64,000 nucleotides of DNA from Bacteroidota bacterium (GTDB lineage Bacteria > Bacteroidota > Bacteroidia > Flavobacteriales > Weeksellaceae): positions 93,192-157,191 of the forward strand of contig JAZBLF010000008.1 in assembly GCA_037033105.1 (NCBI GenBank). The letters are read 5' to 3'. Of the stretch, positions 1 to 64,000 are shown in pieces; within the stretch, counting starts at the first letter, position 1; the number at the start of each line of letters is the position of its first letter. A program made the translations under genes and the position numbers. The notes beneath the pieces were generated by a model. The model saw only the letters and a program-made list of their open reading frames with translations. It searched no databases and was not told the origin of the DNA.

Positions 1-457
1 CAAGATCCGGAGAACTGTTTTTCTCGAACAATGTCAAAGCCTCACCAGCTCTGAAAAGCACCTCTGCATCCTTCTCTCTGGAGTCTTTTACGATCTGCTG
101 GATTTGTGCTACAGCAGACTTATCACCTTTTCCTAATTTGACAGCGGCAAGTCCCAATTTGTTCAAATTACTTTTAGGATCTGCAGCAAGTCCTTTATTG
201 AAGCTTTCCTGAGCTAAATCAAAGTTAGGATCAAATTGCGTTAAATATGTATTACCCAAGTAGAAATAGTTACTTGCGTCTTTTGGATTTTGAGTGATAA
301 GGTCTGTATAATTCTGTTTTGCCTTAGCATATTTTTGGCTGTCTACATAGTTGATACCCTCCTGTAAGGACTGGGCAAAAGTAAAACTTGTAAAAAAGCC
401 TACTGCAGCTGTGACTGCGATTTTTTTTGATAAATTCATTATATTCTCTTTTTTCAT
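1..457 (-). CDS. Secreted TPR-repeat protein, 5' part (runs off the left edge)
   Basis: Manual translation of an open frame, M(KKENIM)NLSKKIAVTAAVGFFTSFTFAQSLQEG...YFYLGNTY...: signal peptide followed by TPR-like helices. Start is 457 or 439. Absent from the ORF track because it is truncated. Confidence 0.8.
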   Translation of the reverse strand, partial: MKKENIMNLSKKIAVTAAVGFFTSFTFAQSLQEGINYVDSQKYAKAKQNYTDLITQNPKDASNYFYLGNTYLTQFDPNFDLAQESFNKGLAADPKSNLNKLGLAAVKLGKGDKSAVAQIQQIVKDSREKDAEVLFRAGEALTLFEKNSSPDL

Positions 458-553
458 TTCTCTTTAACTATAAATTTTCGTTTTGACGACAATATTTAGA
501 CCAAAATATAAAATTATATTTAAATACTCTGTTAAATAAATATTAAAACTTAA

Positions 554-1426
554 TTACCGCATCTGCACTTCTCGTCTAAAAATGTTGTACGGCTGGAGAC
601 CTTCCTTCTCCACTATGATCTGACCCAACTGCTGACAGGAAAACCTTATAAAACCGTTTCCAAGACCATAATAACCTTCATTAGTAATAAAATAAAGCAC
701 ACGGGTAAACGGATATGTCATAGTCTTCAGATTATTTCCGGTGACAGCATATTCCGTATTATCCTTGATTACTTTTAGGATTTTGAGTTCGCTTCTTAAT
801 CTCTGCGCCTCATCTCCAAATGGGCGACTAAGGGTATTGTAACTTATCACGCCTATTTTATCAGGATAGTTCTTCAACTGTTCAGCAACGTTCTCATTAC
901 CGTTTATTATTGAAAATTTGAGATCGGACGGATTCTTCTGAAACTTCTGGGCAACAAAATTTAAATTGCTGGAATTGGTGCCGTCAAAAATTAACCTTTT
1001 ACTGTCAGAAGTCAGCTCCTTATATAGATCTTCCATAGATATAGATTCAAAAGGAGAATCTTTTGGTACTACAAAAAGAACTGCGTCTGCGGCGAATTTC
1101 GCAGGAAGCCAGGGAAGATCAACTTTGGTATCAAAGGCCTGTTTTTCCTCTTTGGAAAGCTCTCTGGACATTACGGCTACTCTTACTTTCCTATCCAAAA
1201 GATCCAGCAAACCCAGATCTTCTTTTTTGATCACAACATTGATCTTAGTTTCAGGATTGAGCGCGGTATATCTTTCCGCTAAGGCTTCTATCACACTTTT
1301 AAAAGATTCATCGGTCTCTATCGTGATCTCACCCTTATTCGGCGTATCCACTTCTTTTGGCTTCTCTTTGGAACACGAAAAAGCTATAGCAGAAATTGCT
1401 ACAAGCATAAGAAAGTACTTTTTCAT
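554..1426 (-). CDS. PstS-like (PBP2 fold) substrate-binding lipoprotein
   Basis: Lipobox AFSC; AADAVLFVV and YPFTRVLYFI motifs of the PstS family; no pstCAB genes nearby. Confidence 0.75.
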   Translation of the reverse strand: MKKYFLMLVAISAIAFSCSKEKPKEVDTPNKGEITIETDESFKSVIEALAERYTALNPETKINVVIKKEDLGLLDLLDRKVRVAVMSRELSKEEKQAFDTKVDLPWLPAKFAADAVLFVVPKDSPFESISMEDLYKELTSDSKRLIFDGTNSSNLNFVAQKFQKNPSDLKFSIINGNENVAEQLKNYPDKIGVISYNTLSRPFGDEAQRLRSELKILKVIKDNTEYAVTGNNLKTMTYPFTRVLYFITNEGYYGLGNGFIRFSCQQLGQIIVEKEGLQPYNIFRREVQMR

Positions 1427-1427
1427 T

Positions 1428-1613
1428 TTAATTATTATTTTTAAGTGAAATAATAGCTCTTACGATACGGAAAATACCGTAAGCAATCAGTAATCCTCCT
1501 AATGGGTAGGCCACATTAGGTTCTATAATAATGATGAAGAATTTGTATACTATTACTACAATACCTAAAACAATGTAGAATAGTCCTGTTATTAATGAAA
1601 GCCAGTTAAACAT
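1428..1613 (-). CDS. Small two-TM membrane protein
   Basis: 61 aa with two hydrophobic helices; in the operon, 1 nt from the next gene. Confidence 0.7.
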   Translation of the reverse strand: MFNWLSLITGLFYIVLGIVVIVYKFFIIIIEPNVAYPLGGLLIAYGIFRIVRAIISLKNNN

Positions 1614-1681
1614 AAAACAAATCTAATAAAAAAAGAGAAGTTATAAAAACTTCTCTTTTATGTAATTCAAAAAATAGATAC

Positions 1682-2509
1682 TTATTCTGGTGGTTGCATA
1701 GCAAGTGGCAATCTGTAACGGTAACGTACTGTCTGCCCATTGGTTTTTGCAGGAGCCCATTTGTTCTTAATAGACTTGATTGTTCTCACTGCTTCTGCGT
1801 TGAAATCAGAATTGGAACCAGTCACCTTGATATCGGTGATACTTCCATCTCTCTCTACTACGAAAGAAATCTGACCTTTTACAACACCATCTGCACCTTC
1901 GATAGCTGCAACATCAAAGTTTTCAGCAACTTTCTTTCTAAAGGCATTGATACCTCCAGGGAATTCTGAAGCCTGATCTACTGATTCATAAACTTCGTTA
2001 GTCACTTTCACCTCAGCTGTTACCACTTTACCAGTTCCTGGTGGTGGCGGCGGTGGTGTATAAACCGGAGTTTTTACACCCTCTTGATTTTGAAGACCTG
2101 TCTGCGTGTCCAATGTTTTGGAGATTGGCGGCGGTGGTGTTTCAATTTTCGGAGCTTTCTTTGGTTCTGGAACAACGTTCTGGATCACTTCCTGTTTTTC
2201 CTCTTCTTTTGGAGGAGGTGGTGGCGGTGGTTCTTCTTCCTTAGGTTGCTCAATGATAGGCTGCTCTTCCAAAATCTCGACCAGGTTTGCGTCTACTTCC
2301 ACCTTATCAGCAGCGTTCATCTGCTGAATCTTAAGATAAATAAGTGGAGAAACTGCAAGGACGAGAAAGAAAGCTGTTCCTATCAAAAAGGACTTTGTAA
2401 GCATCCTGGAATATGTAGTTCTTATATCATAAGCCCCATACTCCTTATTTCTATTTTCAAATACAATCTCATCAAGAGTTGGATTGTATTTCAAATTATC
2501 TTCTGCCAT
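1682..2509 (-). CDS. tonB: Energy transducer TonB
   Basis: N-terminal YGAY motif and TM helix, Pro/Glu-rich linker, TonB C-terminal domain (FPGG, FVVERDGSI, W.PAK.NG). Confidence 0.9.
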   Translation of the reverse strand: MAEDNLKYNPTLDEIVFENRNKEYGAYDIRTTYSRMLTKSFLIGTAFFLVLAVSPLIYLKIQQMNAADKVEVDANLVEILEEQPIIEQPKEEEPPPPPPPKEEEKQEVIQNVVPEPKKAPKIETPPPPISKTLDTQTGLQNQEGVKTPVYTPPPPPPGTGKVVTAEVKVTNEVYESVDQASEFPGGINAFRKKVAENFDVAAIEGADGVVKGQISFVVERDGSITDIKVTGSNSDFNAEAVRTIKSIKNKWAPAKTNGQTVRYRYRLPLAMQPPE

Positions 2510-2543
2510 TGTTATATTATTAAATATGATACTTGTAGAAGGA

Positions 2544-3083
2544 TTATTCTCCTACTTTCTTTTTGTAGATAGCTTCTTCCCACGGTTTAATATCGGTTAC
2601 CCCATATCTTTCGTTCTTGGTAATAGCCATCTCATCAAGAATGTCTACAAAGTTTTTATATACTGCATCGTCTGTCGGCTTGATAATGACTGTAAATTTT
2701 TCTTTATCAGATGCGCCAGCTTTTGCTCTCTCTATTACTTTCGTAATCCCTTCTCTATCAAAGTTGGTTTCAATAAGTGTCTGATCATTAAGACCTGCCT
2801 GATCCTGCTGATGATAGAATATCTTATTGTCTTTTCCAATGATGAGTGAAATTGAATTATTCAATTTGATCTCTGTATCTGGTGGTTTTTGATTCTCCTT
2901 CGGTTTTGCCGGAAGACCAAGATCCATTACATTAGGTTTACTGAATGTTGTTGTAAACATAAAGAATGTTATCAAAAGAAAACCTAAATCTACCATGGGC
3001 GTCATATCCACGCGGGTGTTCTGCTTCTTCGAGCGGACCTTGCCGCCTTTCCCGCCGTCGTCTTTTACTTGTACTTCTGCCAT
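2544..3083 (-). CDS. exbD: Biopolymer transporter ExbD
   Basis: DMTPMVDLGFLLITFFMFTT motif; D...Y..FV.ILDE motif. Confidence 0.9.
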   Translation of the reverse strand: MAEVQVKDDGGKGGKVRSKKQNTRVDMTPMVDLGFLLITFFMFTTTFSKPNVMDLGLPAKPKENQKPPDTEIKLNNSISLIIGKDNKIFYHQQDQAGLNDQTLIETNFDREGITKVIERAKAGASDKEKFTVIIKPTDDAVYKNFVDILDEMAITKNERYGVTDIKPWEEAIYKKKVGE

Positions 3084-3094
3084 TTCTAATAGAA

Positions 3095-3700
3095 TTAATT
3101 AGATTTTTCTTGTGATGTGATCAGCCAGAATTTAAGAAAATCAATATCTCTCAAACCTTCAAACAAACCTTTTACTTTCGGGTACTTTGTAGTTACATCA
3201 CCTTTGATCGCCAACTTATAGTTAGGATTTACGGCTAAACTCTGCTGTACCCAGTCTATCAACTGTTTGTTTGTACTATCCATTGGAATACCTTCTTTTG
3301 CCTTGAAAGCTTTTTGCTTGTCTTCGGGCAAATTCAGAAAGCCTTTCAGCTGTCCGATCGGTACTCCTACCGCCTGTACTTTTGTGAATGCTACTTTCTC
3401 CTGATTTGTAAAAGCAGGAAGTTTGTACTTCGCAGCCATATTGTCAAGAAGCTGAATTCTTTCTGTCCCGTTTTCTACCGGTTGGAAATAGAATGTACCA
3501 GCTGGGGTAACATTGATCGTCATAAGACTTGCATCAGGGAGTAATTTCTCTGATATAGAAGAAGGCGGTTTTATTGACTCCACATCAGGTTTTTTGAACT
3601 GAGTGGTTAATATAAAGAATGTAAGAAGTAGGAACGCGACGTCGCACATTGCGGTCATGTCCGTAATTATTCCATGTCTTTTTGGTTTAATTCTCGCCAT
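3095..3700 (-). CDS. exbD: Biopolymer transporter ExbD (second copy)
   Basis: DMTAMCDVAFLLLTFFILTT motif; IKGD...Y motif. Confidence 0.9.
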   Translation of the reverse strand: MARIKPKRHGIITDMTAMCDVAFLLLTFFILTTQFKKPDVESIKPPSSISEKLLPDASLMTINVTPAGTFYFQPVENGTERIQLLDNMAAKYKLPAFTNQEKVAFTKVQAVGVPIGQLKGFLNLPEDKQKAFKAKEGIPMDSTNKQLIDWVQQSLAVNPNYKLAIKGDVTTKYPKVKGLFEGLRDIDFLKFWLITSQEKSN

Positions 3701-3784
3701 TATTAAAATGTCTTTGTTAACTTATTTATAAATATTCAAAATGTAAAATTTGCATTTTACAGCTTTTGTCTTTGCAGTTATTTC

Positions 3785-4648
3785 TTAGTGAAATTCAGCA
3801 AAAGACTGTTGGATGCTCATAGAGATCTCATCGATCTTGTAAGTCAGTCCATCGATTTTAGATGTAAAGAAGTTGTAAAGAATAATAGCTACTGCAGAAG
3901 TACCAATACCTAAAGCTGTATTAATCAAAGCCTCAGAAATACCGATTGACAATGCACTTGCATCTGGAGTTCCACCACCACCACCTAGGGCAGCAAATGC
4001 TTTGATCATCCCGATTACTGTTCCTAGTAGTGCTACCAAAGTTGCAACTGTACCTAGTGTAGAAAGAATCATCATATTCTTTTCAAGCATTGGCATCTCA
4101 AGCGTTGTAGCTTCTTCGATTGCTTTTGTAAGCGCAGCCATTTTTTGTTCTTTGTCCATCGTTGTATCCTTCGCTAATGCTTTGTAAGTCGTAAGACCTT
4201 CTTTTACTACATTACCTACAGATCCTTGCTGTCTGTCGCACTCTTCAATTGCCTCGTCTACTTTGTTCTGGTTTAGCAAGCTTCTAATTTTCAATACGAA
4301 ATTATCAACATTACCAGTTCCCGCAGCTTTGCTCAAAACGAATGCACGCTCGATAGCAAATACAATAACGATAATCATGAATGTAATAAGGATAGGCACG
4401 ATAAATCCTCCCATATAAACCATTCCTAAACCGTGAGGGTGTAATTCCTTACTTTCAACATCTGCAAACGCAACCGAAGCCGTTCCCGCAATACGTGGAT
4501 CATCCTGAAAGTTAGATGGGTTACCACAAACAAATAAATAAATAGCAATTCCTATTACTAATAAGATAGGAATAATTACCGCAGGATTAAGACCTCCCTT
4601 TTTCTTAGCAATTACTTGCTCATCCGTGTTTGAAACATTCATTTCCAT
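3785..4648 (-). CDS. exbB: MotA/TolQ/ExbB proton channel
   Basis: ATLVALLGTVIGMIKAF and GISEALINTALG motifs. Confidence 0.92.
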   Translation of the reverse strand: MEMNVSNTDEQVIAKKKGGLNPAVIIPILLVIGIAIYLFVCGNPSNFQDDPRIAGTASVAFADVESKELHPHGLGMVYMGGFIVPILITFMIIVIVFAIERAFVLSKAAGTGNVDNFVLKIRSLLNQNKVDEAIEECDRQQGSVGNVVKEGLTTYKALAKDTTMDKEQKMAALTKAIEEATTLEMPMLEKNMMILSTLGTVATLVALLGTVIGMIKAFAALGGGGGTPDASALSIGISEALINTALGIGTSAVAIILYNFFTSKIDGLTYKIDEISMSIQQSFAEFH

Positions 4649-4941
4649 ATTAAAACTAAATTATAATTGTTAAATTTTATTCTGTAAAATAAAGTCAAAT
4701 TATTTAAAAATGCAAACTAAATAATGTTACTTTTTGTTTTTTTTGTCAATGCTGGATATAGCTCTTTGAAATATTATTAAAATTAAACTTATATTTTATG
4801 AATTTATTATCAATGTTTCTAAACATCATAAAATAAAACTAAAAAATGTGAATTATTTTTATGTTTCCCGCTTCAATAATATCATTTATAATCTATAATA
4901 AATTTTTGTTAAAGTTTTAAAAAGCCACATCCATTGCTTAC

Positions 4942-7900
4942 TTATGAGACAATATTAATGATTTTCTTTGGAACAAAGATGAAATTTTTCACAGTTTTTC
5001 CATCTAAGTGCTTTTTCGCATCCTCATTTTCCAATATAATTCTTTCCACCTCCTCTTTTGTAAGGGTCGAAGGTAATTTTATCTTGAATTTCATTTTGCC
5101 GTTAAAACTTACTGGGTAATCTATCTCATCTTTTACAAGATAACTTTCGTTGAGAATAGGAAATTTCTCAAACTCGACAGACGAATTATTTCCAAGCAAA
5201 TTCCATACCTCTTCGCAAATATGTGGTGCATATGGTGAAATAATAACAGCTAAAGGTTCTAATATATTGCGTTTGTTGCATTTTAATTTCTGTAACTCAT
5301 TCACTGCTATCATAAAAGACGACACCGACGTATTGAAAGAAAAATTCTTAATATCAAAAAGCACTTTCTTGATCAGTGTATGCAGAATCTTAAACTCTTC
5401 TTTAGTTGGCTCCTCATCCGAAACTTCAAACGTATCGCCGTTGAAATAAAGGTTCCAAAATTTCTTCAAAAATCCATAAACGCCACTAAGACCTTGTGTG
5501 TTCCAAGGTTTAGATTGTTCCAATGGACCAAGGAACATTTCGTACAATCTTAAACCGTCTGCACCGTACTCATTACAAATATCATCTGGGTTGACGACAT
5601 TGTATTTTGATTTGGACATTTTTTCTACTTCACGACCTGTAATGTATTTTCCATCTTCAAGAATAAATTCTGCATCAGCATAATCTGGTCTCCAAGATTT
5701 GAAAGCTTCGGTATCTAGTTCGTCGGTTGTTCCCTTTAATAATGATACGTCGACGTGAACTGGCATTAAAAACCATTTTAGAGCTTCAAAGTCAACTTGT
5801 ATCTCTTCAATGTCTGAATATTTTAATCTAAATTTATCCGCGATAACATCTTTTATATTGTTTACTTGATTTACAATTTCTAAATCTGTTTCTAAATTGT
5901 AATTTTCATCAAGTTTAAATTTATCAATATGCTTTTTAGAAATAAAAATTGGAGTTCCATTTATAACCTCTTGATAATATTGTTTAAATTCAACTGAAGA
6001 GTATTTCTCTTTTTTAGAATCAAAAATTGTAACAGTTAAGTAGTTTCTATAAACAAACGCACTCATCCCCAAAATCATCCCTTGATTAATCAACTTTTGG
6101 AAAGGCTCATCCTGCTCAATATAACCTCGGTCTCTCAAAAACATATTCCAAAAACGGGAATACAACAAGTGTCCGGTGGCGTGCTCGCTTCCTCCAATGT
6201 ACAAATCAACTTGTCCCCAATAATCGGTCAGTTCTTTTTTAGCAAAAACCGCGTCATCATTCGGGTCCATATATCTTAGGAAATACCACGAACTTCCTGC
6301 CCAGCCAGGCATTGTCGATAACTCTAGTGGGAAAACGGTCTTATCATCAATCAAATCGGTGTCAACCACTTTCTGATTCGCCTCGTCCCAAGCAAATGTT
6401 TTTGCATTTCCTAATGGCGGGTCGCCGTCTTCTGTCGGTAAATATTTTTCGACCTCAGGAAGTTCCAAAGGCAAAGCGGAATTTGGCAAAGTGTACGGCA
6501 TTCCATCCTTATAATAAATAGGAACCGGCTCGCCCCAATATCTTTGTCTGGAGAAAATCGCATCACGCTGTCTGTAATTCGTTGTTCCGTGACCAATTCC
6601 TCTATTCTCTATTTCAGCAATTATTTTCGCTTTCGCTTCTTTATAATTAAGTCCGTTCAAGAAATCAGAATTCACGCAAACCGAATCTTTGGAATCGTAG
6701 GCTTCTTCCTGAACATCCACATCAGATTCTACAACCTTGATGATTTCCAGATTAAATTTCTTCGCAAATCTATGGTCGCGCCCGTCGTGTGCAGGAACAG
6801 CCATTACAGCGCCAGTTCCGTAACCCATCAACACATAATCCGAAATATAAACCGGAATATTCTTTCCCGTAAACGGATTGACGGCATAACTTCCGGTGAA
6901 AGCACCACTCACGTTTTTCACGTCAGCCATTCTGTCACGTTCTGTTTTTTTGGAAGTTTCTTCGATGTAAGTAGCAATTTCCGTCGATTGTTCTTCGGTT
7001 GTTAAACTTTGCACCAAAGGATTTTCCGGCGCCAAAACCATAAAAGTTGCTCCGAAAATAGTATCAGGTCTTGTCGTGAAAACCTCAATCGTTTCTCCAT
7101 TTTCAGTTTCAAATCTTACCTGCGCTCCCTGAGATTTCCCAATCCAATATTCCTGAGCATCTTTCAAAGGTTGCGGCCAGTCCAAAATTTTCAGACCTTG
7201 CAACAATCTTTCCGAGTACGCAGAAATCCGCATACTCCACTGCATCATTTTCTTTTGAAAAACCGGATAACCGCCTCTTTCGGATTTTCCGTCTTTTATT
7301 TCGTCATTCGCCAGAACGGTTCCCAGTGCAGGACACCAATTCACAGTAGTTTCCGCACGGAAAGCCAAACGGTAATTTAACAGAATTGCACCTTTGTCTA
7401 TTTCAGAACTATTTTTCCATTCTTCCGAAGTGAAATTTAATTCCTCATTTTGATTGGCATTAAGACCATCCGTTCCCTTGTCTTCAAAATGTTGAATTAA
7501 GGTTTCGATAGATTCCGCCTTGTCCGTATCTTTATTATACCAGGAATGAAACAACTGAATGAAAATCCATTGTGTCCATTTATAATAAGAAGGGTCCGAA
7601 GTTCTCACTTCCCTACTCCAGTCAAATGAAAAACCGATTTTTCTCAATTGCTCCTCGTATCTCGTGATATTTTGTTCGGTGGTAATTGCAGGATGCGTTC
7701 CGGTCTGGATTGCATATTGCTCAGCAGGAAGTCCAAAACTGTCATAACCAACAGGATGCAAAACGTTGAAACCCTGATGTCTCTTGAATCTCGCATAGAT
7801 ATCCGACGCGATATATCCCAGCGGATGTCCCACGTGAAGTCCCGCTCCGGAAGGGTACGGAAACATATCGAGGACGTAGAATTTCGGTTTATCGGTTGAG

Positions 7901-7977
7901 TCGGAAGTCTTGTAAGTTTGGTTGTCTTCCCAGTATTTCTGCCACTTTTTTTCTATCTGCTGATGGTCGTAAAACAT
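4942..7977 (-). CDS. leuS: Leucine--tRNA ligase
   Basis: DMFPYPSGAGLHVGH (HIGH), editing domain TTRPDT and GYGTGAVMAVPAHD, KMSKS; 1011 aa with extra segments. Confidence 0.98.
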   Translation of the reverse strand: MFYDHQQIEKKWQKYWEDNQTYKTSDSTDKPKFYVLDMFPYPSGAGLHVGHPLGYIASDIYARFKRHQGFNVLHPVGYDSFGLPAEQYAIQTGTHPAITTEQNITRYEEQLRKIGFSFDWSREVRTSDPSYYKWTQWIFIQLFHSWYNKDTDKAESIETLIQHFEDKGTDGLNANQNEELNFTSEEWKNSSEIDKGAILLNYRLAFRAETTVNWCPALGTVLANDEIKDGKSERGGYPVFQKKMMQWSMRISAYSERLLQGLKILDWPQPLKDAQEYWIGKSQGAQVRFETENGETIEVFTTRPDTIFGATFMVLAPENPLVQSLTTEEQSTEIATYIEETSKKTERDRMADVKNVSGAFTGSYAVNPFTGKNIPVYISDYVLMGYGTGAVMAVPAHDGRDHRFAKKFNLEIIKVVESDVDVQEEAYDSKDSVCVNSDFLNGLNYKEAKAKIIAEIENRGIGHGTTNYRQRDAIFSRQRYWGEPVPIYYKDGMPYTLPNSALPLELPEVEKYLPTEDGDPPLGNAKTFAWDEANQKVVDTDLIDDKTVFPLELSTMPGWAGSSWYFLRYMDPNDDAVFAKKELTDYWGQVDLYIGGSEHATGHLLYSRFWNMFLRDRGYIEQDEPFQKLINQGMILGMSAFVYRNYLTVTIFDSKKEKYSSVEFKQYYQEVINGTPIFISKKHIDKFKLDENYNLETDLEIVNQVNNIKDVIADKFRLKYSDIEEIQVDFEALKWFLMPVHVDVSLLKGTTDELDTEAFKSWRPDYADAEFILEDGKYITGREVEKMSKSKYNVVNPDDICNEYGADGLRLYEMFLGPLEQSKPWNTQGLSGVYGFLKKFWNLYFNGDTFEVSDEEPTKEEFKILHTLIKKVLFDIKNFSFNTSVSSFMIAVNELQKLKCNKRNILEPLAVIISPYAPHICEEVWNLLGNNSSVEFEKFPILNESYLVKDEIDYPVSFNGKMKFKIKLPSTLTKEEVERIILENEDAKKHLDGKTVKNFIFVPKKIINIVS

Positions 7978-8020
7978 TCTATAAAGTAAGAATTAATAAT
8001 GAATAATTTTTTAAGATTCA

Positions 8021-8028
8021 CAAAGTTA
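8021..8028 (-). promoter_or_regulatory. Bacteroidota -7 promoter element for leuS
   Basis: TAACTTTG on the minus strand matches TAnnTTTG, about 45 nt upstream of the ATG. Confidence 0.55.
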
Positions 8029-8090
8029 AGATTTTGGAATAAATAGACAATTTTAAATTTTCGGGTTCACTTTTCAACGATGATAATTAT

Positions 8091-8190
8091 TTGGGCGCCT
8101 TTATCCGTCCTCCGTTCCCGCTTTTTTATTTTTCCCCAAGCCTTTCCCAACGCAAAAAAATAAAAAGAGCTCCACTCAGGCCGGGGCGCA
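8091..8190. repeat. Family A REP/MITE-like palindromic element
   Basis: TTGGGCGCCTTTATCCG is the exact reverse complement of 33311-33327; the body closely matches 11804-11875 in the opposite orientation. Confidence 0.8.
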
Positions 8191-8250
8191 GATTCCCACT
8201 TCGAATCAACATTTGTCGGTCAGAACGACGAAAAACATAATTACGAAAGT

Positions 8251-8321
8251 CTTCGACTCCGCTCAGACTGACAACTTCAAAACCATTAGCATTTGATGTG
8301 TCACACTGAGCGGAGTCGAAG
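8251..8321. repeat. Family B REP-like inverted pair (REPIN-like)
   Basis: CTTCGACTCCGCTCAGACTGACA (8251-8273) and TGTCACACTGAGCGGAGTCGAAG (8299-8321) are inverted with 2 mismatches. Confidence 0.85.
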
Positions 8322-8400
8322 GGTTTTCACAATCACAAGGTCTTTTATCTTTCATCTATTATCTTAAAGTCTATATCTTTATCTTTGCAAAAAATCGCAA

Positions 8401-9156
8401 GTGCCGGAAATCTCTATCATCACACCAAATTATAATTCTTCAAAATATCTGAACGAAACCATTGGTTCTGTCCTCAATCAAACTTTCACAGATTGGGAAT
8501 GGCTCATTACCGATGATTGTTCCACAGACAATTCTGTAGAAATTCTGGAAAAGCAAAATGACCAAAGAATCAAAGTTTTTAAAGCGGAAAAAAATGGCGG
8601 CGCCGGACACGCAAGAAATATTTCTTTGAAAAATGCAACAGGAAGATTCATCACATTTCTGGACGCAGACGATTTTTGGGAACCCAATTTCCTCGAAGAA
8701 ATGGTCAGTTTTATGAAATCTGAAAATGCAGAACTGGCCTACTCCACCTATTCCCGCTGTGATGAAAATCTAAAATCAACAAAAATTGGCGACTACGTGG
8801 CAGATACCATCGTCACGTTTGATAATCTTTTGAAAACCTGCAGATTATCTTTGCTAGCTTCGATGTACGATTCCAAAAGAGTTGGAAAATTCTACTTTCC
8901 GGAAGACACAAAACGCGAAGACCACGTGATGTGGCTGGAATTGTTGAAGAAAATTCCGCAAGGAAAACCATTAAAAAAGACTTTATCAAAATATAGAATG
9001 TTGCCCAACAGCGTTTCCCGAAAAAAAACGAATATTATGATGGATCAATATTTGGTCTACAAAGATTATATGAAATTTTCGACATTGAAATCGCTTTATT
9101 ACACAGCCAATTGGGCCTTCAACGGTTTTATCAAATATTCTAAAATCTTTAATTAA
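8401..9156 (+). CDS. GT2 glycosyltransferase (TuaG-like)
   Basis: ISIITPNYN, DDCSTD, FLDADD, EDH motifs; GTG start; TATCTTTG promoter motif at 8380-8387. Confidence 0.9.
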   Translation: MPEISIITPNYNSSKYLNETIGSVLNQTFTDWEWLITDDCSTDNSVEILEKQNDQRIKVFKAEKNGGAGHARNISLKNATGRFITFLDADDFWEPNFLEEMVSFMKSENAELAYSTYSRCDENLKSTKIGDYVADTIVTFDNLLKTCRLSLLASMYDSKRVGKFYFPEDTKREDHVMWLELLKKIPQGKPLKKTLSKYRMLPNSVSRKKTNIMMDQYLVYKDYMKFSTLKSLYYTANWAFNGFIKYSKIFN

Positions 9157-9782
9157 TGGAATATTCAAAAGAATTCAAGCTGGCTTTGAGCGAGTTTTCT
9201 CCGGCAGAAAAAGATAAATTGATTTTCAGGTTGTTAAAAAAAGACAAATTGCTTTCCAAAAAACTCTATTTTGAATTGATCGATCCTGAAACCGTTGATA
9301 ACAAGCGAGATGCGATGGAAGAAATCATTCGCGAAAAAGTTTCGTTGGCTTCAAAATATATTTCGAATCAAAAGTATTTCCTCGTTCTCATCAGAAAAAT
9401 CAGTGCAGAGATTACCGAGCACGTGAAAATTACAACGGATAAATTCGGTGACGTTTCTCTGAATTTATTTTTAATCAACGAAATCCTGGAATACAACGAT
9501 AAACTTGGGACGCAAAGATTTGACAACATTTACAAACTCTACATTTATCTCATCAATAAAATCTTTAAAGCGCTGACTTTGACGAAAAAACTGGACGAAG
9601 ATTACTGGATGGAAATCGATGAATTTCTGGAGAACCTTAATGAAAAAATTGACGGCAATATTTATTTCCAGAAACTCTGCACAAACAATGGCTTAGATTT
9701 CAACTGGCTGAAATGCGAAAACATCCCCGACCATTTTGAATTGATTGTGAAAGGAATTAAGAGTGAGGGATTTTTGAGGTAA
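9156..9782 (+). CDS. Conserved hypothetical helical protein
   Basis: 208-aa ORF whose start overlaps the upstream stop (TAATG); no motif recognised. Confidence 0.7.
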   Translation: MEYSKEFKLALSEFSPAEKDKLIFRLLKKDKLLSKKLYFELIDPETVDNKRDAMEEIIREKVSLASKYISNQKYFLVLIRKISAEITEHVKITTDKFGDVSLNLFLINEILEYNDKLGTQRFDNIYKLYIYLINKIFKALTLTKKLDEDYWMEIDEFLENLNEKIDGNIYFQKLCTNNGLDFNWLKCENIPDHFELIVKGIKSEGFLR

Positions 9783-9876
9783 AAAAAATAAAAGTATATT
9801 TTCATCTCGCCAATTTGGCAGATGAAACAGATTTTCAGCCCACTTAAATCTGTGAAATCAGATTGATCTGCGAGAA

Positions 9877-11148
9877 TTAATTTCCATCAAATGACACCAT
9901 CTTCTTCAAAATAATTTCCGTAGAATTGGGTTGAGATTTTACAAAGTCTCCTGCATTTTTAGACATTTCGTGCAGATAAGAAACACTTCCTTCTTCCGCT
10001 GCCAGATCGGTTTTCATCACTTCCTCTATAAACGCCGCAGCAGTCACAAAATCTTCAAAGCTTTTGCCGCCTTTGGCTTTAATTAAATCATCGGCTTCCG
10101 GATTTTTCTGATACTGATTTCCGAAAATCACAGGTACGCCGTAAACCGCTGCTTCCAGAATATTGTGTAAGCCTGCCGAATGAAATCCGCCGCCAACAAC
10201 CGCCAAATCTGCATAGGAATACAATTTGGAAAGCTTTCCGATGCTGTCTATAATCAGAATCTGATAGTTGGAATCCTGAAGCGTTGGCGAGCCGGAAAGC
10301 GCACTGTATAGAATGGCATTTGGAAATAGTTTCAGTAAATGCGGAATGCGGTGCAAGTCGTGCGGCGCAATTGCAAATTTGGTTTCCGGAAGTTTTTTGA
10401 CCAAAAGCTGTGCAATATCTTCCTCCGTCTGCCAACTGCTTCCGAAAACAAGCAACTTGTCATTGCGTTTAAAATTTTCTATAAAATCCAGCTGGTTGTC
10501 TCTTTCCAAAAACTGCTTTACACGGTCAAATCTGGTATCACCGGAAACGGAAGAGTTGATCAGTCCAATATTTTTGGCCAAAGCGGAAGACTTAATCGTC
10601 TGATGAAAAAACCAGTCGATGTTGTTTTTGAGCTGCTTGGAAAACCATTTCCCATAATTTTCAAAGAAGATCTGATGTTCATAAAAAAGGGCGGAAATCA
10701 CATAATTTTTAGTCCCTCTCTGCTTCAGTTCGCTGAGAAGATTGTACCAGTAATCGTATTTTACCGTAAAAAAAATCTTGCAGTCAAAACTTCCAACAAA
10801 CTCCTGAACATCTTTTTTCCGGTCAAAAGGCAGGTAACAGACTGCATCTGCGAGATGTTTTCTCTTCTTGACATTATCATATCCTGACGGCGAAAAAAAT
10901 GTGATGAGAACTTTATAATCCTGAAATTGCTCTTTGAGACGCTCTAAAACAGGCAGACCCTGCTCATATTCGCCTAAGCTGGAAGCATGCATCCACAGGA
11001 CTTTGTCTTCGGGAGAAAAAGCATTTTTGACGATTTGCAGCGATTGTTTTCTGCCCCGCACTCCTTTTTTGGTCTTGGAACTGACTAGGGAGAAGACATT
11101 CATCCCAAAAATCATCAGGCGGACGAAGAGATTGTATAGTGATTTCAT
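9877..11148 (-). CDS. waaA: 3-deoxy-D-manno-octulosonic acid transferase
   Basis: WMHASSLGEYE, SGDTRFD, IAPH, HNILEAA motifs. Confidence 0.92.
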   Translation of the reverse strand: MKSLYNLFVRLMIFGMNVFSLVSSKTKKGVRGRKQSLQIVKNAFSPEDKVLWMHASSLGEYEQGLPVLERLKEQFQDYKVLITFFSPSGYDNVKKRKHLADAVCYLPFDRKKDVQEFVGSFDCKIFFTVKYDYWYNLLSELKQRGTKNYVISALFYEHQIFFENYGKWFSKQLKNNIDWFFHQTIKSSALAKNIGLINSSVSGDTRFDRVKQFLERDNQLDFIENFKRNDKLLVFGSSWQTEEDIAQLLVKKLPETKFAIAPHDLHRIPHLLKLFPNAILYSALSGSPTLQDSNYQILIIDSIGKLSKLYSYADLAVVGGGFHSAGLHNILEAAVYGVPVIFGNQYQKNPEADDLIKAKGGKSFEDFVTAAAFIEEVMKTDLAAEEGSVSYLHEMSKNAGDFVKSQPNSTEIILKKMVSFDGN

Positions 11149-11151
11149 CTT

Positions 11152-11494
11152 TTATTTTTCTACTGCAAATTTATCATTATTTGTGGAAGGATTGGAGATG
11201 ACCAAGAATTCCAAATCATTTTCTGTATCATTTTCTATCAAGTGACTTTGGTTTGGCAAATGTGAAAGCCTGAATTCTCGGGCACTTCCAAAATATTTCC
11301 TTCTTTATGAAATTTTGCTTTCCTTTGAGAATAAAGAAAAACTGTTGTGCATTTTTGTGAAAATGAAGTTGCTCTTTTGTTTTCGGAGGCATTATTTCTT
11401 GTTTGATAGAAGGATTTTTGGAGTTCAATAAAACCCGGCTGTCACAATTGTTGCCCCAGATATAATGTTCGGAATCCTCTTTTGATGTTATCAT
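11152..11494 (-). pseudogene. Cupin-domain gene with two frameshifts
   Basis: HYIWG...HFH..AQQFFFILKG continues in a shifted frame as AKFHKEGNILEVPENSGFHI, then in another shift as PNQSHLIEN...LEFLVISNPS to TAA at 11152-11154. Confidence 0.75.
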
Positions 11495-11544
11495 CGTCTG
11501 TTTTTGATTAAGGCAAATTTAATTATCAGTAAGGATAATGTTAA

Positions 11545-11625
11545 AATTTAAACGCAAAGTTCGCCAAGACTTTTTGAAATTATTGAAAATATTTAAGGTT
11601 CGCAAAGACGTAAAACTCAGCAAAA
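11545..11625. repeat. Family E dispersed element
   Basis: 11592-11624 TTTAAGGTTCGCAAAGACGTAAAACTCAGCAAA is nearly the reverse complement of 17628-17659; the CGCAAAGTTCGC part has a counterpart at about 17680-17700. Confidence 0.65.
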
Positions 11626-11651
11626 ACATACAAATTATTAAAACGTAGTTT

Positions 11652-11697
11652 TGTCATTCTGAAAGAATCTCAACAGTCTAGATTCTTTCAGAATGAC
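11652..11697. repeat. Family C REP-like inverted pair
   Basis: GTCATTCTGAAAGAATCT (11653-11670) and AGATTCTTTCAGAATGAC (11680-11697) form a perfect 18-bp inverted repeat; another copy at 47180-47197. Confidence 0.85.
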
Positions 11698-11803
11698 TAT
11701 ATTGAGTGTTTTGTCGAATCTTGTTTTATATTGGAACCCGCAGCCCGACTTATCTCATTTTTTTTATTTCTTTATTTGAATCGATGAACCACTTCGTTAG
11801 GTT

Positions 11804-11875
11804 TGAGTGGAGCTCTTTTTTGGATTGGGAAAGGCTTGGCAAAAAAAGCGGGAACGGAAGGCGGAAAAGCTGCCA
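11804..11875. repeat. Family A element copy
   Basis: TGAGTGGAGCTCTTTT...TTGGGAAAGGCTTGG...AAAAAAGCGGGAACGGA matches the reverse complement of 8091-8190. Confidence 0.8.
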
Positions 11876-11998
11876 TAAGAAAATATAATAACAAGGTTTC
11901 GACGAATGTCAAATAGCTGCCCAAATAATTCAATTGATAAGTTGTTGAAAATTATTAGAAAAAAGTTTTCAAATACTTGCGGCGCAAAATAAAAGCTG

Positions 11999-12006
11999 TA
12001 TATTTG
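11999..12006 (+). promoter_or_regulatory. Bacteroidota -7 promoter element for rpmH
   Basis: TATATTTG, with TTG at 11977-11979 as a possible -33 element. Confidence 0.6.
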
Positions 12007-12050
12007 CAATCTGAAAATTTAACAGTAATTACGAACTAAATATATTAGTG

Positions 12051-12209
12051 ATGAGTAAAAGAACATTCCAACCATCTGAGAGAAAAAGAAGAAACAAACA
12101 CGGTTTCCGTGAAAGAATGTCTACACCAAACGGAAGACGAGTGTTGGCAGCTAGAAGAGCGAAAGGCAGAAAGAGTTTAACTGTTAGTGCACAGCGCGCT
12201 AAGAGATAA
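12051..12209 (+). CDS. rpmH: 50S ribosomal protein L34
   Basis: [43 protein letters not shown]; 52 aa, below the ORF-track cutoff. Confidence 0.97.
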
Positions 12210-12231
12210 TTTCTTAAAAATTATCATATAC

Positions 12232-12265
12232 AAAAAGTGTCTGAACGTGGTTTCAGACATTTTTT
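12232..12265 (+). terminator. Intrinsic terminator after rpmH
   Basis: GTGTCTGAA/TTCAGACAT stem followed by a T-tract. Confidence 0.75.
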
Positions 12266-12373
12266 GTTGTTAAAATTTCCCAAAAATAGAAACATTACAA
12301 TATGTTTTTATTATTTTTGAATTGATAATTTGTTCAATCATTTATCATTCATCACTTATCAATTATCGCAATT

Positions 12374-13084
12374 ATGCCGCATAGAAACGACCCGGGAGTA
12401 GATATTATAGATTTGAGCAACGCTAAGATTGTTCAGAAAAACTTCACCGTTCTTAATGATGTTGACCTTCATATTAAAAAAGGAAAATTCTGCTACCTTA
12501 TCGGGAAAACAGGTTCCGGAAAGAGTTCTCTTTTGAAAGTACTCTACGGACAACTGCCTTTGCAAGGCGGAAGCGGACAGGTGGCCGGTTTCGATTTGAA
12601 GAAATTGAAACAGTCAGAAGTTCCAAATCTGAGAAGAAAACTGGGAATTGTTTTCCAGGATTTTCAGCTTTTACCGGACAGAAATATTGAGAAAAATCTT
12701 CTATTTGTTTTGCAAGCGACCGGCTGGAAAGACAAATTGAAAATGGAAGCGAGAATTGACGAAGTATTGTCCAGCGTAGGGATGAAAACCAAAAAGCACA
12801 AAATGCCACATCAACTTTCCGGAGGTGAACAACAGCGTGCTGCGATTGCAAGAGCTCTGCTAAACCACCCGGAATTAATTCTTGCGGATGAGCCGACTGG
12901 AAATCTGGACCCGGAAACCTCCAACGACATTATGACGCTTCTGAAGAATCTTGCTGAGGAAAACCATTGCGCAGTAGTGATGGCAACGCACGATTATCAT
13001 ATGATTCAGAATTATCCTGGCGAAGCAATACGTTGTGAGAATGGACAGGTTTCTGTTTTGGATACGGCGGAACTTTTTGAGTAG
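12374..13084 (+). CDS. ftsE: ABC ATP-binding protein, FtsE-like
   Basis: Walker A GKTGSGKS, signature [17 protein letters not shown]; [10 protein letters not shown] typical of FtsE. Confidence 0.8.
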
Positions 13085-13123
13085 AAATTAGAAGTTAGAG
13101 ATTAGAATTTAGAGGTTAGATTT
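13082..13123 (+). repeat. Heptamer tandem array (TAGANNT x6)
   Basis: tagaaat tagaagt tagagat tagaatt tagaggt tagattt; the first unit starts at the stop codon. Confidence 0.9.
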
Positions 13124-13161
13124 AATTCCAAAGTTTAAAATATAGAACCTTTCTGAAATTA

Positions 13162-13866
13162 TCAGAGAGTTTTTTTTGTGAATAGATGGAAGTCTTTTGT
13201 CAGCTCAAGATATTCATCGGAATAGACTCTTGGGGATTTTTCTATGACGAAGTTTTCAACTTTTGTTTCTGTTTCTTTAAATGAATATTCTAAAACTAAG
13301 CGTTTCGGTTCTGAGGTTTTAATACCTTTAATGCTGACTTTTCGTTGAAGAAATAATTTAGTTTCAAAACAAATCTTAGTGAATTCTTTTTCAGAATCGA
13401 CTGGAATGACCACGGTGAAACATCCATTTTCGGAAAGCAGCTGACTTGATTTTTTTATTAAATCAGAAAAATTCAATTCTAACCTTTGTCTTGCGAGAAT
13501 GTCTTTTTCTGAGGAATTAACTTCAAAATAAGGCGGATTTGAAATGATTAAATCAAATTTTTCTTCAGTTACAAAGCTTTTTAAATCCTGAAGCTGGCTT
13601 TTGACCCTATCAGAAAAAGGAGAACTGGCAAAGTTGCTCTGAGAAATACTGACGGCATCAGAATTAATATCAATAGCTAAAATATTTGCTTCCGGATTTC
13701 TTTGAGCTATCATCAATGAAATAATACCGGTTCCGGTTCCGACTTCTAAAACACGATTTGCTTGTGAAACTTCGGCTAAGGCTCCGAGCAAAACAGCATC
13801 TGTGCCTACACGAAAGACTTCCGGACTCTGATGGATATCAAACTGCTGAAAACGGAAAGGTCTCAT
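13162..13866 (-). CDS. yfiC: tRNA1(Val) (adenine37-N6)-methyltransferase
   Basis: FRFQQF, VGTDAVLLG, LEVGTGTG, ISNPPYF motifs. Confidence 0.85.
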   Translation of the reverse strand: MRPFRFQQFDIHQSPEVFRVGTDAVLLGALAEVSQANRVLEVGTGTGIISLMIAQRNPEANILAIDINSDAVSISQSNFASSPFSDRVKSQLQDLKSFVTEEKFDLIISNPPYFEVNSSEKDILARQRLELNFSDLIKKSSQLLSENGCFTVVIPVDSEKEFTKICFETKLFLQRKVSIKGIKTSEPKRLVLEYSFKETETKVENFVIEKSPRVYSDEYLELTKDFHLFTKKTL

Positions 13867-13869
13867 TGA

Positions 13870-15324
13870 TTATAAATTGGAAGGCATAGAAATAATGAAA
13901 GACGCACCCTTATCTTCTTCTGAGGAAACGCTGATTGTCCCGTTGTAGTCTTCTACCATCCGTTTCACCATCGTAAGTCCGATTCCCATACCGCTGTTTT
14001 TAGATGTAAAGTTGGGGTCAAATATTTTCTCCAGCTTATTTTGAGAAATCCCAACGCCGTTATCATTCACCGTGATGCGGATTCTTTTTTCGATCTTTTC
14101 CAGATCTACATTGATGACGGATTTTCTGTCATCTGATTTTGCCTGGCTGGCATTGGTAACCAGATTGGTAATAATCCTTGTGAGATAATCCTTGTCTATC
14201 TTCATCAGAATATTGTCCTGATTGGCATGGACAAAGATATTTTCATCACTGAATATAGTAAGTGCGTTTCTGATTTCCTTATTGAGAGAGATCTCTTCAT
14301 CATTCTTCTGCGGAAGCTGTGCAAATTGCGAAAAGGCGCTGGCTACTCTTGTAATCACATCGATTTGTCCGATGACCACCTCACTCAGATTTTTTACCTT
14401 ATCGGTAATTTTAGGATCATTGGGATCAAATTTCCTTTCAAAGTTCTGCATCATCAGCTTCATTGGCGTGAGCGGATTCTTCACCTCGTGCGCCACCTGC
14501 TTCGCCATTTCCTGCCACGCAGACTGTTTCTCGATATAACTCAGGCGCTCCCGCTGATCGGCAATCTCCGCAATCATCTTATTGTAAGCTTTCACCAAAG
14601 CATTCAGCTCATCATTTTTGTAATATTTGATGGGACGCAGATTTTTATCAAAAAGGTTGATTCTGCTTATCATAGAAGTAAATCTTATGATGGCCTCGGT
14701 CAAATTATTAGAAATAATCCAGCTGAGCCAGATGCTGAAAAGGATGATGAGAATATTGACTCCGATGATGTATGTGAAATAATGCTTGAAAACATCCATA
14801 TACGCACTTTCATTGTGGTAATAGGGAAAATAGATATAAGCGATATTCTCCAGCATATTGTTTTTAAGAACCATATAGGATGAGACGATGCTGGCGCCCA
14901 ATTTGTCGTCGTAAGACTTGTCATCATACTGCTTCCCGTTTTTCCTGATCTCCTGCAGCACTTTTGCCGGCATGATCTTCTGGTCTACCAGATTGGGTTC
15001 TTTGTTGGACAGAAGATATTTCCCTTTAAGATCATAGATGACGATGTCGTGTTTGTTGATGTCTGCAATCTCGTAGATTTCGTTTTCCAGAACTTTGGGA
15101 ATATCATAAGTATGAACCTGAGAATGACTGAGTGCGTAATCCAGAGAAGCCATCAGAGCCTGGGATTTGTTCTGCATGTCTGTCTTGCTCTGCATCTTGG
15201 CATTGTCCCGCAGGATCACAAAAGAAAGAGCGGCCGAAGTGACAACACTCAAGATGGCAATAGTCAGAAATCCGATAAAAACCCTGTTTCTCAGTCGGTA
15301 ACCCTTATAATCACTTAATGGCAT
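13870..15324 (-). CDS. Membrane sensor histidine kinase (NtrY-like), no adjacent response regulator
   Basis: Two TM segments, HAMP (DELNALV..YN.M), H-box AKQVAHEVKNPL, N-box NLVTNA, G-boxes DNGVG and GMGIGL. Confidence 0.92.
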   Translation of the reverse strand: MPLSDYKGYRLRNRVFIGFLTIAILSVVTSAALSFVILRDNAKMQSKTDMQNKSQALMASLDYALSHSQVHTYDIPKVLENEIYEIADINKHDIVIYDLKGKYLLSNKEPNLVDQKIMPAKVLQEIRKNGKQYDDKSYDDKLGASIVSSYMVLKNNMLENIAYIYFPYYHNESAYMDVFKHYFTYIIGVNILIILFSIWLSWIISNNLTEAIIRFTSMISRINLFDKNLRPIKYYKNDELNALVKAYNKMIAEIADQRERLSYIEKQSAWQEMAKQVAHEVKNPLTPMKLMMQNFERKFDPNDPKITDKVKNLSEVVIGQIDVITRVASAFSQFAQLPQKNDEEISLNKEIRNALTIFSDENIFVHANQDNILMKIDKDYLTRIITNLVTNASQAKSDDRKSVINVDLEKIEKRIRITVNDNGVGISQNKLEKIFDPNFTSKNSGMGIGLTMVKRMVEDYNGTISVSSEEDKGASFIISMPSNL

Positions 15325-15381
15325 TTTGCGTTTTCATTTGTATTTTGTCTTGTCCAAGGTCACAAAAGTGACCTATTTCCC

Positions 15382-15990
15382 CTATTTATCTATCAAGCTG
15401 GCCATTGGCGACTTCAACAATTTGGCAACGTACTTTCCGATAATATCAAATTCCAGATTCACGACATCTCCTTTCTGCAACTGTTTCATATTCGTAAACT
15501 CCCAGGTATAAGGAATAATAGCAACAGAAAATTTCCCTTCTCCGCTTTCCGCAACCGTCAGGCTGATGCCGTTTACAGTGATAGAACCTTGCGGAACCGT
15601 TGTATAATCTGCAGATTCATCGTAGTTGATGGTGATGAAATAACTGCCGTCCTTATCCTCAATACTTTCGACAGTTCCCGTCTTGTCCACGTGGCCTTGC
15701 ACAATGTGCCCGTCCAGCCTTCCTTCGAATCGCAAACAGCGTTCCAAATTGACCTCCGTGCCCACATTCCAGAAATTTAGATTGGTTTTTTCCAGCGTTT
15801 CATCTATCGCCGTCACTTTATACGTATTTTCCGTGATCTCGACCACCGTAAGACAACAGCCGTTGTGCGCCAGACTCTGGTCTATTTTCAGCTCCTGAGT
15901 GAAAGGTCCGCTCAGCGTAAAATCTATATTACTTTCGTTTCTGTCAATTTTTTCTACTCTTCCTGTAGCCTCAATAATTCCTGTAAACAT
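15382..15990 (-). CDS. ribC: Riboflavin synthase
   Basis: MFTGIIE N-terminus, NGCCLTV, VNLER, GHIVQGHVD. Confidence 0.95.
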   Translation of the reverse strand: MFTGIIEATGRVEKIDRNESNIDFTLSGPFTQELKIDQSLAHNGCCLTVVEITENTYKVTAIDETLEKTNLNFWNVGTEVNLERCLRFEGRLDGHIVQGHVDKTGTVESIEDKDGSYFITINYDESADYTTVPQGSITVNGISLTVAESGEGKFSVAIIPYTWEFTNMKQLQKGDVVNLEFDIIGKYVAKLLKSPMASLIDK

Positions 15991-16060
15991 TCTCGTTTTG
16001 TAGTTTTAAATCTTTAGGAGCTTAATGACTCCGTCGAACAGTTATTTAATATCTTTTATT

Positions 16061-16282
16061 TGGAGCTGTTTCCCGCTTTCCACTATATCTTTTTCGCATC
16101 AAGTTTTGTCATTCAGAACTTCACGAAGTCCAAGCGAAAAAGGATGCCGTTGCAATCGGGGCTATGGGCTTTGTCATCCGTATCAGCTTTGCCAATTTAT
16201 AAAGATTCCATCGGAATCTAAAAATTTCCTACCGCTTACAAACATAGTTTTTAAAAGAAAAATCCAGGAGAAAACAGCTCCA
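16061..16282. mobile_element. MITE-like element with terminal inverted repeats (Family A-related)
   Basis: TGGAGCTGTTT (16061-16071) and AAACAGCTCCA (16272-16282); internal TCTTTTTCGC...GCGAAAAAGGAT...CGGGGC resembles Family A. Confidence 0.55.
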
Positions 16283-16447
16283 TTTAAAAACTATTTTATC
16301 TTTTGTAATAGAATCCTTCAATTTTCTATGTGTCTATGTGGTTTTAAAAATCCTGACAAGCCGTTTAAATTAGCTTCCGATTCATAAGAAAACCTCCCCA
16401 AAAAATTGTAAATTTGTAAATTCTTTATAAACGTCAAAGATAAACAA

Positions 16448-17533
16448 ATGAGCTCCAAACACCATAAAATCAGAGTAGGAATTTCAATCGGCGATTTCAA
16501 CGGCATCGGTCCCGAGATCATCCTCAAATCTCTGAAAGATAAAACCATCACAGACTTTTTTACGCCTGTCATCTTTGGTTCAGGAAAACTTTTCACTTAT
16601 CAGAAAAACGTTTTTAAACTGCAGACCAACTTCAACTACATCAATGAAGCAAAAGAGGCTCAGGCAGGGAAAATCAATATGGTAAATCTGACCAAGGAAA
16701 ACAGCAACATAGAATTTGGCGTCCCGACGGAAGAATCCACAAAAATGGCCATCGATTCTCTGAATGCTGCTACAGAAGCCTTGCTCGCAAGAGAGATCGA
16801 CGTTCTCGTAACAGCGCCAATCAATAAAGACGAAATGATGAAGTATGGTTTTGCCCACGCTGGCCACACCGGTTATTTCGAAGAAAAAGCAGGCAAAAAA
16901 GCCGTGATGTTTATGGTAAGCGAACATCTTAAAGTTGCAGTGTCCACGCATCACATTCCCGTGGCCGACATTGCAGCAAGCATTACCAAAGAAAATCTCA
17001 CCAAACAGGTCAAGCAATTGGTAGCTACACTGAAAGAAGATTTCTGCGTAGAAAAACCAAAGATTGCCGTTCTGGGACTCAACCCTCACGCTGGCGACGG
17101 TGGCGTGATCGGGAAAGAAGAAATAGAAATCATTCAGCCTGCGATTCAGGATTTATTTAATGAAGGCATTATGGCGTTCGGTCCTTATCCGGCAGACAGT
17201 TTCTTTCAACCAGAAAAATATAAGGCCTTCGACGCCGTTTTAGCAATGTACCACGACCAAGGTTTGGCACCGTTCAAAACGATTGCTTATGAGGAAGGCG
17301 TGAATTACACTGCTGGCTTACCTTTTATCAGAACATCGCCGGACCACGGCGTTGCCTACGATATTGCGGGGAAAAATATAGCTGATGAGACTTCATTTTC
17401 CGAAGCAATTTTCACAGCCATAGAGATTTTTAAAAGCCGTGACGAGTATCAGGAATTGAGAGCACATCGCCTCCGTCCGAAAGCGACACACGCACACAGC
17501 GGACCAGACGAGGATTTACCAAAAGAAAGATAG
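16448..17533 (+). CDS. pdxA: 4-hydroxythreonine-4-phosphate dehydrogenase
   Basis: GDFNGIGPEI, TAPINK, GLNPHAG, MYHDQGL, RTSPDHG. Confidence 0.95.
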   Translation: MSSKHHKIRVGISIGDFNGIGPEIILKSLKDKTITDFFTPVIFGSGKLFTYQKNVFKLQTNFNYINEAKEAQAGKINMVNLTKENSNIEFGVPTEESTKMAIDSLNAATEALLAREIDVLVTAPINKDEMMKYGFAHAGHTGYFEEKAGKKAVMFMVSEHLKVAVSTHHIPVADIAASITKENLTKQVKQLVATLKEDFCVEKPKIAVLGLNPHAGDGGVIGKEEIEIIQPAIQDLFNEGIMAFGPYPADSFFQPEKYKAFDAVLAMYHDQGLAPFKTIAYEEGVNYTAGLPFIRTSPDHGVAYDIAGKNIADETSFSEAIFTAIEIFKSRDEYQELRAHRLRPKATHAHSGPDEDLPKER

Positions 17534-17572
17534 TAATTAGCTGATAGCAATTAGTTTTTTGCTATTGGCCTT
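17531..17572 (+). repeat. Heptamer tandem array (x6)
   Basis: tagtaat tagctga tagcaat tagtttt ttgctat tggcctt; starts at the pdxA TAG. Confidence 0.8.
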
Positions 17573-17627
17573 TAATTCAATATATTAAAATAAAAAACAA
17601 TCAGTAATTAGCTATATTTTTATTAAC

Positions 17628-17705
17628 TTTGCTGAGTTTTACGCCTTGCGAACCTTAAAATACGCGCAATAAGTAATAAAAATCTTTGCGGACTTTGGGT
17701 TAATT
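17628..17705. repeat. Family E dispersed element copy
   Basis: Reverse-complement match to 11545-11625. Confidence 0.65.
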
Positions 17706-17833
17706 TTTTTTGGTTTTACTAGGAATAGGGATCAGTAATACAAGTTTTTGGAAGACTAATTTTTTGCAATTCAAGTATTTCCAAAAATATTTTGTTATTT
17801 GAAAAAATTAAATTATTTTTGCAAACCATTTTT

Positions 17834-18361
17834 ATGGACAGATTTAGAAACTACGACGTTGCTTTTGTAGGCTTAAAAGCCGGAAAGCACGATTTCAATT
17901 ATGAAATCAATCAGGAGTTCTTTGATTTATTTGAGACTGAACAGGAGTTTTTCAACCCAAAAATTAATGTAAATGTTCTTTTGGACAAGCACACGACCTT
18001 TTTGGAATTCATATTCGAAGTTTCAGGAACGGTTCAATTGATTTGCGACATTAGCAATGATGAATTTTCCGAAAACATAGAAAACGATTTGAAAGTTCTT
18101 GTGAAATTTGGAGAAGAATACGATGACAGCAATGAGGATGTGATCACTATCAACAGAAAAGACAGCGATTTCAACATTGCCAATCTTATCTACGAAACGG
18201 TGGTTTTATCAATCCCAATGAAGAAAGTAGCACCTTCTGTAAAAGACAATGATGAATATCAGAATCTTTTAGACAAATACAGTCCAAAAATAATCGAGGA
18301 AGAAGAAGAACAAGTGGACCCGCGATGGGCAGCTTTGAAAAAATTAAAAGATAACAATTAA
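17834..18361 (+). CDS. yceD: DUF177/YceD family protein
   Basis: CDISND, LSIPMKK, DPRWAAL motifs; lies upstream of rpmF. Start moved from the track's 17792 to ATG 17834, just after TATTTTTG (17814-17821). Confidence 0.88.
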   Translation: MDRFRNYDVAFVGLKAGKHDFNYEINQEFFDLFETEQEFFNPKINVNVLLDKHTTFLEFIFEVSGTVQLICDISNDEFSENIENDLKVLVKFGEEYDDSNEDVITINRKDSDFNIANLIYETVVLSIPMKKVAPSVKDNDEYQNLLDKYSPKIIEEEEEQVDPRWAALKKLKDNN

Positions 18362-18410
18362 GAAATAACAACAATATAATTCGAAAGAATTTTTTAAAAA
18401 GTACTAACAA

Positions 18411-18614
18411 ATGGCACATCCTAAAAGAAGACAGTCGTCTACAAGAAGAGATAAAAGAAGAACACACTACAAAGCTGTAGTTCCTCAATTGGCTAAAGAC
18501 GCAACGTCTGGCGAAATGCACCTATACCACAGAGCGCACTGGCACGAAGGAAAACTTTATTACAGAGGAAAAGTTGTAGTAGAGAAAACTGTAGAAACTA
18601 TAGAAGAAAACTAA
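18411..18614 (+). CDS. rpmF: 50S ribosomal protein L32
   Basis: [19 protein letters not shown]. Confidence 0.97.
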
Positions 18615-18645
18615 GAATTATCTTTGATAATCTTATACTTAGCAT

Positions 18646-18684
18646 AAAAAACCACTCGGATTTTATTAATTTGGGTGGTTTTTT
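18646..18684 (+). terminator. Intrinsic terminator after rpmF
   Basis: AAAAACCACTCGGA/TTTGGGTGGTTTTT stem. Confidence 0.7.
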
Positions 18685-18717
18685 ATTATATTTGGCGTTC
18701 AAAACATTTAAAATTTT

Positions 18718-19194
18718 ATGGATATAAAAGACATTCAGAATCTTGTAAGATTTGTAGCAAAAGCAGGAGTTTCCGAAGTGAAATATAAAAATAAAGACTT
18801 CGAAATCTACATCAAAACACCACTTGGAGGCGAGCCTGTAAGCTATGTAACACCACAGGTTTCTTATCAGACTCCTTTTTCTGCACCAGCTGCAAGTCCA
18901 GTTTCTGCTTCTAACGATAATTCTGAAGCAGCAAATGCTTCTGATGACAGCAAATATATTACGATCAAATCTCCAATGATCGGAACTTTCTACAGAAAAC
19001 CTTCTCCGGATAAAGAAGTTTTCGCAAACGTAGGCGATTCTGTAACAGAAGGGAAAGTTGTTTGTGTGATAGAAGCGATGAAGCTTTTCAACCAGATAGA
19101 ATCAGAAGTTAGCGGAAAAATCGTGAAGATTTTGGTAGAAGACGCTTCTCCTGTAGAATACGATCAACCATTATTTTTAGTAGATCCTTCTTAA
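18718..19194 (+). CDS. accB: Acetyl-CoA carboxylase biotin carboxyl carrier protein
   Basis: SPMIGTFY and EAMKLFN biotinylation motif. Confidence 0.96.
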   Translation: MDIKDIQNLVRFVAKAGVSEVKYKNKDFEIYIKTPLGGEPVSYVTPQVSYQTPFSAPAASPVSASNDNSEAANASDDSKYITIKSPMIGTFYRKPSPDKEVFANVGDSVTEGKVVCVIEAMKLFNQIESEVSGKIVKILVEDASPVEYDQPLFLVDPS

Positions 19195-19291
19195 GGGAAT
19201 TTTAGATGAAAGATTATAAATTTTAAATGAAAATCGATTCGTTTAAAATTAATTTAAAATTCAAAATTTAAAATTTAAAATTTCTAAAAAG

Positions 19292-20650
19292 ATGTTCAAA
19301 AAAATATTGATCGCAAACCGTGGCGAGATCGCAATGCGAATTTTGCGTACGGCTAAGGAAATGGGAATCAAAACGGTAGCTGTGTATTCAACTGCTGACA
19401 AAGACAGTCTTCACGTTCGTTTTGCGGACGAGGCTGTTTGCATTGGTCCGCCAATGAGCAAAGATTCTTACCTTAAAATCCCAAATATCATCGCCGCTGC
19501 AGAGATCACCAATGCAGACGCAATCCATCCGGGTTACGGTTTCCTTTCAGAGAATGCTAACTTCTCCAGAATATGTGCTAAAAACGGCATCAAATTCATT
19601 GGAGCAACGCCTGAACAAATCGAAAAAATGGGCGACAAAGCTACGGCTAAAGCGACTATGAAAGCAGCTGGAATCCCTTGTGTTCCCGGTTCCGAAGGTT
19701 TGATCGATTCTTATGAAGATGCAAAGAAAACTGCCAAAGAAACAGGCTATCCTGTAATGATCAAAGCTACTGCCGGTGGTGGTGGAAAAGGAATGAGAGC
19801 CGTTTGGAGAGAAGAAGATCTTAAAGAACATTGGGATTCTGCAATCCAGGAAGCTGTTGCAGCTTTTGGAAACGGCGGAATGTACATGGAAAAACTGATT
19901 GAAGAGCCTAGACATATCGAGATTCAGGTTGCTGGAGATCAATTTGGTAAAGCTTGTCACCTTTCCGAAAGAGACTGTTCTATCCAGAGAAGAAATCAGA
20001 AACTAATTGAGGAAACACCTTCTCCATTTATGACAGATGATCTTCGTGAAAGAATGGGTGCTGCAGCTGTAAAAGCGGCAGAATATATTTCTTACGAAGG
20101 CGTTGGAACTATCGAGTTTTTGGTAGACAAACATAGGAATTTCTACTTCATGGAAATGAATACAAGAATCCAGGTGGAACATCCGATTACGGAGCAGGTT
20201 GTTGATTTTGACCTGATTCGTGAGCAGATTTTACTAGCTGCCGGAACGCCGATCAGCGGTATTAATTATTATCCAAAAAGACATTCTATCGAGTGTAGAA
20301 TCAATGCTGAGGATCCTTATGCTGATTTCCGACCGTCTCCGGGCAAAATCACAGAACTTAATATTCCTGGCGGAAACGGCGTGAGAGTTGACACACACGT
20401 CTATTCAGGTTATACAATTCCATCCAACTACGATTCTATGATTGCAAAACTGATCGTTACGGCTCAGACAAGAGACGAGGCGATTGCAAAAATGAAACGT
20501 GCTTTGGAAGAATTCTACATCGAAGGTGTGAAAACTACCATTCCTTTCCACAGACAACTTTTGGAAAATGAAGATTTCCTCGCTGGAAATTACACGACCA
20601 AGTTTATGGAAGACTTTGTCATGGACAGAAGTTTTGATAATCATATCTAG
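19292..20650 (+). CDS. accC: Biotin carboxylase
   Basis: [42 protein letters not shown]. Confidence 0.97.
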
Positions 20651-20672
20651 AAATTTACATTAATAAAGATAT

Positions 20673-20703
20673 AAATGCCTGACTTTAAAAGTTAGGCATT
20701 TTT
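20673..20703 (+). terminator. Intrinsic terminator after accC
   Basis: AATGCCTGAC/GTTAGGCATT stem with a T-tract. Confidence 0.75.
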
Positions 20704-20752
20704 ATTAGTTATGATTGATTTCAAATTTATTATTTTTACAAAAATTAAAAAT

Positions 20753-21997
20753 ATGTCAACAGCAGTTCAGGAAAAAAACTCACAATATTTCATCGACCTC
20801 GAAAATCAATATGGTGCGCATAATTACCATCCGCTTCCAGTAGTTTTGGATAAAGGTGAAGGCGTTTTTGTATGGGATGTTGAAGGTAAGAAATATTACG
20901 ACTTTCTTTCCGCTTATTCTGCTGTCAATCAAGGCCATTCCCATCCAAAAATTGTTGACGCGTTGGTAAGTCAGGCTAAAAAATTAGCATTGACATCACG
21001 GGCTTTTTACAATGCAAATCTTGGAGAATATGAGAAAAAGATCACCACACTTTTTGGTTTTGATAAAGTTCTTCCCATGAATTCCGGTGCCGAAGCTGTA
21101 GAAACGGCTGTAAAACTGGCGAGAAAATGGAGCTACGAAATTAAAGGAATTGCCGAAAATGCTGCAAAAATCGTGGTTTGTGAAAACAACTTCCACGGCA
21201 GAACGACAACGATAGTTTCATTCTCAAACGATCCGGACGCCAATCAGAATTACGGACCATTCACACCAGGATTTGTGAAGATTCCGTACAACGACCTTAA
21301 TGCTTTGGAGGAAACTTTCAAAAATGACGCACAGAATATTGCCGCATTTTTAGTGGAGCCAATACAAGGTGAAGCTGGCGTCTACGTCCCAGACGACAAT
21401 TATTTAAAAAGCGCTTCGGAACTTTGTAAAAAATATAACGTTCTTTTTATCGCCGACGAAGTACAAACCGGGATTGCAAGAACCGGAAGATTGATCGCTT
21501 GTCATCACGAAAATGTTCAGCCCGATATTTTAATCCTCGGAAAAGCACTTTCCGGCGGAATGTATCCCGTTTCGGCAGTGTTGGCGAATGATGAAATTAT
21601 GAATGTCATCAAACCGGGACAGCACGGTTCTACTTTTGGCGGAAATCCAATTGCCTGCGCGGTCGCAATTGCTGCTCTGGATGTCGTTGCAGAGGAAAAT
21701 CTATCTGAAAGAGCTGAGGAACTAGGACAGCTTTTCCGTTCAGAAATAGAAAAAGTTATTGAGAAGACAGATTTAATAACAAAGGTTCGCGGTAAAGGTT
21801 TATTAAATGCGATCTTAATCAACGATTCTCCAGATAGCAAAACTGCCTGGAATCTTTGTTTAAAACTTAAAGAAAACGGACTGCTTGCGAAGCCGACACA
21901 CGGCAATATCATCAGACTGGCGCCACCTTTGGTGATTACTGAGGAACAATTGCTGGAATGTGTTGCGATTATAGAGAAAACTATTTTGGAATACTAA
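20753..21997 (+). CDS. rocD: Ornithine--oxo-acid aminotransferase
   Basis: [42 protein letters not shown]; start taken at MSTAVQ. Confidence 0.95.
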
Positions 21998-22008
21998 GGT
22001 ATGACGCA

Positions 22009-22761
22009 ATGCAGGAAGCCAAAGAGAAAGTAAGCGGACTAATCATTACTTTTAATGAAGAAAAAAACATTCGGGAAGTTCTCGGGTGTTTTGACTTTTG
22101 TGATGAAATTATCATCGTAGATTCTTTCAGCACCGATAAAACCGTAGAAATTGCTGGCGAATTTCCAAACGTGAAAATTATTCAGAATAGATTTGAAGAT
22201 TATACCAAACAGAGAAATCTGGCTTTGTCTTATGCAAAAAATGACTGGGTTTTATTCCTCGATGGCGATGAAAGAACCACGCCGGAACTGGAAAAAGAAA
22301 TCATCAACACGGTAAGAGATGCTGAAGCAAAAGATGCATATTTTTTTTACAGGACGTTCTTTGTGGGAAAGAAAAAAATAAATTTTTCAGGAACTCAGAA
22401 TGATAAAAATTTCCGTTTGTTCAGAAAATCGAAAGCCTCTTATTCCGAAAATATGAAAGTACACGAAACATTGGTTGTCAACGGACGTATTGGGATTTTA
22501 AAAAACAGACTGCTCCACTACTCTTTTGAAAACTATGAACATTTCGAAAAAAAAATGATTTCTTACGGAAAGTTGAAAGGCGAGGAACTCCGATTGCAGG
22601 GAAAAAAATATTCAGCAATCGTGCAATGGAGCAAAGTTATTTTTAAATTCTTCAAAACCTACTTTCTAAAGCTGGGAATCCTGGATGGAATCAATGGTCT
22701 GAGAATTAGCTATCTTCAGAGTCTGTATGTCTATGAAACTTACCGAACTCTGAAGAATTAA
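22009..22761 (+). CDS. GT2 glycosyltransferase (WaaE/KdtX-like LPS)
   Basis: IITFNEE, VDSFSTD, QRN.AL, LDGDE, RLFRK, VHE; ATG start at 22009. Confidence 0.88.
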   Translation: MQEAKEKVSGLIITFNEEKNIREVLGCFDFCDEIIIVDSFSTDKTVEIAGEFPNVKIIQNRFEDYTKQRNLALSYAKNDWVLFLDGDERTTPELEKEIINTVRDAEAKDAYFFYRTFFVGKKKINFSGTQNDKNFRLFRKSKASYSENMKVHETLVVNGRIGILKNRLLHYSFENYEHFEKKMISYGKLKGEELRLQGKKYSAIVQWSKVIFKFFKTYFLKLGILDGINGLRISYLQSLYVYETYRTLKN

Positions 22762-22805
22762 GATAGTATTGTCGCCGGAGTTAGTACTTTATTAGTCAAA
22801 AATAT

Positions 22806-23675
22806 CTATTTATTGATGTAAAGCGGCCTTTTGTTTTTATAAAATTGATCAACGAAATTTCTAAGCTTTCTTTGCGTACTCGATTCCTTTACCCAAACAG
22901 GAATCTGAGTAAGATCCATCGCCTTCACTTTTGCAATAATCTTGTCTAAAGAATAATTTTTCATAAAAACTTCCTTTAAAAAAAGGCTGATCACTATATT
23001 CCATTGTGTTTTGTTGCCCCAATAATGTCCGACAAATGCATCTGCAGGCTGCAATACGGCATAATTATTTAATCCCAGAGAGAAAGCAAATTGTTCTATA
23101 AGCCGCCTTGTGACGCCATCTGCGCACATTGCATCATTAATGGCCAGAGTCAGTTCCAGACAATCAAGATGCTTATGCGAAATGCCAATGAGGCCTGCAT
23201 TCCACATCTTTGAATTATGATCGATGGTGATACTGTCGTAAGTTTTACCTTTCATCTGTTTCCACATCAGCTTTTCAGTTTTTGAAGATAGCGCAGAGAG
23301 CTTCCCTTCTTCGAGATGCATATAATTTTGTCCATTTTTCATCCCATCACGCAAAGGATCGGCACTCTGATAAAAGAAAGTATCGCCATCTAGGTACAGT
23401 ATTGAGTCCGAAGGATATTTCTGGGCAACCAGTTGAAGGGCCTTAATTTTTACCCTCCAGAAAAAATGATGCTGGCCTTCCCATTCTACGATGATCTCGC
23501 GATTGATTGGGATTATTTCTATTTTGCCCTGGAAAGAATGAAATAATTCGGGGTCTTCTGCCACAATGATAATTCTGTCACTATCATTTTTATGAGCCAG
23601 AGCTGTATATACTGAAAAGTATACTTGCTGATAATGGTCTATACTACTGCCAAATACTAGATATACGATATTCAT
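22806..23675 (-). CDS. Hypothetical protein, probable GT-A fold glycosyltransferase
   Basis: YLDGDT (DxD), WNAGLIG, EQFAFS and HYW motifs; located in the GT cluster. Confidence 0.55.
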   Translation of the reverse strand: MNIVYLVFGSSIDHYQQVYFSVYTALAHKNDSDRIIIVAEDPELFHSFQGKIEIIPINREIIVEWEGQHHFFWRVKIKALQLVAQKYPSDSILYLDGDTFFYQSADPLRDGMKNGQNYMHLEEGKLSALSSKTEKLMWKQMKGKTYDSITIDHNSKMWNAGLIGISHKHLDCLELTLAINDAMCADGVTRRLIEQFAFSLGLNNYAVLQPADAFVGHYWGNKTQWNIVISLFLKEVFMKNYSLDKIIAKVKAMDLTQIPVWVKESSTQRKLRNFVDQFYKNKRPLYINK

Positions 23676-23908
23676 ATTATAAAATTTCCTTTTGAAATAA
23701 TTTTTAGCTCACAATAAATGCTGTGCTTTTCCGGTTAAATTTAGGACAAGCCTTAAGTCTGCACTTTTTTTCGCTTGATATATTTTTATTAAATTGCATC
23801 ATAAATTATCTAATATCATCGCACGCTGTAAAGTCCTGTTTTTTTGTAAAAAAGATAAAGAAACGATTTTTTTTTCAAATATAAATTCTTCGTATCCAAA
23901 GAAATCAA

Positions 23909-24877
23909 ATGAATAATAATCCACTGATAAGCCTTATAATCCCCTGCTATAACGCTGAAGGGTCGCTACAAAGGTGTCTGGATTCTGTTATTCAGCAGAC
24001 TTACAGCAACTTGGAAATCATTATTGTAGATGACGGTTCTACTGACGGCACTGAGAAAATATATCAGACATTTCTAAATAAAGACCAGCGCATAAAAGTC
24101 CTTAAGCAGGACAATGCAGGTGTGTCGAGAGCCAGAAATCAAGGCACCAAATCTGCGACCGGAGAATACATTTGTTTTGTAGATGCGGACGACTGGGTGG
24201 AAGCAAATTACTGCTTTGAACTTCACCATTTACTTACCAGTGAAAATGCTGATATTGCCATTGTAGAAGCGGCTTACGAAGACGAAAATGGAACGGTAGT
24301 TTTTAAAAAAGCTATTTCTGATGAGAAAATACTGGACGGCAAAAGAGCATTAGCACTTCTACTGGAAGATGACATCATCCAAAGCCATCCGTGGGGGAAA
24401 CTGTATAAAAGCTCTTTGTTTAAAAATGTAGATTTCCCGGTCAACCTGAAGTGTTTTGAAGACTACTCAACGCTTTTCAAGATTTTTGACAAGGCAGTAA
24501 AGGTAGTAAAGTCCAACAAAGCGTTATACCACTACATTCAGCACGACAACAGTCTTTCTCACGATCTATCTCCGAAAACTTCATATTACTTCTATATGGC
24601 AATTATGGAGGTTTTCACATTCTGGCAATGCAAGACGGATATCAAAAAGAAAGGGGAAATCGCAAAAAATATTATCAAAAAACTACTGATGGTGCTCAAG
24701 CGTATTCTCCGCAATACTTCGAAAGACGAAATGCTGACCGAAAAGGAAAACATCCGGCAATCCTTTGCGCCACTTCTTGAATATTCTGCGAAGGATATTG
24801 GTCTGGAATATTATTTTTATGTCAGGCTATATTATTATTACCCAACGATTTATGCGAAATTAATTTCCAAAAAATAA
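23909..24877 (+). CDS. GT2 glycosyltransferase (EpsH/EpsJ-like)
   Basis: ISLIIPCYN, VDDGSTD, GVSRARN, FVDADD, WGKLYK, EDY. Confidence 0.9.
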   Translation: MNNNPLISLIIPCYNAEGSLQRCLDSVIQQTYSNLEIIIVDDGSTDGTEKIYQTFLNKDQRIKVLKQDNAGVSRARNQGTKSATGEYICFVDADDWVEANYCFELHHLLTSENADIAIVEAAYEDENGTVVFKKAISDEKILDGKRALALLLEDDIIQSHPWGKLYKSSLFKNVDFPVNLKCFEDYSTLFKIFDKAVKVVKSNKALYHYIQHDNSLSHDLSPKTSYYFYMAIMEVFTFWQCKTDIKKKGEIAKNIIKKLLMVLKRILRNTSKDEMLTEKENIRQSFAPLLEYSAKDIGLEYYFYVRLYYYYPTIYAKLISKK

Positions 24878-24966
24878 TTTCGTTTTTTGAGTAATATGAC
24901 ATTGATGATTATTAAGAAAAGAACGTTATTCTTTTATTATCCTCATTGACATTTTAACTAAGACAA

Positions 24967-25797
24967 TTATTTCTTGGCTGAACTTTTAGTTGATTTTGGC
25001 AGAATAAGGAGGAATAAGTTAATTATCCCTTTAAAAATACGCCACGCACCGGGATAATTTTTAATATATAAAACCTGTTTGATTCTTTTTGCACGGGCTT
25101 CTTTCGTTATCTCGGCGTCATCTATGAATGCCGGAAAATATTTTCTGAGTGTAGTCTCTCTTTCCTGAATATATATGGGTAAATTTTCTACTTGTGCCGA
25201 AAAACCTGAGTAGTCATAGTAACAGATTACTTCCTTTAAATGCTTGAACGTAACATTGTGAAGACAGACGGTGACAATGAAAAACTCCCAATCTGCACAA
25301 ATTTTGTAGTCTTCATTATAGTACATATAATCACTGAATAAAGATCTTTTGGTAAAAACAGCCTGATGGTTGAGCTCGCCATCATAAAAGAAACCAAAAG
25401 TCAGTTTTTCAGGCGCTTTGATCACTTTTTTATAACCTTTCTGATTAAAAAAAACGGAATCACCATATAAAATATCAATATTGGAATCTAGCTGATCTTT
25501 CACTTTTTCCAGAACAAACTCATTATAAAAGTAATCGCCGCTGTTCATAAATATGATATAATCGCCGTTTGCTTTCTTAATTCCTTTGTTCATTCCATTG
25601 TAAACACCAGAATCTTTCTCAGAAACCCAGTAATCTATCTGATCGTTCTGCTCAATCAAGGCTTTACCGCCATCGGTGCTGCCGCCGTCAATCACAATAA
25701 ACTCAAACTCATTCCAGGTCTGCGCACGGACGGATTCAAAGGTCTTGATAAGTCCTTCCTTATTGTTATAGTTGATTGTTAATACTGTTAATTTCAT
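24967..25797 (-). CDS. GT2 glycosyltransferase (WcaE-like)
   Basis: IDGGSTDG, SEKDSGVYNGMNKG, MNSGD, HQA, ADWEF. Confidence 0.9.
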   Translation of the reverse strand: MKLTVLTINYNNKEGLIKTFESVRAQTWNEFEFIVIDGGSTDGGKALIEQNDQIDYWVSEKDSGVYNGMNKGIKKANGDYIIFMNSGDYFYNEFVLEKVKDQLDSNIDILYGDSVFFNQKGYKKVIKAPEKLTFGFFYDGELNHQAVFTKRSLFSDYMYYNEDYKICADWEFFIVTVCLHNVTFKHLKEVICYYDYSGFSAQVENLPIYIQERETTLRKYFPAFIDDAEITKEARAKRIKQVLYIKNYPGAWRIFKGIINLFLLILPKSTKSSAKK

Positions 25798-26927
25798 TTT
25801 CTTTTATCTTCTACCGCTTGTTTATAAACTTCCAAGCATTGTTCCGCTGCCACTTTCCAGTCAAATTTCCTGACCCGCTCTAGTCCTCTTGCTGAGAATT
25901 TGCTTCTTAAGTGCTCATCATCCAATAACATTGCGATTTTTTCTCTCAGATCATTTTCTGACATACTATCAAAATATATACCTGCGTCTCCTGCAACTTC
26001 CGGAAACGACCCACTATCAGACAGGATTATCGGACAGCCACAAGCCATAGATTCCAAAACCGGTATTCCGAAGCCTTCATATTGAGAAGGAAATACAAAA
26101 AAAGTTGCATTTTTATAGAAATGGCCCAGTTCACTCTCCTCAAAAGACTTTTGCGTAATTTGCTGACTCAATCCTCTTTCGGCAATATAGTTGATTTCTT
26201 CAGCGGTCAATTCTCCACCTCCTGCGGCTAATAAAACTAACGACGGATTGTCTTTCAAGATCGGATCTATTGCATCTACCAACAATTTGAAATTTTTATA
26301 ACCGGCTCTAGACCCTACATACAAGATATAATTCTTCGGTAAATTGACTTTGACCTCGTCATTGATGGTGACAGAACTGCCGTGGTAAATAACGTGAACT
26401 TTATCCGGATCAATATCCGGAAATAGGGATAAAATATCTTTTTTCGTATTATGAGAAACAGCGATAATACGGGTGGCTTTATAAATCAGTTTTTTTTTAT
26501 ACTCTGTTACGCGATAAGGGTCATCAGAAAAATATTGTGGAAACAACTCGTGGATCATATCATAGACCGTAAGTACAAAAGGCTTGGAATCAATTTTATC
26601 TAAAAAATAAGGATTGTAATATGTTGGTATAAACAGGTCGTAAGCTTGTTCTTCAAAATATTTATTGAGCAGTTTATCAGATCTTTTCTTTCTCAGTGTC
26701 CTTGTACTGATTTTTAGTGTTGACAATAAATTATACAAATAATTGAACCATTTGTTATCTGTAAGCAGCTCTGATTTGCTAATGTAAGCATTGTCGGATT
26801 TAAGGATTGGCAATATAATCTCTACATTTTTCTTTTTTTCGAGTATCGAAAATATTTCAGCATAATATCTCGAGATGCCTCCGTAGGTTTGCTGATTGAA
26901 AATTTGTGGATCTAACAGTATTTTCAT
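25794..26927 (-). CDS. GT4 glycosyltransferase
   Basis: GGISRY, TVYDMIHE, YVGSRAGYKNF, EGFGIPVLESM; start taken at MKILLDPQ. Confidence 0.9.
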   Translation of the reverse strand: MKILLDPQIFNQQTYGGISRYYAEIFSILEKKKNVEIILPILKSDNAYISKSELLTDNKWFNYLYNLLSTLKISTRTLRKKRSDKLLNKYFEEQAYDLFIPTYYNPYFLDKIDSKPFVLTVYDMIHELFPQYFSDDPYRVTEYKKKLIYKATRIIAVSHNTKKDILSLFPDIDPDKVHVIYHGSSVTINDEVKVNLPKNYILYVGSRAGYKNFKLLVDAIDPILKDNPSLVLLAAGGGELTAEEINYIAERGLSQQITQKSFEESELGHFYKNATFFVFPSQYEGFGIPVLESMACGCPIILSDSGSFPEVAGDAGIYFDSMSENDLREKIAMLLDDEHLRSKFSARGLERVRKFDWKVAAEQCLEVYKQAVEDKRK

Positions 26928-27002
26928 CTGAACTGAATCTTTAAAATTTGATATTTTAATTATCTGCAAAATTTAATATAATTGGATTTCAGCAAGGTTT
27001 TA

Positions 27003-28226
27003 TCAAGCTGAGCAAATCTTCTGATAAATTTCAACATGTTGTTGAACTGTCTTTTCCCAAGAAAACTTTTTAGCCTGCTCAATTGATTTTTGACTTAATT
27101 CGTTTCTGTAAATCTCATCACTGTAGAGCTTCCACATATTCGTCACGAGACCTTCCTCATCCTCAGGATTCAACAGTATACCTGCCTCTCCGATTACTTC
27201 TGGCAATGATGACACATTGGAAACAACGCTTGGCGTTCCGCATTGCATGGCCTCTAATGGCGGAAGTCCGAATCCTTCATAAAAAGACATATAATAAAAA
27301 GAATTTGCGTGGCTGTAAATACTTGCCAAATCTTCATCCGGAATGCGTCCTGTTATTATGATTCTATTCTGAAAGTCTTTGGCGTCATCATATTCGTTGA
27401 ATATTTTATCAAAATCCCAGCCTTTGTCACCCACCAAAACTAAGCAAAGATCATCAATTTTGTTTTCAATGATTGTTTTGATGAAACATCTTATGACGTG
27501 ATCTATATTCTTGCGCGGTTCCAAAGTGCTGACACTTAAAAAATACCTGTCAGGAATATGATATTTCGTCTGAATTTGTGCAAATTTTTCCTTGTCGTCG
27601 CATTTGTAAAATAACTCTGGAGAGGCTGCTAAAAAACTTACAAAAATTTTCTCTGGATCTAGATATGGTGCATAATTTATCAGGTCCTTTTTTGTGTTTT
27701 CTGACACACAGATAGCAAAATTATCCTCGCCAATGCTTCTGACTGTATTTTCTAGAAGCTCAGTATTGGAGTTGTATTGTGGGAACAGTACCGGAATCAA
27801 ATCATGGATGGTTACAATTTTTTTTATATCCGGATATTTTGCAAGGCTTTTGTGAATTGGATAGTACAAAGAATGGTAGATATTGGCCGTATCCATTTCT
27901 TTGTTATAGCTGATCTTATAATCCGATATCCGAAGCTTATTATATATTTTCCTGAAAAACTTCTCTTTTCGCAATGGTAGAAATCTGACTCTTTCACACC
28001 TGTTGGCTGGTTCTGTCACTATTTTATTTTCAGAAATGAAGGCCTGAACTTTTGAGTTCATTTTTTTATCATTGTTGAAATTAAAATTAGAATATAAAAC
28101 TTCTAAATCTTGTCTGGATGTAAGACGTCTGAAGATCTCGTAAGCAACTCTGTATACGCCTGTTTGATTGTTTTTATAAGAATTTCCTATCACTTCAAGA
28201 TCGTATATCACTTTTATTTTATTCAC
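27003..28226 (-). CDS. GT4 glycosyltransferase (mannosyltransferase-like)
   Basis: TGVYRV, TIHDLIP, TLEPRKN, EGFGLPPLEAM. Confidence 0.9.
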   Translation of the reverse strand: MNKIKVIYDLEVIGNSYKNNQTGVYRVAYEIFRRLTSRQDLEVLYSNFNFNNDKKMNSKVQAFISENKIVTEPANRCERVRFLPLRKEKFFRKIYNKLRISDYKISYNKEMDTANIYHSLYYPIHKSLAKYPDIKKIVTIHDLIPVLFPQYNSNTELLENTVRSIGEDNFAICVSENTKKDLINYAPYLDPEKIFVSFLAASPELFYKCDDKEKFAQIQTKYHIPDRYFLSVSTLEPRKNIDHVIRCFIKTIIENKIDDLCLVLVGDKGWDFDKIFNEYDDAKDFQNRIIITGRIPDEDLASIYSHANSFYYMSFYEGFGLPPLEAMQCGTPSVVSNVSSLPEVIGEAGILLNPEDEEGLVTNMWKLYSDEIYRNELSQKSIEQAKKFSWEKTVQQHVEIYQKICSA

Positions 28227-28255
28227 GATGATAAATACTTACGTTTTAAATTCTG

Positions 28256-28909
28256 TTATAAGGAGTCGTAGAACGCATTCTGACGTCTTTGCCTGTCTAT
28301 ACTTTTAATATGAACCAAGCAGTAATCTTCATTTTTGGAGGGCATTTTTTTAACTCTTTTGAAATTGACAAGTATTTCATGAATTTTATTCTGCCATCTG
28401 ATATTTTTCCCCAGCTTAAAGATTCTATTCTGATAATCTGGAAAGTTTACATACTGTTTTTCGTTTACATCCCAATTCCACGTTTTAATATCAGATTCTG
28501 TAATTCCCTCTACAATATTTATACGCGGAACAATAAAACAATCGTATTTAAAATTCTTCAAAAGAAAATATTTAAGATTTTCGATGAGTTTTTCTTGCGG
28601 ATATTCGTCAGCGTCGATTTGAAATAAATATTTTTTTGTAGCGTGCGAGATCAGATTGTTTTTAAAGGCGGAAAAATCCCCGTCTAATCTTGAAGTAATT
28701 CTAATGATTTTTGTCCCGTAAGAATTCAATATGGCTGTAACATCAGAATTTTCCTTCGTAACATCCTGCATCACAACAATTTCGTCCGTTTTATCAATGG
28801 AGGAGATCAGAATATCCAGAAGCTTTTTCACTTCCTCAGCTTCATTATTTACGGTAATACCATAAGTAATACTGGCTAAATTTAAAAAACTCAGAATTCT
28901 ATTCAGCAT
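28256..28909 (-). CDS. GT2-like glycosyltransferase
   Basis: QRN-like FKNNL, IDADE, PRIN, PDYQ.RIFK, IHE. Confidence 0.75.
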   Translation of the reverse strand: MLNRILSFLNLASITYGITVNNEAEEVKKLLDILISSIDKTDEIVVMQDVTKENSDVTAILNSYGTKIIRITSRLDGDFSAFKNNLISHATKKYLFQIDADEYPQEKLIENLKYFLLKNFKYDCFIVPRINIVEGITESDIKTWNWDVNEKQYVNFPDYQNRIFKLGKNIRWQNKIHEILVNFKRVKKMPSKNEDYCLVHIKSIDRQRRQNAFYDSL

Positions 28910-30065
28910 TTTTTATAAGTTTTTTTTCTGTTCTTATTCCCTCTTTTATAATAATAATTGGCTTGTAGTTTTTAAATATTTTATAGTACAGTTTTTTAAA
29001 ATATGGGATCTGTAATTGTTGGTTTTCAACACGATCAGACACTATTTCAGAAAGATTATTAAGAATAGTCATTGTCTTCACATTCATTTTACTTCCATCA
29101 ATATAGACAGTAACATCATGAGTTTTTTTCTCTGCTATGGGATGTATTTTTTCATTTAAATTGATCGCAGTGTTTGGCTGCTCTGTATTTATATAGGTTT
29201 TAAAATCAAAATCAGTATAAATTTTGGTGGCGAACGGCTCCAATTCTGAAAGCGTTTCTGACGTTCCATTTTCCAGAATCACTCCTATATCATATTTTGC
29301 TTTGCATTTTGAATAGTTCTGGAATCCCCATTTTCTGACAAAATTTCTCCGCGATATATTTTCAATGGTCAAAGACCTGTTTCTGAACTCTTCTGAAAAT
29401 CTGGATGTTTTACTTACAAAATGATAGGTAATGGCAGCTGTACATAAGAAAATTTTCTCCCCAGACAGTCTTAACCGTAGTATCAAATCGTCATCTTCAC
29501 AAAACATTGGAGAAAAAAGCGGATCCAAACCTCCGATATTTAATAAAATATCTTTTTTGCAGGCGAGAAAGAAACTGGCGGCATCTACGAATTGCCCTTC
29601 TTTTTGGTGGCTTATTTTCTCATAATCGTAAAAGCCTTTATAATCAAAATCTTCAAAGGAACTGCCAAAATCTTTTACTTCTTTCCAAAGTCGTTCGTCT
29701 TTTCCAAATATGGGTGGTTCTATTGTCTTGTAGTAAATGATATTATGTTTTTCTAAGAAAATAAGAATTTCTTCTAAAAACTTTTTCCCCAAAACCATAT
29801 CATTATGCAGAAAACAGACAAATTCTTTTGTCGAAATCTCGATGGCTTTATTATAAGTGTCAGATAATGTTTTATGATGATCTGAATAATAATATTTTAA
29901 ATTTTTATCTTGCAGTGAATCAAGCCATTGGTGGGTTCCATCTGTACTTCCAAAGCTCACAAAAACAATTTCTGTTTCGGGATATAACAAACGAGTATTC
30001 TCATAAAACTTCTGAGAATACTCTAAATTATTTTTTAATCCTATAAGAAAAGATAAATGGTTCAA
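28899..30065 (-). CDS. GT2 glycosyltransferase
   Basis: GSTDG, LHNDMV, EDDDL, YHFVSKTSR; overlaps the downstream gene by 11 nt. Confidence 0.85.
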   Translation of the reverse strand: MNHLSFLIGLKNNLEYSQKFYENTRLLYPETEIVFVSFGSTDGTHQWLDSLQDKNLKYYYSDHHKTLSDTYNKAIEISTKEFVCFLHNDMVLGKKFLEEILIFLEKHNIIYYKTIEPPIFGKDERLWKEVKDFGSSFEDFDYKGFYDYEKISHQKEGQFVDAASFFLACKKDILLNIGGLDPLFSPMFCEDDDLILRLRLSGEKIFLCTAAITYHFVSKTSRFSEEFRNRSLTIENISRRNFVRKWGFQNYSKCKAKYDIGVILENGTSETLSELEPFATKIYTDFDFKTYINTEQPNTAINLNEKIHPIAEKKTHDVTVYIDGSKMNVKTMTILNNLSEIVSDRVENQQLQIPYFKKLYYKIFKNYKPIIIIKEGIRTEKKLIKNAE

Positions 30066-30070
30066 TCCTG

Positions 30071-30415
30071 CTACGCTCTATCATATTCATCGTCCAGCCT
30101 CACAATATCATCCTCACCAAAGTAGGTGCCTGTCTGTACTTCTATGAAAACAACAGGTTTGTCTGTAAGGTTCATAATCCTGTGTTTTGCTCCTAGTGGA
30201 ATAAAGATGCTTTGCCCATAAGCTAAAGGAATCTCTTCTCCATCCAAAACAATTGTTGCATTTCCTTCAATAATTGTCCACTGCTCCTGTCTTTTATGAT
30301 GGAACTGATAAGATAATTTCTCTCCCGGATTCACCTCAATTCTTTTTAATTTGTAATGAGGTTCATCTGCTAATACAAAATATTTACCCCAAGGTCTTTC
30401 GCCTATTTCTAACAT
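30071..30415 (-). CDS. Mannose-6-phosphate isomerase type II C-terminal cupin protein
   Basis: RPWG, LSYQFHHKRQEQW, IEVQTG.Y.GEDDIVR; ATG 30415 preferred because TACTTTTG lies at 30434-30441. Confidence 0.88.
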   Translation of the reverse strand: MLEIGERPWGKYFVLADEPHYKLKRIEVNPGEKLSYQFHHKRQEQWTIIEGNATIVLDGEEIPLAYGQSIFIPLGAKHRIMNLTDKPVVFIEVQTGTYFGEDDIVRLDDEYDRA

Positions 30416-30493
30416 CGTTCTTGTTTTAATCAACAAAAGTATGATTTCAGAAAAGATTAACCAAATTCAAAACACAAAACGATTAGAATTCCT

Positions 30494-30501
30494 TAATTTT
30501 G
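30494..30501 (+). promoter_or_regulatory. -7 promoter element for gltX (divergent partner at 30434-30441 on the minus strand)
   Basis: TAATTTTG. Confidence 0.55.
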
Positions 30502-30549
30502 CACCACAATTTTTTAGTCATGATGATGACTTCTGAAAAATAACTAAAC

Positions 30550-32058
30550 ATGAAAAAAGTAAGAGTGCGATTTGCACCCAGCCCCACTGGCGCTTTGCAT
30601 CTTGGAGGCGTAAGAACCGCTTTGTATGACTACCTTTTTGCCAAAAATCAAGGCGGAGAATTTGTCCTCAGAATCGAGGATACAGACACTGCCAGATACG
30701 TTGAAGGTGCTGAGGAGTATATTATGGATTCTCTAGAATGGTGTGGGATCATTCCTGACGAAAGTCCCAAAGTGGGCGGCCCATACGCTCCCTACCGACA
30801 ATCTGAAAGAAGAGATATCTACGACAGATACAAAGAACAGATCCTAAAAACAGATTACGCTTATTTAGCCTTTGATACCCCGGAAGAATTGGATGCCATC
30901 CGAAAAGACTTCGAAGCCAGAGGTGATGTTTTCTCTTATAATTATCAGACCAGACAACAGCTTAAAAACAGTATTTCTCTTTCTCAGGACGAAGTTCAGA
31001 AATTATTGGATGCAAACGTTCCTTACGTCGTTCGTTTCAAAATGCCGGTTGACAGAACTTTGAGTCTTCAGGATATTATCAGAGGTAATTTCTCTGTGAA
31101 TACCAATACTTTGGACGACAAGGTTTTGATTAAAAATGACGGCATGCCAACTTATCATTTCGCTAATGTGGTAGATGACTTTGAGATGAAAATCTCTCAC
31201 GTGATCCGAGGCGAAGAATGGCTGCCATCAATGCCTCTGCACGTTTTACTGTACGAAGCAATGAATTGGGAAGCTCCGGAATTTGCGCATCTTTCATTGA
31301 TTTTGAAACCAGAAGGAAAAGGTAAACTCAGCAAAAGAGACGGTGCTAAATTTGGCTTTCCGGTTTTCCCGATGAATTTTAAAGATCCTGAAAGCGATGA
31401 GATCTGGAAAGGTTACAAAGAATCAGGCTATTTCCCGGAAGCTTTCATTAATATGACTGCGTTATTGGGATGGACGCCTGCAAATGATAAAGAAATCGTT
31501 TCTATGGATGAGATGATTGCTGAATTTGATCTTCACAAAGTTCATAAAGCAGGCGCAAGGTTCGATCCGCAAAAGGCAAAATGGTTTAACCAGGAATATC
31601 TGAAGACTAAATCTAATGAAGAAGTTTTGGACTTATTAAAAGAAGTGGATGAAGTAAAAGCTTTGAATTTTGCTGATGATAAATTACTGAAAATTGTTTC
31701 ATTAATGAAAGAAAGAGCGACTTTCGTAATCGATATCTTCAACGATGGGAAATTCTTCTTCGAAACACCCATTTCTTACGACGAAAAGGCATTGAAGAAA
31801 GCCTGGAATGACACTACATCAGCCGTCCTGAAAGACTTCTCAGCAAAATTGCAAACTTCAGAATTTGATTCTGAGACTTTGAAAGAAGCGATTCACCATT
31901 TTGCGGAAGAACATTCTCTGGGAATGGGAAAAGTAATGATGCCGCTTCGACTGGCATTGGTTGGCGAACTGAAAGGTCCTGATGTTCCGGATATTATGAA
32001 CATAATCGGGAAAGAAGAAACTTTGAAAAGAATAGAAAAAGCAATTAGTGTAAATTAA
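30550..32058 (+). CDS. gltX: Glutamate--tRNA ligase
   Basis: RFAPSPTG.LHLGG, LRIEDTD, VIRGEEW, KLSKR. Confidence 0.97.
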   Translation: MKKVRVRFAPSPTGALHLGGVRTALYDYLFAKNQGGEFVLRIEDTDTARYVEGAEEYIMDSLEWCGIIPDESPKVGGPYAPYRQSERRDIYDRYKEQILKTDYAYLAFDTPEELDAIRKDFEARGDVFSYNYQTRQQLKNSISLSQDEVQKLLDANVPYVVRFKMPVDRTLSLQDIIRGNFSVNTNTLDDKVLIKNDGMPTYHFANVVDDFEMKISHVIRGEEWLPSMPLHVLLYEAMNWEAPEFAHLSLILKPEGKGKLSKRDGAKFGFPVFPMNFKDPESDEIWKGYKESGYFPEAFINMTALLGWTPANDKEIVSMDEMIAEFDLHKVHKAGARFDPQKAKWFNQEYLKTKSNEEVLDLLKEVDEVKALNFADDKLLKIVSLMKERATFVIDIFNDGKFFFETPISYDEKALKKAWNDTTSAVLKDFSAKLQTSEFDSETLKEAIHHFAEEHSLGMGKVMMPLRLALVGELKGPDVPDIMNIIGKEETLKRIEKAISVN

Positions 32059-32122
32059 TCACCTTTTTCAAAATCGATTTATAAAAAAAACATTATTTTT
32101 GAGGGTTTAATCCAAACAAAAC

Positions 32123-33079
32123 ATGGAATATTTAGAATTTGAGCAGCCTGTAAAGGAATTGATAGATCAGTACGAAAAATGTGTGCAATTGGGTTCCGAA
32201 AGCGGCATAGATGTAGATGAATCCTGCAAAAAGATCAAAACCAAAATAGAAGAAACCAAGAAAAAAATATACGGAAACCTGACGCCTTGGCAGAAAGTAC
32301 AGCTTTCAAGACATCCGGACAGACCTTATACTTTAGATTACATCAACGGCTTGGCAGATGAAGGAAGTTTTGTGGAACTTCATGGTGACAGGAACTTTGG
32401 TGACGATCCTGCGATGATCGGCGGAATAGCCAGCATCAGTGGAAACACCGTAATGCTGATTGGCACTCAGAAAGGGAGAACGACCAAAGAACGCCAGCAC
32501 AGACGTTTTGGAATGTCTAACCCAGAAGGTTACAGAAAGGCTTTGCGTCTGATGAAACTGGCAGAAAAATTTGGTATTCCTGTGATAACCTTGGTTGATA
32601 CGCCTGGTGCCTATCCCGGACTGGAAGCGGAAGAACGCGGACAAGGTGAGGCAATTGCCAGAAACATTTTCGAAATGTGTTCACTAAAAACGCCGATCAT
32701 CACTATCATTATCGGTGAGGGTGCAAGTGGTGGCGCATTGGGAATTGGTGTCGGAAACAAGGTCTATATGATGGAAAATACATGGTACTCGGTAATTTCA
32801 CCGGAAAACTGCTCAGCCATTCTTTGGAGAAGCTGGGAATATAAAGAGACTGCAGCCGCAACGATGAAATTAACATCTGATGATATGCTGAAACAGGAAT
32901 TGATTGACGGCATCATTCCGGAGCCATTAGGAGGCGCGCATTACGATGCGGCAACCACTTATGAGAATGTAAAAAAAGTGCTGTTAAAAGACATCAAAAC
33001 ATTATCTAAGCAGTCTCCTGAGAAATTGGTACACGACCGTCAGGAGAAATTCATTGCGATGGGAGAATTCAAAGGGTAG
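32123..33079 (+). CDS. accA: Acetyl-CoA carboxylase carboxyltransferase alpha
   Basis: [34 protein letters not shown]. Confidence 0.97.
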
Positions 33080-33118
33080 CAATTGGCTGTTGGCAATTTG
33101 CTTCTAGCATTTGGCTAA
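33077..33118 (+). repeat. Heptamer tandem array (x6)
   Basis: tagcaat tggctgt tggcaat ttgcttc tagcatt tggctaa; starts at the accA TAG. Confidence 0.85.
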
Positions 33119-33220
33119 ACATCTTTAAAACCCCATAAAATATAACCCTTTCAGAGTTTGAAACTTTGGAAGGGTTTTTTAATTTGTTTTGATTGACAAA
33201 CGTTGATATGATGCTGAATC

Positions 33221-33327
33221 TTCGCCCCGACTTGAGCGGAAATCCTTTTTTGCTTGGAAAAACTCTCTATTAAACTGAAATCGTGTGCAAAAAAGATTGG
33301 GAGCGGAAGGCGGATAAAGGCGCCCAA
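33221..33327. repeat. Family A element copy
   Basis: GCCCCGACTTGAGCGGAAATCCTTTTTTGC...GCAAAAAAGATTGGGAGCGGAAGGCGGATAAAGGCGCCCAA. Confidence 0.8.
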
Positions 33328-33338
33328 AATATTATCAC

Positions 33339-33373
33339 AAAAAAAAGCGGCTTCAAAATTTGAAACCGCTTTT
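33339..33373 (-). terminator. Intrinsic terminator after rpsB
   Basis: AAAAGCGG-TTCA/TGAA-CCGCTTTT stem with an A-run (U-tract on the minus strand). Confidence 0.75.
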
Positions 33374-33393
33374 CTATTTTAGATAAAATCTGA

Positions 33394-34155
33394 TTATTCA
33401 GCATCGAAATCAGCATCTGCATCTGCAGAAACTTTTTCGCCTTCCTCTTTAGATTTTTCTTTGTCTGCTTTTCTTTGAGATAAACCTTCTTTGATAGATT
33501 CTGAAACTACGCTCAACAACATATCAATAGATTTGGAAGCATCATCATTTCCTGGGATTACGAAATCCACTTTTCTAGGATCTGAGTTAGTATCTACGAT
33601 ACCAAAAACCGGGATACCCAATTTTTTAGCTTCTGTAACTGCGATGTGCTCTCTCATAATATCAACTACGAAAATAGCTGAAGGAAGACGAACCATGTCT
33701 GAGATAGAACCTAAGTTTTTCTCAAGATTTGCTCTCTGACGATCAACTTGTAGTCTCTCTTTTTTGGATAAAGTTTCGAAAGTACCGTCTTTCTTCATTT
33801 TATCGATAGAGTTCATTTTCTTCACCGCTTTTCTGATAGTTACAAAGTTTGTAAGCATACCACCTGGCCATCTTTCTGTAATATAAGGCATGTTAAGTTC
33901 TGCAGCGTGTTTTGCTACTACTTCTTTCGCTTGCTTTTTAGTAGCTACGAAAAGAACTTTTTTACCTGCAGAAGTTAATTTTTCCAAAGCTACACAAGCC
34001 TCGTCCAATTTAACAGCTGTTTTATGTAAATCTACGATGTGAATACCGTTTTTCTCCATGAAAATGTATGGAGCCATATTTGGATTCCACTTTCTAGTCA
34101 TGTGACCGAAGTGTACGCCAGCCTCTAAAAGGTCTTTTACATTTGCTTTTGCCAT
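33394..34155 (-). CDS. rpsB: 30S ribosomal protein S2
   Basis: LLEAGVHFGH, RWPGGMLTN, VDTNSDP, PGNDD. Confidence 0.98.
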   Translation of the reverse strand: MAKANVKDLLEAGVHFGHMTRKWNPNMAPYIFMEKNGIHIVDLHKTAVKLDEACVALEKLTSAGKKVLFVATKKQAKEVVAKHAAELNMPYITERWPGGMLTNFVTIRKAVKKMNSIDKMKKDGTFETLSKKERLQVDRQRANLEKNLGSISDMVRLPSAIFVVDIMREHIAVTEAKKLGIPVFGIVDTNSDPRKVDFVIPGNDDASKSIDMLLSVVSESIKEGLSQRKADKEKSKEEGEKVSADADADFDAE

Positions 34156-34362
34156 GTTTTCTTGTTTTTTGTTAGTTTACTTTCCGCTTTTCTGCAATCA
34201 ACTTTACTTTAGATGGGAGTAAAGTTTGGATGCTAAACGTAACGGGCAATAGGCGTTTGGCTTTTTGCTTATAGCAATTGGCTTTTCGCCGAGATTAACT
34301 GAAATTTAATTTTAAAAAATTCCTGCAGCCAATAGCTAATAGCCATTTGCCAACAGCAAATC

Positions 34363-34749
34363 TTAACGTTTTGAGAACTGGAATCTCTTTCTTGCTTTTT
34401 TCTGACCGAATTTCTTTCTCTCAACCATTCTTGCATCTCTTGTAAGCAATCCGTGTGGCTTTAGAAGCAAACGGAATTCTTCGTTGATAGCGCATAATGC
34501 TCTGGAAACACCCAGTCTGATAGCTTCTGCCTGTCCAGTAATTCCTCCTCCAAAAACATTAACTTTGATATCGTATTGATCAACAGTTTCTGTCAATAAA
34601 AATGGCTGATTCACTTTATAAACCAAAACATCCGTACAGAAATAAGTTTTAGCATCTTTACCGTTGATGTTAACAACGCCAGTTCCTGGCTTAACAAAAA
34701 CTCTTGCAACAGAAGTTTTTCTTCTTCCGATTTTGTGTACTGTAGACAT
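34363..34749 (-). CDS. rpsI: 30S ribosomal protein S9
   Basis: GRRKTSVARV, GGGITGQA, ERKKFG.KKAR.RFQFSKR. Confidence 0.98.
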   Translation of the reverse strand: MSTVHKIGRRKTSVARVFVKPGTGVVNINGKDAKTYFCTDVLVYKVNQPFLLTETVDQYDIKVNVFGGGITGQAEAIRLGVSRALCAINEEFRLLLKPHGLLTRDARMVERKKFGQKKARKRFQFSKR

Positions 34750-34754
34750 ATTAA

Positions 34755-35210
34755 TTATTTGAATTCGTTAACATTGATTACTTTAGGCTGCTGAGCTTCA
34801 TGTTTGTGTTCTGTTCCTTCATATAAATAAAGGTTTTTGAACAAAGCAGAACCAAGTCTGTTTTTAGGAAGCATCCCTTTGATGGATCTTTCCAAAACTT
34901 TCAGTTCGTCTTTTTTCTTAAGCTCCTCAGCAGTCATAAACTTCTGACCACCAGGATATCCTGTATGCCAGATGTAAGTTTTATCTGCCCACTTGTTTCC
35001 GGAAAGTGTCACTTTCCCAGCGTTCAAAACGATCACATTGTCTCCGCAATCTGCGTGAGGTGTGAAGTTCGTTTTGTGCTTACCTCTCAAAATCTTTGCA
35101 ACGGTAGAAGCTAATCTTCCCAACGGTTGCTCGGCAGCATCTACAACAACCCATTCTTTATTTGCTGTAGCCTTGTTTGCCGATACTGTTTTGTAACTTA
35201 ATGTATTCAC
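34755..35210 (-). CDS. rplM: 50S ribosomal protein L13
   Basis: LGRLAS, GKHK.NFTPH.DCGD, HTGYPGG, GMLPKN; GTG start; TACCTTTG promoter motif at 35255-35262. Confidence 0.98.
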   Translation of the reverse strand: MNTLSYKTVSANKATANKEWVVVDAAEQPLGRLASTVAKILRGKHKTNFTPHADCGDNVIVLNAGKVTLSGNKWADKTYIWHTGYPGGQKFMTAEELKKKDELKVLERSIKGMLPKNRLGSALFKNLYLYEGTEHKHEAQQPKVINVNEFK

Positions 35211-35571
35211 AATTTATCGTTTACGATTAAACATAATTTTCCCTTACGGGTGTGCAAAGGTAGCAAAATTTTTTCGCCTGAAAAATTAATCCGTAAAAAA
35301 GATTATAATTTTCTCATAATTAATAAGTTATTAATTGGACAATACTAATTCGCTTTATACTATTGATCTAAAAGACCTCAAAATTAGTTGAATGCTGATG
35401 ATCTAATATTCTTAAAACTGATATAAAAATTTCGATTCAAAATTCATCTATAAAAATTACAAATTAATTATTCCTAATAATAATGTAGAATTAACAGATT
35501 ATTGCAAAAAGCTAACAGTAATTAGCCAATTATAAGTCTTCTTTTTCATATTTTTGGGCAAAATTCTAAAA

Positions 35572-36618
35572 ATGAGCCACGGGAAACTGAGAGAAGAAAA
35601 AGACTGCCTGAATTGCGGACATACAGTCGAGGAAAAATATTGTCCCAATTGTGGACAGCAAAATATCCAGACGAGACAGCCTTTCCATTATCTTTTCACT
35701 CATTTTGTAGAAGATTTTACGCATTACGACGGGCAATTCTGGGGCACTTTGAAAAATCTGTTCTTCAGACCCGGAAAATTAACCAAGACCTATTTGGAAG
35801 GAAAACGCCAGACATTTGTTCCGCCGGTGAAGCTTTATATTTTTGTCAGCTTCGTCACATTCTTTCTTTTTGCCGTATTTCCGCCATTCGACATCAATTT
35901 TGAAGGAAAAGGTAGTTCAAAATTATTTTCTCAAAAGGATAAAATCTCTGAGATAAATAAAGCGCTTAACGATGCCAAGGCCAAAGAAAAGTTAACGAAA
36001 GAAGACAGTATACTCATTGCGAAGTACAGTCCTATTCTTACAGACTCCTCAAAAATAAAAGAAATTGAACAGAGCTTTGATATGGACAAAAAATTAGAAA
36101 AAAATGAAATCGCCATTTCTGATGACAATTTCATAAACAGACCCATATCACGCAAACTTGCTGAATTACAAAAAAAAGGCTACAAAAAAAGTGAGATTTT
36201 AACAGGCTTTATCGAAACAAGCATTCACAACCTTCCAAAAGCGTTATTCATTTACCTGCCGATTTTCGCTTTCATTTTATGGCTGTTTCACAACAAAAAG
36301 AAATGGTGGTACTTTGACCACGGTATTTTTACACTCCATTACTTTTCGTTTCTCTTGCTGTCTTTATTGTTGTCATTATTATTATATAAGGTTACAGAAC
36401 ATTGCAGCGTCCCTATTATTAATAAACTATTATACATAGGTATTTTCTGTATATTCACTTATGACGTTATTTACTTTTTTATAGCTCACAAACGAGTCTA
36501 CAATACTCAAAAAAGAGTAAGCTTAATCATTGGATTCTTGACGCTTTGGTTCAACTTTTTCGCCTTTAACTTTTTAATTGTAGGATTGGCAGTCATCAGT
36601 TTCCTGATGATTCATTAA
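35572..36618 (+). CDS. DUF3667-domain membrane protein
   Basis: CLNC...YCPNCGQ zinc-ribbon, RPGKLT..YLEGKR...PP.KLY; C-terminal TM helices; start taken at MSHGK. Confidence 0.8.
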   Translation: MSHGKLREEKDCLNCGHTVEEKYCPNCGQQNIQTRQPFHYLFTHFVEDFTHYDGQFWGTLKNLFFRPGKLTKTYLEGKRQTFVPPVKLYIFVSFVTFFLFAVFPPFDINFEGKGSSKLFSQKDKISEINKALNDAKAKEKLTKEDSILIAKYSPILTDSSKIKEIEQSFDMDKKLEKNEIAISDDNFINRPISRKLAELQKKGYKKSEILTGFIETSIHNLPKALFIYLPIFAFILWLFHNKKKWWYFDHGIFTLHYFSFLLLSLLLSLLLYKVTEHCSVPIINKLLYIGIFCIFTYDVIYFFIAHKRVYNTQKRVSLIIGFLTLWFNFFAFNFLIVGLAVISFLMIH

Positions 36619-36631
36619 TAATATTAATAAT

Positions 36632-36667
36632 AAAAAAGCCAGATTTCCTAAGAAGTCTGGCTTTTTT
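36632..36667. terminator. Bidirectional terminator
   Basis: AAAAAAGCCAGA/TCTGGCTTTTTT between convergent genes. Confidence 0.8.
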
Positions 36668-36725
36668 ATAAATTGCAAATATCGAATTGAAAGCAAATAG
36701 CCAAAAGCAAAATGCCATCCGCACT

Positions 36726-37058
36726 CTAAAACCTCAGCGATTTACTTTCCCGGAAACTTGCTATCATATAGTAAGCAACGAAAACTGTTGAGAATTTGAT
36801 GATGGAAGAAATGGCTGTTTCGAAGTTAAAAAAGAGCAATCCAAGAATTACCAAAACAACTATTCCTATAAAAGAAATTCCCATTTTCTTTGGCAAAGGC
36901 CAATCCGGATGGTCCACAAAATAAGCCAATCCCCAGCCGATTCCAAAAGCTGAAGCTACATAAACTTCTACCCAGAAATCTACCGGACTTCCGGTAAGGC
37001 GTCTCAGAAAAAAACTAATTAACGTGCCCACCACAAAATACATCAGCGCTTTTACCAT
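36726..37058 (-). CDS. Hypothetical membrane protein (about 4 TM)
   Basis: 110-aa hydrophobic ORF between a promoter-like region and a terminator. Confidence 0.65.
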   Translation of the reverse strand: MVKALMYFVVGTLISFFLRRLTGSPVDFWVEVYVASAFGIGWGLAYFVDHPDWPLPKKMGISFIGIVVLVILGLLFFNFETAISSIIKFSTVFVAYYMIASFRESKSLRF

Positions 37059-37116
37059 TTCAAATCATTTTTTGCAAAAGTAAGGAATGTAAATTTTATG
37101 ATGTATTAAAAGAGAA

Positions 37117-37252
37117 AACACAAAGGCACAAGGAAATAGTACCGTTATAAGTATTTTGAGGCACAAAGGAAAATCTTTGATTTTTTAATAACATTAAACT
37201 TTGTGCCTTACAATACAGCACTTTAATAATAAATGTTTTGTGCCTTTGTGTT
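37117..37252. mobile_element. MITE-like element with perfect 15-bp terminal inverted repeats
   Basis: AACACAAAGGCACAA (37117-37131) and TTGTGCCTTTGTGTT (37238-37252); nested inverted repeat AGGCACAAAG/CTTTGTGCCT; degenerate relative near 45021-45135. Confidence 0.65.
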
Positions 37253-37314
37253 ATTTTTTTCCTCATTAAAATCTCCTCAACAAAATTCCTTAGATTTGTG
37301 TAAACGATATTTTT

Positions 37315-38490
37315 ATGCGCGAAGTTCGGCTGAATTCTATTCTGGATAATGACTTTTATAAAATCACCATGCAAAATGCAGTGGTAAAACTCTTCACCAA
37401 CGAAATTGTAAAATACGAATTCATCAACCGCGGCAAACACGAGTTTCCGGAAGGTTTTGCAGAGGAGCTCAGAAAATCTGTCAATGCAATGGCAGAACTG
37501 AAACTCACGAAAGACGAAAAGAAATATCTCAAAGTCACCTGCCCCTATCTTGCCCTTCCCTATCTCGATTTTCTGGAAGGTTTTCATTACGACCCTTCTG
37601 AAGTGAAGATTGAACAGCATGGAAATGAACTCAAAGTCTCCGTCGAAGGCCTCTGGTACAGAACGATTCTTTGGGAAGTTCCTCTCCTGGCACTGATCAG
37701 TGAGTTACATTATGAGATGAACCATCTGGAAAGGCAGACCAACGAAGAAGTCATTGCCAAAACGGTGGAAAAAGGCAAGCATCTGACAGAATTGGGCGTT
37801 CCTTTTGCCGAATTTGGAACACGAAGAAGACATTCCTACAAAGTTCACAGACTGGTAATGGACGCTTTGATTCAGGATAAAAACTCCACATTCATCGGAA
37901 CTTCCAATGTTCATCTGGCGATGCTTTACAACGTAAAACCGATTGGAACGCACGCGCACGAATGGTTTATGTTTCACGCAGCAGAGTTTGGTTTCAAAAT
38001 GGCGAATTCTATCGCGCTGGAAAACTGGGTAGATGTTTACCGCGGCGATCTTGGTGTGGCACTTTCCGACACTTATACGACGGAAGTTTTCTTCCAGCAG
38101 TTTGACAAGAAATTTGCAAAGCTCTTTGACGGCGTTCGTCACGACAGCGGCGATCCGCTGGAATTTGCGGACAAAACCATTGCGCATTATCAAAAACAAG
38201 GCATCAATCCCTTATTCAAATATATTATTTTCTCAGACGGACTGAACCTCGAAAAAGTGGAGGAAATCACAAATTACTGCAAGGGCAAAATCGGGATTTC
38301 ATTTGGGATCGGCACCAATCTGACCAATGATGTTGGACTAAAACCAATGAACATCGTTATGAAACTCATCAGCGTCAAAGGCATCAATAATGAATGGATC
38401 CCGACCGTCAAACTTTCCGACGAAAAAGGCAAATACACTGGCGACCCGAAAATGATTGAGCTGGCGAAGGAGTTTTTGAGGATTAAATAA
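37315..38490 (+). CDS. pncB: Nicotinate phosphoribosyltransferase
   Basis: DNDFYKITM, EFGTRRR, GTHAHEW, RHDSGD, FSDGL, FGIGT, KLSD. Confidence 0.95.
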   Translation: MREVRLNSILDNDFYKITMQNAVVKLFTNEIVKYEFINRGKHEFPEGFAEELRKSVNAMAELKLTKDEKKYLKVTCPYLALPYLDFLEGFHYDPSEVKIEQHGNELKVSVEGLWYRTILWEVPLLALISELHYEMNHLERQTNEEVIAKTVEKGKHLTELGVPFAEFGTRRRHSYKVHRLVMDALIQDKNSTFIGTSNVHLAMLYNVKPIGTHAHEWFMFHAAEFGFKMANSIALENWVDVYRGDLGVALSDTYTTEVFFQQFDKKFAKLFDGVRHDSGDPLEFADKTIAHYQKQGINPLFKYIIFSDGLNLEKVEEITNYCKGKIGISFGIGTNLTNDVGLKPMNIVMKLISVKGINNEWIPTVKLSDEKGKYTGDPKMIELAKEFLRIK

Positions 38491-38768
38491 AATTTTTCTA
38501 TTATTTTTTTTAATAAGACAACCATAATCAATTACCTTACTAGAAGCAGAATATAATGCTGCATTTAATTGATTATCAAATTATTCCACGTAATAAATAA
38601 GTCAAACTAATTCTGTTAATTTTAATTAAAATTCATAGCCGTATCAAAAAAAAAATTAATTTTACAAAGAGTGACAGTTAAAAGATGAATGCACGGAACA
38701 TTCTCAGCAATGATATTTCTGGCATCATTTTAATACTTAAAAAGCACAACATAAATTAATTTTATACT

Positions 38769-39248
38769 ATGAGAAAAACAATCAAAATCGCGGCTCTTGC
38801 CCTGATGGTCTCAATGACAGCCGTTTCCTGCAAAAAGAAAGTTTCTGATGCAGAATTGACTACCAATGCTACAACAGCAATCACAGCTTACCCCGGGACT
38901 TCTGTGGAAGTGAAAGAAGGACAGGCGCACCTTAGCGGTGTTTTCGCAACCGAGGCCGACAAGCTGGCTGCTATCGATGCTCTTAAAAAAGTTGAAGGTG
39001 TGAAGGATGTTCACGATATGGCAACTGTTGCCCCAATGGCTGCACCAGTAGAGGTGAATATGGTAGACGCGGCCGTTCTTGCAAAAGTAAATACCGCACT
39101 GAAAGATATCCCTGGCGTAAAAGCTGAAGATATGAACGGAATGCTTACACTGACGGGTACGACTACTGCTGCCAACGCCAGAAAAGTGAAAGAGTCTGTA
39201 GATGCTTTGAAAATTGGTAAGTACGATAACAAAATCACAGTTAAATAA
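38769..39248 (+). CDS. BON-domain lipoprotein
   Basis: Lipobox AVSC; two BON-like repeats (HLSG...KKVEGVKDV and TLTG...YDNKITV). Confidence 0.82.
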   Translation: MRKTIKIAALALMVSMTAVSCKKKVSDAELTTNATTAITAYPGTSVEVKEGQAHLSGVFATEADKLAAIDALKKVEGVKDVHDMATVAPMAAPVEVNMVDAAVLAKVNTALKDIPGVKAEDMNGMLTLTGTTTAANARKVKESVDALKIGKYDNKITVK

Positions 39249-39254
39249 TCACAA

Positions 39255-39671
39255 ATGAGTTTACAAGATAAATATGCAAGTGTAGTTTCTGCAGCACAGT
39301 CTGCGGGACTTTCAGATCTTTCTGTTCAGGAGCAGGACGGCGTTTTGTACGTAACAGGAAAAGCAACAAGCAGTGCTGCGAAAGATACAGTTTGGAATGC
39401 ATTAGGCGCAATCGATCCTTCGTATACAGCAACTGATATCAACGTTGATGTTCAGGTTTCAGGATTGCAGGCCGGCGCTTCTTTGACGGTTGCAACAGAC
39501 GATTCCAACCTCAACATCCGACAGGAGCCATCTACAGATGCAGCGGTTGTAGGAAAAGCGGCTAAAGGCGAAACCGTCACTTTGGTAGAGCAGTCTTCTG
39601 ACGACTGGTGGAAAGTCAAAACAGCTGATGGCGAAGAAGGATATGCCTACGCGAGATATCTGAAAGCTTAA
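39255..39671 (+). CDS. BON-like domain plus bacterial SH3 (SH3b) protein
   Basis: N-terminal EQDGVLYV.G segment; C-terminal LNIRQEPS...WWKV....EGY...YL; no signal peptide. Confidence 0.8.
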   Translation: MSLQDKYASVVSAAQSAGLSDLSVQEQDGVLYVTGKATSSAAKDTVWNALGAIDPSYTATDINVDVQVSGLQAGASLTVATDDSNLNIRQEPSTDAAVVGKAAKGETVTLVEQSSDDWWKVKTADGEEGYAYARYLKA

Positions 39672-39694
39672 TTTAAAAACCGCTTAATCAATAT

Positions 39695-39722
39695 AAAACC
39701 TCTGAAATTCAGGGGTTTTTTC
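39695..39722 (+). terminator. Intrinsic terminator
   Basis: AAAACCTCTG/CAGGGGTTTT stem with a T-tract. Confidence 0.7.
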
Positions 39723-39796
39723 TATTTTTATGGCTTAATCATTTAACATCAGTTCAATTTTCAATCTAACTTCTAACAATCCTTTAAAAATTATTG

Positions 39797-42511
39797 ATGA
39801 GAAAACTACTCTTCCTTTTCACGTTGCTCTGCCTCAATCTGAATGCTCAGACTTATAATTTCACCGGAAAAGTGAGCGATGACAGCAATACACCGTTAGA
39901 AAACGCCACGGTTTCGCTCATCAGAGAAAAGGATTCTTCCATCATCAATTATTCGGGAACCAACAAAAACGGTAACTTCAGTTTCAAAGTTCCGGCGCAG
40001 ACTGAGCCTTCTGTCCTGCAGATCTCAAGTGACAAGTTCCGTTCGTTTTCGAAAAAGCTGGCGGTCATCAATAAAGACGAAGAGGTCAGCAGCATTGCAT
40101 TGATAAAAGACCTTGTCACCAATATAGAAGAAGTCCAGCTGACAGCGTCTCCGGTGAGAATCAAGAAGGATACGGTAGAATATACGGCTTCTTATATCAA
40201 AGTGAAACCTGATGCAAAAATTGATGATTTGCTTAAAGAAATTCCCGGTGTAGAAACGGATGAGGACGGGCGGATCACCATCAATGGCCAGCCTGTAAAT
40301 AAAATTCTGATCAACGGAAAACCATTTTTTAATAAAGACGGAAGCGTTGCCCTGCAGACCTTCCCGGCTGATATCATCAAGAAAATACAGTTTACCACAT
40401 CCAAATCCCGTGAAGAGGAATATACCGGAAGGACGCCGAAATCCGACAGTATGACGGTCAATTTCAACATTGACGAGAAGAACAATAAGGGCAACCTCAA
40501 CAATCTGAGTCTGGGATACGGAACGAACAAACGCTATGAGGGCAACCTTTTTATGACGCGGTTCAAGGGTGACCGGAATATCGCACTCATTGCCGCTTCC
40601 AACAACATCAACACAACGGGATTCTCTGTCGACAGCTTTTTCGACAGTGGCGGTGGGAAAAGCAAGAATGCTGCTGTGAATGGGCGCGCCGTCAACAGCG
40701 GCATTTTGAGAACTTCTATGCTGGGCATCAATTATGCTGATAAAATAGGTGGAAATCTGGATCTGGAAAAGCTGAGCCTGCAGTACAATGACAGCAATCT
40801 GGAAACCTATTCCAAAACGTCCCGCACCACCTTCCTTCCTGAGTATAAATTAGACAAAAATTCTGAACGCAGTGGCAACGCCGACACACGGAAATTCAAT
40901 GCGAATACTGATGCCAATATCCGGATAGATCCGCTGACGAATGTTATTATCTCTGCCAATTTCGCAAACACGTCCACTGACAGCGAGACAGAAAGCAGCA
41001 CGTTTACCCTGCGGGATGACGAGAATCTGAACCGCAACCAGAGTTCTGTCCGCGGAAGTTCTGAAAACAACAACTTTAGTCCTACAATTGCCCTCACCAA
41101 GAGATTCCAGAAGCCCGGGCGATCCTTTTCAGCCTCTCTCAGCAACACTTTTGCGCAGAGTGTCAACAGAAATTACAATCTTCAGGAGACGCAGTTTTTC
41201 CAGACGCCGGAAGATAATGACTACCGGAACCAGTTTCTGCAGACCAGAAATTCGAGAAATATTCTCGGCGCCAATGTCAAATACTACGAGCCCATTTCGG
41301 ACTCGGCCACCATCTCTCTGGAGATGAACTTTGACCATCAAAATCTGACTAATGAAAGGACTGTCAATGATTTTAACCCAATTTCAGAGCAGTATTCAGA
41401 CTTCAATGTGCTTTTATCCAACAGTTTAAATCAGAATAATAATTTCCTCAATACAGAAATCAATTATAACCTCAACAAAGAAAATCTGAACTTCCGGGCG
41501 GGAGCAAACCTCAATTACTCCAGGATGAGCCTCAACTCCATTTATAATCAGGACAACATTCTGACGAGGAAAAATTTTGTATTGCCGGAATACAACGTGA
41601 TGCTGCAGTACAAGTTCTCCAAAACGAAAAGCCTGAGGATTACCAACACTGCGACGTATACGCTGCCGCAGGCTTCAGAACTCAATCCATTCATCGACAT
41701 TTCCAATCCTGTGAATACCTTTCAGGGGAACAAGGATCTGAAAAGCATCTGGCAGAATACCACCAATATCAACTACAATTCGGCAGATCTCCCACGCGGA
41801 ATCAACTTTAATGCAAGGCTGAATTTCAGCTATACGGATAATGATATTGTAGATTTTTCACAGTACGACGCTGTATCCGGCAAGCAGTTCAGCACGTTTG
41901 TCAACATCAGTGGCAATAAGCGTCTTGGATTGAATACTTCTTTTACAAAAACCTACAAATGGAACGGAAACCGCCTTACACTGTCGCCCAATCTGTCCTC
42001 TAGCTACAGCTACAGAAGAGGCTTTGTAGACGGCGCACAATTTACAAACGATATCTACGACATCTATCCCCGACTGAATGTAAAGCTGAACTGGAAAGAC
42101 AAAATGGACATCCGTTCTTCCTTTGGAATCAACTATTCATATTCGCATTATACAAATTACAGCCTGGACAAAACCAAGATTGCCAATCAGAACATCAGTA
42201 TTGGAACTACCAATTACTTTCTTAAAAAAGACCTTTTCTGGGAAAATGATTTCCGGTACACCAACAATTCCAATATTTCTGCGGGATTCAACAGAGCATC
42301 GTACTTCTGGAACTCCAGTCTCACTTATCAGTTTTACAAAAAACAGATGATGCTCAAATTTAAAGTATATGATTTGCTGAATCAGCGTCAGAATATCACG
42401 AGAACGATTGGCGACAATTATGTAGAGGATAAAGAAGAACTCATTCTTAGACGCTACTTTATGCTGACTTTGATTTTTAAATTCAATAAAATTGGTGGCA
42501 ATAAATCCTGA
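39797..42511 (+). CDS. Outer-membrane beta-barrel protein with carboxypeptidase-regulatory N-domain and plug-like domain
   Basis: Signal peptide; G.VSD...PLENATV; DDLLKEIPGVE plug; C-terminal YDLLNQ...RYFMLTLIFKF. Confidence 0.8.
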   Translation: MRKLLFLFTLLCLNLNAQTYNFTGKVSDDSNTPLENATVSLIREKDSSIINYSGTNKNGNFSFKVPAQTEPSVLQISSDKFRSFSKKLAVINKDEEVSSIALIKDLVTNIEEVQLTASPVRIKKDTVEYTASYIKVKPDAKIDDLLKEIPGVETDEDGRITINGQPVNKILINGKPFFNKDGSVALQTFPADIIKKIQFTTSKSREEEYTGRTPKSDSMTVNFNIDEKNNKGNLNNLSLGYGTNKRYEGNLFMTRFKGDRNIALIAASNNINTTGFSVDSFFDSGGGKSKNAAVNGRAVNSGILRTSMLGINYADKIGGNLDLEKLSLQYNDSNLETYSKTSRTTFLPEYKLDKNSERSGNADTRKFNANTDANIRIDPLTNVIISANFANTSTDSETESSTFTLRDDENLNRNQSSVRGSSENNNFSPTIALTKRFQKPGRSFSASLSNTFAQSVNRNYNLQETQFFQTPEDNDYRNQFLQTRNSRNILGANVKYYEPISDSATISLEMNFDHQNLTNERTVNDFNPISEQYSDFNVLLSNSLNQNNNFLNTEINYNLNKENLNFRAGANLNYSRMSLNSIYNQDNILTRKNFVLPEYNVMLQYKFSKTKSLRITNTATYTLPQASELNPFIDISNPVNTFQGNKDLKSIWQNTTNINYNSADLPRGINFNARLNFSYTDNDIVDFSQYDAVSGKQFSTFVNISGNKRLGLNTSFTKTYKWNGNRLTLSPNLSSSYSYRRGFVDGAQFTNDIYDIYPRLNVKLNWKDKMDIRSSFGINYSYSHYTNYSLDKTKIANQNISIGTTNYFLKKDLFWENDFRYTNNSNISAGFNRASYFWNSSLTYQFYKKQMMLKFKVYDLLNQRQNITRTIGDNYVEDKEELILRRYFMLTLIFKFNKIGGNKS

Positions 42512-42607
42512 GTTTAAAACATATTAGAATAAATATAAAAAAAGCTGGATCGAGTTTGATTTTAAAATTATTCTACGCTTTAATATCAATGATCTATATG
42601 GTTTCCA

Positions 42608-43576
42608 TCAATACAAAACCTCCTTCATCAGGATACTCTCGATATCATTTGGATAATCTACGGTGATCATCTGGTCAGAATTGATCCAGTTCCGGATTTT
42701 TTCAGGATCCAGCCTGTCGCAATTTGCAACGCCCATTTTCTGAAGCGCAAAAGCATTACACTCCTGCTCGTATTGGTTTTCTATCGGGATCACAAACAAT
42801 TTTTTGTCCATAAACAAAGCTTCTGCAGGTGTTTCAAAGCCGGCATTGCAAAGGATGCCTTCGCAGGACTCAAACAGTTCCAGGTATTTTTTCTCATCTA
42901 TCGGGAAGATTTCCACATTATTGAATCTCTGAATCTGTTTTGCATATTTGGAAAAAACCTTCCACTGGACATCAATTCTCGTCAGAAAATTGCTGATCAC
43001 CTCGTCAGAAAAGCTTGGCAGATACACTAGAAAGTGGCTCTGGTCTGTAGGATTGAGATTTCTTATCTTCTGCCGGATGACCGGTTTTTTGATATGCGGA
43101 TGATAACTGTCAAAATGAAACCCGATTTTCTTCTCACAAGGGACATAGCTGTTGAGGATCAGATTCCCCAGCCAGTGCTTCTTCGCAGGTTTTGGCGTTT
43201 CCTTAAAAGTAAGAGAAGCCTGATGGCTAAGTTCTATAATGGGCAGCCCGCGCAGTTTTGAAGCCCAGCCGGTAAGTGGCTCAAAATCATTGATAATGAG
43301 ATCATAAGCATCCAGATCCAGATCGCGGATTACCTTTGCAGCTTTGCAGAAGTTGTTTTCCAGCAGCGTTTTTCGGTAGGACAGCCCTCCAGTTTTATTA
43401 TACATCAAGGAGACACCCTTGAAACGGTAATCGATATCGAAATCCGACTTCAGCTGCGTCTGATGCCCGCTGATCAAAGTATCTACCAGCGCGTGTTTTT
43501 TCAGAATCGGAATGATTTCCTGAGCTCTGGCTAGATGTCCGTTTCCCGTGCCCTGGAAGGCGTATAATACTTTCAT
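42608..43576 (-). CDS. GT-B fold glycosyltransferase family protein
   Basis: MKVLYAFQGTGNGHLARA, INDFEP, CNAGFETPAEAL, QYEQ.CNA; start moved to ATG 43576. Confidence 0.85.
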   Translation of the reverse strand: MKVLYAFQGTGNGHLARAQEIIPILKKHALVDTLISGHQTQLKSDFDIDYRFKGVSLMYNKTGGLSYRKTLLENNFCKAAKVIRDLDLDAYDLIINDFEPLTGWASKLRGLPIIELSHQASLTFKETPKPAKKHWLGNLILNSYVPCEKKIGFHFDSYHPHIKKPVIRQKIRNLNPTDQSHFLVYLPSFSDEVISNFLTRIDVQWKVFSKYAKQIQRFNNVEIFPIDEKKYLELFESCEGILCNAGFETPAEALFMDKKLFVIPIENQYEQECNAFALQKMGVANCDRLDPEKIRNWINSDQMITVDYPNDIESILMKEVLY

Positions 43577-43636
43577 TGATTTGGATTGATTTGAGTTTTT
43601 ATAGAGTTTCAAATGGGTGGCAGTAAACCTCAGTTT

Positions 43637-43875
43637 GTTTTATATATTCTGAGTTTAGTTTTAACTTTCATCACATTTGTTTTAACTTTTCACATCTGTG
43701 TTTTACATTCCGCTGCATCAGTTTTCACTTTTTTCTAAGTTGTTTTACATTATTGCGACTATGTTTTAGCTTGCCGCATCACTATTTTAATTTTTAGCAG
43801 TTTAGTTTTAGATTCCCTCGTTGCTGTTTTAATTTTGAGCGAATTGGTTTTATAATCCTGCTGCTGCGTTCTAAT
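43637..43875. repeat. 21-bp periodic degenerate tandem array
   Basis: GTTTTA-like hexamer at 43637, 43658, 43679, 43700, 43721, 43742, 43763, 43784, 43805, 43826, 43847 and 43868; 9 of 12 are exact; 15-nt intervening segments vary. Confidence 0.85.
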
Positions 43876-43980
43876 TTCCCTCACATTCAGTTTAGGTTCG
43901 CGCGACCACAGTTCAGGTTTTAGCAGCATATGGCTCGTCAATGTTTCACCAGTTCACTTTTTACAATGTATATCCTGTAA

Positions 43981-44832
43981 TCAGGCAAGCTGCGTCACAA
44001 TCTTCATCAGCTCTTCACCGTTCATTTCTTTTAAGTCCTCAGATTCTTCATCATTCAGATTATGTTTTTCATCTTCATAGACAAAAAGTTTCCACTCGCC
44101 CTTGTCATATTCCAGAGCGGAAAGATTTTCCACCCAGTCACCGGAATTCAGATAGGTGCATTTTCCTTTTTTGCCAACCACTTCCCGGATTTGAGGTTGA
44201 TGAATATGGCCGCAGATCACGTAATCGAAACCATTTTCTATTGCCAGTTCAGACGCCGTCAATTCAAAATCGCCGATATACTTCACGGCTTTCTTCACGT
44301 TATTCTTTATCTTTTTGGAAAATGAATATTTCTCTCTTCCTATTTTCTCCAGAAACCAATTCACAAGATTGTTGAAGGCTATCAGCAAATCATAACCTTG
44401 TCCGCCAAGTTTCGCAATCCATTTGGAATGCTGAACCGAAGCATCGAAAACATCACCATGGAAAATCCACGCTTTCTTGTCGCCGAGCTTCAAAACGTGT
44501 TTGTTGCACAGCTTCAGTTTTCCCAGTTCAAAATCTGTAAAGTTTCGGAATGCTTCATCGTGGTTGCCTGTGATGTAAAAAACTTCTGACTCCTTGGTCG
44601 CAAAAGAGATCAGTTTCTTCACTACTTTTAGGTGCGATTTCGGGAAATAAGACTTTTTGAACTGCCAGATATCGATGATGTCGCCATTCAGAATCAAAGT
44701 TTTTGGACGGATAGAGTTGAGATAACGCAGCAATTCCTTCGCCTTGCAACCGTAAGTTCCCAGATGGACATCAGAAATAATGACAATTTCAACATCTCTT
44801 TTCATAGCTGGATAAAGGGCGATTTCATTCAC
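43981..44832 (-). CDS. LpxH-like metallophosphoesterase (UDP-2,3-diacylglucosamine diphosphatase family)
   Basis: ISDVHLG, NGDIID, GNHD, FHGD, CGHIH, NSGDW. Confidence 0.88.
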   Translation of the reverse strand: MNEIALYPAMKRDVEIVIISDVHLGTYGCKAKELLRYLNSIRPKTLILNGDIIDIWQFKKSYFPKSHLKVVKKLISFATKESEVFYITGNHDEAFRNFTDFELGKLKLCNKHVLKLGDKKAWIFHGDVFDASVQHSKWIAKLGGQGYDLLIAFNNLVNWFLEKIGREKYSFSKKIKNNVKKAVKYIGDFELTASELAIENGFDYVICGHIHQPQIREVVGKKGKCTYLNSGDWVENLSALEYDKGEWKLFVYEDEKHNLNDEESEDLKEMNGEELMKIVTQLA

Positions 44833-45156
44833 AATCAGATTTATACAAAGAACGATTTCTAATCTTAACTGTGCGTGAATGCTATTTTATATTTATAGAG
44901 TCAGAAACCGCCGATTTTCTGATTGTCTTAATATTAATTTAAAAAATAAGCGGTTATTCTCTCAAAAATATTAGTTTTGTTCAGTTACAATTTACATTGG
45001 GTCTTGTGATGCTGAGATTTAAACACAAAGCACACAAGGATTTTTAAAATTGAAACAGCTTTTAGGGTCACAAAGCCTCTTCGCTTATGAGAGAATTTTA
45101 TTCTTTTGTTAAGTTTTACGGCTTGTGTTCAAACTATTTAAATCTATAAGAAAGTT

Positions 45157-46392
45157 ATGAAAGGTCAGAATAAACTGTTTATCGCCATTATCGTCGCATT
45201 GATTTTGGGCGTCATCTTAGGCGGAATTGTCCACACCAGTTATCCGGAATCGAATGCAGAATTTGCTGAAAACATCAAGTTGCTGGGAACGGTTTTCATC
45301 CGACTGATTCAGATGATCATTGCACCGTTGGTTTTCTCCACTTTGGTCGTGGGAATTGCAAAAATGGGCGACATCAAAATGGTGGGACGCGTTGGGACAA
45401 AGGCGATGCTTTGGTTTATCACAGCTTCTCTCGTTTCCCTTACAATTGGTTTGGTTTTGGTAAATTGGCTGGAACCCGGTCACGTAACGCAGCTTCCGAT
45501 TCAGGATGTTTCCTCCGCCTCCGACATTGTCCAAAACAGCAAAGGATTTTCTATGGAAGACTTTGTGACGCACATTATCCCGAAAAGTTTATTCGAAGCT
45601 TTTGCGACCAATGAAGTACTTCAAATTGTGGTTTTCTCCGTAATGTTCGGGATTGCACTTTCTGCAATGGGCGAAGATTATGTGAAGCCAGTTATCAAAG
45701 GGCTTGACATCATTGCTCATGCCATTTTGAAAATGGTGGGTTATATTATGTGGGTAGCGCCGTTGGGTGTTTTCGGAGCGATTTCTGCGGTAGTTGCTAC
45801 AAATGGTTTTGAGATTTTCAAAGTCTACGCCATCTATTTACGTGATTTCTTCTTTGCACTCGGCATTCTTTGGCTGGTACTTTTATTAGTTGGCTATATG
45901 ATTCTCGGCAACAGACTTTTCGAATTGTTGAGAAGAATCAAAGAACCTTTATTAATTGCATTTTCCACCACAAGTTCCGAAGCCGTTTTCCCGAAATTGG
46001 TAGAAGAACTGGAAAGATTTGGCTGCAATAGCAGAATTGTTTCTTTCATTTTGCCTTTGGGATATTCCTTCAATCTGGACGGAAGTATGATGTATATGAC
46101 CTTTGCCTCGATTTTCATTGCACAGATTTACGGCATCGATATGCCACTGGGGCAGCAAATCATAATGCTTTTGGTATTGATGCTGACAAGTAAAGGAATC
46201 GCCGGCGTTCCGAGAGCGAGTCTGGTAATCATCGTTGCCGCTTGTGGAATGTTTGATATTCCGGTGGAAGGCATTGCCTTGATTTTACCAATTGACCACT
46301 TCTGCGATATGGGAAGAAGTATGACGAATGTTTTGGGTAATGCTTTGGCGACGTCTGCGGTGAGTAAGTGGGAAGGGCAGTTGGAGAGTTAG
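45157..46392 (+). CDS. Dicarboxylate/amino acid:cation symporter (GltP/DctA family)
   Basis: FIRLIQMIIAPLVF, AFSTTSSEA, GYSFNLDG, SKG.AGVPR. Confidence 0.93.
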   Translation: MKGQNKLFIAIIVALILGVILGGIVHTSYPESNAEFAENIKLLGTVFIRLIQMIIAPLVFSTLVVGIAKMGDIKMVGRVGTKAMLWFITASLVSLTIGLVLVNWLEPGHVTQLPIQDVSSASDIVQNSKGFSMEDFVTHIIPKSLFEAFATNEVLQIVVFSVMFGIALSAMGEDYVKPVIKGLDIIAHAILKMVGYIMWVAPLGVFGAISAVVATNGFEIFKVYAIYLRDFFFALGILWLVLLLVGYMILGNRLFELLRRIKEPLLIAFSTTSSEAVFPKLVEELERFGCNSRIVSFILPLGYSFNLDGSMMYMTFASIFIAQIYGIDMPLGQQIIMLLVLMLTSKGIAGVPRASLVIIVAACGMFDIPVEGIALILPIDHFCDMGRSMTNVLGNALATSAVSKWEGQLES

Positions 46393-46417
46393 AATAATAT
46401 ATGGAATATAAAAGAAA

Positions 46418-47098
46418 ATGAAATTTGGTATAATTAACATTAGTACTCTTTTCATTGTATTAATTATTTTAATTTGTTCAAGCATTTTAACCTACATTTC
46501 TATTTTCAAGGGACTATTTATAAATGGAAATTTAATATTTATTGCAAAATTTTTTCTTGCGCTAATTATATTGATAAACTTCTTTACAATTGCATTTATC
46601 ATTTTTAGGTTTAGATTAATAATAATCACTAATCGAGACATTTTTATTTTTTATCCATTTAGGTTTTTAATAATCAAAACGAAAATGGACAAAATTAAAA
46701 ATTTGAATTGGAGTAGTTATACTGATTCAAAAGCCATCTATTTTAGACAGCTTACATTCGAAACAGAAAGTAATAAATCAATTAATCTTTGTGATAAAGA
46801 ATTTGAAAATCTCGATTATATCTCACAAGCATTAGGTCATAATACATTTGCTAACAAAAAAGTTGAGCAATTGAATTTTGAAAGAGCAAAATCTAATAAA
46901 GCAACACAATTTTATAATTTAATTTGTATAATATTCCTCATTTGTTCCTTAGTTTTTGTTACAATTAAAATGGAAAATTGGAATAACAATACATCAATTA
47001 TGTTAGGTTTATTTTCAATTTTTACATTCACTATGTTTTATTTTAGTCTAAAAAAATATCTCATATATAAAAAAACCCTTCGACTCCGCTCAGTGTGA
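46418..47098 (+). CDS. Hypothetical AT-rich membrane protein
   Basis: 226 aa with about 4 TM segments; the last codons and stop come from a Family B repeat. Confidence 0.6.
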   Translation: MKFGIINISTLFIVLIILICSSILTYISIFKGLFINGNLIFIAKFFLALIILINFFTIAFIIFRFRLIIITNRDIFIFYPFRFLIIKTKMDKIKNLNWSSYTDSKAIYFRQLTFETESNKSINLCDKEFENLDYISQALGHNTFANKKVEQLNFERAKSNKATQFYNLICIIFLICSLVFVTIKMENWNNNTSIMLGLFSIFTFTMFYFSLKKYLIYKKTLRLRSV

Positions 47099-47200
47099 CA
47101 AAGTTAAAATGAATCGCTTTTCGGCGCTGTCAGTCTGAGGTTCTCGAAGACTTTATAAACTCAAGTTCCATTGGATATTAGATTCTTTCAGAATGACAAA
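47078..47200. repeat. Cluster of TGTCA-ended REP-like elements
   Basis: 47078-47100 CTTCGACTCCGCTCAGTGTGACA; 47128-47151 TGTCAGTCTGAGGTTCTCGAAGAC; 47180-47198 AGATTCTTTCAGAATGACA. Confidence 0.85.
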
Positions 47201-47264
47201 ATTGTATTCAACGATGTAATAAATCCAAGGCCCAAACTGTCCTTATGTCGTAAACAGATAACTA

Positions 47265-48716
47265 ATGAAACAAGCCTTCTTAATTTTATTCTTTTTCAAT
47301 CTTTCATTTTTAGGATTTTGCCAAAAAGCGGAGCAAATAAAATCAATCGACAGCTACCTGACCGAAGTGATGAAAACTTACGAGATTCCAGGTTTGGCAG
47401 TAGGCGTTGTAAAGAATGACAAAATCATTTTTCAAAAATATTATGGCAGAGAAAACTTGGAATCTGATAAAGAAGTGGATTCCAATTCGCTTTTTAGGGT
47501 TTATTCTACGACGAAACTGATTACCAATATTGCCGTTTTCCAATTGATTGAAAAAGGACAACTTTCGCTTGACGACAAAATTTCGAAGTATGTTGACCAT
47601 CTTCCAAAAGAATGGCAGGATGTGAAAATAAAAAATCTGCTGTCGCATTCTTCGGGCATTCCTGATTTCGCCCGATATGAGGATATTTCTGCCGATGCCT
47701 CGAACGCTGAAGTTTTTGCAAGGTTGGCAAAGGAAAAAATGGAATTCGAGACTGGCAATCAATTCAGTTACAATCAGACAAATTTTATGCTTTTGGCTTT
47801 GATTATCGAAAAAATAAGCGGACAAAAATTTGATGATTATGTTCTGAAAAATCAATTTTTTGATGCTAAAAATAAAGTTATATTCTCTTCCAATTCTCTT
47901 GAAGAAATTCCGAATCGTGTTCAATTATACCGATACAACGACTCGCTAAAACAGTACAAAAAATCTACGCACGTTGGAGGTTTTAGATCTCACCCTGGTA
48001 ACGGATTGGCAATCTCGCTTCCCGATTTTCTGCAATGGAGCATCCATTTCGATAAAAATCAATTGCTGAAGGACGAGACGAAAAAGCTGATGTGGAAACC
48101 GTTTGATTATTCTAATAAGCAAGATGTTTTTGCACACGGCTGGGAAATTACCAAAACCGGAAGTGTAAATTCTTATGGATTTTCTGGCGGAAATGTAAGT
48201 GCTTACAGTATTTTTCCGGAGAATGATTTGTCTATCATTTTTATGTCAAACGGTTACAAATACAATGCTTTTCCGCCGCTTTATTTTATCGTCAACCACA
48301 TTGCAGGATTGATTGATAAACATTTGTCCAATCCATATTTATCCAGAGAAGAATCTGTTATTTATGATTTAATTAAAAAACCTGAAGTCAAAAAGGAAAT
48401 TTACGGTTATCGGATTGAGAATGACAATGTGATTTTCACTTACAAAATCCCTGAAGATTTAAATGCTGAAGCTATAGACAAAATGTCTCTCGCAGGTTCT
48501 TTCAATGACTGGAATCCTGGGAATACAGTTTATCGAATGGTTTTGAAAAACAAAAATACGTTTGAGTTGGTTTTGCCAAAGTCTCAATTCGAGAAAGGCA
48601 AGACTTATGAATTCCGATTTGTGATGAACAAAAATGGCTGGTTGACGACACCTTACAGCGCACTCAATACCAATGGAAATCCGAATGATAATAATTTGAC
48701 TTTGAAGGTTGATTAA
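47265..48716 (+). CDS. Beta-lactamase-family serine hydrolase with C-terminal CBM48-like domain
   Basis: Signal peptide; YSTTK (SxxK), LLSHSSG, YNQ, HGW...GFSGG; C-terminal LAGSFNDWNP...YEFRFVMN..W. Confidence 0.8.
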   Translation: MKQAFLILFFFNLSFLGFCQKAEQIKSIDSYLTEVMKTYEIPGLAVGVVKNDKIIFQKYYGRENLESDKEVDSNSLFRVYSTTKLITNIAVFQLIEKGQLSLDDKISKYVDHLPKEWQDVKIKNLLSHSSGIPDFARYEDISADASNAEVFARLAKEKMEFETGNQFSYNQTNFMLLALIIEKISGQKFDDYVLKNQFFDAKNKVIFSSNSLEEIPNRVQLYRYNDSLKQYKKSTHVGGFRSHPGNGLAISLPDFLQWSIHFDKNQLLKDETKKLMWKPFDYSNKQDVFAHGWEITKTGSVNSYGFSGGNVSAYSIFPENDLSIIFMSNGYKYNAFPPLYFIVNHIAGLIDKHLSNPYLSREESVIYDLIKKPEVKKEIYGYRIENDNVIFTYKIPEDLNAEAIDKMSLAGSFNDWNPGNTVYRMVLKNKNTFELVLPKSQFEKGKTYEFRFVMNKNGWLTTPYSALNTNGNPNDNNLTLKVD

Positions 48717-48731
48717 TCATTAGTGCAAACA

Positions 48732-49040
48732 CTTCTGCTCTGCTCAGTGTGACATTTCTAATACTATTCGTATTATTGTAAAATTGTCAGTCTGAGCGGA
48801 GTCGAAGACTCTTACCTATTTAAAAACGTTCTTTATTGGATTTAGAGTGACTTCTTAAAACCACTTTGTTAGGTTTCCTCCGGAATGACAAAATTGTATT
48901 TTCATTGTTAAAACTGGATTCGAAGACAAAACCCCTAGCCCTGATGGTAGTGGAAATCCTTTTTTGCGTGGACATAGCGAACCTAAGCCTGACAAAACGT
49001 GAAGCAAAAAAGATTGCAGCGGACAGCAGGTTCCCGGCTC
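48732..49040. repeat. Cluster of REP-like elements (Families B, C and A)
   Basis: 48732-48754 degenerate Family B; 48785-48807 TGTCAGTCTGAGCGGAGTCGAAG; about 48871-48890 AGGTTTCCTCCGGAATGACA; about 48935-49030 Family A GGAAATCCTTTTTTGC...GCAAAAAAGATTGCAGCGG. Confidence 0.8.
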
Positions 49041-49241
49041 CTGGAATGGGTTGGAGTGTGGGAAAGTTTGAGGGTTTGAGAGTTTAACGTAACGCTTATC
49101 TCTCGAACACCAAAACGCTCCAACTCTACCACCCAACACGCCTGCCAAAAATCATCAACATAGACAGAATCAGAAACCGTATTGATTCTAAATTAATTTT
49201 AAAATCCGTAAATTTGTGGCATTCAAGAATAATAAAATTTT

Positions 49242-50348
49242 ATGCTGACGAAATCAAAAGTTCAGGATTTTCTGAAAGAGATAGAAGTGGATGACCTTGT
49301 GAATAATTTCCAGGTGATGGGTGATGATGTCTATATTGATATGACGTCCCACTCGCCTGCGATGCACGAGAAAAAGAAGCTGGAAGTAGCGATGAAGCAG
49401 GCTTTTGCTTCGGAATTTGGAGAGCAAATCAATCTTAAACTCAAGATTACTTCTCCGGAATTGCCTGCCACGCCGGTGACCAACGAAATCAAAGGAAAGC
49501 AAATCGCTGGAATTCAAAATATTATCGCCATCGCTTCCGGAAAAGGTGGCGTTGGAAAATCTACAGTTGCTGCAAATCTTGCGGTGACTTTGGCAAAAAT
49601 GGGCTTTAAAGTCGGATTGCTGGATGCAGATATCTACGGACCGTCTGTCCCGACAATGCTTGACACAGAAGGTCAAAAGCCAATTTCTGTGGAAGTGAAC
49701 GGCAGAAACCTGATGAAACCAATCGAAAATTATGGTGTGAAAATGCTGTCCATCGGATATTTCTCTGGCGCCAATCAAGCGGTTGTCTGGAGAGGCCCAA
49801 TGGCTTCGAAAGCATTGAATCAAATGATTCGTGATGCGGATTGGGGCGAATTGGATTTCTTGTTGATTGACCTTCCTCCGGGAACAGGCGATATCCATTT
49901 ATCTATCATTCAGGAAGTTCCGGTGACGGGCGCGGTGATTGTGAGTACGCCTCAACACGTTGCCCTTGCAGATGTGAGAAAGGGAATTGCAATGTTCAAT
50001 ATGGAAAGTATCAACATTCCGGTTTTGGGATTGATAGAAAATATGGCTTATTTTACGCCGGAAGAGTTACCTGAGAATAAATATTATATCTTTGGCAAAC
50101 AAGGTGCTCAGTTTATGGCTGAGGATTTGGGAATTCCGGTTTTGGGAGAGATCCCATTGATTCAGAGCATCAGAGAAGCGGGTGACGTCGGAAGACCGGC
50201 AGCGCTTCAGGAAAATTCTCAGATTTCTGAGATTTACATTAAAACAGCACAGAATATGGTAGAAAGTCTGGTTGAAAGAAACAAAAATCTACCGGCAACC
50301 GAAGCTGTGAAAATTACTACAATGGCCGGTTGCTCTCCGAAAAAGTAA
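49242..50348 (+). CDS. mrp: Mrp/NBP35 (ApbC) Fe-S carrier ATPase
   Basis: ASGKGGVGKST, DADIYGPS, WRGPM, DLPPGTGD, ENM; TAAATTTG promoter motif at 49209-49216. Confidence 0.95.
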   Translation: MLTKSKVQDFLKEIEVDDLVNNFQVMGDDVYIDMTSHSPAMHEKKKLEVAMKQAFASEFGEQINLKLKITSPELPATPVTNEIKGKQIAGIQNIIAIASGKGGVGKSTVAANLAVTLAKMGFKVGLLDADIYGPSVPTMLDTEGQKPISVEVNGRNLMKPIENYGVKMLSIGYFSGANQAVVWRGPMASKALNQMIRDADWGELDFLLIDLPPGTGDIHLSIIQEVPVTGAVIVSTPQHVALADVRKGIAMFNMESINIPVLGLIENMAYFTPEELPENKYYIFGKQGAQFMAEDLGIPVLGEIPLIQSIREAGDVGRPAALQENSQISEIYIKTAQNMVESLVERNKNLPATEAVKITTMAGCSPKK

Positions 50349-50403
50349 GTGGCTTTTTGCTAATGGCACTAAAATCGGAGTAGTTAAAAAGAAAATATAT
50401 AAA

Positions 50404-50655
50404 ATGGATAATAATACAAATCAAATTCAGGAAGAACTGGTAACCAAGGTAATGGATGCCCTGGAAAGTATCCGCCCGTTTTTGCAGCAAGACGGCGGCG
50501 ACATTGAATTGGTTGACGTGCAGGATAAGAAAGTGTTTGTTAAACTTCTCGGAAGCTGCTCCAGCTGTGGCATCAGCAGTTCTACAATGAAGCTTGGCGT
50601 TGAAAGCACCATCAAGCAACACGCTCCGGAGATTGAAGAAGTCATCAGTATTTAA
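50404..50655 (+). CDS. NifU C-terminal domain protein
   Basis: IRPFLQQDGGDIELV...LGSCSSC. Confidence 0.92.
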   Translation: MDNNTNQIQEELVTKVMDALESIRPFLQQDGGDIELVDVQDKKVFVKLLGSCSSCGISSSTMKLGVESTIKQHAPEIEEVISI

Positions 50656-50659
50656 AAAT

Positions 50660-50695
50660 AAAAATCCCGATTCAAAATTGAATCGGGATTTTTTT
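50660..50695. terminator. Bidirectional terminator
   Basis: AAAAATCCCGATTCA/TGAATCGGGATTTTT. Confidence 0.85.
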
Positions 50696-51038
50696 ATTCT
50701 ACTATTTCAGCATCCTGAATTTGTGCATTCCCTGCGCCGGATCTGAGTTGGCTTTCCCAAAGAAGAAATTTGTCTACCTCTTTCATCAGCATTGGAATCG
50801 CCAAAGCTAATATTGCCAGATCATCCAAAGCGCCCACTACGGGAACAAAATCGGGGATGAAATCTATCGGCGAGATTACATAAATCAATGCAAGTGCCGG
50901 GATAAGGACATCGGTGAATTTCATCTTATATTCGCCTCTGTACCATAATCTGAACATTCTGTACACAGAAGGGATCTTTTGGAGAAATCCTTTGTGTTTA
51001 AAGGCTTCCTGAGCCAGTTTGAGTTTTGAATACTTCAT
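50694..51038 (-). CDS. YkvA/DUF1232 family protein
   Basis: YVISPIDFIPDFVPVVGALDD. Confidence 0.9.
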   Translation of the reverse strand: MKYSKLKLAQEAFKHKGFLQKIPSVYRMFRLWYRGEYKMKFTDVLIPALALIYVISPIDFIPDFVPVVGALDDLAILALAIPMLMKEVDKFLLWESQLRSGAGNAQIQDAEIVE

Positions 51039-51132
51039 TTATGTTTGTTTTTATTTTTTTTCGACTTATCAAATTTCACAAATTCTATTCCAATCGACGG
51101 ACAGAAAATCGTAATGTTTTGTTAATTAACGA

Positions 51133-52149
51133 TTAAGTCAATCGGTCTGTGAGTTTTGCAAATTGTTTCTCTGCACTTTTCCCTTCATAAAGAATGTCAT
51201 AAACAGCATTGATAATCGGGAGTTTCAGTTTCTTCTCCTCACAGATTGAATAGATTCCTTTCGTCGCGTAATAACCTTCTGCCACCATACTCATCGACTG
51301 GATTGCAGATTTCACCGTGTAGCCTTTCCCGATGAGGTTTCCAAGATTTCTGTTTCTGGAGAATAAGGAATAGGCTGTTACAATTAAATCACCGAGATAA
51401 GCACTGTCATTCACATCTCTTTTTTCAGGATAAATGGACTCCAGGAAAATTTCCATCTCGCGGATGGCATTGGAAACATAGACTGCGATGAAGTTGTCTC
51501 CATAGCCAAGACCGCTGGCAATCCCTGCGCCTATCGCGTAGATATTTTTCAGAATCGCAGAATACTCGTTGCCGAGAATATCACAGCTGGTATTGACCTT
51601 TATATAATAGGAAGACAAAATGCTCTGTAAAACCTCAGCATCCTCTTGGGACGCCACAGCAACGGTAAGATAAGACAATCGCTCCATCGCAACTTCCTCT
51701 GCGTGACAAGGCCCTGCAATGACCGCCTGATTTTTGAATCCTATTTTGAACTGATCTTTCAGATAATGTGCGACAATGTCATTGTGTTTCGGAACAATCC
51801 CTTTGATCGCAGAACAGAACAATTTGTCCTGATATTCGCACGTCATTTTCTCCATAGATTCCGCTAAATAAATAGACGGAACCGCAAGAATAATGACGTC
51901 AGACTTAGAAACCAACTCATTGATATCCGTTGTGATCTGTAATTTTTTGAGATTGAAGGAGACAGTTGTAAGATAACTCGGATTGTGGCCACGCTGTTCG
52001 ATCGCGCCTTTTACAAACTCGTTTCGGACACACCAATTCACAGTTTTGCAGTTCTCTGCAAGCATTTTTACAATGGCCGTCGCAAAACTTCCGCTTCCCA
52101 AAACGCCTACTTTTATATCTTTAGATGATTTAGTCAATTTCTTACCCAT
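51133..52149 (-). CDS. gpsA: NAD(P)H-dependent glycerol-3-phosphate dehydrogenase
   Basis: GSGSFATA, AGPCHAEEV, LKNIYAIG, YLGDLIVTAYS.FSRNR, AEG. Confidence 0.93.
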   Translation of the reverse strand: MGKKLTKSSKDIKVGVLGSGSFATAIVKMLAENCKTVNWCVRNEFVKGAIEQRGHNPSYLTTVSFNLKKLQITTDINELVSKSDVIILAVPSIYLAESMEKMTCEYQDKLFCSAIKGIVPKHNDIVAHYLKDQFKIGFKNQAVIAGPCHAEEVAMERLSYLTVAVASQEDAEVLQSILSSYYIKVNTSCDILGNEYSAILKNIYAIGAGIASGLGYGDNFIAVYVSNAIREMEIFLESIYPEKRDVNDSAYLGDLIVTAYSLFSRNRNLGNLIGKGYTVKSAIQSMSMVAEGYYATKGIYSICEEKKLKLPIINAVYDILYEGKSAEKQFAKLTDRLT

Positions 52150-52445
52150 AATTTTTCTGCCTTTTCATTTTATAAATATCTATTAATAAGCTTGTTGTGC
52201 TCAATAATTACTTTTCGTTATTTGATAGTTTCTTTTAAATATAATAAAAAATGAACCGTGAAAATCTGTCAGAATTCATTTTTACAAAACTAATGTAATT
52301 TATGAATTTACCTAAACCTAATTCGCCTTTTAGGAATTTTTAAGACTAATTAACTTTTATTAATGAGAATTTGATGTAAGTTGATAATTAATATTCATAA
52401 AATTAAAATTTTCATACTTTTGCAGTCCATTTTAAAAAAGTATTG

Positions 52446-53330
52446 ATGGTTCAGTTTCTTAAATCGAAAAAGAAAAAAAATATTGTTTTGATTTTGCTAT
52501 TGGCAACTTGCTTTGTACAGGCCATCATCATTGCAAAACTCTACAACGGTATCGACAATAAAGTCTATGATATCCGTTTGGTAAAGATCAATAATGAGAA
52601 AGACAGCATCGATCATCTTCAGCTCAAAACAGATCTTGCCCTCGTAGATCAAAGCGTCAGAAGCATTGACGGATTTCTGAAATCAAAAAACGTTTCCGAT
52701 CTTAGAATTGAAAATCTGGCCAAAGACAGTCTTCAGAATGAAGTTTACCTGGCCAAAGTCAGCAACCGTTACAGCCAATATCTGATAGATTTGGAACAGA
52801 GATTACAGCAGGTTCCTCTGGGAATTCCGACTGACGGTTACATCTCATCCAATTTTGGCATCAGAAAAAATCCCATTCCGCCAAAAGTGGATCCAAAACT
52901 TGCAGCTCAGGTGAATGTAGCCGAGGAAAAGGACAGTTTAGGAAATGTCATTAAGCGTCAGGCCATCGTAAAAGAAGACAAGAACGCTTCCAGCAATGCA
53001 CCGGCTGAGAAAGACCAGATGCAGTTCCACAAAGGCCTGGATATCGCGGTAGCTTACGGAAGTTCGGTGAAATGTGCAGCGGCAGGAAAAGTCATTTTTG
53101 CTGGTGTAAAAGGCGGCTATGGCAATTGCGTCATCGTAGAACACGGCAATGGACTGGCAACGCTGTATGGCCATCTGTCGGAAGTCCTGGTTGAAGCTAA
53201 TGACCGGGTAAAAGTGGGACAAATCATCGCTAAATCAGGCAATACTGGCCGATCCACAGGACCGCACCTTCATTATGAAGTTCATAAAAATAATCAGCCA
53301 ATCAATCCGAGGTTGTTTTTGAATTTTTAA
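52446..53330 (+). CDS. M23 family metallopeptidase with N-terminal TM anchor
   Basis: HKGLD (HxxxD), GYGN, YGHL, STGPHLHYEV. Confidence 0.92.
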   Translation: MVQFLKSKKKKNIVLILLLATCFVQAIIIAKLYNGIDNKVYDIRLVKINNEKDSIDHLQLKTDLALVDQSVRSIDGFLKSKNVSDLRIENLAKDSLQNEVYLAKVSNRYSQYLIDLEQRLQQVPLGIPTDGYISSNFGIRKNPIPPKVDPKLAAQVNVAEEKDSLGNVIKRQAIVKEDKNASSNAPAEKDQMQFHKGLDIAVAYGSSVKCAAAGKVIFAGVKGGYGNCVIVEHGNGLATLYGHLSEVLVEANDRVKVGQIIAKSGNTGRSTGPHLHYEVHKNNQPINPRLFLNF

Positions 53331-53341
53331 TTGGCTGTAAT

Positions 53342-53365
53342 GTCTTCGAGAGCCTCATACGGACA
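53342..53365. repeat. Solo Family B variant repeat
   Basis: GTCTTCGAGAGCCTCATACGGACA differs at 3 of 24 positions from the reverse complement of 47128-47151. Confidence 0.6.
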
Positions 53366-53384
53366 AAATAAAAATTAACATCAA

Positions 53385-53906
53385 ATGGATTTTCTAACTT
53401 TAGACTATTTGAAAGATGGGTCTGAGATTCAGAAAAGGATATTTGAGGTCTTAGAAAATCATCAAATCTTTGAAAAACTCAAGATTTATAACCCGATTCT
53501 TGCGGGCACTTTTCCAATTGGAATTGATATCGATGGCAGCGACCTTGATATTATTCTGGAAACACGTGATTTCGAAACGCTAGAGAAATTATTGGTCGCC
53601 GAATTTCAGCATCAGAATCCATTTAGCATTAATTTGATTGAAATCAACGATGTAGAATCTCTAATCTGTAAGTTCCAACTCGAGGAGTTTCCCGTGGAGA
53701 TATTTGCCCAAGACCAGCCTTCTCATCTTCAGAACGCTTATCTTCATATGGTAAAGGAGTTTGATATCCTTGAAAAAGAAGATGACGAATTTCGAAAAAA
53801 AATCATCGAACTTAAAAACTTTGGGTTGAAAACAGAACCGGCATTCGCAAAATTGTTGGCATTAAGTGGAAATCCTTACGTCGAAATTTTAAAATATAAA
53901 GCATGA
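53385..53906 (+). CDS. DUF4269 protein (nucleotidyltransferase-like)
   Basis: LAGTFPIGID...SDLDI and GLKTEPAFAKLL motifs. Confidence 0.8.
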   Translation: MDFLTLDYLKDGSEIQKRIFEVLENHQIFEKLKIYNPILAGTFPIGIDIDGSDLDIILETRDFETLEKLLVAEFQHQNPFSINLIEINDVESLICKFQLEEFPVEIFAQDQPSHLQNAYLHMVKEFDILEKEDDEFRKKIIELKNFGLKTEPAFAKLLALSGNPYVEILKYKA

Positions 53907-53938
53907 AAAAAGCGATCCAGATTTGGATCGCTTTTTTT
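53906..53938. terminator. Bidirectional terminator
   Basis: AAAAAAGCGATCCA/TGGATCGCTTTTTT. Confidence 0.85.
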
Positions 53939-53954
53939 ATATGATTGAGAAATA

Positions 53955-55289
53955 TTATTTCTTCAATTCTTCAAGAAACTCGTCGTGAGAGATCACAGTT
54001 TCTGTTTTCTTAGATTTTTCAAGGATGACATCTTTCAATTTTGCCATAGCCACTTCAGAAGAGATCTGTCTTACCTGGTTTTCGTCTTTCAACATTTCTG
54101 CTGCATATTTCTGAACCTCATCATCACCTAAATGGTGAATTCCGTAGATTGCTAATTGGTTTCTTACCAACTGCTCAGCTTGTCCCAGAACTTCAGCATA
54201 ATCCAACTGGATGTCGTTATCATTCATCAATTTCCCTTCAAGGATTTGACCTTTGATAATGTTTTTCTCGTTTTCAAGAATTTCTTTTGCCTGCGCTTCA
54301 GAAGTGATGTTCTGATTGGAGAACAACAACCATTTGATCAAGAATGCTTCAGGTAATTTGATTTCCTCCTTCTCATTCACCTGAGAAAGGATCTTGTTGA
54401 CGAAATGAACATCTGCATTTTGCTGGAAATATTCGTCCAACTCCATTTTCACTCTAGCTTTCAGTTCTTCTTCAGTCGTGATCACATCTTTACCGTAAAC
54501 TTTGTCAAACAATTCCTGGTTAAGTTCTGCAAGGTTCAATCCGTAGATATCTTTTACCGTCACTTCAACCTCGTTGTGGTGTAGGTGTTCTGCATCTTCT
54601 TTTGAGAATCCTAATTGAGTCGCCAATTCTTCTTTTGACTGAAGATCTTCTTTAGAAACTTTTACAGATTCGTCTTTTTTCAATTTTTTCACCAAATCGT
54701 AAGCTTCTTTCTGATCTTTAGAAATCGTTACGTTTTTTGGAGCGTGATTATGTTCACCTTCTGCACCTTCTTCTACAACTTGGGAGATTTCCAAAGCCAC
54801 GTAAGAATCTTTACCGATTTTCTCTTCCGGCAATCTCTCTGCGAAACGCTTCTGCATGTTCTCAACACTTGTAGAGATTTCTTTTTCAGAAGCTTCTACT
54901 TTGTAATGAGGCGCTTCATATTTAGAAAGATCAACAGTGAATTCCGGTTCGTATCCAACTTCGAAAGCTACAGATAAAGACTCTGCATTGGGATCGAAAT
55001 CGTTTACTGGCTGAGGAACAGGCTGACCTACCAGTCTGAGTTTGTTCTCACTTACATAACCATTCAAGGCTTCTGAAACCTGTTTGTTGATTTCTTCGAA
55101 AGCGATGCCGGCTTCATATTGTTTTTTCACCATACTCAATGGCACTTTTCCTTTTCTGAATCCAGGAACCTGTGCATTTTTAGCATAGTTTAATAGTTGC
55201 TTTTCAACTTTTTCTTTATAATCAGATTTTTCCAATGTTACCGTAAGCAATGCACTTACATCGTCATGGTTTGTAGCTGTAACGTTCAT
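53955..55289 (-). CDS. tig: Trigger factor
   Basis: PGFRKGKVP ribosome-binding motif; TACTTTTG promoter motif at 55310-55317. Confidence 0.93.
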   Translation of the reverse strand: MNVTATNHDDVSALLTVTLEKSDYKEKVEKQLLNYAKNAQVPGFRKGKVPLSMVKKQYEAGIAFEEINKQVSEALNGYVSENKLRLVGQPVPQPVNDFDPNAESLSVAFEVGYEPEFTVDLSKYEAPHYKVEASEKEISTSVENMQKRFAERLPEEKIGKDSYVALEISQVVEEGAEGEHNHAPKNVTISKDQKEAYDLVKKLKKDESVKVSKEDLQSKEELATQLGFSKEDAEHLHHNEVEVTVKDIYGLNLAELNQELFDKVYGKDVITTEEELKARVKMELDEYFQQNADVHFVNKILSQVNEKEEIKLPEAFLIKWLLFSNQNITSEAQAKEILENEKNIIKGQILEGKLMNDNDIQLDYAEVLGQAEQLVRNQLAIYGIHHLGDDEVQKYAAEMLKDENQVRQISSEVAMAKLKDVILEKSKKTETVISHDEFLEELKK

Positions 55290-55374
55290 TAATTGAAATT
55301 TTTAGGTTGCAAAAGTAGTCAAATTTTGAGGAAGTTCAAAATTAATGCAGGCATAACATTATTAAAAAAATCAC

Positions 55375-55412
55375 AAAAAAAACCTGCCTTCAATATTTGA
55401 AAACAGGTTTTT
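55375..55412 (-). terminator. Terminator of the receptor-lipoprotein operon
   Basis: AAAAACCTG/CAGGTTTTT stem with an A-run. Confidence 0.7.
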
Positions 55413-55437
55413 GTAGGAATTTAGCTTATTATCGGTA

Positions 55438-56004
55438 CTAATTAGTAATTCCAAAGGTAGCTTCAGCGTCTGTCTCGCCACCGGTTACACTTCCCCATGC
55501 CGTTCCGCTCTGTGCTTCGCTTGCAGATGCAGGCTCATGAACCAGCGTTAATTTTAATAATGGCGAAGAAGAATTGACCGCTTTTACAACATCCCACTTT
55601 GTAATAAGTCCTACTTTTCCTAATGCTCCTGTGGAAGAGCTTGTATCGAGTCTTGTCAGGTTAATAGTAGACTTTGGAAAATCAAAAATCAAAAAATGCT
55701 CGTCTTTTGCATCTTTGATTTCCTGTGTCACGTCGTCTGTCCCATTTTTAAAAATAGTGGTGACTTCGTAAGATTTGCCATCTTTCAGCTGGATAACTGG
55801 CGCAGCAGATCCAATAATATAATTATATGACTGAGAAGTTTGCGTTTCGAGATCTTTGACATTGAGCACAATATTGGTCAGCTCTTCCTGTGGCAGATCA
55901 TCTGCTGCAACATCTTCATCTCTCTGGCACGAGATTACGGTTAAAACTAAAATTAAAACTGCTAAAACGTTTACTAGTCTGTTGAAATTGAATTTATTGT
56001 TCAT
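55438..56004 (-). CDS. Lipoprotein, probably surface-exposed partner of the TonB-dependent receptor
   Basis: Lipobox VISC followed by acidic QRDED; EHF and LVHEP motifs; GGETD C-terminus. Confidence 0.8.
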   Translation of the reverse strand: MNNKFNFNRLVNVLAVLILVLTVISCQRDEDVAADDLPQEELTNIVLNVKDLETQTSQSYNYIIGSAAPVIQLKDGKSYEVTTIFKNGTDDVTQEIKDAKDEHFLIFDFPKSTINLTRLDTSSSTGALGKVGLITKWDVVKAVNSSSPLLKLTLVHEPASASEAQSGTAWGSVTGGETDAEATFGITN

Positions 56005-56020
56005 TGTCTGATTTTTTTAA

Positions 56021-56041
56021 TTGTTGATTGTTGATTGTTGA
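56021..56041. repeat. Perfect heptamer repeat (TTGTTGA x3)
   Basis: ttgttga ttgttga ttgttga in the receptor-lipoprotein spacer. Confidence 0.85.
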
Positions 56042-56084
56042 TTTTAAAATAATATCCCTTCCCAAAGGGCGATTTAACCGGGAT

Positions 56085-58472
56085 TTAAAATTTATATCTG
56101 AGATTCAGGATGAAGTTTCTGCCCATATCATAAGCAAAAAGCCGCATTCTGTTCATATAATCTCTGTAATTGGTATTGAATACGTTATTAACTGTAAGTC
56201 CTGCCGACAAGTTTTTCGCAAGATCAATCCCTGCCTGAACGTTCCAAAGCGAATACGTTTTTGGCGGAGTGCTGATGTCGACAACAGTCGTCACTTCCTC
56301 TCCTGCCACATAATCCGTAAATTCCAGATTATGAACGGGATAGCGCTTCTGATCTGCAAAGATCTGGTTCTCCACATTCAGATACAGTCCGTTCCATTCT
56401 TTTTTATTGAACTGGAGCGCATTGGAAAAGTTGACTGGCATCATCAGAATCAGTGGTTCGTCATTAGTTTCGTCCTGCCCATGGACGTATGATCCTCGGC
56501 CTCTGTAGGAGAAATTATCTGTCATATTTAATCTCAAATCTACATCCAGACCATACATCCTGGCATCAATCTGCTGATAGATCCAGACCGGAAAAGTTCC
56601 TGCCTGAGTCAGCTGCAGCGTACCATTCGGAATTTGATTGATGAAATTTTTAGTAACGAAAAAATAAGGGTTTACAGAGATTTCCAGGCCTTGCAACACC
56701 TCCAGCTTTGCATCTGCCAAAAGATTGAACTGGTGGCCTTCTTCATTTTTGATGCTCATATTCCCCTTCTCGATGATTGCTGCAGAATGGTGAAGTCCAT
56801 CTGAGAAAAGCTCTGCAATATTGGGCGTCCTGCCGACTTTTGCATAGTTGAACTTCAGATTAAAATGACTGGACGGATGGTATTCCAAGCCTGCATTGTA
56901 GGAAAGATTATGGTATTTCAGCTTCGGCCTTGTCAGGATTCTGTTGGCATTGGTTCTCACATAAAATTCCGGATAAGCGTCGGCGTAGAGATTTTCCCAG
57001 TCACTTTTGTCATACCATTTGGTTACATCATAGAAATTGTAATCATACCGTATTCCTGCTTCTGCACTCAGTTCAGGCGTTATTTTGTATTTGAAAACAG
57101 AATAAATACCTGCTGAATATTTATCATAATTAGGAATCAAACGTCTGGCCTGCGTTGCGGGGTCAGAATAATTGTTTTGAAAGCTGGCATCAAGACCCGT
57201 TTCCAAGGACCATTTTTCCCTTTCCAAAAGATCATTGATGTTAAACTGATGCGTCATCAAAGCCAAATCCAGAGAAGGAATTTCACTGAGAACGCCTCTT
57301 CTGAGATCAAACTCCTGACGGTGATTGTACTGGAAGCTGTAAGTAGCAGACACTTTACCAATGTTTTCGAACCTGTTGAAGGCAGAAATTTTTGCTAAGT
57401 GATGCTCTATCAGCTGTCTCGGATTGTCTATTTCGTAACTGAAATTTCCGGAATAAAACGGAACAGGCGCATTCATCGCTTCATAATAATCTCGTGGTGT
57501 AGACACGTGAGAATCCCGCAAAATCCCAAGATTCTGATTGGTCAAATAATAATCGAAAGAAAAACCATTCTTGTAGTTATTCTTCTGCACTGTAAAATTA
57601 AATGATGAAAAGTCGGAACCTGTATTTTTCAAATTATACCCTTTCGCGCTCTGATCGCCGAGTTTGCGGATACTTCCTCCCGATTTCACGGACCAGCCGT
57701 TTTCCCAGATCTTTGCGACGTTGACGTCAATTCCCAGACCGCGACCGTTTGAGATTCCGGAAAGATTGACGGAACCTTTCAGAGTATCCTTTTTCGGGAA
57801 AATCTCAGGCTCCAGGACTACAACACCGCCTATGGCGTCGCTTCCGTACCGCAGTGCCGAAGCACCTTTTATCACATCTATGTGCTGAAAATTGTTGACA
57901 TCAATGTTTGGCGCGTGCTCTATTCCCCACTCCTGCTCCTGCATTCTCACACCATTATTGATGATGGAAATCCGGCTTCCGTAGAGTCCGTGAATCACAG
58001 GTTTTACGATATTATTTCCTGTCTTGAGCCCGCTAACACCCGAGATTCCTTTGAGAAGATTGCCCAGGTTTTCCGTGGAATTTCTCTCGATATCAGATTT
58101 TTCGAGCGTTTTCATTATCACAGAACCTCTGGCTTTGTGACTGCCGTGCAGGGTTACCGTTTCTATCTCGCTAATGTGATGTTCCAGAGTGATTGCCAGA
58201 TGCAGGTCCTTATCAATTTTTACATTTTCAGTATAATCATTGCAGTCGGGATGCTTGGCTACGAGTTGGTACGTTCCTGCAGGAATTTTGCTGAATGAAA
58301 ACTTCCCTTTTTTGTCTGTCGTGGCTGTAAATTCACCGATTTTGACCACTGCATTTTCCAGCATTGTCTTATCGTGAAAATCCTGAACAGTACCTTCTGC
58401 CGTGTAAGTTTTCTGTGCGCTTGTCATTGCAAATCCACAAAAGATAAGCAGTAAACTATATATCAATTTCAT
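56085..58472 (-). CDS. TonB-dependent receptor (probable metal uptake)
   Basis: Signal peptide; N-terminal carboxypeptidase-like domain; plug with QEQEWGIEHAP and IDVIKGASALRYG; HHSAA; C-terminal GRNFILNLRYKF. Confidence 0.92.
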   Translation of the reverse strand: MKLIYSLLLIFCGFAMTSAQKTYTAEGTVQDFHDKTMLENAVVKIGEFTATTDKKGKFSFSKIPAGTYQLVAKHPDCNDYTENVKIDKDLHLAITLEHHISEIETVTLHGSHKARGSVIMKTLEKSDIERNSTENLGNLLKGISGVSGLKTGNNIVKPVIHGLYGSRISIINNGVRMQEQEWGIEHAPNIDVNNFQHIDVIKGASALRYGSDAIGGVVVLEPEIFPKKDTLKGSVNLSGISNGRGLGIDVNVAKIWENGWSVKSGGSIRKLGDQSAKGYNLKNTGSDFSSFNFTVQKNNYKNGFSFDYYLTNQNLGILRDSHVSTPRDYYEAMNAPVPFYSGNFSYEIDNPRQLIEHHLAKISAFNRFENIGKVSATYSFQYNHRQEFDLRRGVLSEIPSLDLALMTHQFNINDLLEREKWSLETGLDASFQNNYSDPATQARRLIPNYDKYSAGIYSVFKYKITPELSAEAGIRYDYNFYDVTKWYDKSDWENLYADAYPEFYVRTNANRILTRPKLKYHNLSYNAGLEYHPSSHFNLKFNYAKVGRTPNIAELFSDGLHHSAAIIEKGNMSIKNEEGHQFNLLADAKLEVLQGLEISVNPYFFVTKNFINQIPNGTLQLTQAGTFPVWIYQQIDARMYGLDVDLRLNMTDNFSYRGRGSYVHGQDETNDEPLILMMPVNFSNALQFNKKEWNGLYLNVENQIFADQKRYPVHNLEFTDYVAGEEVTTVVDISTPPKTYSLWNVQAGIDLAKNLSAGLTVNNVFNTNYRDYMNRMRLFAYDMGRNFILNLRYKF

Positions 58473-58713
58473 TATAAATAGATCGATTTTATACTTTTAA
58501 GACCTTGATATTCAATCAATAAAAAAATTGATGAATTAAGTCTCAGAAGTACGTTTTTGTTAAAATAGCTGGATTTTACAATGTAGAATTACATCGCTGG
58601 ATTTTTGAACATTTAAAATGATTAAGCAGCATCAGGAAGGAATCATGCGTCCATCAGGAGCTAGTTAAATTCTAAAAATTCAAAAGCACAAAAATCCGAA
58701 AAGAATCTAAAAA

Positions 58714-59073
58714 TTATGAAATGGCGGGCGGGCCGCGAAGTTGGAAGGTAAATCTGGTAGAAGACCATATTTTTTCCTGTACAGAAAAAGCTTGTTGTGT
58801 CTCGTGTGTGTGGTTTTCAAAATGGAAAGAAAACTGCTCCGGAACCAATGAATTGCCGGTTGCCAGGAAATGACAGGCAAGACAATCGCCGGAATTGGAC
58901 TGTGAAATGTCTGACGAAATCGTTTTTTCCGCCTTTTTGAAACCAGAATCTTTGAAAAAAGTTTCGCCTGCGTGGCTGTGCAACTGCGAGGAAAACAAGG
59001 CTACAAAAAGATACATCACGGCAAAAAATACCGAAATGAAATTTTTGAAAGATTTGCTTTTTCCAATCAACAT
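58714..59073 (-). CDS. DUF2946-like upstream ORF (CruR-like)
   Basis: TM helix, HSH, CLACH (CxxC), His-rich HFENHTHE, C-terminal QLRGPPAIS. Confidence 0.75.
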   Translation of the reverse strand: MLIGKSKSFKNFISVFFAVMYLFVALFSSQLHSHAGETFFKDSGFKKAEKTISSDISQSNSGDCLACHFLATGNSLVPEQFSFHFENHTHETQQAFSVQEKIWSSTRFTFQLRGPPAIS

Positions 59074-59078
59074 AGCTG

Positions 59079-59086
59079 CAAAGGTA
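59079..59086 (-). promoter_or_regulatory. -7 promoter element 5 nt upstream of the uORF ATG
   Basis: TACCTTTG-CAGCT-ATG. Confidence 0.6.
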
Positions 59087-59134
59087 GAATATTTTTATTA
59101 CTGGAGATTAATATTATGTTAAATCAAAACCAGA

Positions 59135-60163
59135 TTATTTCTCTTCTTCAAAGTACAGACGGTAATATTTCCCTTTGTCGTCCTGTCCGGTTTCCAATTT
59201 GTCGCGGTCTCCGTGGATGTAGATGTGGAAATTTTTATCCAGTTTAATAATTGATTTGAAATGACGCTGCTGCTTTTTAACAGCCTGCGTATTGATCGGA
59301 AAATCTTCTGAGATTGAGATCTGCATATCATTCTCATAATCAGATTTGAAGTTGGAGAAACTTTCTATGACACTGTCATCAATCAAAACTTCTTTCACAA
59401 AATCATCATATTTGAACTCTTCTTTTTCTTTGAAGAAATTGATCGATTTATTAAGGAAATCTGCCTGATCTGCTTTGGAAACCTCGAATTCCTGAGGCAA
59501 TTGCTGCGTGATAAAATCTTTGTAAACGGACAAAGTTTCCTGCGTATGAAAATACTCGTTGTCGCGCTGTTTTACTTTCAGAAAATCCTCAAACCAATAA
59601 TAGATGTCGCCATTTTTGTTGTTATCAATCACGGACAAAACGTAGCCGCTTTCCTTGTCACTGTTATAGATGAGAGCCGCTTTATCAATCTTTGACAGGC
59701 TGATTCCGAAGTCTCTTTCGATATCAAATGTTTCGTCGCGAGGATTTATTTTAAGGAAACCTTCTCGCTTTTCAGTTTTGAAAATCCCAATAGAATCGAT
59801 TTTTTTGTTGTCGCCGTCAGTAGATTCGATGGTGTCGCCTTCGAAATAAACGATGAACAATTCGCCACCCTGAACTCTCGGATTTTCTGCTGCGTCGTAA
59901 AGGTGTTTGGCGATGTTCTCCGATTCCCACTGGAACTTGGCATTGTCTTCAAAAATCTCTGACACAGAACTGTAAATGGGATTGTTTACCAAGTAAGAAT
60001 CGCTGTAAAACTGGAACTGCTCTTCAGATTTGAAGGCATTCATAAAGTAATTTCCGAGCAATTCCTTCATATCCTCTTCCAGCTGTAACTCCTGCTGAGA
60101 GAGCATTAACGATTCCTGATTGATTTTATTCCCGACTCTGTGAACTGTGATTTTTGAAAACAT
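59135..60163 (-). CDS. Nucleoid-associated protein (NdpA/YejK-like)
   Basis: HRVGNK, S..IAKHLY....PRVQGGELF, GIFK.E, IDKAALI, YW...FL. Confidence 0.82.
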   Translation of the reverse strand: MFSKITVHRVGNKINQESLMLSQQELQLEEDMKELLGNYFMNAFKSEEQFQFYSDSYLVNNPIYSSVSEIFEDNAKFQWESENIAKHLYDAAENPRVQGGELFIVYFEGDTIESTDGDNKKIDSIGIFKTEKREGFLKINPRDETFDIERDFGISLSKIDKAALIYNSDKESGYVLSVIDNNKNGDIYYWFEDFLKVKQRDNEYFHTQETLSVYKDFITQQLPQEFEVSKADQADFLNKSINFFKEKEEFKYDDFVKEVLIDDSVIESFSNFKSDYENDMQISISEDFPINTQAVKKQQRHFKSIIKLDKNFHIYIHGDRDKLETGQDDKGKYYRLYFEEEK

Positions 60164-60247
60164 TTTTTGTTGTTTAGGATTGCAAAGATATTCATAATCT
60201 CTTTTTCTGACTAAAGAAATATATTCTGATTCCGCACAATACGTTTA

Positions 60248-61360
60248 TTAGTCCCGTTCAAACTTTTCAATCTTCAATGCAGGCTTCAGTTTTTTGATAT
60301 AAAAAGCAGCCATTGCGCGTGCAAATGTCGGCCGCAATTCACCGTCATTTGAGAGAACTACAAAGGTATAACCTTCGTTTGGAAACCTAAGAATATCTGC
60401 TAAACCGGGACCGCCGCTGTGCCCGGCGTACAAAACATCATCTTCTGTTCCGGTAACCCAGCCAACTTTGGAAAAACCGGCATCTTTACCATCAATTTTG
60501 TCTGCTTTGTAAATGAAATTTTGGGAAAAAGAATTGGGAAACAGCACTTCATTATCCAGCCCCAGAGCCCAGTTTGCCATATCATCGATTGATGCAAAAT
60601 AGCCGCCAGCCGGATATGTGTATTGTGGATAAAGAAATTTGTAGGCTTTCATTTTGCCATCTAGATCATAATAAGTGGTGACTTTTTCCGGAATAATATC
60701 TGTGCGGAGAAACTGCCCGTTGACCTTAAATTCCATATCAAACGCACCATCATTCATCTGGAGTGGAATGGCAACTTCGTCTTTTAAAATCTGAACGAAG
60801 GGTTTGTTGTAAATCTTTTCAAAAATGTAAGATAACACCATAAAATCTGACTGTGCGTATTGCTGTTTTGATCCCGTTTTGAAAACCAAAGGTAGTTTTT
60901 TGACAGCCTCCACAATCTTCTCGGTTGGCAAATAAACATCACTTTCATAATAGTCGGCAATCCCGCTCGAGTGGCTGATGAGGTTTTCGATTTTGATCGC
61001 ATTCCATTCCTCCGGACAATCCGGAATATATTTTGAAACCGGATCTTCCAGACTGATCTTTCCGCTGTACATCGTCTTTAAAAGAAGCGTTGACGTCAGC
61101 AGTTTGGTGCAGGATGCAATCTGGAAATTGGTGTGATTGGTGACTTTGCTGTTCCAGTCCAGATTTGCGAAGCCATAAGTTGTCTTCTTGATAATTTTTC
61201 CGTTTTTGATGACTGCGACTGCCATTCCAGGGATTTTCAGGGATTTCATGTGCTGTTTCACAAACTGGTCAATTTCTTTCCCGATCTTCTTTTCGTTTTG
61301 CTGTCCGAAAAATAAAAATGAACAGAGAAATGAGAAGAGAAAACACAGATTTTTTTTCAT
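60248..61360 (-). CDS. Beta-lactamase-family serine hydrolase
   Basis: Signal peptide; ASCTK (SxxK), LISHSSG, YAQ, GHSGG. Confidence 0.88.
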   Translation of the reverse strand: MKKNLCFLFSFLCSFLFFGQQNEKKIGKEIDQFVKQHMKSLKIPGMAVAVIKNGKIIKKTTYGFANLDWNSKVTNHTNFQIASCTKLLTSTLLLKTMYSGKISLEDPVSKYIPDCPEEWNAIKIENLISHSSGIADYYESDVYLPTEKIVEAVKKLPLVFKTGSKQQYAQSDFMVLSYIFEKIYNKPFVQILKDEVAIPLQMNDGAFDMEFKVNGQFLRTDIIPEKVTTYYDLDGKMKAYKFLYPQYTYPAGGYFASIDDMANWALGLDNEVLFPNSFSQNFIYKADKIDGKDAGFSKVGWVTGTEDDVLYAGHSGGPGLADILRFPNEGYTFVVLSNDGELRPTFARAMAAFYIKKLKPALKIEKFERD

Positions 61361-61510
61361 AAAGAATGGATTAATTTATAACTAATTATTTAGTCGTTCA
61401 AAGATGAAATTTAAATTCAATTCTATCACTATTTTTATAGTTAAAAAAATATTAAATAAATGACCTTTGGTAAATTAAGCTATCTTCGTTTGAGATAAAG
61501 TTGATTAGAA

Positions 61511-61825
61511 ATGAAATTAAGAATCTTTAAATATGGCATGTTTCTCTATGCGTTGTTGACGTTTTCCATCACTTCTGCCCAAACCATAGAACAGGAAATC
61601 GCCAAAAAATCCTGTGAATGCATCCAAACCAAACTATCTGCTGAAGGACAAATTTCAAATTCTCAAAGACAAAAATGCATTTCCGAAAGTGCTGACGAAG
61701 TCCTGAAATCAAAAGACCCGCAGGAAGTGAAAAGGCTTACGAAAAATATGGAAGAAGTCACGGAAAGACTTAAAATCATTTACAAACTCGTTGAGAAATG
61801 CCTTCAAAAAACTGATTCCAAATAA
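61511..61825 (+). CDS. Small secreted hypothetical protein
   Basis: Signal peptide ending TSA-Q; CECI motif plus two further Cys. Confidence 0.65.
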   Translation: MKLRIFKYGMFLYALLTFSITSAQTIEQEIAKKSCECIQTKLSAEGQISNSQRQKCISESADEVLKSKDPQEVKRLTKNMEEVTERLKIIYKLVEKCLQKTDSK

Positions 61826-61855
61826 AAATTCCCAAACCTAGGTTCGGATTTTTTT

Positions 61856-62359
61856 TTACTTTTTAGAAGGATTATTATTGGCTGCTCTCGCATCAACCAC
61901 CGTGTTTTGTCCGGAAGTCAGGAGCCACTTTCCGTTCTTTTTGACAAAAATCAGGGTCAAAATATCGTCGGTTGCAGGCATCTTGTTGTTTCCGTGATCG
62001 ATTCCGTCTGGCGGAAAGAACGCGCCGACACTGGAAATTAATGTTGCAATAGCGACATCCTTTGTCAAGAAACGCATTTTCAAACTTTTTTGAGTAAAAG
62101 GAACGCCTTTAAACATGGCGTTGAAAATTCCCTGATGCGCCGACTTTACTTCCGCTCGGCCTTTCCACCACATTCCAACAATATTTACCCATTCCACATC
62201 TTCCGTGGTGTAAGAATCCATATTTTTGAACTCGTGGGTGTTCCAGTCAGAAACCATTTGAGAAACCTGTGACTGGATTGCTTTTTCATCGGTTTGAGAA
62301 AAACAGAACCCATTTAATATTAAAAATAAACAAGTGAATAGCCTTTTGAAATTTTTCAT
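61856..62359 (-). CDS. NTF2-like SgcJ/EcaC (DUF4440) family protein
   Basis: W.NIVGMWWKGR.EV..AH, RFLT.DVA, W....GQNT; start taken at MKNFKR. Confidence 0.85.
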   Translation of the reverse strand: MKNFKRLFTCLFLILNGFCFSQTDEKAIQSQVSQMVSDWNTHEFKNMDSYTTEDVEWVNIVGMWWKGRAEVKSAHQGIFNAMFKGVPFTQKSLKMRFLTKDVAIATLISSVGAFFPPDGIDHGNNKMPATDDILTLIFVKKNGKWLLTSGQNTVVDARAANNNPSKK

Positions 62360-62418
62360 TTTAAATCTATTTTTGATTGGTAAAACAAAGCTAATCAAAT
62401 TATTATGAATGATCTCAA

Positions 62419-62451
62419 TAAAAAAATCCCCAAGCTTTCGCCCGGGGATTT
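62419..62451 (-). terminator. Strong intrinsic terminator
   Basis: AAATCCCC/GGGGATTT stem with an A-run (U-tract on the minus strand). Confidence 0.75.
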
Positions 62452-62752
62452 CATTTATATATTGACTCGCTGAGTCTTATTTAACTTCTTCAAAAATAAC
62501 CATAATTGAAAACCAATCAGTTATATTTTTATGGTACAAATAAGATACTGATTTGTACGTGTAGTTTGTGAAAATATATATTGAACATAAGCTCTTGCAT
62601 CATTTATTTTCTACTTAAAACACTAAAAATAAATATTTTAAAACTTCTGTTCATCATTTTTTTTCGATGCCAGTAGAAAAGCTAAACTCGGTAAGCTGTC
62701 ATCCATTCTTCTTATTCAAACTGACATACTAAAGTGATTTTCTTCTTTTATG

Positions 62753-64000
62753 CTAAGCAATTTCTGCACTTTGATAAATTTCTTCTACCAGTTTTATGAT
62801 TTTGGCAGATTTTTTATCCTCATCAAAAACACCAAAAACTCCTTGATCGTCTACATCGGTAAATGGTGGCTGTGTGAGCATATGCTTTTCTAAAACGCCA
62901 TTTTTATTGAGATAATCTACTATTTTCTGAACAAAGACTATTTGATTGGCATTAAGGTTTTCTTCTTGTATAAAAGTTGAAAAATGCTTATTTGCAGCTT
63001 CGATATCCATCCCTAAAACGCGGCGTACAAATATTCCTAAAGATTTGGTTCCGTATTCTTTTTCTATTTCTTGGGTATAAAATTTTTCGTAGGTTAGAAA
63101 CTCTTCCAATGCAATCAAATCATTGGGCGAAATAGGAATATTTTTATAAATCTTATCGATGACCAAATGGTTTTTATTTTTACGAATAAAGTTTTCTACG
63201 CGGTCTTTATAACTCTGTAAAGAGGTGTAACTGTGTAAAAGATCTCTTTCCTTTACCATACCAACATTCAATTCATCTTGGAAATTAGAATAGACGATTG
63301 GTTCTTTTTCCTCGTCCTTCAACAAATGAATGAGCCCACTAAGGTCTTGCCTAATTTTTTCTAATTTTTTAAGATTTATAGAATTCCAAAACGCTTCTGA
63401 AACTACTGCATCTATCGTCACTTCTTTTGCCCTGACTGCGGAAATGCTTTTTTTCTTGTTGAGCAATTCTCCTATCCGTATGATATTTTGGATGAGCGTA
63501 TTCTGCCTTTGTGAAGCATTGAGAATGGCAAACTGAAGTTGATAGATGATGAGATCAAATTTCTTTGCCAACTCATCTTTATCTTCTGTGTAAGAAACCA
63601 AATGGGAAAGATGGTTTTCTATTTCTATGATGGATGTATTGCTGAGCTGTTCCCAAGATTTCCTGTCTTTGAACTTCATTACAAATTCCCAATGTTTGCG
63701 CACTTCGAATCGGTTTTCGTCGAGATTCAGAATTTTTTTGTGCAACTCATTGGTATAAAGATTGGCAAAATCTAATTCTTCCTGATTGGAATCTGAATTC
63801 GTTCTAATACTTTGAATAACTTCCAGTTGCGCCAAGAAAAGTTGTTGTTGCAAAGGCTTTTGTTTTGTAGCTGAAACACCTTCTGGAAATTCATCAAAAA
63901 ACTCAAAATTCCCGCAAATATCGAAGATCAGAAAACAGTCTTTATCTCTCCCAATTCCGAATATATCTTTGCAAAGTCGCGTTCCACGTCCAATCATTTG
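62753..64000 (-). CDS. hsdR: Type I restriction enzyme R subunit, 3' part (EcoEI-type C-terminal domain)
   Basis: Helicase motif VI QMIGRGTRL, FLIFD.CGNFEFF; C-terminal L.ANQI.FV.KIVDYL..NG; 5' part lies outside the window. Confidence 0.88.
   Translation of the reverse strand, partial: QMIGRGTRLCKDIFGIGRDKDCFLIFDICGNFEFFDEFPEGVSATKQKPLQQQLFLAQLEVIQSIRTNSDSNQEELDFANLYTNELHKKILNLDENRFEVRKHWEFVMKFKDRKSWEQLSNTSIIEIENHLSHLVSYTEDKDELAKKFDLIIYQLQFAILNASQRQNTLIQNIIRIGELLNKKKSISAVRAKEVTIDAVVSEAFWNSINLKKLEKIRQDLSGLIHLLKDEEKEPIVYSNFQDELNVGMVKERDLLHSYTSLQSYKDRVENFIRKNKNHLVIDKIYKNIPISPNDLIALEEFLTYEKFYTQEIEKEYGTKSLGIFVRRVLGMDIEAANKHFSTFIQEENLNANQIVFVQKIVDYLNKNGVLEKHMLTQPPFTDVDDQGVFGVFDEDKKSAKIIKLVEEIYQSAEIA

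Follow-up and report, generated by a model that had tools for sequence, protein, structure and literature searches.

The locus described here lies in a 64,000-nt stretch of DNA from a Bacteroidota bacterium of the Weeksellaceae (the window, by which we mean the whole stretch that was analysed), and all of its features are located on the minus strand. In order of transcription, it consists of a promoter motif, a 119-codon open reading frame (ORF; 58714..59073) that is a candidate arrest-peptide leader, a 241-nt spacer (58473..58713), genes for a TonB-dependent receptor of 795 aa (56085..58472) and a surface-type lipoprotein of 188 aa (55438..56004), and an intrinsic terminator (hairpin plus T-run; 55378..55412) that closes the operon. 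This layout, which had been reported in a preliminary description of the same DNA, was confirmed throughout.

Promoter, spacer and motifs of the 119-aa ORF

A Bacteroidota −7 promoter element, TACCTTTG (59079..59086), is positioned 5 nt (CAGCT) upstream of the ORF ATG at 59073. As Bacteroidota promoters carry a G at −5 and transcription starts 4 to 5 nt further on (PMC6847099), this spacing implies a leaderless mRNA with a leader of 0 to 1 nt. The motif TAnnTTTG was found 4 to 5 nt upstream of the ORF ATG in almost every one of 80 loci examined, and likewise in Flavobacterium. Further upstream, a conserved element, GATTTAACATAAT (59113..59125; −52..−40 relative to the ATG), is kept in Epilithonimonas-type loci, and the equivalent position in Chryseobacterium is occupied by AAAACTTTAAT; the element may bind a regulator or may belong to the promoter as an upstream part.

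An independent promoter for the receptor had been named as an alternative that would undermine a leader function of the ORF. The promoter motif scan detected no TAnnTTTG in the window's 241-nt spacer, and across 78 spacers the motif occurred in just 10, at scattered positions, with no internal promoter conserved among them. The window spacer is structured (fold z-score, −3.97), matches no Rfam family and contains no detectable intrinsic terminator. Spacer lengths range from 130 to 600 nt across the family loci, and are 72 to 78 nt in distant members.

All sequence motifs previously ascribed to the 119-aa product were present. More specifically, a predicted N-terminal membrane/export helix (58987..59040; hydrophobic residues 12 to 29, preceded by K5, K7 and K10) is followed at its outer end by H32-S-H34 (an HxH motif; 58972..58980), and then by C64-L-A-C67-H68, a candidate metal-binding CxxCH motif (58870..58884). 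The ORF also encodes a His patch (HFENHTHE), as well as a putative arrest core, R113-G-P-P116 (58726..58737), which lies 45 residues past CxxC and is followed only by AIS and the stop codon. In an AlphaFold2 (AF2) model of the product (mean pLDDT, 57.5), the helix of residues 4 to 32 is the sole confident part, and the remainder is predicted to be largely unstructured or disordered.

Conservation of the ORF family and its relation to CruR

We found 41 close homologues of the 119-aa ORF. The Bacteroidota family to which it belongs forms 113 clusters when grouped at 50% identity and occupies no fewer than 205 genome loci. Among 112 diverse members (mean column identity, 25%), H32, C64, R113, P115 and P116 are invariant, and H34 and C67 are kept in at least 90%. 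HxH is present in 100/104 representatives, and CxxC is followed by H in 89 of them, Flavobacterium members having CxxCN instead. Of 145 family sequences, 135 have RGPP as the putative arrest core and 10 have RAPP, and the residues of L-R-G-P-P are fixed while their codons vary synonymously. The distance from CxxC to RxPP is 45 residues in 130/143 sequences (range, 43 to 46; 91/104 representatives), the intervening segment being conserved in length and not in sequence, and the distance from HxH to CxxC varies from 5 to 64 residues among the 104 representatives. The family-wide constants are thus limited to the N-terminal membrane helix, HxH, CxxC, the 45-residue ruler and R(G/A)PP near the C terminus. 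The receptor gene follows the ORF in 79/80 loci, with the lipoprotein gene next in most, and in 77/80 the ORF is the first gene of the receptor operon with a long spacer behind it; the order of ORF and receptor also recurs in distant members (25 to 36% identity), in Flavobacterium and in one Bacteroides metagenome-assembled genome (MAG). Given the number of homologues, the invariant residues, the synonymous codon variation and the fixed promoter position, we regard the ORF as beyond chance. A function is proposed for a conserved 'hypothetical protein' that is encoded in most genomes of Chryseobacterium and Epilithonimonas and in many of Flavobacterium. As a side observation, Y21 in the membrane helix is also kept in at least 90% of the 112 members.

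The ORF had been described as a leader resembling CruR (Bp2923), the Bordetella pertussis DUF2946 protein that is encoded ahead of bfrG and in which CxxC and RxPP are separated by 45 residues (Roy et al.). At the sequence level this description held. Like CruR, the product is encoded by a small first ORF, it has an N-terminal export segment (predicted here), CxxC, exactly 45 intervening residues and RxPP three residues before the stop, it is predicted to be poorly structured, and a long spacer and a TonB-dependent transporter gene come next; the corresponding gap in Pseudomonas DUF2946 proteins is 46. The two systems differ in that (i) the window ORF carries RGPP where CruR has RAPP, and has HxH and an H after CxxC; (ii) its mRNA would be leaderless from a Bacteroidota promoter; (iii) the partner is a beta-sandwich lipoprotein, whereas that of CruR is a PepSY_TM protein; and (iv) the receptor is of the ZnuD/haem type, whereas that of CruR is of the copper type.

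Membership of DUF2946 itself, for which a profile search had been suggested, received a divided answer. The PF11162 profile matched the window ORF colinearly (residues 25 to 116 versus profile positions 14 to 117 of 117), but at 16.8 bits (E = 0.012) the match fell below the gathering score of 23.7. Thirteen of 112 family members matched PF11162 at E ≤ 0.1 (best E, 2.2e-4), the family consensus did not match it, and an hhalign comparison of the family with 78 true Pseudomonas DUF2946 sequences was not significant (probability, 0.9%). UniRef labels a few orthologues as DUF2946, and some relatives elsewhere are named 'cytochrome c domain'. On account of the subthreshold Pfam score and the non-significant hhalign result, we refer to the family as CruR-like and not as a proven branch of DUF2946. 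A c-type cytochrome was considered and rejected, as CxxCH is not invariant in the family and no folded domain is predicted.

RGPP constitutes an arrest core experimentally as strong as RAPP. Arrest with the P and A sites occupied by the two Pro codons, and refractory to EF-P, is shown in vitro for CruR, by toeprinting, and for other peptides (Fujiwara 2025). Both tetrapeptides are excluded from proteomes and are enriched at the C termini of small exported proteins encoded upstream of regulated genes (Fujiwara 2025). The ORF shares with ApdA, ApdP and ApcA an RGPP near the C terminus, a small membrane or secretory product and a position upstream of a regulated gene. The preliminary description knew of no characterisation of such a system in this phylum: our literature search likewise found no experimental work on an RGPP/RAPP leader in Bacteroidota, and Bacteroidota were not found in Table S1 of Roy et al., yet RGPP/RAPP upstream ORFs ahead of TonB receptors had already been flagged across Gram-negative bacteria in the 2025 survey of Fujiwara et al. 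For Bacteroidota, that survey neither described a family nor reported a ruler, an RNA switch or an experiment, its tested cases being Streptomyces, Bacillus and E. coli systems and CruR.

These findings also bear on whether the 119-aa product could instead be a mature membrane-anchored metal-binding protein, acting as a chaperone or receptor partner, with RGPP serving a structural role and a promoter repressor providing regulation. HxH and CxxCH would be good ligands for a stable site, the element at −52..−40 could accommodate a regulator, and the names 'cytochrome c domain' and 'DUF2946' have been given to relatives by some sources. We nevertheless consider this improbable, since the membrane helix alone is confidently modelled, the 45-residue segment is conserved by length and not by sequence, the ORF invariably heads its operon and is followed by a long spacer, and the distribution of RAPP/RGPP (Fujiwara 2025) is that of small exported leaders.

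Predicted pairing between the end of the ORF and the receptor start

The codons just past RGPP pair with the start region of the receptor gene, a feature that is new here. In helix 1, a 5' arm (C..AUUUCAU; 58716..58724) comprising codons 117 to 119 and the first base of the stop codon is complementary to a 3' arm (AUGAAAU.G; 58464..58472) comprising the first three codons of the receptor gene, start codon included. In helix 2, UAGAUU (58704..58709) is complementary to GAUCUA (58479..58484), at −12..−7 of the receptor AUG; the corresponding AUAGAU/AUCUAU recurs in Chryseobacterium and Epilithonimonas loci. The minimum free energy (MFE) fold of the window sequence has the ORF end paired with the receptor AUG. 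If a ribosome stalled on P115/P116, the 5' arm of helix 1 would lie at +7..+15 as counted from its P-site codon, and when the ribosome footprint was blocked in silico (58743..58716), the probabilities of the three AUG bases being unpaired rose from 0.09/0.01/0.01 to 0.72/0.73/0.55.

To our knowledge, initiation in Bacteroidota is not based on Shine-Dalgarno pairing, and structure at the start site is therefore expected to be a particularly efficient means of control. In ensemble folding, at least 6 expected pairs between ORF end and receptor start were obtained in 49/72 loci versus 9/144 shuffled controls (13.7 expected pairs in the window). The median duplex energy was −9.5 versus −4.9 kcal/mol for shuffles (median z, −2.65), and the ORF end was the best partner among ~100 windows in 37/71 loci. 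Flavobacterium has a different helix, GCUAUAGUU/AACUAUAGC (median z, −3.17; 87% of loci below −1.64), in which locus L178 shows a double change from G-C to A-U. With further distinct forms in L018/L021, L008/L017, and L242, L244 and L247, at least seven sequence-distinct versions occur across lineages. Helix 1 is AU-rich and has 7 to 9 bp closing a 240-nt loop, and is thus thermodynamically marginal; both of its arms are coding and conserved sequence, and a covariation test of the main class was not significant (one double change; score reached by 112/500 shuffles). The helix was not seen in about one-third of loci (e.g., L019, L020, L023 and L024), nor in the Bacteroides MAG.

Arrest near the end of a leader that disrupts a stem sequestering a downstream start site is the principle of SecM-secA, MifM-yidC2 and VemP-secDF2. 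Those leaders monitor the export machinery, whereas the ligand motifs here point to a metal. Another precedent is CutF, a DUF2946 protein of Rhodobacter capsulatus encoded ahead of cutO; its stall opens an mRNA stem that hides the ribosome-binding site downstream. The present locus has in common with CutF an exported nascent peptide, a Cys motif, a C-terminal proline-rich stall site (predicted here) and, in silico, a start-shielding stem whose other arm would lie under the stalled ribosome; it differs in that the helix is long-range, enclosing 70 to 600 nt. The CutF stall is induced by copper, involves EF-P and turns on a detoxifying oxidase; here, unlike in CutF, the downstream gene encodes an importer, and metal should therefore release the stall.

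With RGPP near its end and its last codons paired with the receptor start codon, the ORF is most likely part of a metal-sensing translational switch, and we judge it probable that it is the regulatory arrest-peptide leader of the receptor-lipoprotein operon and that its stall unmasks the receptor start. Transcription would begin at the ORF AUG or 1 nt upstream to give a leaderless mRNA, and the N-terminal helix would anchor the nascent chain. We infer that the ribosome stalls at R113-G-P-P116, Pro115 then occupying the P site and Pro116 the A site. CxxCH would then be ~48 to 51 residues from the peptidyl-transferase centre, a distance that would place it just outside the exit tunnel, at the translocon, and that would be fixed by the conserved 45-residue ruler. 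The stalled ribosome would cover codons 117 to 119 and the stop codon, which otherwise pair with the receptor start (AUUUCAU/AUGAAAU and UAGAUU/GAUCUA), leaving this site free for synthesis of receptor and lipoprotein. Plentiful metal would bind HxH and CxxCH of the nascent chain and release the arrest, whereupon termination would allow the long-range helix to re-form and mask the receptor start.

In CruR, which has a 162-bp spacer, relief of the arrest depends on copper, coupling occurs by Rho-dependent termination, and the signal peptide is dispensable (Roy et al.), so that our proposal may not hold for the compartment of sensing or for the mode of coupling. If coupling were likewise through Rho, a stalled ribosome would block the loading or access of Rho in the spacer, release would lead to termination before the receptor gene, and the helix would be incidental or secondary. 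The CruR precedent, the long spacers (130 to 600 nt) of the family and the lack of an intrinsic terminator in the window spacer fit such a scheme, and a leaderless start might couple the leading ribosome closely to RNA polymerase. In contrast, the spacers show no excess of C over G (window C 0.15, G 0.13; means 0.145 and 0.141), those of distant members measure only 72 to 78 nt, and recurrent, sequence-distinct pairing of ORF end and receptor start is not predicted by it; we consider Rho coupling rather unlikely.

The start-masking proposal may be extended, more tentatively, to a widespread Bacteroidota protein-RNA metal switch that needs no transcription factor and that evolved in parallel with, or is very distantly related to, CruR and CutF. 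During the pause on RGPP, the leaderless, membrane-inserted chain would act as a ruler that positions CxxCH where the translocon opens outwards, zinc or some other divalent metal of the periplasm bound between HxH and CxxCH would pull the chain and free the arrest, and the helix under the ribosome footprint would turn receptor translation on or off. Experimental evidence that a nascent peptide senses metal post-transcriptionally exists only for two DUF2946 proteins, both from Proteobacteria, whose coupling steps are apparently different, and the present family would extend the principle to Bacteroidota. Its putative RNA switch is simple and open to testing, and the exact 45-residue ruler lends itself to probing through insertions and deletions; Flavobacterium johnsoniae, whose genome is among those encoding a member, is genetically tractable, and Ribo-seq data exist for it.

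Receptor, lipoprotein and the candidate metal

The receptor consists of Plug, barrel and N-terminal CarboxypepD_reg domains, the last being extra relative to ZnuD and OprC, with which it shares a plug-apex loop bearing ligand residues. The EHAP and HHSAA motifs noted earlier were located at the plug apex (E185-H186) and in a loop (H561-H562), respectively. In the alignment with the high-affinity site of ZnuD (D99/H100/E340/H499; the alignment leaves out E340), E185-H186 corresponds to D99-H100 and H561 to H499; these receptor residues are invariant in 77 receptors, and the ZnuD profile NF038289 scored 66.9 bits against a cut-off of 950. An OprC-type copper receptor was rejected, as the OprC/NosA profile TIGR01778 scored 77.7 bits, below its cut-off of 472, and the plug loop aligned to OprC, QEQEWGIEHAPN, lacks Cys and Met, the copper ligands. 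Since its ligand residues are of the ZnuD/haem type and an OprC copper site is missing, we judge that the metal may be a zinc-like divalent cation rather than copper, an assignment resting on three aligned ligand positions that are shared by haem receptors. The family would thus point to a metal other than copper.

Haem, with CxxCH as a haem-c motif, would be a different ligand to be sensed and imported, and we consider this very unlikely. The best NCBIfam matches of the receptor are to haem/haemoglobin receptors, TIGR01786 (1.6e-38) and TIGR01785 (3.6e-37), the facing pair of plug-apex His and loop His (FRAP/NPNL-type) is common to HasR and ZnuD, and H follows CxxC in most family members. Yet the scores for TIGR01786 (about 132 versus 324 bits) and TIGR01785 (128 versus 317 bits) are far below the cut-offs, Flavobacterium members have CxxCN, and the plug His has an acidic neighbour on its N-terminal side, matching D99-H100 of ZnuD.

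The lipoprotein is an all-beta sandwich with an invariant lipobox Cys (VISC26) followed by the acidic stretch QRDEDVAADD, which had been described as an export-like signal and which, measured against the export-signal consensus, we take to be a surface-export signal; this combination is characteristic of surface-exposed Bacteroidota lipoproteins. A paralogous lipoprotein is His-rich and resembles zinc-binding loops. No HmuY or other haemophore signature was detected in the lipoprotein, which, together with the nature of the paralogue, likewise speaks against haem. The residues E102, H103, H156, E177 and D179 of the lipoprotein are invariant.

Locus layout and the leader ORF family

All elements of the layout listed in the preliminary description were found in the window, on the minus strand. 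The promoter, a Bacteroidota -7 element with the sequence TACCTTTG (59086..59079), stands ahead of CAGCT and of the ATG, at 59073, of a leader ORF of 119 residues (59073..58714; MLIGKSKSFKNFISVFFAVMYLFVALFSSQLHSHAGE...GDCLACHF...HFENHTHE...FQLRGPPAIS). A spacer of 241 nt (58713..58473) separates this ORF from the gene for a 795-aa TonB-dependent receptor with CarboxypepD_reg, Plug and barrel domains (58472..56085), and a further gap of 80 nt leads to the gene for a 188-aa lipoprotein (56004..55438), in which the lipobox Cys26 precedes QRDEDVAADD. The unit ends in a terminator formed by a hairpin and a T-run (55412..55378). Its upstream neighbors, also on the minus strand, encode a 37-kDa nucleoid-associated protein (NA37; 59135-60163) and a beta-lactamase-fold protein (60248-61360), and its downstream neighbor is the trigger factor gene, tig (53955-55289). 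The gap between the receptor and lipoprotein genes contains a short GC hairpin with a T-rich tail (CCCTTTGGGAAGGG; 56056-56069, minus strand), which could attenuate lipoprotein expression.

In Weeksellaceae, including Epilithonimonas and Chryseobacterium, the ORF has 41 close homologs. When 1.8 billion representatives were searched with a profile, the family came to 113 clusters at 50% identity, almost all of them 100 to 135 aa long, with named members from Flavobacterium (F. johnsoniae among them), Riemerella columbina and a Bacteroides MAG; a genome scan placed the family at 205 loci. An alignment restricted to distant members was too divergent to serve for such a scan. Among 112 diverse members, mean column identity was 25%; H32, C64, R113, P115 and P116 were invariant, and Y21, H34, C67 and G114 were at least 90% conserved. 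At the C-terminus, 135 sequences carry RGPP and 10 carry RAPP; a Leu stands before the motif in 130 sequences, and 1 to 6 residues come after it. Of 143 sequences, 130 have 45 residues between CxxC and RxPP (range, 43 to 46), as do 91 of 104 non-redundant representatives, for which the HxH-to-CxxC gap ran from 5 to 64. The 45-residue stretch, fixed in length and unfixed in sequence, is thus conserved in the manner of a ruler. Synonymous variation among loci at each of the five LRGPP codons (Arg: CGC, CGG, CGT, CGA or AGG) argues for a constraint on the peptide rather than on the RNA. AlphaFold2 modeling of the ORF product was confident only for an N-terminal helix (residues 4-32; mean pLDDT, 57.5).

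A receptor gene lay downstream of the ORF in 79 of 80 loci, followed in most by a lipoprotein gene. The receptors behind very similar ORFs fell into classes of ~80%, 56% and 26% identity to that of the window, and distant ORF members (25 to 36% identity) occupied the same slot (ORF, receptor of ~793 aa, lipoprotein of ~185 aa, tig). The Flavobacterium loci (L161-L240) carry a leaderless 117-aa ORF (..LRGPPxxIVS) and a 735-aa receptor without a lipoprotein, and then an unrelated peptidase gene. At the Bacteroides sp. MAG locus (L241, 5001-8048), a RAPP-type ORF is followed by genes for a receptor of 712 aa and for a DUF4625 lipoprotein.

Relation to CruR, CutF and DUF2946

The preliminary description had likened the ORF to CruR of Bordetella, and the comparative evidence supports this arrest-leader reading. 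The DUF2946/CruR family is defined by CxxC and RAPP, by an export signal (>95% of members), by genes that stand first in operons, many of them with a TonB-dependent transporter, and by a long spacer (Roy et al., PMC9426467); the window ORF shares all of these features, with RGPP replacing RAPP. The most robust arrest cores are RAPP and RGPP, which resist EF-P and are avoided in proteomes; such sites lie near the C-terminus of small exported proteins whose genes precede regulated ones, including those for TonB receptors, and in vitro a ribosome arrested on CruR has the two Pro codons in its P and A sites (Fujiwara et al., PMC12992588).

The preliminary description had also called for an HMM comparison with DUF2946. 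The window ORF did match this model, yet at 16.8 bits, below the Pfam threshold of 23.7. DUF2946 was the only family matched repeatedly by members of the ORF family (13 of 112, always weakly), and a Pfam search with the family consensus gave no match. For comparison, true DUF2946 ORFs stood directly upstream of oprC in 78 of 80 Pseudomonas loci (L081-L160), ~300 to 900 nt upstream of the match; these scored 68 to 80 bits and carried CGYC, a 46-residue gap and RAPP plus three residues. Comparison of the Bacteroidota family alignment with these 78 sequences by hhalign gave a homology probability of only 0.9%, the aligned part being confined to the CxxC region, and no Bacteroidota names appear in Table S1 of Roy et al. 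Sequence membership of the ORF in DUF2946 is thus not demonstrated, and the two families may be either very distant relatives or convergent, with the same design.

A Bacteroidota variant of the arrest-peptide leader typified by CruR and by CutF of Rhodobacter capsulatus is the description that best fits the window system, which differs in its RGPP, its predicted leaderless mRNA and its added HxH motif. Since a 2025 survey had already drawn attention to the class, and since there are precedents for the mechanism, the system is not new in kind; within Bacteroidota it is an uncharacterized arrest-leader system, and one that can readily be tested.

Promoter, spacer and predicted pairing between ORF end and receptor start

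In nearly all loci, TAnnTTTG lies 4 to 5 nt ahead of the ORF ATG. In F. johnsoniae, this element has its G at -5, transcription starts 4 to 5 nt further on, and 87% of transcripts carry leaders of >10 nt (PMC6847099). Given this promoter geometry, the ORF mRNA would be leaderless or have a 1-nt leader, an unusual arrangement in this phylum. A conserved element, GATTTAACATAAT (59113-59125, minus strand), sits at -52..-40 relative to the ORF start, in the 61 nt that separate the ORF from the NA37 gene; it is a possible binding site for a regulator, and in Chryseobacterium the matching position holds AAAACTTTAAT.

No internal TAnnTTTG was found in the window spacer, and of 78 spacers just 10 carried one, with no fixed position; receptor expression most likely depends on the ORF promoter. 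Likewise, we found no intrinsic terminator in the window spacer, no Rfam family match in the window region or in eight related loci, and no C-over-G bias in the spacers of the kind that marks Rho sites. A scan for hairpins directly 3' of the ORF stop gave only weak and inconsistent structures (median, -4.9 kcal/mol). Close relatives carry a hairpin at this place (UUUUCUCAAU..AUUGAGAA) that is lost in the window. This hairpin and a GC-rich spacer element (GGGCAGCT..TCCGCGCTCCACTCCCGC .. GAGCTCCGTTCAGCTCGGGCTGC) are common to the window's closest relatives (loci L004, L008, L022, L023, L043, L049 and L052, with no Rfam match), and the window lacks both.

In the minimum-energy fold of the window RNA, the ORF end pairs with the receptor start in two parts (minus strand). 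In helix 1, C58724 and A58722..U58716 (codons 117-119 and the U of the stop codon) pair with G58464 and A58472..U58466 (AUG AAA U); in helix 2, U58709..U58704 pairs with G58484..A58479. With Pro115 in the P site, the 5' arm of helix 1 would lie at +7..+15, i.e., inside the ribosome. In ensemble folding of ORF end, spacer and receptor start, the expected number of pairs between ORF end and receptor start was 6 or more in 49 of 72 non-redundant loci (median, 12.7; window, 13.7), versus 9 of 144 shuffled ORF-end controls. Median duplex energy was -9.5 kcal/mol, compared with -4.9 kcal/mol after shuffling (median z, -2.65; for the window, z -2.65 and p 0.017), and in 37 of 71 loci the ORF end outranked all others of ~100 windows as a partner for the receptor start.

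The pairing recurred in several versions that differ in sequence. The majority have CAAUUUCAU/AUGAAAUUG plus AUAGAU/AUCUAU; two loci (L008 and L017) have AUUUCAUAAUU/AAUUAUGAAAU, and two others (L018 and L021), in which the ORF ends in AFC and the receptor is only 26% identical, have CAUUUUG/CAAAAUG. In Flavobacterium, the ORF end did not pair directly with the AUG window; when the window was widened, a different helix was seen at -21..-12 (GCUAUAGUU/AACUAUAGC; median, -11.0 kcal/mol; median z, -3.17), with z < -1.64 in 87% of 76 loci and a G-C to A-U double change in one of them (L178). Distant lineages (L242, L244 and L247) gave three more versions, with z from -2.4 to -5.0. In the main class, 80% of cells were paired, compared with 23 to 45% in slid registers, and there was almost no covariation; formal covariation of helix 1 was not significant (112 of 500 shuffles reached the score), because both arms are nearly invariant. 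The helix is AU-rich and is missing in about a third of loci; the Bacteroides MAG locus has no long-range helix, its last codons and stop lying in one local hairpin and its receptor AUG in another.

When the footprint of a ribosome stalled at RGPP (58743..58716) was forced to be unpaired, the probability that the three bases of the receptor AUG are unpaired rose from 0.09/0.01/0.01 to 0.72/0.73/0.55. Until a ribosome stalls, the receptor start is probably masked by the long-range helix. The same logic has been shown for CutF, in which stalling opens a stem that otherwise shields the ribosome-binding site downstream; this probable masking helix and the receptor type are further differences from the CruR/CutF type.

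Receptor, lipoprotein and candidate ligand

The best family matches of the receptor were to haem/hemoglobin, copper and ZnuD models, all far below cut-offs, and its best solved relative was ZnuD. Receptor residues E185-H186, at the plug apex, and H561 align with D99-H100 and H499 of ZnuD, which are three of the four residues of its high-affinity zinc site (PMC4557270), and they were invariant in 77 of 77 ORF-linked receptors, the 26% class included. The lipoprotein was confidently modeled as an all-beta sandwich (pLDDT, 88) with E102, H103, H156, E177 and D179 invariant; it matched no Pfam or NCBIfam family, and no PDB fold at E<0.01, generic Ig-like sandwiches being the only hits.

The ORF itself offers His and Cys ligands and lacks the Met/His-rich stretch that follows the membrane helix in copper-linked DUF2946 proteins of Pseudomonas; the Cys/Met copper ligands of OprC are likewise absent from the receptor. 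Moreover, copper-related uORF classes are missing from Bacteroidota (Fujiwara et al., PMC12992588), and DUF2946 genes of Caulobacter adjoin zinc/cadmium efflux genes. Taken together, these features lead us to favor, tentatively, a Zn-like divalent cation as the ligand. Copper, other metals and haem are possible alternatives, and haem receptors have the same two facing His residues as the window receptor. For Bacteroidota, literature searches returned nothing specific on a characterized receptor of this type for zinc or copper.

No relation was found between the window lipoprotein and the DUF4625 lipoprotein of the Bacteroides locus. A related genome locus (L001, 5001-8567) occupies the same slot as the window unit (55438-59073), with NA37 upstream and tig downstream, and holds a very different receptor and lipoprotein cassette behind a nearly identical leader: identity to the window is 87% for the leader ORF, 58% for the receptor and 29% for the lipoprotein. 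Its alternative lipoprotein, a paralog of the window's, is strikingly His-rich (VHEHDE, DGHLHLHAGD and KHDDHYH..DHHF).
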